A stretch of DNA of 32,000 nucleotides, taken from Methylophaga frappieri. Its GTDB lineage: Bacteria > Pseudomonadota > Gammaproteobacteria > Nitrosococcales > Methylophagaceae. The position numbers were made by a program, and so were the translations under genes. Location of the stretch: positions 2,340,001-2,372,000 of the forward strand of contig NC_017856.1 in the NCBI RefSeq assembly GCF_000260965.1. The letters run 5' to 3'. This document shows positions 1-32,000 of the stretch, in pieces; the first letter of the stretch is position 1; every line of letters starts with the position of its first letter. The notes under the pieces were generated by a model. The model was not told the origin of the DNA. It saw nothing but the letters and a program-made list of their open reading frames with translations, and made no database searches.

Positions 1-1161
1 TCGACCGGTCTGCCCAACGATTTATTAGATCAACGCGATAAATTACTGACCGATTTATCCAAGTTGGTATCAGTGAATACGGTGGAGCAAGATAACGGCT
101 CGTTGAGTGTTTTCATTGGCAATGGCCAATCGGTGGTGCAGGGATATTCAAACATTACCTTAAGCACCTTGCCAGATCCGACCGACAGCACACGCCTCAT
201 TGTGGCTTATGGGCCAAATAATATTGATGTCAGTGCGCAAATCAGTGGCGGCCGCTTAGGGGGATTACTGACGGTTCGCGGTAATGTGATTGATAAAGTG
301 CGTAGTGAGATTGATGCACTGGCGGTCGGTTTTACGCAAACCATGAATGCCCAGCATACCGCCGGTTTAACGCTGAGTGGTGCCGCCGGTGGCAATTTAT
401 TTGAACCTTCGGATCCGCTTGGCACGCCGCCAGCCAATGCGGCCAATATTCGTGTCGCGATAAGCAACCCTCGTGATCTTGCTGTTGCCTTTCCGGTTGC
501 GGTTCAAACAACGGCAACAAATGCCGGTACTGGAGCGGTCAGCATTGCCGTTGTTGATGGCAGCGATCCGGCTTTTAATGCGGCGAGCGCGTTGACCGGC
601 AATGCATTACTGACCTTTGATGCCACCACCAACGAGTATACGGTGGATTACAACGGGGAAACGGTCACTTTCACTTATAACCCGGTTACGGATAGCGGAC
701 GTGAGTTCGATTTAAATGCGCTGGGGCTCACCTCAGAATTACCGCTGACTATCGTTTTACAAGGCGTACCGGAAACGGGTGATAGCTTTTCGATTGGCAA
801 TAACTTTACGGGCGGCAACTTTACCGCAACCGGCGATAACCGCAATGCGCTAGCGATGGCGCGCTTACAGGTACAAAAAACATTGGATCCAGGTGCGACG
901 GGGTCGCCAACAGATAGTTTTAACGATATTTACGGCAATCTGCTGGCAGATATTGCCACCAGAACACAACAAGCTGAAAGCAACCAACAAACACAAAAAG
1001 GGCTTTTGGAACAAACGATTGCCCGAGCGCAGTCCGTTTCCGGCGTTAACCTTGATGAAGAAGCCGCCAATCTCATCAAATTTCAACAGTCTTATCAGGC
1101 GGCAGCCCAAGTGATTTCTGTGTCAAATACCATCTTCGACACGCTGATCAATTCTATATAG
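1..1161 (+). CDS. flgK: Flagellar hook-associated protein 1 (HAP1) FlgK, 5'-truncated by the window edge
   Basis: Frame 1 is open from nt 1 (STGLPNDLLDQRDKLLTDLSKLVSV...), so the start at 64 in the ORF track is an artefact. The C-terminus ...NLDEEAANLIKFQQSYQAAAQVISVSNTIFDTLINSI is the conserved FlgK/axial-protein heptad region. flgL follows directly. Confidence 0.9.
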   Translation, partial: STGLPNDLLDQRDKLLTDLSKLVSVNTVEQDNGSLSVFIGNGQSVVQGYSNITLSTLPDPTDSTRLIVAYGPNNIDVSAQISGGRLGGLLTVRGNVIDKVRSEIDALAVGFTQTMNAQHTAGLTLSGAAGGNLFEPSDPLGTPPANAANIRVAISNPRDLAVAFPVAVQTTATNAGTGAVSIAVVDGSDPAFNAASALTGNALLTFDATTNEYTVDYNGETVTFTYNPVTDSGREFDLNALGLTSELPLTIVLQGVPETGDSFSIGNNFTGGNFTATGDNRNALAMARLQVQKTLDPGATGSPTDSFNDIYGNLLADIATRTQQAESNQQTQKGLLEQTIARAQSVSGVNLDEEAANLIKFQQSYQAAAQVISVSNTIFDTLINSI

Positions 1162-1170
1162 GAGACGCTG

Positions 1171-2376
1171 ATGCGTATCTCAACCACCCAGATTTTTGAT
1201 CAGAATTTATCCGCTATGTTGGAGCAGCAGGCCAATTTGGCAAAAACCCAGAATCAGGTTTCTTCCGGCAAACGAATCACCCGACCTTCAGATGATCCCG
1301 TTGGCGCTGTAAGAGCGTTAAACCTGCAACGCGAACTGAATATTACGGAACAATATCTGGCAAATGCGACTATCGCGACGAATAAATTACAAAGTGAAGA
1401 ATCCTCGCTGAAAAGTGCTGCCGATATTTTGCAGCGCGTTCGCGAGTTGGCTGTGCAGGGCTTAAACGACAGTAACACTCAAGATGATCGTAAAGCCATT
1501 GCTGTCGAAATCAGACAGTTAAATCAACAATTATTGTCTCTGGCCAATGGCCGAGATAGTAATGGTGATTTTGTGTTCGCGGGCTTTGCGAATAGCACGC
1601 AACCTTATGACGGTATTTTTGGCAGCTATCAAGGTGACGAAGGACAACGGAATTTACAAATCAGCACTGGCGTGACCGTGGCCACCAATGATCCGGGCTC
1701 GGCTGTGTTTGAAACGCCGGTTGCGGATACGCGAATTGATCTCGCTGGGGTCACGGGGGCGATAACCGTGGATATTGTGGGAGACAGTAATGTGGATAGT
1801 ACGTTTGCCCCACTGACATTTGGCTTTGCCGAAGATCTGCTGAATCCCGGCACTTTTGATCTGACAATAACGGACACCGATGGCAATACGGTGACCTTGC
1901 CCTACCAGGCAGGTGACACCTTGGACCTCACCGAACTAAATGGTGAGTTTCCAAATTTATCACTCCGGCTTGATGGCGCCCCCAATGATGGTGACGCACT
2001 AACGATTGAACGGAGTCTTTCAGCCACCACTCAACCTGTTTTTCAGACAATTAGCCATTTTGCCGATGCGCTGGAAAATGATGCTGTGGGACCAAACGAT
2101 TCCCCCAATAATGGGCTGTTTCTCAGCAATCTGTCTGCGGCGCTCGATAATATCGTCGACAAGCGCGCGCAGGTAGGCGGCCGGTTGAATGCGATTGAGC
2201 AACAGACCGCTGTCAATGACGCGGTCAGTTTTAGTTTGAAAAGCAGTATTTCGGAAATTTCAGATTTGGATTATGCCGAAGCCATTACCCGACTGACCAA
2301 AGAAGTAACCAGCCTGCAGGCAGCACAGCAAACTTTTGCCCAAGTCCAAAACTTATCGTTATTTAACTTTATTTAA
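1171..2376 (+). CDS. flgL: Flagellar hook-associated protein 3 (HAP3) FlgL
   Basis: 401-aa ORF with a GGAG 7 nt upstream. It has a flagellin-superfamily N-terminus (MRISTTQIFDQ...GKRITRPSDDPVGA) and C-terminus (...LQAAQQTFAQVQNLSLFNFI). Its position after flgK fits. Confidence 0.92.
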   Translation: MRISTTQIFDQNLSAMLEQQANLAKTQNQVSSGKRITRPSDDPVGAVRALNLQRELNITEQYLANATIATNKLQSEESSLKSAADILQRVRELAVQGLNDSNTQDDRKAIAVEIRQLNQQLLSLANGRDSNGDFVFAGFANSTQPYDGIFGSYQGDEGQRNLQISTGVTVATNDPGSAVFETPVADTRIDLAGVTGAITVDIVGDSNVDSTFAPLTFGFAEDLLNPGTFDLTITDTDGNTVTLPYQAGDTLDLTELNGEFPNLSLRLDGAPNDGDALTIERSLSATTQPVFQTISHFADALENDAVGPNDSPNNGLFLSNLSAALDNIVDKRAQVGGRLNAIEQQTAVNDAVSFSLKSSISEISDLDYAEAITRLTKEVTSLQAAQQTFAQVQNLSLFNFI

Positions 2377-2388
2377 ATAACAAAAAGT

Positions 2389-2404
2389 TGGCGTGGTCCT
2401 TGCT
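2389..2404 (+). promoter_or_regulatory. Sigma54 (RpoN) -24/-12 promoter for flagellin 1
   Basis: TGGCGTggtccTTGCT compares well with the consensus TGGCAC-N5-TTGCW. GG lies at 2390-2391 and GC at 2402-2403, the correct 12-nt register. It sits 13 nt after the flgL stop and about 135 nt upstream of the flagellin ATG. Confidence 0.7.
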
Positions 2405-2540
2405 AAATAATCCCTACGCATGGTGAGTTTTTACTCTCAAGTGACTGAATATTAATGCCAAACAGCTTTGGCTAAATACTTATTTCAGAGGCTAAGCGGG
2501 ATGTGATGTGGGGCCTCTGCTAAATCAGGAGATTTATGTT

Positions 2541-4346
2541 ATGCCACAAATCATCAATACCAACATCGCTTCGTTAAATGCGCAGCGAAATTTGAATACA
2601 TCGCAAGAGTCGCTGGCGGTTTCACTCGAACGACTCTCATCGGGGTTACGGATTAACAGCGCTAAAGATGACGCTGCTGGTCTGGCCATTACAGAACGGT
2701 TTACCACCCAGATTCGTGGTTTAAATCAAGCGATTCGTAACGCTAATGATGGTATTTCTTTGTCGCAAACCGCCGAAGGGGCGTTGGGCGAAATGACCAG
2801 CAATTTGCAGCGAATCCGTGAACTGGCGGTTCAGTCTGCTAATGCGACCAACTCAGATTCTGATCGGGCAGCGCTGGATCAAGAGATTCAACAACGGCTA
2901 TCTGAAATTGATCGTATTGCCTCGCAAACCGCATTTAACGGTCGACGAATTCTGGATGGCACCTTCGGAAATGCTAATTTTCAGGTGGGTGCCAATGTCG
3001 GCGAAACCATCCGTCTGGAGCTGGAAACCAGTATGCGCCTCAACAGTATTGGCGCGGTTGCGGTGGCTAACACCTTAGATTTAAGTGGCCTGATTAGCGA
3101 TGGTGTTGATGCGACGGCAGGCAGTTATACAACCGGATCGCTGGCGGCGCTGGTCGGACAAGACCTGTCGAGTGCTGGCACGGGTGGTGTTTCTCAAACG
3201 CTGACAATTCCGAATGATGGCACTAACCCAACGGCATCTGATTTTTCGGTCAATAATGCAACGTTTTCTGTTGATGGTTTAGCCGTCACCCTGAATACCG
3301 ATTATAGCGGTGCGACGGATGCAACGGGTATTGCTGGGGATATTGAAACGGCATTGAATGCCTTGGCAGGTGCTGGCACGTATTCTGTTAACGCAACCGG
3401 CTTTGATATTGAGATCACCAATAATCTCAGTGCGGATGCGGTCACAATTTCTGCCGCCAATGCCGAAGCAACCGCATCGGGTTTGGTTAATGGTACTGGC
3501 GCTACAGGCACAGTTGGCACGGTGACCTTTGATGTTGATGGTAATACCGTCACTTTGGATGGCACTTATGCCAGCCTCGCTGATCTGGTAGCCAAGGTGC
3601 AGTCCGATCTGGATACGGCGGCGGCAGGCACCTACAGCGTTGCCGTTTCCGGAGCGGGAATTGAAATCACCAATATTGCAACGGGTGTGGCGTCAACTGC
3701 CGCGGTGGTTGATGGCTTTACTGGTGTCGGCTCAAGTGCCTTTGATAATGGCACAAGTGTCGATGGAACTGATGCTGTGGCGGGCCAAAGTATTACTGTT
3801 GCAGATGATTTTAGTATTCAAGTGGGAACGACCGATGCGGTTGCCGTTGCCAACGGTACCTACACCAGCGCTCAAGACTTGGTCGATGAAATTAATGTGA
3901 CCTTAGGCAGTAATGGCCGCGCCAGTTTGAATGATGACGGTACAGTCAGCATCACGGCGCTTGATGTCATTACCGTCAGTGGCGCCACCGGTCTGGTTAC
4001 GCTGGGATTGGATGAAACCACGGAACCGGCTGGCAATATGACCGGCGTGAATGTGCTGAGTGTCGAAGCGGCCAATGAAGCAATTAACCGCGTTGATGCA
4101 GGTTTGAAAGCAGTCAATGATTTGCGGAGTACGTTTGGTGCAATTCAGAACCGGTTTGAATCGACGATTGCCAACCTGGGGTCAACGGTTGAAAACTTGT
4201 CGGCCTCGCGCAGTCGGATTCTGGATGCCGACTTTGCGGCGGAAACTGCTAATCTGACGCGTGCCCAGATTTTACAACAGGCAGGCACCACCATTTTAGC
4301 GCAGGCCAATGCCTTGCCGCAGAACGTCTTGACATTGCTGGGCTAA
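2541..4346 (+). CDS. fliC: Flagellin paralog 1 (601 aa), sigma54-type promoter
   Basis: Conserved D0/D1 N-terminus ([18 protein letters not shown]...[19 protein letters not shown]...) and C-terminus (...[16 protein letters not shown]...ILQQAGTTILAQANALPQNVLTLLG). Start moved from ORF-track 2508 to ATG 2541, which has AGGAG at 2527-2531. The central domain is long and Thr/Ala/Gly/Val-rich. Confidence 0.95.
   Translation: MPQIINTNIASLNAQRNLNTSQESLAVSLERLSSGLRINSAKDDAAGLAITERFTTQIRGLNQAIRNANDGISLSQTAEGALGEMTSNLQRIRELAVQSANATNSDSDRAALDQEIQQRLSEIDRIASQTAFNGRRILDGTFGNANFQVGANVGETIRLELETSMRLNSIGAVAVANTLDLSGLISDGVDATAGSYTTGSLAALVGQDLSSAGTGGVSQTLTIPNDGTNPTASDFSVNNATFSVDGLAVTLNTDYSGATDATGIAGDIETALNALAGAGTYSVNATGFDIEITNNLSADAVTISAANAEATASGLVNGTGATGTVGTVTFDVDGNTVTLDGTYASLADLVAKVQSDLDTAAAGTYSVAVSGAGIEITNIATGVASTAAVVDGFTGVGSSAFDNGTSVDGTDAVAGQSITVADDFSIQVGTTDAVAVANGTYTSAQDLVDEINVTLGSNGRASLNDDGTVSITALDVITVSGATGLVTLGLDETTEPAGNMTGVNVLSVEAANEAINRVDAGLKAVNDLRSTFGAIQNRFESTIANLGSTVENLSASRSRILDADFAAETANLTRAQILQQAGTTILAQANALPQNVLTLLG
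3258..3962 (+). repeat. Three tandem protein-level modules (flagellin-IN-like) in the variable domain of flagellin 1
   Basis: The repeated pattern is F-x-V-D-G-x-x-V-T-L-(2-3)-Y-(4-6)-L/I-(5-7)-L followed by G-x-Y-x-V...I-x-I-T. Module 1 is ATFSVDGLAVTLNTDYSG...AGTYSVNATGFDIEITNN (3258-3425). Module 2 is TVTFDVDGNTVTLDGTYASLADLVAKVQSDLD...AGTYSVAVSGAGIEITNI (3519-3677). Module 3 is DFSIQVGTTDAVAVANGTYTSAQDLVDEINVTLG...DGTVSITAL (3807-3962). Confidence 0.6.
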
Positions 4347-4370
4347 GCCAACCGCGCAATAGTACTTTTT

Positions 4371-4408
4371 AAACCCGCTTACTGGAAACGGTAAGCGGGT
4401 TTTTCTTT
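4371..4408 (+). terminator. Rho-independent terminator after flagellin 1
   Basis: Perfect 12-bp stem: AAACCCGCTTAC (4371-4382) pairs with GTAAGCGGGTTT (4391-4402). The loop is 8 nt and a T-rich tail TTTTCTTT follows. It lies 25 nt after the stop codon. Confidence 0.85.
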
Positions 4409-4525
4409 GGGCGAAAGTTGCCGGTTTTACTATGATCTCAAGTCAACCGGCAAAAATTGCCTGTTAGCAATATGTGATGCAGCACACGCTTTTCTGAAAT
4501 AAGTTAAAAATTTGTTCATGGAACC

Positions 4526-4552
4526 TAAAGTTTAGTTCAGCCGGGTCGTTAA
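4526..4552 (+). promoter_or_regulatory. Sigma28 (FliA) promoter for flagellin 2
   Basis: TAAAGTTT-N11-GTCGTTAA versus the consensus TAAAGTTT-N11-GCCGATAA. The -35 element is 8/8, the -10 element is 6/8, and the spacing is exact. It sits about 90 nt upstream of the ATG at 4641. Confidence 0.7.
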
Positions 4553-4640
4553 CCACTCCGGAGGCAGTAAAGATGTCTGGAATGTCTAACTGCCAATAAT
4601 GAAACGGGTAGGTGCCCGACTTCCCTTAGGAGAAATCACC

Positions 4641-6437
4641 ATGGCTCAAATTATTAACACTAACGTTGCCTCACTGAATGCGCAGCGTAATCTGACCACT
4701 TCACAATCGTCTCTGGCTGTCTCGTTGGAACGTTTGTCTTCAGGCTTGCGTATTAACAGCGCGAAGGATGACGCGGCAGGTCTGGCTATTTCTGAACGGT
4801 TCACTACGCAAATCCGTGGTTTGAATCAGGCGATTCGAAATGCCAACGACGGTATCTCACTGTCACAAACAGCTGAGGGCGCACTGGGCGAAATCGGTAA
4901 CAACCTGCAACGTATCCGTGAACTGGCGGTGCAATCTGCAAACGCAACCAACTCGGCTTCTGACCGTGCCGCATTGGATCAAGAGGTTCAACAACGTCTG
5001 GCGGAAATTGATCGTATCGCCTCGCAAACCTCATTCAACGGTCGTAAAATTCTCGACGGCTCCTTTGGTAATGCGCTTTTCCAAGTCGGTGCCAATGTGG
5101 GTGAAACGATTTCTTTAGATTTGAATACCAGTATCCGTCAAGCTGATATTGGCGCGATTGCTTCTGCAACTACGGTGGATTTAGATACTTTGGTTGCTGA
5201 AGGAACAACTGGTGTTGCTGGTTCATACACCACTGGTGATTTATCAAGTCTTGATTTCTCGACTGCTGCCGTACCGTTTGCTGGTGGTTCAGCTTCTACT
5301 ACAGGCGGTATTTCAGTCACTGACTACCAAGCTGGTGCAGCGGTGACGTTTGATGTTGATGGCATTGGTATCAATCTAAATGCTGATTACACAGACCTTG
5401 CGGGTGTTACCCAAGAAATCCAAGATCAGTTAGACGTAGCAAATGCTGGTGAGTACGTAGTGACTGATGATGGTACAGACATCACGATCACTAAAACTGC
5501 AACAGCAGCCAATCCAACTGATGCCGTTGTTATCGATAATGGTACAGGTACTACCGAAGCGGAGTTCACTGGCGCAACAGGTGCTGCTGGTACGGCTGAA
5601 GTCGTAACAAGTAATTTAGTATTTGATGTTGATGGTGAGACAGTTACGTTAGATGGTGATTATGCTGACATCGATGCATTAGTAACCGCCCTTCAAACTG
5701 AGTTAGATGGTTTGAGCGGTGGCGCAGGTGTGTACACAGCGGCTGCCGTTGATGCTGATAGCTTCAGTATAACAAGTGTTGCAACTGGTGCTAACACAGC
5801 TGTTGTTGATAACTTTCAAACCACCTCTATCACAGGTGCTTCTGGTGGTACTCAGGTAGCTGGTGTTGATGATACTGCTGCTCTGACACTTACTATTAGC
5901 GATCTGACGGTTCAAGTTGGTGACGGGACTGCGGTTGCGGTTGCTAATGCGACTTACACTTCTATTGATGATTTGGTTGCGGCAATTAATACGTCATTGG
6001 GTGGCAATGCAACAGCAAGCCTTGGTGATGACAATGTGCTGACTATCACCAGCTCAGAAACAGTTACAATCGCTGGTGGTGATGCTGGCACGGTATTTAC
6101 CGCAACCAGCTTTGCAGCTGCCGGTAGCCTGTCGACGGTTGATGTTAATGATGTGACAGCGGCTAATGATGCTATACAGCGTATTGACTCTGCATTGACT
6201 TCAGTCAGTGACCTGCGTAGTACTTTCGGTGCGATTCAAAACCGTTTTGAATCCACGATTGCGAACCTGGGTTCAACCGTTGAAAATCTGTCGGCTTCTC
6301 GTAGCCGGATTTTGGATGCGGACTTTGCGGCAGAAACTGCAAACCTGACCCGTGCGCAAATCCTGCAGCAGGCGGGTATCTCCATTCTGTCACAGGCAAA
6401 TGCTTTGCCTCAGACAGTACTGGGCCTGTTGGGCTAA
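4641..6437 (+). CDS. fliC: Flagellin paralog 2 (598 aa), sigma28-type promoter
   Basis: Conserved flagellin N-terminus ([18 protein letters not shown]...) and C-terminus, including 56 residues identical to paralog 1. Start moved from ORF-track 4599 to ATG 4641, which has AGGAG at 4628-4632. Codon usage is visibly enriched in GGT/GCT/ACT/GTT/CGT. Confidence 0.95.
5343..6056 (+). repeat. Three tandem protein-level modules (flagellin-IN-like) in the variable domain of flagellin 2
   Basis: Module 1 is [31 protein letters not shown]...[17 protein letters not shown] (5343-5498). Module 2 is [31 protein letters not shown]...[18 protein letters not shown] (5616-5780). Module 3 is [34 protein letters not shown]...[10 protein letters not shown] (5901-6056). 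Confidence 0.6.
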
Positions 6438-6446
6438 TATCCTGAT

Positions 6447-6480
6447 GGTGTCCGTAGACTGCTGCGGACACCTCCTTTTA
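6447..6480 (+). terminator. Hairpin or weak terminator after flagellin 2
   Basis: GGTGTCCG (6447-6454) pairs with CGGACACC (6465-6472), followed by TCCTTTTATT. The T-tract is interrupted. flaG starts only 23 nt downstream, so termination is probably partial. Confidence 0.5.
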
Positions 6481-6502
6481 TTGAATTAGAAGGAGTCAAA
6501 AA

Positions 6503-6898
6503 ATGGATATTAACAATCTGAGTTCATTGCCCCCTGCTGGTCAAAAGACCAGCGGGGATTTGGCATTGAAAGTTGATAACCGGGCTGCTGAAGCTGGAAC
6601 AGATGTTGCATCAATACAAGCAACTTCGCAATCAGCGCAGGCGGGTGGCACCCAATCAGAAAATGCGGCACAAGAGGTCTCGCAAGCGGTGTCACAAATT
6701 AATGACTATGTTCAGAATATGCAGCGATCACTGCAATTCAGTGTTGATGAACTGAGCGGCAGAAATGTCGTGACGGTTATCGACAAAGAAACAGAAGAAG
6801 TGATTCGGCAAATTCCGTCAGAAGAAGTCTTGTCCATTGCAAGATCGATTGCGTCACAATTTGATGATGGGTTGAGTTTGTTCAACTCGCAGGCATAG
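6503..6898 (+). CDS. flaG: FlaG family flagellar protein
   Basis: 131-aa ORF with AGGAG at 6491-6495. The C-terminal block LQFSVDELSGRNVVTVIDKETEEVIRQIPSEEVL is the FlaG signature. The flagellin-flaG-fliD position is conserved. Confidence 0.85.
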   Translation: MDINNLSSLPPAGQKTSGDLALKVDNRAAEAGTDVASIQATSQSAQAGGTQSENAAQEVSQAVSQINDYVQNMQRSLQFSVDELSGRNVVTVIDKETEEVIRQIPSEEVLSIARSIASQFDDGLSLFNSQA

Positions 6899-6918
6899 TT
6901 GCCGCATAGGAGCAAATC

Positions 6919-8292
6919 ATGGCAATCACGGCAGGTGGCATTGGTTCAGGCATTGACGTTAACGGATTGGTATCTCAACTGGTTAGCGCAGAAGGCGATC
7001 CGGTTACCCAACGCCTGGATAATAAACAAGCATCAATTCAACAGGACTTGTCGGCGTTTGGCACATTGAAATCAGCGTTGTCCCGATTTCAGGATAGTGT
7101 CAAAGCATTACAGACGCCGGATAACTTCTTGGAACGCAACGCCACTTCTTCTGATGAGTCTCTGTTTACTGTTAGCGCCGACAAGGATGCGGTGCGCGGT
7201 AGTTATGCCATTGAAGTACAACAATTAGCACAAGCTGCTAAGGTGCGCTCTGACAGTTTTCAAGCCGATGAAGCTCTCGGAACGGGAACACTGACGCTGT
7301 CTCTTGGCAGTGACAGTTTTGAGATAACAATCGATCCAGAAAATAACACCCTGGCTGGCATACAACAGGCGATAAATTCGGCCACCGATAATCCGGGCAT
7401 TTTGGCGTCGGTTATAAATCTAGATGATGGTAATCAGCGTTTAATTCTGACCTCCGAAAAGTTGGGTGAGACAAACCAAATTACGCTTTCCGCTAGTGAT
7501 GACAATGCCAGCGATGGCGTGGATCTTGGTCAATTACAAACTTTGACCACCATTAATGCGGCACAAGATGCTCAGATATTAATTGATGGACAACAGATCA
7601 GTCGTGATAGCAACACAATTGATGATGTGATTGATGGTGTGACATTTACGCTGCTCAAGGCGGATACAGAAACGGTTGCCACCGCTAACATCGAACTGGA
7701 TAACAGCGCAGTTAAGTCGCGCGTTGAAAGTTTTGTGGCCGCCTACAATACGCTCAATACCACGATTAACAATCTGTCTTCTTATAATGCAGATACGGGG
7801 GCGGCTGGCGCTTTATTAGGCGATTCCGCATTAAGAGGCGTACAAACGCAACTGCGCCAAACGTTGACCAGTGCCATTAATGGTGTCGACATCAGCACGT
7901 TGGCAGAACTGGGCGTGACCACCAATCAGGACAACGGAAATCTGCAGATTGACAGCGAGCGTCTTGATAATGCCATTAATCAGAATTTCAGCGCTGTCGC
8001 GGATTTATTTGCTTCTGAAAACGGTTTGGCAGTGCAATTGGCTGGCGTGCTGACACGTTATACCAGTACAGACGGTATTCTGGATTTGCGAACTAATGGC
8101 CTGCGAAATCAGCTGGAAGATATCGGTGATTCACGAGAACGACTTGCCTTGCGACTTGAGGGTCTGGAGGCACGTTATCGTGCACAGTTTACGGCGATGG
8201 ATACCTTGGTCGCCCAGCTGCAAAGTCTGAGTGGCTATCTGGATCAGCAGTTAGCGAACTTGCCGCTTTCGAATATCAATCGGGATCGATAA
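6919..8292 (+). CDS. fliD: Flagellar filament cap protein FliD (HAP2)
   Basis: 457 aa. The N-terminus is GIGSGIDVNGLVSQLVSAEGDPVTQRLDNKQASIQQDLSAFGTLKSAL. The C-terminus is RLEGLEARYRAQFTAMDTLVAQLQS. AGGAG lies at 6908-6912. Confidence 0.95.
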   Translation: MAITAGGIGSGIDVNGLVSQLVSAEGDPVTQRLDNKQASIQQDLSAFGTLKSALSRFQDSVKALQTPDNFLERNATSSDESLFTVSADKDAVRGSYAIEVQQLAQAAKVRSDSFQADEALGTGTLTLSLGSDSFEITIDPENNTLAGIQQAINSATDNPGILASVINLDDGNQRLILTSEKLGETNQITLSASDDNASDGVDLGQLQTLTTINAAQDAQILIDGQQISRDSNTIDDVIDGVTFTLLKADTETVATANIELDNSAVKSRVESFVAAYNTLNTTINNLSSYNADTGAAGALLGDSALRGVQTQLRQTLTSAINGVDISTLAELGVTTNQDNGNLQIDSERLDNAINQNFSAVADLFASENGLAVQLAGVLTRYTSTDGILDLRTNGLRNQLEDIGDSRERLALRLEGLEARYRAQFTAMDTLVAQLQSLSGYLDQQLANLPLSNINRDR

Positions 8293-8302
8293 GCACATTT
8301 AA

Positions 8303-8332
8303 TGCAGCAACGTATGAACTTGAATTGCTGCA
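8303..8332 (+). terminator. Hairpin after fliD (possible weak terminator or processing site)
   Basis: TGCAGCAA (8303-8310) pairs with TTGCTGCA (8325-8332), an 8-bp stem with a 14-nt loop. No T-tract follows (AAAATC). It sits between the fliD stop and the sigma28 promoter of fliS. Confidence 0.3.
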
Positions 8333-8348
8333 AAATCAAGCCTATGGT

Positions 8349-8375
8349 TAAAGATATTTAGCCGGGAGCCGATAA
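8349..8375 (+). promoter_or_regulatory. Sigma28 (FliA) promoter for fliS-fliT
   Basis: TAAAGATA-N11-GCCGATAA. The -10 element is a perfect 8/8, the -35 element is 6/8, and the spacing is exact. It lies 45 nt upstream of the preferred fliS ATG. Confidence 0.7.
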
Positions 8376-8420
8376 TGATTATGTGTTTGGATCGCCACTG
8401 AAATGGAAAAGGACAAAAAC

Positions 8421-8831
8421 ATGAATTCCAATGTTGCAATGCAGCAGTATCGCCAGAATCATATTCATGGTGGCGTCGAAACGGCGACACCGCATCGATT
8501 GGTGCAAATGCTGATGGAGGGTGTCCTTGAAAAGCTGCTGGCAGCAAAAGGCTTTATGGCTTCTGGCCAGGTAGCCAAAAAAGGTGAGCATATCAGTTGG
8601 GCTATTTCCATTATCGACAGTTTACGCGCCTGCTTGAATACAGAAGTCGGTGGTGACGTCGCCATTAACCTGGGACGCTTGTATGATTATATGGAAGCGC
8701 GGTTACTGGAAGCCAATCTCAAAAATGACGCAACGATGATTGATGAAGTCGCGTCGCTGATGATTGAAATCAAATCCGGTTGGGATGCGATTCCTGCTGA
8801 ATTTCATGGCGAACCGGGCGTCAACCGATAA
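8421..8831 (+). CDS. fliS: Flagellin-specific export chaperone FliS
   Basis: FliS-like helical-bundle sequence (QQYRQN...TATPHRLVQMLMEGVLEKLLAAKG...LYDYMEARLLEANLKND). ATG 8421 is preferred because AAGGA sits at 8409-8413. The ORF-track ATG at 8403 has no SD but cannot be excluded. Confidence 0.88.
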   Translation: MNSNVAMQQYRQNHIHGGVETATPHRLVQMLMEGVLEKLLAAKGFMASGQVAKKGEHISWAISIIDSLRACLNTEVGGDVAINLGRLYDYMEARLLEANLKNDATMIDEVASLMIEIKSGWDAIPAEFHGEPGVNR

Positions 8832-9152
8832 ATGTCATTAACTGTCGCACAGGTGGAACAAGCCTGTCAGTTAACCCGCGAACAGATAACCAGAGCCCAG
8901 GCAGCAGATTGGGATGCCTTGCTGGCGGCAGAGCCAGCTCGTCAACAATTAATAACGCAGCTCAATACTGACGTCGATAACCAAGATATTGATCCGTCAT
9001 CACTGGGTGACTTGCGTGAAAGTTTTGAAATGCTGCAGTCACTGAATCAGTCGTTGCAATCGCTATGTCAGCAGCAGCGGAGTGAGATGGCAAAAAAAGT
9101 CGCAGACTTTAATCAGGGCAATAAAGCGCGTCAGGCATACGAAGATCGTTGA
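8832..9152 (+). CDS. fliT: Probable FliT-like flagellar chaperone (small helical protein)
   Basis: 106-aa ORF abutting the fliS stop (TAAATG). It is helical and Gln/Leu-rich, with the ADWDALLAAEPARQQLI motif typical of FliT. The position between fliS and fleQ matches P. aeruginosa PA1096. Called from position and composition, not strong identity. Confidence 0.55.
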   Translation: MSLTVAQVEQACQLTREQITRAQAADWDALLAAEPARQQLITQLNTDVDNQDIDPSSLGDLRESFEMLQSLNQSLQSLCQQQRSEMAKKVADFNQGNKARQAYEDR

Positions 9153-9161
9153 ATTTTTCCC

Positions 9162-9175
9162 GTCATTTTTTTGAC
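9162..9175. promoter_or_regulatory. Putative FleQ box (GTCA-N6-TGAC) overlapping the fleQ -35
   Basis: GTCATTTTTTTGAC has inverted half-sites GTCA/TGAC with an A/T spacer. An identical 14-mer recurs at 10742-10755. It resembles the P. aeruginosa FleQ consensus, which I recall as GTCaNTAAAtTGAC. Confidence 0.45.
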
Positions 9176-9200
9176 AATCAGTCAGGTGGATGCTTAACTT
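9171..9200 (+). promoter_or_regulatory. Candidate sigma70 promoter of fleQ
   Basis: Perfect -35 TTGACA at 9171-9176. An 18-nt spacer precedes a weak -10 TAACTT at 9195-9200. In pseudomonads fleQ is sigma70-dependent. The -10 element is poor. Confidence 0.3.
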
Positions 9201-9260
9201 CGTCTCTCTAGAGCAGAAAGCCATCCTTTCTGGTATCAATTGTTCAAGATGGGAGCCTGA

Positions 9261-10730
9261 ATGAGCAGTAATCAAGTGCTGGTTATCGAAGCCGACGCCA
9301 ATCGTCGCGAGACCTTATCGACGCTAATCACATTTATTAACTGTCATCCGGTTCTGGTCGCGCATCCACCGGAATGGGGAGCCGCAGTCGATGACCTGGA
9401 TAATATTGCCATGGTTATTATCGGGGATTGTGGTAGTGACCAACAGACAAGAGAATTACTTCGCTTGCTGGTCAATCATGAGTCCCGGCTACCGGTATTT
9501 ACCCTCGAACACGAACAACAAGCAGAGTCTGATTTCCCTGGCATCATTGGCGCTTTGCAATATCCAGTCAAATATCCCCAACTTAGCAATGCCTTGCAAC
9601 AGGCGACGGTATATCGTGGGCAACAGGAGAAAGCAGATCGCGCGCACCTGAATTTTCGTTTGCTGGTGGGTAACAGCCTGGCAATGAAACAGGTGCAACG
9701 GATGATAGATCAGGTGTCCGATTCAGAAGCAAATGTTTTGATTCTGGGTGAATCCGGCACAGGGAAAGAGGTCGTTGCGCGTAACTTGCATTATTTTTCT
9801 TCTCGCCGTGATAAACCTTTTGTGCCAGTGAATTGTGGTGCGATTCCGGGCGAGTTGTTGGAGAGTGAGCTTTTCGGTCACGAAAAAGGCGCTTTTACGG
9901 GAGCGATTACGGCGCGCAAAGGTCGATTTGAACTGGCTGAGGGCGGCACTTTGTTTCTGGATGAAATTGGCGATATGCCGATGCCGATGCAGGTGAAATT
10001 GTTGCGTGTCCTCCAGGAAAGAACGTTTGAACGCGTGGGTAGTACCAAAACACAACAAGCAAATGTCCGGGTGATCGCCGCCACACATCGTAATCTTGAA
10101 AGGCATATTGCAGATGGCTTGTTCCGTGAAGATTTGTTTTATCGGCTGAATGTGTTTCCGATTGAAATGCCAGCATTACGCGAGCGCCCGGAGGATATTC
10201 CGTTGCTCGTTTATGAAATCATCCAGCGTATCGAACACGAAAATCGAGGCTCAGTCAGATTAACGACCGCCGCCATGGCCGCACTATGCCGCTATAACTG
10301 GCCAGGCAATGTCAGGGAATTGGCCAATGTGATCGAAAGGCTAGTGATTTTATACCCGTACGATCTGGTTGATTTTGACCAATTACCGGAAAAATATCGA
10401 ATTGCAGGTGAGGCCTTGCCAGCGCATGTCAGCGCAGTGATAGCAGCCCGTCCGGAACCGGCATTGGCTAGACAAGTCAACAAAGAGCCTGCTTCGACTG
10501 AGGTGGAAGCCGAGGTGACAACCCTATCTTCCCCAGCGATCGCGAATGCATTACCGGAAGAGGGGCTGGACCTCAAAGAACATTTGGCACAATTGGAATT
10601 TTTCTTGATCCGGCAAGCGCTGGATGATGCGGCCGGCGTCGTGGCACACGCGGCACAACGACTCAAAATGCGGCGTACAACACTGGTTGAGAAAATGCGT
10701 AAACATGGTATCCAGCGTGAAGGTGAATAA
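9261..10730 (+). CDS. fleQ: Sigma54-dependent master flagellar regulator FleQ/FlrA (FleQ-type N-domain, AAA+, Fis-type HTH)
   Basis: 489 aa. Walker A is GESGTGKE, the sigma54-contact loop is GAFTGA, and Walker B is [10 protein letters not shown]. Other conserved blocks are [10 protein letters not shown] and [21 protein letters not shown]. The C-terminal HTH is [21 protein letters not shown]. Confidence 0.93.
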
Positions 10731-10741
10731 CAGGATGGTGA

Positions 10742-10755
10742 GTCATTTTTTTGAC
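10742..10755. promoter_or_regulatory. Putative FleQ box / upstream activating sequence (UAS) upstream of the fleS sigma54 promoter
   Basis: GTCATTTTTTTGAC, identical to 9162-9175. It is centred about 75 nt upstream of the predicted fleS transcription start. Confidence 0.45.
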
Positions 10756-10797
10756 TAAAAGTTATCTAACCAATTGTAATTGTTGGTAAAAATTTAA

Positions 10798-10813
10798 GGG
10801 CATATTTTTTGCA
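10798..10813 (+). promoter_or_regulatory. Sigma54 -24/-12 promoter of fleS-fleR
   Basis: GGGCATattttTTGCA, with GG at 10799-10800 and GC at 10811-10812. It lies 36 nt upstream of the fleS ATG. Confidence 0.7.
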
Positions 10814-10848
10814 GACAGTAGTAAAACCTGATACTGGAGTCAAAAAGT

Positions 10849-11958
10849 ATGCGTGCCAACTGGACTGAGCCTTACCCGCCTTATCGAAAAGAGACGACCT
10901 TGACGGTTGTCGAGACCGATGACAGTCGTTCTGCCAGCCGAATGAGCCGATTGCTAACCGTGTTACCGGCAGGTGTAATTGTTCTTGATGCTGCAGGTCG
11001 AATTCAGGAATACAATCCGGCAGCGATTGATTTGCTGGGTAAGCCATTGCAATACGAACCTTGGATCACGGTAATTAACCGAGCATTTCAACCTAGACCA
11101 GATGATGGTCACGATGTGTCTTTGCGTGATGGTCGCCGCGTCCATATTTCAACCAATCCGCTCGAAGGTGAACCGGGACAGATCGTGTTACTTCAAGAGG
11201 TGACCGAAACGCGTCGTCTGCAGAGCAAGGTCTCACATCTGCAACGGTTATCTGCCATGGGTGAAATGGCGGCACGGTTAGCCCATCAGATCCGTACTCC
11301 TTTATCATCGGCCATGTTGTATCTGTCGCCGTTATTGAAAGCAGAATCAGGTAGCACACAACAACGCTATGCGCAGCGCCTGCATGACAGTCTCAGCCAT
11401 ATGGAGCAGCTGGTTAGAAATATGCTGGCCTTTTCGCGTGGCGATATGGCCGCGCCAGCGCCTGTTTCGGTTGCAGAGTTACTCGAAGAAACAGCACGCC
11501 AGTTTCAAAATAATATGGCTACGGATCACTATCAGTTACAACTGAATAATCAAGTGAACGATGGCTATGTTTTTGGGAGTCAAACGGCGCTGTCCAGTGC
11601 CCTGTTAAATTTATTGAATAATGCGCGTGAGGCGTGTGGTGCAGCAGGCCAGATTATCCTTAGCGCCGAGTTGATTCGGGATGAGGCTGAGCAATATTGT
11701 ATTGAAATCAGTGTCGAGGACAATGGGGTCGGTATAGCTGAAGCCGATTATGAAAAAATCCTGCAGCCCTTTTATACCACTCGGTCGGCTGGTACGGGGC
11801 TGGGGCTGGCGGTGGTGCAATCGATTGCCAAGGCACATAAAGGCATATTGTGGCTGGATAGTGAACTGGGCGAGGGCAGTACCTTTAGCCTACGTTTGCC
11901 GGTTTATCAAGCGGTTCAATCATCTCGCGAATCTGTTTGCCAAGGAGCGGCCGTATGA
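10849..11958 (+). CDS. fleS: Cytoplasmic PAS-histidine kinase FleS/FlrB
   Basis: 369 aa with no obvious TM segment. The PAS-like region is LLTVLPAGVIVLDAAGRIQEYNPAAIDLLG. The H-box is MGEMAARLAHQIRTPLSS, the N-box is LLNLLNNAREA, and the G-boxes are DNGVGI and GTGLGLAVV. Its stop overlaps the fleR start (ATGA). Confidence 0.92.
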   Translation: MRANWTEPYPPYRKETTLTVVETDDSRSASRMSRLLTVLPAGVIVLDAAGRIQEYNPAAIDLLGKPLQYEPWITVINRAFQPRPDDGHDVSLRDGRRVHISTNPLEGEPGQIVLLQEVTETRRLQSKVSHLQRLSAMGEMAARLAHQIRTPLSSAMLYLSPLLKAESGSTQQRYAQRLHDSLSHMEQLVRNMLAFSRGDMAAPAPVSVAELLEETARQFQNNMATDHYQLQLNNQVNDGYVFGSQTALSSALLNLLNNAREACGAAGQIILSAELIRDEAEQYCIEISVEDNGVGIAEADYEKILQPFYTTRSAGTGLGLAVVQSIAKAHKGILWLDSELGEGSTFSLRLPVYQAVQSSRESVCQGAAV

Positions 11959-13316
11959 CTCAATCAAAAATAATTGTTGTCGAAGATGATGCTTCGTTAC
12001 GGCTCGCTGTTTGCGATACGCTGGAGATGGCTGGTTATCAGGTAATTGCTATGGAGGAAGGACAAAAAGCACTGGAGCAACTTCGCGTTGATGGCGTGGG
12101 GCTATTGCTCAGTGATTTGCAAATGCAGCCCATGGATGGTCACACGTTGCTAAAAAAAGCACGCAAACTGCAGCCGGCATTACCCGTGGTGTTGATGACC
12201 GCTTACGGTACGGTAAAAAGCGCCGTTGATGCGATGCAGGACGGGGCTTGTGATTATTTGATGAAGCCTTTTGATGCCGATGAGCTGCTTGCTCGGGTTG
12301 CGCGCTATATTCGTACAGTTCCAGCCACGAATGAGGTTGTTGCCGAGGCACCAAGTTCACGACATTTGCTTGGACTTGCTGAACGTGTCGCTGCCAGCGA
12401 TGCCACGGTTTTGCTGAATGGTGAAAGTGGCACAGGCAAGGAAGTGCTTGCCCGTTATATTCACCGCCATTCCCCGCGTCATGATGCACCTTTTGTGGCA
12501 ATTAACTGTGCGGCAATCCCAGAGTCAATGCTGGAAGCCACTCTGTTCGGCTATGAAAAAGGGGCGTTTACTGGTGCCAGCCAGGCCTATGCAGGCAAGT
12601 TTGAGCAAGCACATCAAGGCACCTTGTTGCTGGACGAAATTTCTGAAATGGATTTATCGTTGCAGGCCAAGTTGCTGCGTGTTTTACAGGAGCGTGAAGT
12701 CGAACGTCTTGGTGGCAGGAAGGTAATTCCGTTAAATGTACGCGTCATTGCCACCACCAACCGAACCTTAAATGAAGAAGTACAGGCAGGTCGGTTTCGT
12801 GAGGACTTATTCTATCGGCTTAATGTATTCCCCCTGCAATTATTACCGTTGCGTGAACGGCGTGAAGATATTCTACCGTTGGCGAATCAATTGCTGAACC
12901 GGCATTGCCAACAACAGCAAACACCTTTGCCGCAACTGGGTGAAGAAGCACAACAACGTTTGCTCAGCCACGATTGGCCGGGCAATGTGCGTGAGCTGGA
13001 TAATGTCATGCAGCGTAGTTTGATACTACAACAAGGCAACCTGATCACGGCGCAGGATTTAGCATTTCAGGCAATGAGTCAGAAAATGACGGTGTTGCCG
13101 GATGTCAGCATGCCGACAGCCGCGCTGGCGGAAGATAATATTGAAGGTGATTTACGCCACCATGAACAGCGCCATATTTTGGAAACATTGGCGCGCTATC
13201 AAGGTAGCCGGCGTAAAGCAGCCAAGGATTTAGGGATTAGTGAGCGCACACTGCGTTACAAAATATCCCGGTTTCGTGAGCAAGGTATTGCCATTCCGGG
13301 TAAAGCTGGCAAGTAA
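11955..13316 (+). CDS. fleR: Sigma54-dependent response regulator FleR/FlrC (REC, AAA+, HTH)
   Basis: The REC domain has IIVVEDD and LLLSDLQMQPMDG. The AAA+ domain has [14 protein letters not shown] and LLLDEISEM. The HTH is AAKDLGISERTLRYKI. Start set at ATG 11955 (MTQSKIIVVEDD), which overlaps the fleS stop, rather than the ORF-track 11937. Confidence 0.93.
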   Translation: MTQSKIIVVEDDASLRLAVCDTLEMAGYQVIAMEEGQKALEQLRVDGVGLLLSDLQMQPMDGHTLLKKARKLQPALPVVLMTAYGTVKSAVDAMQDGACDYLMKPFDADELLARVARYIRTVPATNEVVAEAPSSRHLLGLAERVAASDATVLLNGESGTGKEVLARYIHRHSPRHDAPFVAINCAAIPESMLEATLFGYEKGAFTGASQAYAGKFEQAHQGTLLLDEISEMDLSLQAKLLRVLQEREVERLGGRKVIPLNVRVIATTNRTLNEEVQAGRFREDLFYRLNVFPLQLLPLRERREDILPLANQLLNRHCQQQQTPLPQLGEEAQQRLLSHDWPGNVRELDNVMQRSLILQQGNLITAQDLAFQAMSQKMTVLPDVSMPTAALAEDNIEGDLRHHEQRHILETLARYQGSRRKAAKDLGISERTLRYKISRFREQGIAIPGKAGK

Positions 13317-13322
13317 TCTGCA
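13307..13322 (+). promoter_or_regulatory. Sigma54 -24/-12 promoter of the fliE operon
   Basis: TGGCAAgtaatCTGCA, with GG at 13308-13309 and GC at 13320-13321. The -24 element overlaps the last fleR codons. It lies 43 nt upstream of the fliE ATG. Confidence 0.65.
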
Positions 13323-13364
13323 TAGCAGCTTAACAGCGTCATTTTTTCAGCAGGAGTTACCACG

Positions 13365-13697
13365 ATGATTAATGCGATTGATCCCAACCAGCTACTGACC
13401 CAGTTACGTGCCATGCAAGCGCAGGCGAGTCCTGAACAGGTTCGCCCACAACAAGATTCAGCGCCGTCTGAGCGCCTTGATTTTGGTGATGTCATGAAGC
13501 AGGCAGTCAATCAGGTAAATAGCTTGCAACAAAGCTCATCGGCATTAAAAACCGGATTTGAGATGGGTGATCCGGGGATTGAACTCAGTGATGTCATGAT
13601 TGCATCGGAAAAAGCGGGTGTCGCTTTCGAAGCGACAGTACAGGTGCGAAACAAATTGATTGAGGCGTATCAGGAAGTCATGCGCATGTCGATTTAA
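13365..13697 (+). CDS. fliE: Flagellar hook-basal body complex protein FliE
   Basis: 110 aa with AGGAG at 13352-13356. The conserved C-terminus is ELSDVMIASEKAGVAFEATVQVRNKLIEAYQEVMRMSI. Confidence 0.93.
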   Translation: MINAIDPNQLLTQLRAMQAQASPEQVRPQQDSAPSERLDFGDVMKQAVNQVNSLQQSSSALKTGFEMGDPGIELSDVMIASEKAGVAFEATVQVRNKLIEAYQEVMRMSI

Positions 13698-13727
13698 CCT
13701 GTTCATCTTAGTAACTGAGAAAAGCTT

Positions 13728-15389
13728 ATGGAAAATGCGCCGGTAACCACTGCGTCACGTTCGACCAATACCCCTTTGGCAGTCATGCAGAGCAATATGG
13801 CGCAGCAGCCAATCGTGAAGCAAATCCTGTTTCTGGTGGCTATCGCTGCCAGTATTGCGGTCGGGGGCTATGTACTGATGTGGTCACAAACGCCGTCTTA
13901 TCAAGTCTTGTTTTCGGGGATGGCAGCACAGGAATCTGCCGAACTGGTTGAAACATTGAATCAGATGGGCGTTGATTACAAACTGGACCAGAATAGCGGC
14001 GCACTGCTAGTACCGGCATCGGAAGTTCAAAGCCTACGCCTGAAACTGGCAGCAGAAGGCTTACCCCGCAGCTCAGCGCAGGGCATGGAAATGCTTAATC
14101 AGGAACAAGGATTCGGTACCAGTCAATTTATAGAACAGGCTCGCTATCAACGTGCCATGGAGCAGGAGTTGGCGCGCTCCGTCAGCGAAATCCAAAATGT
14201 CCGCTCGGCGCGGGTTCACCTTGCCATTCCCAAGCAGTCAGTATTTGTTCGAGATCGTCGTCCACCAACAGCCTCCGTTGTGGTGAATTTGTTTGCTGGA
14301 CGTAGTCTGGATCAAGGGCATATCAACGCAATCAGTCACATGGTTGCCTCCAGCGTGCCTAACATGAATAACAGCGATGTCACCGTGGTGGATCAGCGCG
14401 GTAATCTGCTTAGCCAGCCTGAACGTGATAGCAATGTCGCACTCAGTGATAGTCAACTCGACTATACCCAGAAATTGGAGCAACACTATATTCGACGTAT
14501 CGAGGCTATTCTTGCACCAATGGTCGGTCTTGATGGCGTGCGGGCTCAGGTTGCTGCTGATGTTGATTTTACCCTGACAGAGCAAACGGCCGAAAGCTAC
14601 AACCCCGATATTGCAGCAATTCGCAGTGAGCAATTAACCGAAGAAGAGCGGGTTGGCAGTGCGGGCGCAATTGGTGTGCCCGGCGCGCTGACTAATCAAC
14701 CGCCTGGTGGTGCCATTGCTCCCGAGCAAACAGCACAAGCAAACGAGGATGACGAAACGACAACGCAAACAGTGGTGCCCGGCGCCAGTACCTCACGAAC
14801 AATTCGTAATTATGAGTTGGATCGTCGTATTAGTCATAGCCGCATGGCGCCAGGTGCTATTCGAAAACTCAGTATTGCCGTTCTGATTGATGAGCCCGTC
14901 AATGCACAAGGCGATCCCCAGCCATTACCGGCGTTACAATTGACCCGAATCTCGGCTTTGGTTCAGGATGCCGTTGGCTTTAGTGAGGCACGTGGCGATA
15001 GCCTCAATATTGTCAGTGCGCCGTTTAAAGCGCCGGTTGAGGCAGAGCCTTTACCTGAAATCCCACTTTGGGAGCAGGCTTGGTTCTGGACCGTGGCAAA
15101 ACAAGTTTTAGGTGCGCTGGTGGTGTTGTTTTTGATATTCGGTGTGATACGGCCTGCATTTAGAGATATCAGCAAAGCGCCGGCGAAAAGCCAAACCGAT
15201 GCGGTTGACGACGATACCGAGTCAGCGCGTAAAGCGGTGGCTGCTGGTGCTGGCGATGAAGAGATTGCTAAACTGGCTGGGGGTTCTGAAAAAGTGGAGG
15301 CGCAATTGGATAATGTCCGCAGTCTGGTTCAACAGGATCCGGCATTGGTTGCGCAAGTCGTTAAAAACTGGACAGCGAGTGATGCCTGA
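13728..15389 (+). CDS. fliF: Flagellar MS-ring protein FliF
   Basis: 553 aa. An N-terminal TM segment is followed by YQVLFSGMAAQESAELVETLNQMGVDYKL. Further conserved blocks are ARVHLAIPKQSVFVRD and a second TM near the C-terminus. Its stop overlaps the fliG ATG by 1 nt (TGATG). Confidence 0.95.
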   Translation: MENAPVTTASRSTNTPLAVMQSNMAQQPIVKQILFLVAIAASIAVGGYVLMWSQTPSYQVLFSGMAAQESAELVETLNQMGVDYKLDQNSGALLVPASEVQSLRLKLAAEGLPRSSAQGMEMLNQEQGFGTSQFIEQARYQRAMEQELARSVSEIQNVRSARVHLAIPKQSVFVRDRRPPTASVVVNLFAGRSLDQGHINAISHMVASSVPNMNNSDVTVVDQRGNLLSQPERDSNVALSDSQLDYTQKLEQHYIRRIEAILAPMVGLDGVRAQVAADVDFTLTEQTAESYNPDIAAIRSEQLTEEERVGSAGAIGVPGALTNQPPGGAIAPEQTAQANEDDETTTQTVVPGASTSRTIRNYELDRRISHSRMAPGAIRKLSIAVLIDEPVNAQGDPQPLPALQLTRISALVQDAVGFSEARGDSLNIVSAPFKAPVEAEPLPEIPLWEQAWFWTVAKQVLGALVVLFLIFGVIRPAFRDISKAPAKSQTDAVDDDTESARKAVAAGAGDEEIAKLAGGSEKVEAQLDNVRSLVQQDPALVAQVVKNWTASDA

Positions 15390-16399
15390 TGGCCGAGCAA
15401 AGCCGTAAATTAACGGGCACTGAAAAAGCGGCAGTTTTCCTGCGCAGTATTGGCGAAGCAGATGCGGCATTAGTGCTGAAGCACATGAATCCCAAGGAAG
15501 TACAGAAAATTGGTCAATCGATGGCAACGTTGACTAATGTGACCCGTGATGAGGTGCGCAGCGTATTGGGTCAGTTTGTTGAGACCGTGGAAAAAGAGAC
15601 CGGACTGGGTATTGGCTCGCATGATTATGTGCGCCGAATGTTAGTCGGTGCCTTAGGAGAAGATCGCGCAAGCAGCCTACTGGATCGGATCTTATCCGGG
15701 GGCAATACTAATGGCCTTGATCAACTTAAATGGATGGACGCCAGAGGGATTTATGAAGTGATCCGTCTGGAGCATCCTCAGATCGTGGCGATTGTCTGTT
15801 CGTTTCTTGAAGCCGATCAAGCGGCGGCTGTGTTGAATTTGTTTCCAGAGCGCGATCAATCGACAATTTTGTTGCGTATTGCCACCCTTGAAGGAGTCCA
15901 ACCGGCGGCGTTGAATGAGTTAAACGAAATTCTGGAAAAACAGTTTTCTGGTAATGCCGGAACGCAGACGGCAACGGTTGGCGGTCCCAAAACGGCGGCG
16001 GATATTCTCAACTTTGTTGATGGCAGTACCGAAGCGGCTATCATGGAAAAAATCAAAGAAGCCGAGCCGGACCTGGGGCAAAACATTGAGGATCTGATGT
16101 TCGTCTTCGATAATTTGATTGATGTCGATGACCGTGGCATACAGACGTTGATGCGTGAAATTCAGACGGATCAGCTGCAACTGGCACTGAAAGGTGCCGA
16201 TGAAAGTCTGAAAGAAAAATTCCTGAAGAATATGTCGCAGCGGGCAGCGGAAATGTTGCGCGATGATTTGGAGGCGATGGGTCCGGTTCGGGTCAGTGAT
16301 GTTGAAAGTGCCCAGAAAGCAATATTGTCTACCGCACGCAGCTTGTCTGATAAAGGCGAAATCATGTTAGGCGGAAGTGGTGGCGATGACTTCATCTGA
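15389..16399 (+). CDS. fliG: Flagellar motor switch protein FliG
   Basis: 336 aa. Conserved blocks are LTGTEKAAVFLRSIGEADAALVLKHMNPKEVQKIG, FVFDNLIDVDDRGIQTLMREI and MSQRAAEMLRDDLEAMGPVRVSDVESAQKAI. Confidence 0.96.
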   Translation: MAEQSRKLTGTEKAAVFLRSIGEADAALVLKHMNPKEVQKIGQSMATLTNVTRDEVRSVLGQFVETVEKETGLGIGSHDYVRRMLVGALGEDRASSLLDRILSGGNTNGLDQLKWMDARGIYEVIRLEHPQIVAIVCSFLEADQAAAVLNLFPERDQSTILLRIATLEGVQPAALNELNEILEKQFSGNAGTQTATVGGPKTAADILNFVDGSTEAAIMEKIKEAEPDLGQNIEDLMFVFDNLIDVDDRGIQTLMREIQTDQLQLALKGADESLKEKFLKNMSQRAAEMLRDDLEAMGPVRVSDVESAQKAILSTARSLSDKGEIMLGGSGGDDFI

Positions 16400-17075
16400 T
16401 GATGTGTTAATCACGCGAGAAACGCATATTCTGTCAGAAGAAGAACTGGCTCAGGCTTATCAGCGCTGGCAGGCGCCGAGTATGACGGCGCCGGGCGAGA
16501 AATCGACATCGCAGCCAAAGCCCATCACGGCCGTAGAGCTTGAAAAAATTCACGAGTCAGCGCGCGAGGAGGGCTTCAAGGCCGGTTATGAAGAAGGCCA
16601 TGAAGCGGGTCAAAAAGCGGGACTGGCTGCGGGTAAGAAGACAATTCGTGAACAGGCTGCACAATGGCAGGCACTGATTGATCATTTAAATACACCATTG
16701 CAAGCGCTGGATGAGGGGATTGAACAAGATCTGCTTATGCTGGTGCAGACCATCGCCCAACAGGTGGTTCAATACGAACTGCAATGTCAGCCGGAGCGCA
16801 TACTTGAAGCAACCCGTTCTGCTTTGGCTGCGTTACCCGTCAATGACCGAAAGCTAAAAGTATTTTTAAACCCGAAAGATATCGAACTGGTTCGTGAAGG
16901 CTTGTCGATCGATGCGGAAGATAATCGCTGGCAATGGCTAGAAGATCCCTTGTTGTCACGGGGTGGCGTGCGGCTTGAGACAGCCGATACGTCTATTGAC
17001 GGCAGTATCGAGACCCGAATACAGCGAACCATTGAACATATGCTCGGTGCGGTGCCTGATCATGGCACAACCTGA
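16386..17075 (+). CDS. fliH: Flagellar export apparatus protein FliH
   Basis: About 229 aa. It has a charged helical N-half (EEGFKAGYEEGHEAGQKAGLAAGKK) and a FliH/YscL-type C-half (GGVRLETADTSIDGSIETRIQ). ATG 16386 is used, though GTG 16377 is possible. It overlaps fliG by 14 nt and fliI by 14 nt. Confidence 0.88.
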   Translation: MTSSDDVLITRETHILSEEELAQAYQRWQAPSMTAPGEKSTSQPKPITAVELEKIHESAREEGFKAGYEEGHEAGQKAGLAAGKKTIREQAAQWQALIDHLNTPLQALDEGIEQDLLMLVQTIAQQVVQYELQCQPERILEATRSALAALPVNDRKLKVFLNPKDIELVREGLSIDAEDNRWQWLEDPLLSRGGVRLETADTSIDGSIETRIQRTIEHMLGAVPDHGTT

Positions 17076-18471
17076 ATTTGGTCTCCGTCGCTGGCATCAG
17101 CAGATCCAGGATTATCAACAGCGATTAATGTCATTACAGCCGGAAGCGGTCATGGCTGTTGAAGGTCGGCTGACACGGATGGTCGGCATGACTTTAGAGG
17201 CCGTGGGATTTCAGGCACCTATTGGCAGTCGCTGTGAAATTCAGGCTCGCGGACAGCCGCCTGTTGAGGCAGAAGTGGTTGGTTTTCATGACGATGTCTT
17301 GTACCTGATGCCAACGGGTGATATCCGCGGCTTAGTGCCGAATGCCAAAGTCAGACCTATTCAGAATGATTCCCTGATACCTGTCGGCGAAGCCTTACTG
17401 GGGCGTGTTGTTGATGGTGCGGGCAAACCACTGGATGGCAAAGGCGCAATTAAGGTTAAGGATCGTGTGCCACTCCATGGTCAACCGGTCAATCCACTGA
17501 GCAGAGCGCCGGTAAGACAACATCTCGATGTCGGGGTACGGGCGATAAATGCCTTGCTCAGTGTCGGACGGGGGCAGCGGATGGGGCTGTTTGCCGGAAG
17601 CGGCGTTGGCAAAAGTGTGCTGCTCGGCATGATGACCCGATTTACCGAAGCGGATGTGATTGTGGTGGGGCTGATTGGTGAGCGTGGTCGGGAAGTTAAA
17701 GAATTTATTGAAGATATTTTAGGTGAGCAAGGACTGAAACGTGCGGTGGTGGTTGCTTCTCCAGCAGATCATTCTCCTTTGATGCGGCTGCATGGCGCGA
17801 TGTTGGCGACCAGTATCGCTGAGTATTTCAGGGACCAAGGTAAGCAAGTCCTGCTGTTGATGGATTCCTTGACTCGTTATGCGCAGGCGCAACGCGAAAT
17901 TGCCTTGGCTATTGGTGAACCACCAGCAACCAAGGGCTATCCACCCTCAGTTTTTTCATTATTGCCGCAACTAGTCGAGCGCGCAGGAAATGCCGGTGAA
18001 GGACAAGGGGGTATAACTGCCATTTATACCGTGCTGGTTGAGGGGGATGATCAGCAGGATCCGGTTGCCGATTCGGCGCGAGCGATTCTGGATGGTCATA
18101 TCGTGTTATCCAGGCAACTGGCTGAGTCCGGCGTGTATCCAGCCATTGATGTCGAGGCATCGATCAGTCGGGTTATGCCTCAGGTGACCAGTCGTGAGCA
18201 ATTGCAACAAGCGCAATTATTTAAACAGATTTATGCAACCTACCGGCAGAATCAGGATTTGATTAATATCGGAGCCTACAGCGCTGGCAGTGACCCGCAA
18301 ATTGATCACGCGATTGAAATGTATCCAAAGTTACGCAAACTCTTGAAGCAGGACATGCATCAAGCGCATGATTGGCAGGCAAGTCTGTCTACGTTACAGC
18401 AAACGCTGCAGACAAATACGGCAGGGGGACAAACTGGTTCGATTGGTCAGCCTGTCACGGCAAGAAAATAA
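17062..18471 (+). CDS. fliI: Flagellum-specific ATPase FliI
   Basis: Walker A is GLFAGSGVGKSVLLGMM and Walker B is VLLLMDSLTRYA, giving an F1/T3SS ATPase fold. Start set at ATG 17062 (MAQPEFGL...), because the ORF-track 16963 extension lies inside fliH. Confidence 0.95.
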   Translation: MAQPEFGLRRWHQQIQDYQQRLMSLQPEAVMAVEGRLTRMVGMTLEAVGFQAPIGSRCEIQARGQPPVEAEVVGFHDDVLYLMPTGDIRGLVPNAKVRPIQNDSLIPVGEALLGRVVDGAGKPLDGKGAIKVKDRVPLHGQPVNPLSRAPVRQHLDVGVRAINALLSVGRGQRMGLFAGSGVGKSVLLGMMTRFTEADVIVVGLIGERGREVKEFIEDILGEQGLKRAVVVASPADHSPLMRLHGAMLATSIAEYFRDQGKQVLLLMDSLTRYAQAQREIALAIGEPPATKGYPPSVFSLLPQLVERAGNAGEGQGGITAIYTVLVEGDDQQDPVADSARAILDGHIVLSRQLAESGVYPAIDVEASISRVMPQVTSREQLQQAQLFKQIYATYRQNQDLINIGAYSAGSDPQIDHAIEMYPKLRKLLKQDMHQAHDWQASLSTLQQTLQTNTAGGQTGSIGQPVTARK

Positions 18472-18489
18472 TGCTTTCGGGAAAAATGT

Positions 18490-18936
18490 ATGACGCGCGC
18501 CCAAAAGTTGTTACCGGTTATTGAACTGGCAAAACAGGATGCTGAGGCGACGCAGCTAAAGCTGGCTCAAGCGAATCGGCAGCTGCATCGTGAACAGCAG
18601 CAGTTACATGAGCTGCAACACTATCGTGAGGAGTATTTGCAGCGATTTCGTCGCGTTGATCCGCAGATTGTCTCAGCTCGCAAAGCACTGGATCTGCGCG
18701 CATTTCTGGTGCAGCTTGAACAGGCGATTGTATTGCAGGAGCAACAGGTACAAAAGCAGCATAATCAGGTGCTGCAACAACAGCAGGCCTGGCGTCAGGC
18801 ACGTCAGAAAATGCAAGCTATGCAAACCCTGATGGAGCGTTACCAGCAACATGAAGTACTGTCCGCATCGCGTCGAGAGCAAGTCTTAAATGATGAGTTC
18901 AGCGTGAGTTTATGGCGGCGCCAGCGTAAGCGTTAA
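18490..18936 (+). CDS. fliJ: Flagellar export chaperone/stalk protein FliJ
   Basis: 148-aa Gln/Arg-rich coiled-coil ORF (LLPVIELAKQDAEATQLKLAQANRQL...YREEYLQRF...FSVSLWRRQRKR). It lies immediately after fliI. Confidence 0.88.
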   Translation: MTRAQKLLPVIELAKQDAEATQLKLAQANRQLHREQQQLHELQHYREEYLQRFRRVDPQIVSARKALDLRAFLVQLEQAIVLQEQQVQKQHNQVLQQQQAWRQARQKMQAMQTLMERYQQHEVLSASRREQVLNDEFSVSLWRRQRKR

Positions 18937-18954
18937 TTTTTTCAGTAATCACAC

Positions 18955-18981
18955 TACGGAATTTCGGGGTTGGGTCGATAA
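18955..18981 (+). promoter_or_regulatory. Weak sigma28-like promoter upstream of the STAS-che module
   Basis: TACGGAAT-N11-GTCGATAA. The -10 element is 7/8 to GCCGATAA with correct spacing. The -35 element is only 4/8. Confidence 0.25.
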
Positions 18982-18988
18982 CCTGACT

Positions 18989-19315
18989 ATGCAGGATAGC
19001 CAATATAATCAGATTGCGTTACCAGAACGGCTGACCATCGCTGAAGCGCCAGCTTGTTACGAGCGCCTTGTAGCGGCCTTGGTCGCTGGTCAGCCAGTTT
19101 CGGTGGATGCGAGTCAGGTCACGCGTGTTGACGCGGCCGGTTTGCAGTTACTACTGGGTTTTGCCAGGCAGGCGCAACAATTATCGCTGCCTTTGCAATG
19201 GCAGGCCATCACGCCAAGTCTGCAAGAGGCGGTAGACATTGCCGGTCTGCATGACGAGATCGTTTTTAATCTTAACAAGCAGGAAGAACATGATCAGAAT
19301 ATTGACGGTCGATGA
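18989..19315 (+). CDS. STAS-domain protein (MlaB / anti-sigma-antagonist fold), non-phosphorylatable type
   Basis: 108 aa. The block VSVDASQVTRVDAAGLQLLLGFARQAQQ matches the STAS core (compare SpoIIAA ...DSSGL... and MlaB ...VDTGGLALLL). No good SD precedes the ATG. The 3' end overlaps cheY by 26 nt. Confidence 0.7.
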   Translation: MQDSQYNQIALPERLTIAEAPACYERLVAALVAGQPVSVDASQVTRVDAAGLQLLLGFARQAQQLSLPLQWQAITPSLQEAVDIAGLHDEIVFNLNKQEEHDQNIDGR

Positions 19316-19655
19316 TTCGGCTTCATTACGCCAAATGATGATGATTACCCTGCAAAATGCCGGTTTTCAGGTTACGCAGGCCGAAGATGGTCAACAGGCA
19401 ATGCTGTTGGCCTCGTCGCAGCCATTTGATCTGGTATTGACCGATTACAATATGCCAATTATGAATGGTCCGATGCTCATTGAACGGTTGCGTACCTTGC
19501 CTGGTTACACCTACACGCCCATGTTATTGCTGACAACAGAAACCGCAGATAGCAAAAAAGCCGCTGGGCGTGCTGCCGGGGCGACGGGGTGGATCCAAAA
19601 ACCTGTGGATGGTCACAAGCTTCTCGACACCATCGATAAGCTGCTTAACGGTTGA
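19290..19655 (+). CDS. cheY: CheY-like single-domain response regulator
   Basis: 121 aa with a full receiver signature: D8/D9 (TVDDS), D52 (LVLTDYNMP), T82 (LLLTTE) and K104 (IQKP). Start set at ATG 19290 (AGGAAG at 19281-19286) rather than the ORF-track 19239. Confidence 0.9.
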   Translation: MIRILTVDDSASLRQMMMITLQNAGFQVTQAEDGQQAMLLASSQPFDLVLTDYNMPIMNGPMLIERLRTLPGYTYTPMLLLTTETADSKKAAGRAAGATGWIQKPVDGHKLLDTIDKLLNG

Positions 19656-19661
19656 GATACT

Positions 19662-21431
19662 ATGGCAACCAATGATGTCCTTGCTCGCCAATTATTTGAT
19701 GAAGAGAGTCGGGATTTATTGACTCAGATTGAACAAGACTGGCAGCAGGCAAAACCCGCTGATCCGGCGTGGCGCGCACAAATGCAACGTCAGTTGCATC
19801 AATTAAAAGGCATGGCCGTCAGTTTTCAACTCAGCGAAGCGGGTGATTGCTGCCATCAGTTAGAGTCGTTGCTGGAAACGTTTACCCAGACGACGCTGAG
19901 ACCCCATCAGGTGGTGCAGATCAGTCAGTTGTTATCGCAACTTCACGATCGGATATTAACGCCAACTGCGGCTGTCCAGACGACGGAAGTCAACCAACCG
20001 GAAATTTCTGCCTGGCAAAGCTGGCAGATACAGTTTGAGCCAGCAGCTGATTTTTTTCGCCATGGTCAGGATCCGTTATTTTATCTTAAACAGCTGTCCG
20101 AGTTAGGTGAAATGGTGGCCGAGCCGCACTTTAGTGCCCCGGACTTTGCTGAATTTGAGGTAGGTCGTTGTTATCTGCAATGGCATATCCAGTTGCGCAC
20201 AGCCAGTGATGAAACCGCCATACGGGCCATCTTTGACTGGGTGACAGACCGATGTCATTTGCAAATCAGGCCGATGACGGCGCAAATGGGACAAATGCCA
20301 TCAACCACCGCAAACCGACATCAGGAAAAAGACCAGCTGTTGTCCTTGCGTCGCCGCCAGGATCAATGTCATCACCTGCTGCTCCAATTGGAGAACAGTC
20401 TGGGCAGCCTCCCACCAGCGAGTATGATGTTGTTGAGCCAGTTACGGCAGCTGGGCCAGCAAAATCGACTTGATGTGCAGAAGCTTTTACTTAGGCCGTT
20501 GCAAATCGCCTATCAGCGGCTGCCTTCCCTATCGCATACCCTGGCAGGTCAAACCGGTAAACAGATTACACTGACGGTGCCAAAAACGGACTTCCTGATA
20601 CCGCCCGAGGTGGTAGAAACGTTGGGTGATGTGCTGATACAACTCCTGCGTAACGCGGTTGCTCATGGTATCGAAAAACCGCGACAACGACATCAGAGGA
20701 ATAAGTCTGAGACGGGACAAATTAAAATTCGACAGACTTTAGATAAATTACAGCTGACCTTGTCTGTGCAGGATGATGGTTGTGGCTTGAATGAGACACA
20801 AATTCGCGCCGCGGCGTCGGAGCTGAACCTGCCAGAAAATACTGCTGCCAGCACGTTGATTTTTGAGGCGGGACTGAGTACTGCTGACGCGGTAGATTTA
20901 ATTTCAGGTCGTGGCGTCGGGTTGGATTTGGTACGCCAGAAAGTCGCCGATCTTCAAGGTCAGATCCAGGTGACCAGCACACCTGAGCAGGGATGTGAGT
21001 TTGTGGTTAACGTCCCGTTACAACGAACAATTCTAACCTGCCAACGCGTGACTGTGGCGAGCTTGAATTATTTGTTTCTGGCAACGGATATTGTCGCAAC
21101 CTATCCTTTGCAAGCCTTTGAACAGCGTCATATTACCGGACGTGGCTGGTATGTACAGGTTGAGCAGACCTGGTTGCCATTATGCGACTTGCGCCAGCGA
21201 TTACAGCTCTCTTCAGAAACCAGTGCGGATGCCATCATCGTGGTGTTAAAAGCCGGCAAGCGCCGTCTGGCCGTCACCGTCGACCAACTGGATACACCAA
21301 CCGCATTTTGCTTGTGTCGCGCGGATCAGCATTTACCGTTATCGCCAGCGGTTGTTGGCTTGGCAACGACTGCTGAGGGATTACCTGCTTTGTTGCTGGA
21401 TGTCGGACTATTATTTTCGGAGCGATCATAA
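19662..21431 (+). CDS. cheA: CheA-type histidine kinase (Hpt/P1, unknown linker, degenerate P3, P4 kinase, P5 CheW-like)
   Basis: 589 aa. The Hpt motif is QLHQLKGMAVSF with His46 at nt 19797-19799. The N-box is LIQLLRNAVAHGIE, G1 is DDGCGL, the F-box is IFEAGLST and G2 is SGRGVGLDLV. The C-terminal 130 aa are CheW-like. Confidence 0.9.
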   Translation: MATNDVLARQLFDEESRDLLTQIEQDWQQAKPADPAWRAQMQRQLHQLKGMAVSFQLSEAGDCCHQLESLLETFTQTTLRPHQVVQISQLLSQLHDRILTPTAAVQTTEVNQPEISAWQSWQIQFEPAADFFRHGQDPLFYLKQLSELGEMVAEPHFSAPDFAEFEVGRCYLQWHIQLRTASDETAIRAIFDWVTDRCHLQIRPMTAQMGQMPSTTANRHQEKDQLLSLRRRQDQCHHLLLQLENSLGSLPPASMMLLSQLRQLGQQNRLDVQKLLLRPLQIAYQRLPSLSHTLAGQTGKQITLTVPKTDFLIPPEVVETLGDVLIQLLRNAVAHGIEKPRQRHQRNKSETGQIKIRQTLDKLQLTLSVQDDGCGLNETQIRAAASELNLPENTAASTLIFEAGLSTADAVDLISGRGVGLDLVRQKVADLQGQIQVTSTPEQGCEFVVNVPLQRTILTCQRVTVASLNYLFLATDIVATYPLQAFEQRHITGRGWYVQVEQTWLPLCDLRQRLQLSSETSADAIIVVLKAGKRRLAVTVDQLDTPTAFCLCRADQHLPLSPAVVGLATTAEGLPALLLDVGLLFSERS

Positions 21432-21808
21432 TGGCAAGTTCAGCATGGATGTTATGCCAGCGGGCAGGGTTTTGTTTTGCCATCCCATCAATATGGTCAC
21501 GTGATTGCCTGCCGATGCCAGCGATTGCATTGTTACCGGATCCGCCCCCAGCTGTTCGAGGACTTTGGCATTATGATGATGAAGCGATTCCAGTGCTGGA
21601 TTTGTCAATGATCGACCAGCCTGCAATTCCAACGGCGTCACATATCGTGATGATATCCACGCCAATGCGGGTAGCACTTTGTTGTGATTCTCCACCCGTG
21701 TTTTCAAATAAGCAGGCAGACGCGGGGTTTATTGAGCAGGAAGCATCTTACCAGGTGCTCGACAGCGGTTTTATACAGCGCATTTTAACCGGGGATGGGC
21801 CGGGATGA
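21431..21808 (+). CDS. cheW: CheW-like coupling protein (short)
   Basis: 125 aa. The block GFCFAIPSIWSRDCLPMPAIALLPDPPPAVRGLWHYDDEAIPVLDLS fits the CheW pattern (FaiP...V.e....i..vP..P..v.G..n.rG.iipVlDL). The start overlaps the cheA stop (TAATG). Confidence 0.8.
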   Translation: MASSAWMLCQRAGFCFAIPSIWSRDCLPMPAIALLPDPPPAVRGLWHYDDEAIPVLDLSMIDQPAIPTASHIVMISTPMRVALCCDSPPVFSNKQADAGFIEQEASYQVLDSGFIQRILTGDGPG

Positions 21809-22515
21809 CCAACGTTTCACGGGTCATTGCTGTCATGAATCAAACCCATGATGTCGGCAAAACCTTTATTACTGCCAATCTTGCTGATGCGTTACATCGT
21901 CAGGGTAAATCGGTACTGGTGCTGGATATGGATCCGCAGGCGGATCTGACACGCAGTTTTGACGTGCCATCATCGCAATTTGGCGTATCAGCATGGTTGC
22001 GTGGCGAGCGATCATTTGAGCAGGTCTCCCGTAGCTTACGGGATGGATTGACACTGATTCCGGCCGATACGGCGTTAACCCAATTTGATCAGCAGACTGA
22101 AACAAAGCGCCAATTCGGTAACCGATTATCGACTTTATTACCCCATTATGCCGGTCAGTACGATTTGGTGTTACTTGACTGCGCCGCCATATCCGGTTTG
22201 TTAGGCAGTAATGCTGTGCTTGCTGCTTCCGACATGCTGTTGCCGGTGACCGGTGATGCCACCGCACTGCAGGGAATGCTGGACATGTTGCCCGTAATCC
22301 GCCGAGTTAGTTTGCATCGACACAAAGCCTTGCGCGTCTGGCTGTGTTTGAACCGGTTACCCCGTGGCAGTGATTATGCAGACAAACTGACGGCGATGAT
22401 GCGTAGTTATTTTCCTAAACGCTTGCTACAGACCGTTATTTATGAGGCTGATACCGCGCAGACCACTGTTTACCAGTCCTTGGCTCAAGACTTGTTAGCA
22501 GGCCGGACTGCCTAG
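21805..22515 (+). CDS. ParA/MinD-family P-loop protein with degenerate deviant Walker A
   Basis: 236 aa. The sequence VIAVMNQTHDVGKTFITANLADAL...VLVLDMDPQADLT...YDLVLLDCAA fits the ParA/Soj scaffold. The expected KGG of KGGxGKT is replaced by THD (nt 21844-21852). The start overlaps the cheW stop (ATGA). Confidence 0.85.
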   Translation: MTNVSRVIAVMNQTHDVGKTFITANLADALHRQGKSVLVLDMDPQADLTRSFDVPSSQFGVSAWLRGERSFEQVSRSLRDGLTLIPADTALTQFDQQTETKRQFGNRLSTLLPHYAGQYDLVLLDCAAISGLLGSNAVLAASDMLLPVTGDATALQGMLDMLPVIRRVSLHRHKALRVWLCLNRLPRGSDYADKLTAMMRSYFPKRLLQTVIYEADTAQTTVYQSLAQDLLAGRTA

Positions 22516-22641
22516 AGATTTTTCAGTTACAACGGTGGCGAGAGAAAAGATAAACCAGCCCTGACAGCGCTATGTCGACCAGAGACAGTGAGGCATGACG
22601 GTAATGAGTTCATATTCTGAGCAGAACTTTCTGAGTATGAA

Positions 22642-22657
22642 TGGCACCCTGTTTGCA
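22642..22657 (+). promoter_or_regulatory. Sigma54 -24/-12 promoter of fliK
   Basis: TGGCACcctgtTTGCA is a perfect match to TGGCAC-N5-TTGCA. It lies 36 nt upstream of the fliK ATG. Confidence 0.8.
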
Positions 22658-22692
22658 TAGTCTACGCTGAGATAAATTCAGGATTACGTGAC

Positions 22693-24006
22693 ATGAGCAT
22701 GTTGCAGTTATTGAACACCACGACTGATGTGGGCAAATCGGCTGGCGATAGCAAAACGAGTAAAGCAGATACGTCTGCGGCAGAAGGGTTTCAAGCGGCT
22801 TTCAAACAAGAATTTGATAGCAATAAACTGGTCAAAGCTGCATCAGAAAAAGAATCTGGCGGGCTTGGTGAAGCGGCAATAAAGGATGCGGGTCAAAAAA
22901 GCGGCAAAAAATTGCCGGCTGATATGGCTAGCGAGAAGGCGGTTGAGGCGAGTGCGAAAACACGGCCCGGTAATGACCTGCCCGATGTAGCCACAGATGA
23001 GGTGATGACCGAGATTGTGTCCCTGTTAAAAGCAGCAGGCATATCAATTTCACCGGAACAGGCTGCCGAGTTGCTCGACAGTGATATGCAAGATATTGAG
23101 TCACTCCGGTTGGTTTTTGCCCGTGATTCTGATGACTTGTTGATGTCAGATACCGAGTCAGATCAGGCTTTGGCATTGGTGCTACAGCAACTTACTCCCC
23201 TCATGACTGAGCAAAAGCAAGCATCTGCCACCCCATTCTCTGTGATGGCGAGTACGCCAATGCCTCTCGCCGTGCCACAATCTGCTGCGACGGCCCTGGC
23301 AGACGTGCTGGCGCCGATATTGACGTCCGTTGAAGAGAGTGGATTAACCGTAAAAACGGCAATGCAAAATTGGTTGAACCAGCAAAATATGGATAAGCCG
23401 AACCTGACCGCTGCACAGATAGCGGGATTACTGGTGGCGCAGTCACGCCAAGTGCAACCTAGCTCTGACCAAAGCAGTCTGTCTGGCGGTGCGATAGCCA
23501 CCATTAGCAATTCTGCTCCCGCTGCGAGTTCCGGCGTAGCGGCCATGACCACGTCATCCACCACGACATTTACGGTACAACCCCAACTTGATAATACGGC
23601 ATGGGGTCGCGTTGTTTCCAGCCGGGTGAGTTATATGGCCAAAGAGGGTATACAGCAGGCAGAATTGCGTCTGAATCCAGCCAGTCTGGGACCAGTTGAA
23701 GTCCGGTTGCAACTTCAACAAGATCAAGCGAGCGTGACATTTCTGGCGCAAAATCAGGCAACACGTGAGGCGCTTGAACAAGCTTTACCCCGTTTACGAG
23801 ATAGTCTTGCGGAGCAGGGCCTATCTTTGACGCAAGCGGATGTTGGTCAGCAACAAGCGGATCAGTCTGCGGAAAGAGAAAGCAGTATGGAAAATGCGCA
23901 TTTAACTCAAGTTTCAGTCACAATTGACGATAGTCATGGTGAGCAGGAAAGAGAACCGGATTCAGTCATCGAGCATGATGATGGCAGACTGAGCCTTTAT
24001 GCTTAA
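22693..24006 (+). CDS. fliK: Flagellar hook-length control protein FliK
   Basis: 437 aa. The N-terminal two-thirds are low-complexity and Ala/Ser/Gln-rich. The conserved FliK C-terminal domain is QAELRLNPASLGPVEVRLQLQQDQASVTFLAQNQATREALEQALPRLRDSLAEQGLSL. Confidence 0.92.
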   Translation: MSMLQLLNTTTDVGKSAGDSKTSKADTSAAEGFQAAFKQEFDSNKLVKAASEKESGGLGEAAIKDAGQKSGKKLPADMASEKAVEASAKTRPGNDLPDVATDEVMTEIVSLLKAAGISISPEQAAELLDSDMQDIESLRLVFARDSDDLLMSDTESDQALALVLQQLTPLMTEQKQASATPFSVMASTPMPLAVPQSAATALADVLAPILTSVEESGLTVKTAMQNWLNQQNMDKPNLTAAQIAGLLVAQSRQVQPSSDQSSLSGGAIATISNSAPAASSGVAAMTTSSTTTFTVQPQLDNTAWGRVVSSRVSYMAKEGIQQAELRLNPASLGPVEVRLQLQQDQASVTFLAQNQATREALEQALPRLRDSLAEQGLSLTQADVGQQQADQSAERESSMENAHLTQVSVTIDDSHGEQEREPDSVIEHDDGRLSLYA

Positions 24007-24047
24007 AATAATAAGGCAGCTAAAACACGAAAGGCAGGAGAGAGTGT

Positions 24048-25241
24048 GTGTTTAAACTAGAAAATTATTCGCTTAGAAAGCGCATGTATATTGTGGCAGG
24101 ATTTGGCATCATCGGTTTGTTGCTGTTTGCCTTGCTCAGTTGGTACATGCAGCGTCAGGCACTGACCGCTGAGTCCAAACTGCTATTCATTCTGGCCTAC
24201 TTGGTTGTCAGCGGCGGCTTGTTAATGTTTGTGGCACATTATATCGGTCGTTTTGGCGACAAGCGTGCGACAACGTTGGTAGCCGGTATTCAGAATATTA
24301 AACAAGGCGATCTGACTCAGAAAGTCGCTATCCCGGGACGTAGCGACTTTAGCTGGATGGCTTTTGAGCTGGATAGTGCACGAAAAAATGTGGCTAATCT
24401 GGTGCATACACTGACTGGCGGTATTGAACAATTAAATACCGCGACAAAAAACATGACCTCGATTAGTAAAGAGACGGTATCCGGGGTTCTCAAACAACAG
24501 GCGGAAACAGACCAAGTCGCGACCGCTATGAATGAAATGACCGCATCAGTGCAAGAAGTGGCAAGAACTGCGTCAAATGCCGCTGAAGCGGCACGCAATG
24601 CGGATAATGAAGCTAAAGCGGGTAAAAAAGTTGTGCTGCAAACCATGACCTCCATTGATTCGCTGGCCAGTGAAGTGGAAAAAGCCGCCGATACCATCAG
24701 CAGTCTCGAAGCAGATATCAACAACATTGGTGCCATCATTGATGTCATTCGTGGTATCACGGAACAAACGAATTTGCTGGCTTTAAATGCGGCGATCGAA
24801 GCGGCCAGGGCGGGGGAGCATGGTCGTGGCTTTGCGGTTGTCGCCGATGAAGTTCGCACGCTGGCTTCTCGCACGCAATCGTCAACCCATGAAATTGAAG
24901 AAATGATCGAACGGCTTCAAATTGGCGCCAGAGAAGCAGTGAAAGTCATGAATGACAGCCGTGAAAAAGCCAGAAATAGTGTCGACATGGCTGAAAGTGC
25001 CGGTGCGGCACTGGATACCATCACTGCGATGATCAGCACAATGGATGAAATGAGCGCACAAATTTCGAGTGCGGCAAATGAGCAGTCGGCCGTTGCAGAA
25101 AATATTAACCGGGGCATTGTTGAGATTAGCCAGATTGCCGATCATACCGCCGATGGTGCGCGTGAGGCATCAGCAGCAGTTGATACACTAAACAGCTTGT
25201 CCGGCCAGTTGCAGGAAGCCTCGGGCAAATTCAAAATTTAA
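24048..25241 (+). CDS. Methyl-accepting chemotaxis protein with a TM hairpin and no periplasmic ligand-binding domain
   Basis: 397 aa with a GTG start and AGGAG at 24036-24040. Two TM segments (about aa 14-33 and 45-65) are separated by roughly 11 residues. A HAMP-like segment follows, then the conserved tip [38 protein letters not shown]. Confidence 0.93.
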
Positions 25242-25266
25242 TTGCTGAATAACCCATATTGTGAAT

Positions 25267-25291
25267 AAGCCCGCTGATGCGGGCTTTTTTT
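25267..25291. terminator. Bidirectional rho-independent terminator between the MCP gene and pyrF
   Basis: AAGCCCGC (25267-25274) pairs with GCGGGCTT (25279-25286) around the loop TGAT, followed by T5. On the minus strand an A-run precedes the stem. It overlaps the pyrF stop codon region. Confidence 0.85.
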
Positions 25292-25979
25292 ACAATAAAG
25301 ATTGGTTAATTTGTGCCAATGCCGCCTGAGGATTCGCCGCCTGCGTGATTGGGCGGCCAATGACCAGGTAATGACTGCCAGCGTTGATTGCGGCGGCAGG
25401 AGTCATGATGCGGTGCTGATCATCAGTCTGGCTACCTGCTGGACGAATGCCCGGCGTCACCAGCGCAAACTGGTCTCCCTGTTGCTGACGCAACAGCGCT
25501 GTTTCCTGTGCCGAGCAAACCACACCATCAAGACCGTTATCTGCCGCCATTTCTGCTAATTTACTGACAGTTCCTTGCATATCGCCATGCAAGCCGATGT
25601 GGTGGAAAGTATTGGCATCCATGCTGGTTAGCAAGGTGACGCCAATGAGTAGCGGTGCATCCGCGAAATCAAGCGCCTGCCTTGCCGCCTTGAGCATGGC
25701 CGGCCCGCCTAAAGTGTGAACATTGACCATCCAGACACCTAATTCGGCAGCGGCAGCGCAGGCACGAGCCACCGTGTGGGGAATATCGTGATATTTCAAA
25801 TCCAGAAACACGTCAAAGCCACGTTGATGCAACGCGGTAACGATAGCAGGGCCACTTCGGGTAAATAATTCTTTACCGACTTTTAAACGACAGTCTGAAG
25901 CAGATAATTGATCGGCCAAGGCCAGGGCGCTGTCAGCATTGGGGTAGTCCAAGGCGACAATAATTCGAGGGTCACTCAT
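25290..25979 (-). CDS. pyrF: Orotidine 5'-phosphate decarboxylase
   Basis: 229 aa with the OMP decarboxylase signatures [19 protein letters not shown] and [15 protein letters not shown]. Confidence 0.95.
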
Positions 25980-26079
25980 AACTTGCTCATATGATTGTGG
26001 TGTGGATATCCTACCGGAACGGCATTTATTCCGCGCTAATGACGGCGAAAATGCTATCCTGTGCAGCTATTTTAGCTGA

Positions 26080-27198
<1,119 letters not shown>

Positions 27199-27224
27199 TC
27201 TGCTATCAAGCCGTTGATTGAATA

Positions 27225-27233
27225 TGGCATAAT
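27225..27233 (+). promoter_or_regulatory. Candidate extended -10 promoter upstream of yajC
   Basis: TGGCATAAT fits the TGnTATAAT-type extended -10 pattern. It lies 34 nt upstream of the yajC ATG. No convincing -35 element is present. Confidence 0.3.
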
Positions 27234-27266
27234 CGCTGTCTTTTAGAATCTGACAAAGGAAAAACG

Positions 27267-27593
27267 ATGGATTTTCTGATTTCACCTGCACTGGCTGAAA
27301 CTGGTGCTGCAGCAGGCCCAAGTATGCTGGACTTTGCTTTCCCAATCATTTTGCTGGTGTTGTTCTACGTGATGCTGATTCGCCCGCAACAAAAGCGAGC
27401 TAAAGCGCACCGCCAAATGCAATCTGCTCTGGCCAAGGGCGATGAAGTCGTTACCGATGGCGGGCTGATGGGCAAGATTCTGGAGATTAATGACAATGCC
27501 ATCAGTGTTCAGATAGCCGAAAATGTTGAGGTTAAAGTGCGCCGCGAAGCTATCAGCGCTGTTTTGCCAAAAGGCACCTTGAAAAAACTGTAA
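27267..27593 (+). CDS. yajC: Preprotein translocase subunit YajC
   Basis: 108 aa with a single TM segment followed by MLIRPQQKRAKAH...LAKGDEVVTDGGLMGKI. It sits in the conserved tgt-yajC-secD-secF order. Confidence 0.93.
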   Translation: MDFLISPALAETGAAAGPSMLDFAFPIILLVLFYVMLIRPQQKRAKAHRQMQSALAKGDEVVTDGGLMGKILEINDNAISVQIAENVEVKVRREAISAVLPKGTLKKL

Positions 27594-27644
27594 TTTATAG
27601 TTCGGTACCTGACTGTTAAACGGTACCGTAATCTGGATTTAGCA

Positions 27645-29501
27645 ATGAACCGATATCCTTTGTGGAAAAACCTGTTGTTGTTAGTGGTGATAGCCACGGC
27701 GGTGATTTATGCCATGCCAAATTTATATGGCGATGATCCGGCAGTACAAATTTCGGCGGGTCGTCAGGCATCTCTTGATAATGCCTTGGTGAGCAACGTT
27801 GAAACGCAGCTTAAAGAGGCCGATCTCCCCTATAAAGGCCTGACCTTGGAAGATAATCGCCTACTAATTCGTTTTGCGGATGCGGACAGTCAATTAAAAG
27901 CACGTGAAATGATTGCCGGCTCGCTCGCAGAGCAAGACTATATCGTGGCGCTAAACTTGGCACCAACTACGCCAGAATGGTTAACAGGCTTAAAAGCAGA
28001 GCCGATGAATCTGGGGCTGGATTTGCGCGGTGGGGTGCATTTCCTGATGGAGGTGGACATGCAAGCTGTCCAGCATCAGGCGCTAACCGGGATTGCAGAT
28101 GACCTCAGATTGTTATTACGGGAATCGGTCATCCGATATACCCGGGTCGAGGTAGAAGGCGATACCTTATTTTTGGGTTTCCGTGATGCAACCGAGCGTG
28201 ACAAGGCAGAACAAGAAATCAGCCGCGACTACCCTGACGTTGTTGTGTCAACTGATGAGTCGGCTGACCGTCCCACCCTCGCCTTGAACATGACGGAAAC
28301 GTTTTTGCGGGAAACGCAGACACTGGCACTACAGCAAAACATCACGACGTTGCGTAACCGCATTAACGAATTAGGGGTCGCGGAGCCAACGGTACAACAG
28401 CAAGGTCAGAATCGGATTGTGGTGCAATTACCCGGCGTTCAAGATACCGCGCAGGCCAAAAAAATCCTGGGTGCGACGGCAACACTGGAATTTCGGTTAG
28501 TCGATTTTGAAAGTGATGTGCAGTCGGCTGTAAACGGTCGCGTACCGGCTAATTCTGAATTATTTAATCACCGCGATGGTACGCCTTACTTGTTAAACAA
28601 GCGGGTTATGCTGACTGGTGAAAACATCATTAATGCTGCCTCAACGCTTGATGCACAAACGAATTCACCGGCGGTTTCGGTGACCATTGATGGTAAGGGT
28701 GCGCGGATATTCAGTAATGTGACCGGTGACAATATCGGCAACCCAATGGCCGTGGTTTTTATCGAGTCAAAAAGTGAGACTGAAGTCGTTGCTGGGGAAG
28801 AGGTTCGTGTCCGTAAGCAATTCCCGGAAATTATTAGTGTCGCGACAATTCGGGATCAGCTGGGTAAAAAGTTTCAAATCACGGGGCTGGATAGTACCAC
28901 CGAGGCGCGGGATTTAGCGTTATTACTAAGAGCAGGTGCATTAGCGGCGCCAATTGAGATTGTTGAAGAACGCACTGTCGGGCCAAGTATGGGGCAGGAA
29001 AATATCGACAAAGGCTTTAAGTCCGTCGTTATCGGTTTAGTGCTCGTATTGGTCTTTATGGCTGTCTGGTATCGGGTGTTTGGCCTGGTTGCGAATCTGG
29101 CGCTTGCCGTTAACCTGGTGTTGCTGGTGGCGTTATTATCTATGCTGCAAGCCACACTGACTATGCCGGGTATTGCTGGTATCGTCTTGACGGTGGGGAT
29201 GGCAGTCGATGCCAATGTATTGATTTTTGAACGTATTCGCGAAGAGTTGCATATCGGCAATAGCCCGCAGGCCAGTATTCGCGCCGGTTATGATAAGGCG
29301 CTGTCTACCATCGCCGATGCCAATGTGACGACCTTAATTGCTGCCGTAGTACTGTTCGGCTTTGGTACCGGGACCATCAAAGGTTTTGCTGTCACCTTGT
29401 CGCTGGGGATTTTAACGTCCATGTTTACTGCCATCATGGGTACGCGGGCTTTAGTTAATTTGATTTATGGTCGCCAGCACCGGCCAGCGCTGTCGATTTA
29501 A
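27645..29501 (+). CDS. secD: Protein translocase subunit SecD
   Basis: 618 aa. Conserved blocks are MNRYPLWKNLLL, LGLDLRGGVHFLMEVD and the C-terminal 6-TM block ...GIAGIVLTVGMAVDANVLIFERIREE.... Confidence 0.96.
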   Translation: MNRYPLWKNLLLLVVIATAVIYAMPNLYGDDPAVQISAGRQASLDNALVSNVETQLKEADLPYKGLTLEDNRLLIRFADADSQLKAREMIAGSLAEQDYIVALNLAPTTPEWLTGLKAEPMNLGLDLRGGVHFLMEVDMQAVQHQALTGIADDLRLLLRESVIRYTRVEVEGDTLFLGFRDATERDKAEQEISRDYPDVVVSTDESADRPTLALNMTETFLRETQTLALQQNITTLRNRINELGVAEPTVQQQGQNRIVVQLPGVQDTAQAKKILGATATLEFRLVDFESDVQSAVNGRVPANSELFNHRDGTPYLLNKRVMLTGENIINAASTLDAQTNSPAVSVTIDGKGARIFSNVTGDNIGNPMAVVFIESKSETEVVAGEEVRVRKQFPEIISVATIRDQLGKKFQITGLDSTTEARDLALLLRAGALAAPIEIVEERTVGPSMGQENIDKGFKSVVIGLVLVLVFMAVWYRVFGLVANLALAVNLVLLVALLSMLQATLTMPGIAGIVLTVGMAVDANVLIFERIREELHIGNSPQASIRAGYDKALSTIADANVTTLIAAVVLFGFGTGTIKGFAVTLSLGILTSMFTAIMGTRALVNLIYGRQHRPALSI

Positions 29502-29511
29502 GGGTTGAGTC

Positions 29512-30462
29512 ATGCATGTATTAAGCAAAGAAACCAATATCAATTTTATCGGTATTCGAAAGTATGCCTTGATCTTGTCAGCGTTGTTATTGCTGGTCTC
29601 GGTTTACGCGATTGTTACCAAAGGACTTAATTTTGGTATCGATTTTACTGGCGGCACGATGATTGAAATCGCTTATCCTGAGCAAGCGGATTTAAATCAA
29701 ATTCGGACGACTTTAAGCGAAGCCGGCTACGATGATGCCGTGGTGCAAAATTTTGGTTCATTGCAAGACGTTTTGATTCGTTTACCAGTCATTGCCGACC
29801 AGAATATGGCTGATCTGAGTAATGAGGTAGTGGCTGTTTTATCCGCGAATGATAATCAACAAATTCAGGTCAATCGCGTTGAATTTGTTGGCCCGCAAGT
29901 GGGTGAAGAGCTGACAGAAGACGGTGGTTTGGCCATGATTTATGCACTGTTTGGCATTCTGATTTATGTGGCATTTCGTTTTGAATATCGGTTTGCGATT
30001 AGTTCGGTGTTTGCCTTAGTGCATGACGTGGTATTAACCGTGGGCTTTTTTGCCTTGTTCGAGCTGCAATTTGATTTAACGATATTGGCGGCGATTCTTG
30101 CTGTTATTGGTTACTCTCTGAATGACACCATTGTGGTATTTGACCGTATTCGTGAGAATTTCCTGAAACTGAGAAATGCCGAGCCACCCGAGGTGATTAA
30201 TGTCTCCGTGAATGGCACACTGGGGAGAACCATCATGACCTCAATGACCACTTTGCTGGTCGTCATCTCGTTATTCATTTTTGGTGGTGAAGTGATTCAT
30301 GGCTTTGCCATGGCTTTACTGGTTGGTATTGTTATTGGTACCTATTCTTCAATTTACATCGCCGGTAGCAGTATTTTGTTATTAGGCGTTAGCAAATATG
30401 ATTTGTTGCCACCAGAAAAAGAGAATGATGATGCTGTCGGATCGGACGGTAGCCAAGTGTAA
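29512..30462 (+). CDS. secF: Protein translocase subunit SecF
   Basis: 316 aa. Conserved blocks are LNFGIDFTGGTMIE and IGYSLNDTIVVFDRIRENF. It follows secD. Confidence 0.96.
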   Translation: MHVLSKETNINFIGIRKYALILSALLLLVSVYAIVTKGLNFGIDFTGGTMIEIAYPEQADLNQIRTTLSEAGYDDAVVQNFGSLQDVLIRLPVIADQNMADLSNEVVAVLSANDNQQIQVNRVEFVGPQVGEELTEDGGLAMIYALFGILIYVAFRFEYRFAISSVFALVHDVVLTVGFFALFELQFDLTILAAILAVIGYSLNDTIVVFDRIRENFLKLRNAEPPEVINVSVNGTLGRTIMTSMTTLLVVISLFIFGGEVIHGFAMALLVGIVIGTYSSIYIAGSSILLLGVSKYDLLPPEKENDDAVGSDGSQV

Positions 30463-30573
30463 TCTGGTCGGCGCCTGATTGTTGAAATCTGCTTTGGTCA
30501 AATGATGTATTAGCTTGCCGGGTGAGTGGCAAGCAGAATGAAGTGCATGATGCGCCAGCGACGATACAAAAAA

Positions 30574-31158
30574 TCAGACCGCATTGTATCGAAAACAGCT
30601 TTCAACATGATCGTTGATCATGCCCGTTGCCTGCATGAGTGCGTAGATTACGGTACTGCCGACAAATTTGAAGCCACGCTTTTTTAAATCCTGGCTAAGC
30701 GCATCACTTTGTTTACTGGTTGCTGGGATAGCTTGTTCGTGCTGCCACTGGTTTTGTATGGGGGCGTGATTGACAAAACCCCATATATAGTGAGTGAAGC
30801 TGCCAAATTCCTGCTGTATTGCCATAAAAGCGCGCGCATTGACAATCGCTGAATACACTTTCAATTTATTGCGAATGATTCCTTTATTCTTTAGTAAGGC
30901 ATCGATTTTGGACTGATCGTATTCGGCGATTTTGGTGTAATCGAAATTATCAAAAGCTTTGCGAAAGTTTTCTCGTTTGCGAAGGATGGTTATCCAGCTG
31001 AGACCGGCCTGAAAGGTTTCCAGTAATAAAAATTCAAACATCGTGCTGTCATCGCGTACTGGTACACCCCACTCTTTGTCATGGTAAGCAACGTAGAGCG
31101 GATCCGTTCCACACCATTGACAGCGTATTTTTACGGATTTCGGATTGCTTGCGGTCAT
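30574..31158 (-). CDS. tag: DNA-3-methyladenine glycosylase I
   Basis: 194 aa. Blocks RCQWCGTDPLYVAYHDKEWGVP, FLLLETFQAGLSWITILRKRENFR and KKRGFKFVGSTVIYALMQATGMINDH align closely with E. coli Tag as recalled. Confidence 0.93.
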   Translation of the reverse strand: MTASNPKSVKIRCQWCGTDPLYVAYHDKEWGVPVRDDSTMFEFLLLETFQAGLSWITILRKRENFRKAFDNFDYTKIAEYDQSKIDALLKNKGIIRNKLKVYSAIVNARAFMAIQQEFGSFTHYIWGFVNHAPIQNQWQHEQAIPATSKQSDALSQDLKKRGFKFVGSTVIYALMQATGMINDHVESCFRYNAV

Positions 31159-31205
31159 GGTTGATTGGATTGAGAGTGGCGATAAAGCAAAGGATAATGG
31201 GTATT

Positions 31206-31445
31206 TTAGCGGGGTTGATGGGCAGGGTAACCAGCGTGGGCTTTCGCCACTGGTAAGGCAATGATCTCAGCAGAGGCAGGCTGGCAGGCATCATTGGCAG
31301 AACCCACTGACTCGACGCTAAGAATACGCAAGCCGGCGTAGTCACTGCGATAGCTCATAAAGGTCGCAAATTCTTCCAGCCCCTGCATGATCTGTCGTAA
31401 CTCCAGTTCAGCGCTGCGCCCTAATTTAGCCATGTTGTTGCTCAC
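31206..31445 (-). CDS. Hypothetical small protein (79 aa), doubtful
   Basis: The ORF ends 47 nt upstream of the tag start on the same strand. I recognise no motif. A competing 88-aa ORF (31079-31345) overlaps in another frame. Confidence 0.3.
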   Translation of the reverse strand: MSNNMAKLGRSAELELRQIMQGLEEFATFMSYRSDYAGLRILSVESVGSANDACQPASAEIIALPVAKAHAGYPAHQPR

Positions 31446-31605
31446 TTAGATTATCAATCTCAAAGAGTGTATCGACCGCTATTCTGATTTCTTGAAAAAA
31501 AGCATGGCTGCAGTAATCGCGTGGGTTTGATACGCTATATTTTGTGAACGTAAAGTAAAATATCTTCGTAGCAGGTCATATCAGTTCAATAGCAGGGCTA
31601 GCCTT

Positions 31606-32000
31606 ATGATAAAGTCAATATTGATCAGCGTTTTGATGTTGAATACGGCCGTTATGGCTGATGATCCCACCTATCGTTTATTTGCAACCAATGAGCGTGA
31701 CAATACTTTATCTGTTATAAACAGCCAGACGCTGAAAGTTGAAGAGACTATCAATATTGGTTTGCGGCCAAGAGGCATCGGTTTTTCAACAGATCGTAAG
31801 CTACTCTATGTTGTTGCCAGTAATGAAAACAAGATTGTCGTTGTCGATCCGAAAACACTCGAGATAATAAAAAAAATTGACACGGGCGAAGAGCCTGAAA
31901 CCTTTGCGGTTAATCCCAAAAATGGCTATTTGGTGACCTCAAGTGAATATGATGGTGAAGCTGTGTTTATCGATCCACAAGCGAACGAGAAAGTTGCCAT
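31606..32000 (+). CDS. Secreted YVTN-type beta-propeller repeat protein, 3'-truncated by the window edge
   Basis: It is not in the ORF track because no stop is reached. ATG 31606 gives MIKSILISVLMLNTAVMADDPTYRLFATNERDNTLSVINSQTLKVEETINIGLRPRGIGFSTDRKLLYVVASNENKIVVVDPKTLEIIKKIDTGEEPETFAVNP.... This shows a signal peptide plus repeated YVxxxxxxxVxVID blades. Confidence 0.6.
   Translation, partial: MIKSILISVLMLNTAVMADDPTYRLFATNERDNTLSVINSQTLKVEETINIGLRPRGIGFSTDRKLLYVVASNENKIVVVDPKTLEIIKKIDTGEEPETFAVNPKNGYLVTSSEYDGEAVFIDPQANEKVA

Follow-up and report, generated by a model that had tools for sequence, protein, structure and literature searches.

A probable reduced, uncharacterised variant of a chemotaxis gene cluster in the fliJ-fliK slot of Methylophaga frappieri

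The stretch of DNA analysed here (the window) comprises 32,000 nucleotides of Methylophaga frappieri (NC_017856.1, positions 2,340,001 to 2,372,000); exact matches of its proteins point to strain JAM7. Between fliJ, whose stop lies at 18936, and the sigma54 promoter of fliK it carries a module of five open reading frames (ORFs). These genes, together with their candidate promoter, the downstream boundary and a neighbouring chemoreceptor gene, are listed below by position in the window.

18953-18981, + strand: putative sigma28 (FliA)-type promoter, with upstream element ACTACGGAA (18953-18961), 12 nt, and -10 element GTCGATAA (18974-18981)
18989-19315, + strand: STAS ORF, 108 aa; Pfam STAS_2, E 2.6e-19; GenBank AFJ03486
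19290-19655, + strand: REC (single-domain CheY-like) ORF, 121 aa; Pfam Response_reg, E 1.5e-22
19662-21431, + strand: CheA-like ORF, 589 aa; Pfam Hpt, HATPase_c and CheW domains; P1/Hpt aa 1-100 (His46), P2-like 119-205, P3 helical hairpin 219-276, P4 ATP-binding 277-452, P5 CheW-like 453-589
21431-21808, + strand: CheW-like ORF, 125 aa; Pfam CheW 20.5 bits, under the 23.5 cut-off
21805-22515, + strand: ParA-like ORF (ParA/Soj-like P-loop), 236 aa; Pfam AAA_31/CbiA, E 3e-28
22642-22656, + strand: sigma54 promoter of fliK, TGGCACCCTGTTTGC, an exact match to TGGCAC-N5-TTGC; downstream boundary of the module
24048-25241, + strand: transmembrane chemoreceptor (MCP), context outside the module; 40-heptad length class; full-length match to the CtpM model

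The ORF calls and Pfam searches uphold the tight packing described in an earlier, sequence-only reading of this DNA. A gap of 52 nt separates fliJ from the STAS gene, which overlaps REC by 26 nt; the REC start (ATG at 19290) has an AGGAAG ribosome-binding site just before it, CheA starts 6 nt past the end of REC, and the CheA/CheW and CheW/ParA junctions share TAATG and ATGA, respectively. None of cheB, cheR, cheZ, cheD and cheV is found among the window ORFs of at least 100 aa, as that reading had reported, and its views that the set falls outside the canonical motor-directed chemotaxis systems with adaptation and that it lacks a prior characterisation also stand. The module is described here as an uncharacterised, reduced variant of a chemotaxis gene cluster, the function of which we infer.

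Transcription by read-through alone from the fliE sigma54 promoter, as originally proposed, is at odds with the conserved sigma28-type -10 element, which ends exactly 7 nt ahead of the STAS ATG and suggests that the module has its own late-flagellar promoter. Given this distance and the absence of a Shine-Dalgarno sequence before the STAS ATG, the module mRNA is probably leaderless. The upstream element poorly matches the TAAAG -35 consensus. The motif had been dismissed as only weak, which understates it, as the layout ACTGCGGAA / N12 / GCCGATAA or GCCGATAT / 7 nt / ATG also occurs at four related loci (L001, L003, L005 and L030) and has been kept there despite saturated synonymous sites between those genomes. 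Nor is the end of fliJ free of a terminator-like hairpin, a weak one with a T-run being present at 18917-18944. The further sigma54 site assigned at 13307 has the correct GG-N10-GC spacing, but its sequence, TGGCAAGTAATCTGCA, carries two mismatches. The sigma54 promoter of fliK is conserved in seven relatives, where it lies 51-72 nt upstream of the gene.

The kinase-to-regulator core of the module is conserved: the ATP-binding domain looks intact, His46 is there as the phospho-acceptor, the P2-like docking domain is folded and the CheY active site is complete. All five domains are visible in an AlphaFold2 model of the CheA-like protein (pLDDT 87.2), for which Foldseek ranks CheA of the E. coli core signalling unit highest (E 2.6e-26), and His46 is invariant among 81 CheA sequences. 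Alignment to E. coli CheY confirms the full D8/D9/D52/T82/K104 set and identifies W101 as the equivalent of E. coli Y106. Across the module family, neither the catalytic motifs nor the CheY active site vary, and conservation of the kinase amounts to 47-52% for P1, P2 and P4 and 31-32% for P3 and P5. Among the CheA motifs previously listed as intact, His46 and the G1, F and G2 boxes are so, whereas the N box reads QLLRNAVAHGIE in place of the ordinary HLVRNSxDHGxE, with H replaced by Q and D by A; these two changes might affect catalysis and count against the explanation favoured below. RefSeq labels the protein merely ‘ATP-binding protein’, and it scores far from the cut-offs of the NCBI curated CheA models. 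CheA autophosphorylation normally needs a dimer, and P3 is poorly conserved in the module family; receptor-free CheA has low activity.

The remaining two proteins have diverged at functionally important positions. Judged from alignments, the CheW-like protein is a degenerate, shortened descendant of CheW, its ancestry being traced through a chain of intermediates from E. coli to L031 (1e-49), L028 (2e-14), L030 (3e-18), L001 (2e-9) and finally the window protein (6e-12); hhalign of the latter with canonical CheW gives E 4e-4 and a probability of 34%. It has no equivalents of E. coli CheW Arg62 and Glu38 and lacks part of the second subdomain, and both this protein and CheA P5 have lost their receptor-coupling signatures. 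When the ParA-like protein is aligned with Soj (1WCV) and further ParA structures, THD (MNQTHDVGKTF) stands in place of the KGG of the deviant Walker A motif and DCAA in place of DCPPS in the Walker B region; the signature that ATP-dependent dimerisation requires is gone. Every Methylophaga form has THD in its ParA-like protein; L031 and L033, which are complete clusters, have KGG.

In gammaproteobacteria, E. coli-like (F7-type) chemotaxis clusters usually begin with STAS-CheY-CheA-CheW. The same order is found in STAS-headed F7-type clusters of Shewanella sediminis (L026), strain JAM-7 (L027) and Stenotrophomonas (L025) and in the fliJ-linked L031, whose CheAs can be aligned with the window protein end to end, P2-like domain included, at about 25% identity. 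This P2-like domain is common to the window protein and its nearest ordinary CheAs, all of which lie in STAS_2-REC-CheA-CheW-MCP-CheR-(CheD)-CheB clusters. In contrast to the F7-type clusters, the window has no receptor, CheR, CheD or CheB and its CheW and P5 are degenerate, while it adds a ParA-like gene with a broken KGG signature and sits inside a flagellar gene cluster. A series of related loci in the same fliJ-fliK slot spans this difference. The complete form has the order STAS-CheY-CheA-CheW-ParA, a globin/PAS/HAMP receptor and CheR-CheD-CheB; in L031 it comprises a CheA of 682 aa and a CheW of 165 aa (44% and 49% identical to the E. coli proteins), a KGG ParA, CheR/D/B and a 793-aa globin-MCP, which ends in WDDF and aligns to Tar free of indels. 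L028 and L029 lack CheR/D/B and have a decaying receptor, a 449-aa globin-MCP (MCPsignal 29.5 bits); L030 retains a 245-aa receptor remnant (16.9 bits), and L001-L006 have a globin of 213 aa in which only the tail, alignable to the tip of the receptor hairpin, is left of the receptor. In the M. frappieri window no receptor remnant was found by tblastn. By this comparison, the module is probably the remnant of a complete oxygen-sensor-linked chemotaxis cluster from which the receptor and adaptation enzymes have been lost. The explanation that we find reasonably probable is that it represents a reduced, lineage-specific descendant of an F7-type chemosensory cluster in the fliJ-fliK slot of Methylophaga and related gammaproteobacteria, with the kinase/CheY core kept.

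Such reduction could also end in a relic without function, about to decay completely and kept only since its deletion has yet to happen. Stepwise component loss across relatives, the missing CheW (Arg62/Glu38 equivalents) and ParA (KGG) residues, the distance from the curated CheA models and the low identity of the CheA-like, CheW-like and STAS proteins to their nearest relatives (30-43%, as against 83-92% for flanking genes) would all fit a relic, which we nevertheless consider unlikely. The five reading frames are all intact and tightly coupled, the promoter element is conserved, the catalytic motifs and CheY active site are invariant family-wide, and constraint differs between the kinase domains, being maintained on P1, P2 and P4 but relaxed on P3 and P5. 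In the globin-bearing sister clade, outside which M. frappieri itself lies, dN/dS is 0.02-0.26 across all module genes, indicating purifying selection there; the genes for REC (0.03-0.09) and for the ParA-like protein (0.02-0.07), the most conserved of the module, are under constraint as strong as that on FliJ and the MCP. Evolutionary rates are not consistently raised on the M. frappieri lineage.

Two further explanations have been considered. The sequence-only reading proposed that the HptB-HsbR-HsbA partner switch exists here in a chemosensory form, with STAS providing a flagellar checkpoint by acting on FlgM or some other anti-sigma factor. It was correct that pseudomonads can hold such a trio in this slot, P. 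putida having fliJ-hsbA-hsbR-hptB-fliK with the same STAS-REC-Hpt domain order; in addition, an HsbA/HsbR-type pair is found in physical linkage with some F7 clusters (L027; CrsA/CrsR in the case of S. oneidensis che1), and possible contacts of CheS with sigma or anti-sigma factors have been raised as a speculation in a review. The proposed kinship is not supported, however, as STAS and REC match che-cluster proteins and not the sole HsbA/HsbR-type pair compared. Che-cluster STAS proteins of Shewanella and strain JAM-7 share 34-35% identity with that of the window (E about 1e-12 to 3e-13), whereas BLAST against the one HsbA-type STAS gave no match; in a profile search all matches were STAS proteins of gammaproteobacterial che clusters, S. 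meliloti CheS not being among them. REC is 53-58% identical to the CheYs of complete STAS-headed che clusters and 24% identical to an HsbR-type receiver. In the family alignment, STAS Ala49 replaces the phosphorylated Ser of HsbA/SpoIIAA-type proteins, at the phospho-Ser/Thr position, and Ala likewise occupies it in the complete L031 system; Pfam detects neither a PP2C phosphatase nor an anti-sigma-type serine-kinase domain in the five module proteins. Descent explains the gene order, STAS-REC-CheA-CheW being inherited from ordinary che clusters, and P. putida HsbA is reported neither to affect FliA activity nor to bind FlgM. A partner switch is therefore very improbable: on sequence grounds, the STAS-only protein is of the type heading che clusters, positionally equivalent to CheS, and the likeness to HptB-HsbR-HsbA is one of position, not of descent. 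It is also scarcely credible that the module operates as a receptor-coupled chemotaxis pathway by way of the MCP beside fliK or of further MCPs in the cell, its adaptation enzymes coming from other loci. The MCP is found two genes further downstream, is transcribed in the same direction, with a strong terminator after it at 25267-25286, and is well conserved (85% identical to relatives; dN/dS 0.03), and CheA P5 exceeds the Pfam CheW threshold. However, the MCP differs from E. coli Tar (36 heptads) by two 14-residue insertions, one in each arm, while the ancestral module receptors align to Tar without indels and hence belong to a differing, 36-heptad, length class; the 40-heptad class is typical of the main (F6) chemotaxis pathway. 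The 85% conservation of the MCP against 30-32% for the CheW-like protein and P5 speaks against a common interface, the receptor-binding Arg/Glu pair is missing from the CheW-like protein, and the MCP is present with or without the module's own receptor. The original description of the system as receptor-array-driven is likewise not supported, its own receptor being gone in M. frappieri, the CheW/P5 coupling signatures lost and the MCP by fliK of another length class.

If the module is a reduced F7-type descendant, the kinase would autophosphorylate on His46 without receptor control or adaptation, and phosphate would pass from there to CheY Asp52. STAS may dock on the kinase and promote CheY binding in a CheS-like manner, with no role as an anti-sigma antagonist, while the ParA-like and CheW-like proteins could act as non-catalytic scaffold or localisation partners. 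Expression would occur late in flagellar assembly, from the module's own sigma28-type promoter and as a leaderless mRNA. Two outputs of CheY-P seem likeliest: it may act on the flagellar motor, or it may serve as a phosphate sink for tuning the main chemotaxis pathway.

Parallels to these roles exist in other systems. In Sinorhizobium meliloti and other alphaproteobacteria (CheS-CheY1-CheA-CheW), a STAS-only gene of ~100 aa likewise lies directly upstream of cheY-cheA-cheW, a likeness by position; CheS, a STAS-only protein, binds CheA and raises its CheY1 affinity about 100-fold (PMC4214558; PMC12654446). S. meliloti CheS works with two CheYs (the second motor-directed), in a system that also has receptors and adaptation enzymes, whereas the module encodes one CheY. 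ParC/ParP of Vibrio and Pseudomonas, which position chemoreceptor arrays, resemble the module by family and gene context, with a ParA-family gene in a che cluster by a CheW-like gene; in the complete form, the ParA-like gene also adjoins a receptor without a Pfam-annotated transmembrane domain. PpfA/TlpT of Rhodobacter sphaeroides, another such array-positioning pair, is likened on the same two grounds. Relative to the ParC/PpfA systems, the window protein has THD for KGG and lacks a 14-residue C-terminal segment, and the receptor that would be its cargo, which bears a basic N-terminal peptide, is absent from the window. Relative to Pseudomonas HptB-HsbR-HsbA, the window STAS belongs to another subfamily, without a phosphorylatable Ser, its receiver has no PP2C or kinase output, and its Hpt lies within a full CheA; in P. 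putida, FliA modestly activates the hsbA promoter, and fliK has a sigma54 promoter ahead of it.

The five genes lying between fliJ and fliK in Methylophaga frappieri are, on the best-supported reading, the receptor-less remnant of an F7-type, globin-linked chemosensory system, and descent of this module from a che cluster is well supported. ORF calling and Pfam searches confirmed the five reading frames, overlaps and domain content described in a sequence-only reading of the window. That reading regarded the system as uncharacterised at this locus, which stands, with the module now appearing as a variant within a che cluster type already known. The module and the methyl-accepting chemotaxis protein (MCP) gene beside fliK, a context gene, are arranged as follows.

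18989-19315, STAS protein
19290-19655, REC (CheY-like) protein
19662-21431, CheA-like protein
21431-21808, CheW-like protein
21805-22515, ParA-like protein
24048-25241 (+), MCP beside fliK, outside the module

The flanks form a polar-flagellum cluster (flgK, flgL, two flagellins, flaG, fliD, fliS, fliT, fleQ, fleS, fleR and fliE-J), and fliK and the MCP are followed by pyrF, tgt, yajC, secD and secF. All five module proteins match M. frappieri JAM7 exactly, and GenBank records them as AFJ03486, AFJ03487, AFJ03488 and AFJ03491, together with AFJ03490 for the CheW-like protein. The last of these is 47 aa long in GenBank, compared with 125 aa in RefSeq (WP_041366715); similarly, the MCP has 385 aa in GenBank and 397 aa in RefSeq, whilst the RefSeq name of the CheA-like protein is merely 'ATP-binding protein'. 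Literature searches on chemotaxis in Methylophaga gave nothing relevant.

The sequence-only reading had proposed a chemosensory version of the HptB-HsbR-HsbA partner switch. The slot is indeed common to both, as the order in Pseudomonas putida is fliJ-hsbA-hsbR-hptB-fliK (10.1101/2021.08.29.457346) and the window coordinates place the module between the same two genes. Nevertheless, the likeness is positional only, and the partner-switch interpretation does not hold. HsbA possesses a phosphorylatable serine that the window STAS lacks; HsbR-type regulators are REC proteins with a PP2C phosphatase and kinase output, acting with a stand-alone Hpt, whereas the window REC consists of one 121-aa domain and the Hpt forms part of a complete CheA. 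The window STAS shares 34-35% identity with STAS proteins of che clusters (E 1e-12 to 3e-13) and gave no BLAST match to the HsbA-type STAS of strain JAM-7 (L027), which adjoins an HsbR-type regulator. At the phosphorylation site, HsbA-type proteins read D-S-S, most che-type STAS proteins D-T-A-G and the window protein D-A-A-G(-L). The STAS of a complete system in a metagenome relative (L031) also reads D-A-A-G, so phosphorylation at this site is not a trait of the subfamily. The REC retains the D8, D9, D52, T82 and K104 set noted earlier, as verified by alignment, and shares 53-58% identity with CheYs from complete clusters headed by a STAS gene, compared with 30% for E. coli CheY and 24% for an HsbR-type receiver. 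This persisting identity to complete-system CheYs suggests that its target is unchanged.

Gene context was inspected for one ordinary CheA from each of Stenotrophomonas, Shewanella sediminis and strain JAM-7. Each of the three lies in a cluster that runs STAS_2, Response_reg and CheA, then CheW and MCP, with CheW directly after CheA or after a receptor gene, and with CheR, (CheD) and CheB in two of the three. Since this order is found in all three, STAS-CheY-CheA-CheW is the usual opening of an established type of che cluster, in agreement with the literature. The locus also shows that the fliJ-fliK slot has been filled independently by two unrelated STAS-headed modules, hsbA-hsbR-hptB in Pseudomonas and a che cluster here, which makes gene order alone a poor guide to homology. 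P. putida HsbA itself has recently been reported to have no effect on FliA activity and not to bind FlgM (10.1101/2024.11.25.625174). In strain JAM-7 (L027 17197-18376), the genes directly after a STAS-CheY-CheA-CheW-MCP-CheR-CheD-CheB-MCP cluster encode an HsbA-like STAS and an HsbR-like regulator of REC-PP2C type, an arrangement resembling che1 with CrsA/CrsR in S. oneidensis; E. coli-like che systems and partner switches can thus be physically linked in other genomes.

A parallel to the window STAS is CheS, the STAS-only accessory protein of Sinorhizobium meliloti and other alphaproteobacteria. CheS is ~100 aa long and directly precedes cheY-cheA-cheW; likewise, the window STAS (108 aa, STAS_2 only) heads its set. 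CheS binding was reportedly mapped by Dogra et al. in 2012 to CheA residues 163-256. In the alphaproteobacterial che cluster, the STAS-only atu0515 adjoins cheY1 (atu0516) (PMC12654446), and CheS tightens CheY1-CheA binding ~100-fold (PMC4214558). A profile search built from ten che-type STAS proteins recovered gammaproteobacterial STAS proteins only, with alphaproteobacterial CheS absent from its matches.

Searches with the ParA-like protein brought up further, more diverged forms of the module, each located after fliJ, and together with the sister-clade loci they form a graded series.

Forms of the module in relatives and in the window (protein lengths in aa)
L031, metagenome relative: CheA 682, with Pfam dimerisation domain; CheW 165; ParA 252, KGGVGKT; 793-aa globin-PAS-HAMP-MCP; CheR/D/B present
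L028/L029, M. nitratireducenticrescens MAG and Logan-assembled contig: CheA 629; CheW 152; ParA 238; 449-aa globin protein, MCPsignal 29.5 bits (below threshold); CheR/D/B absent
L030, diverged module: CheA 624; CheW 147; ParA 239; 245-aa receptor remnant, MCPsignal 16.9 bits, globin proximal His replaced; CheR/D/B absent
L001-L006, sister clade (five MAG species): CheA 585-593; CheW 128; ParA 237-238; 213-aa globin; CheR/D/B absent
Window, M. frappieri: CheA 589; CheW 125; ParA 236; no receptor gene; CheR/D/B absent
L033, metagenomic variant: MCP, ParA with KGG, 138-aa STAS, CheR, CheD, CheB, second CheD, then fliK and fliLMNOPQ

The complete end of this series indicates the probable class of the ancestor. 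Over their whole length, CheA and CheW of L031 are 44% and 49% identical, respectively, to those of E. coli, whose type of system is treated as F7 in a paper on S. oneidensis. E. coli Tar, a 36-heptad receptor, aligns with those of L031, S. sediminis and JAM-7 with no insertions or deletions, and the C-terminal pentapeptides of these three end in WDDF, WNEF or WEEF, like the NWETF of Tar. Taken together, these features place the ancestor with E. coli-like (F7) systems, an indirect assignment drawn from similarity rather than from class-specific profiles.

L031 combines its 36-heptad-type receptor with CheR, CheD and CheB. In the window, Pfam and tblastn searches found neither cheR nor cheB, as had been claimed, nor a cognate 36-heptad receptor. 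The MCP beside fliK has two 14-residue insertions, one per arm, and therefore belongs to the 40-heptad class, which serves the main F6 pathway in related bacteria. It is kept, with 80-86% conservation, with or without the module's own receptor, and so is unlikely to be the module's input. The proposal of a receptor-array-driven system is thus not supported, given the missing module receptor, the 40-heptad class of the nearby MCP and the loss of two CheW residues described below. No globin or receptor remnant was detected by tblastn in the window, where a 177-nt gap stands in place of the receptor gene.

In the sister clade, the 213-aa globin is encoded between the ParA-like gene and fliK (L001 12854-13495, L003 12821-13453, L005 11727-12368 and L006 2733-3374), and it appears to have the distal Gln, B10 Tyr and proximal His. 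The last ~60 residues align to a chemoreceptor hairpin tip, and the protein may therefore be a globin-coupled receptor in miniature. In L030, the receptor position is taken by a 245-aa protein (9717-10454) that has no significant Pfam match and aligns to globin-MCPs with EEYY for GERH; given the replaced proximal His, it may be a non-heme globin remnant.

The CheA-like protein retains the phosphotransfer parts of a CheA most clearly. In an AlphaFold2 model built from an 81-sequence alignment (mean pLDDT 87.2), P1 is a four-helix bundle, aa 119-204 form a beta-alpha-beta-beta-alpha-beta domain with the fold pattern of P2, aa 219-276 form a helical hairpin (P3, pLDDT 65-88), and P4 and P5 follow. 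Structure searches matched this model best to CheA from the E. coli core signalling unit (E 2.6e-26) and to that of T. maritima. P1 matches Pfam Hpt (E 4.6e-11), and the phosphoacceptor His46 recognised in the sequence-only reading is invariant in 81 aligned CheAs. P4 matches HATPase_c (E 4.7e-17) and can be superposed on known P4 domains of CheA (TM up to 0.89). The nucleotide-binding boxes had all been described as intact, and this holds for G1 (DDGCGL), F (LIFEAGLST) and G2 (GRGVGLD); the N box reads QLLRNAVAHGIE against HLVRNSxDHGxE, keeping N, H, G and E, with H-to-Q and D-to-A changes. Pfam H-kinase_dim found no match, and the first helix of P3 is poorly conserved. P5 scores above the Pfam CheW cut-off (30.8 against 23.5 bits) and lacks the GATILGDG motif, whilst NCBIfam CheA models reach 147-165 bits against cut-offs of 793-950. 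Within the family, P1, the P2-like domain and P4 are 47-52% identical with 34-37% invariant columns, compared with 31-32% identity for P3 and P5 and just 19% and 11% invariant columns, respectively. The phosphotransfer parts are thus constrained, and the dimerisation and receptor-coupling parts relaxed. Only 13 close relatives of the CheA-like protein were found among 5.8 billion proteins, at 42-45% identity and all on Methylophaga-like contigs, beyond which ordinary CheAs follow at 25-30%. When 185,579 species genomes were scanned with two CheA peptides specific to the family, the close family turned up in five Methylophaga MAG species only; the scan missed the more diverged L028-L031, later found through the ParA-like protein, and its other matches were ordinary or unrelated kinases.

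The CheW-like protein falls below the Pfam CheW cut-off (20.5 against 23.5 bits), and when profiles are compared directly its match to canonical CheW is weak (E 4e-4, probability 34%). The support for its CheW ancestry is a chain of intermediates linked by significant pairwise matches, running from E. coli to L031 (1e-49), then to L028 (2e-14), L030 (3e-18), L001 (2e-9) and the window protein (6e-12). Part of the second subdomain is deleted, and Arg62 and Glu38, two E. coli CheW residues of importance in receptor binding (PMC9855816), are both replaced at the equivalent positions.

The ParA-like protein matches AAA_31 (E 3e-28) and Soj/ParA structures (E ~1e-16). Its deviant Walker A signature (xKGGxGK[ST]) is absent, with NQTHDVGKTF in the window against NQKGGVGKTT in Soj (1WCV); all Methylophaga forms carry THD, and the complete clusters L031 and L033 keep KGG. 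Judging from published mutants of Soj and MinD, a protein that lacks the signature lysine and has bulky side chains in place of the glycines should be unable to form the ATP-sandwich dimer. Despite this altered signature, the protein is the best-conserved member of the module. Matches below ~35% identity were ordinary ParA-ParB partition proteins and were set aside. In the KGG clusters, the protein encoded directly after parA begins with a basic peptide followed by DPL(A/S)W (MAEKKQAMGDDPLSWL in L031, 9759-12140; MTRKKSSIGFDPLAWM in L033, 1349-1765). This may be a ParA-contact peptide, and it is missing from the reduced Methylophaga forms.

Selection was estimated as Nei-Gojobori dN/dS within the sister clade.

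dN/dS of module and comparison genes, sister clade
ParA-like: 0.02-0.07
REC: 0.03-0.09
STAS: 0.09-0.17
Globin (213 aa): 0.09-0.21
CheW-like: 0.12-0.26
CheA-like: 0.17-0.25
FliK (comparison): 0.14-0.21
FliJ and MCP (comparison): 0.03-0.05

Relative-rate tests of M. frappieri against the globin-bearing lineage gave no consistent acceleration (CheA p=0.02 with one of three outgroups, other module genes not significant). Combined with the low dN/dS values, this indicates that the genes do not behave as pseudogenes, the ratios being those of the sister clade and M. frappieri being represented by one genome.

Transcription of the module may be tied to late flagellar expression. In the 52-nt fliJ-STAS gap, GTCGATAA at 18974-18981 is one mismatch from the sigma28 -10 consensus GCCGATAA and ends exactly 7 nt before the STAS ATG, with no Shine-Dalgarno sequence following it. 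L001, L003, L005 and L030 likewise place GCCGATAA or GCCGATAT 7 nt from the ATG, and 12 nt upstream of it ACTGCGGAA is conserved; the remaining spacer is unalignable among these loci and synonymous sites are saturated. The octamer has 63 matches in the window with at most one mismatch, compared with 25 expected, and is not significant alone; its weight therefore comes from conserved position only. The earlier description of this motif as weak holds for the poor -35 match, whilst the -10 element has gained from its conserved position. We infer a FliA-type promoter that would give a leaderless STAS mRNA. Although the gap had been described as free of a terminator hairpin, a weak hairpin followed by a T-run extends across the 3' end of fliJ, so that read-through from fliE-J is possible but not needed. 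No terminator was found in the interval between the ParA-like gene and fliK, and a strong one follows the MCP at 25267-25286. The proposed sigma54 promoter at 22642 is an exact consensus, kept upstream of fliK in every relative examined.

If the module is active, its kept core would be the His46-to-Asp52 phosphotransfer pair, with a presumably functional kinase, accompanied by a STAS of probable CheS-like role and two non-catalytic partners, the ParA-like and CheW-like proteins. Expressed with the late flagellar genes, it could direct its output to the flagellar motor or act as a phosphate sink for the main pathway. A more elaborate scenario, which we consider unlikely, is a receptor-independent device in which the ParA-like protein and the remnant CheW control CheA, feeding a CheY/STAS pair made only late in flagellar assembly, with the sister-clade 213-aa globin and its ~60-residue receptor-tip remnant serving as a minimal oxygen/NO 'mini-receptor'. 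Such a device could report flagellum position or completion, or set a basal CheY-P level. As a remnant of an F7-type system, an active module would be a natural case of CheA and CheY without chemoreceptors or adaptation enzymes, and its relatives would show what an array can shed under selection: the receptor reduced to a globin with a hairpin tip, CheW and P5 degenerating together, and the ParA ATPase signature gone. The main value of the locus lies in this natural series of chemosensory reduction, the consequence for Methylophaga biology being probably modest.

Elsewhere in the window, Tajima relative-rate tests against two outgroups (p=2e-5 and 0.005) show significantly faster evolution of FliK (22693-24006) along the M. 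frappieri lineage than along its sister lineage. Downstream of secF, 30574-31158 (-) encodes a 3-methyladenine DNA glycosylase I (Pfam Adenine_glyco, E 5e-84) with no relation to the module. The tandem flagellins appear to be under different sigma factors (2389-2404 and 4526-4552), as flaA (2508) is preceded by a sigma54-type site, TGGCGT-N5-TTGCT, and flaB (4599) by a sigma28-type site, TAAAGTTT-N11-GTCGTTAA, with a hairpin terminator between them at ~4375-4405.
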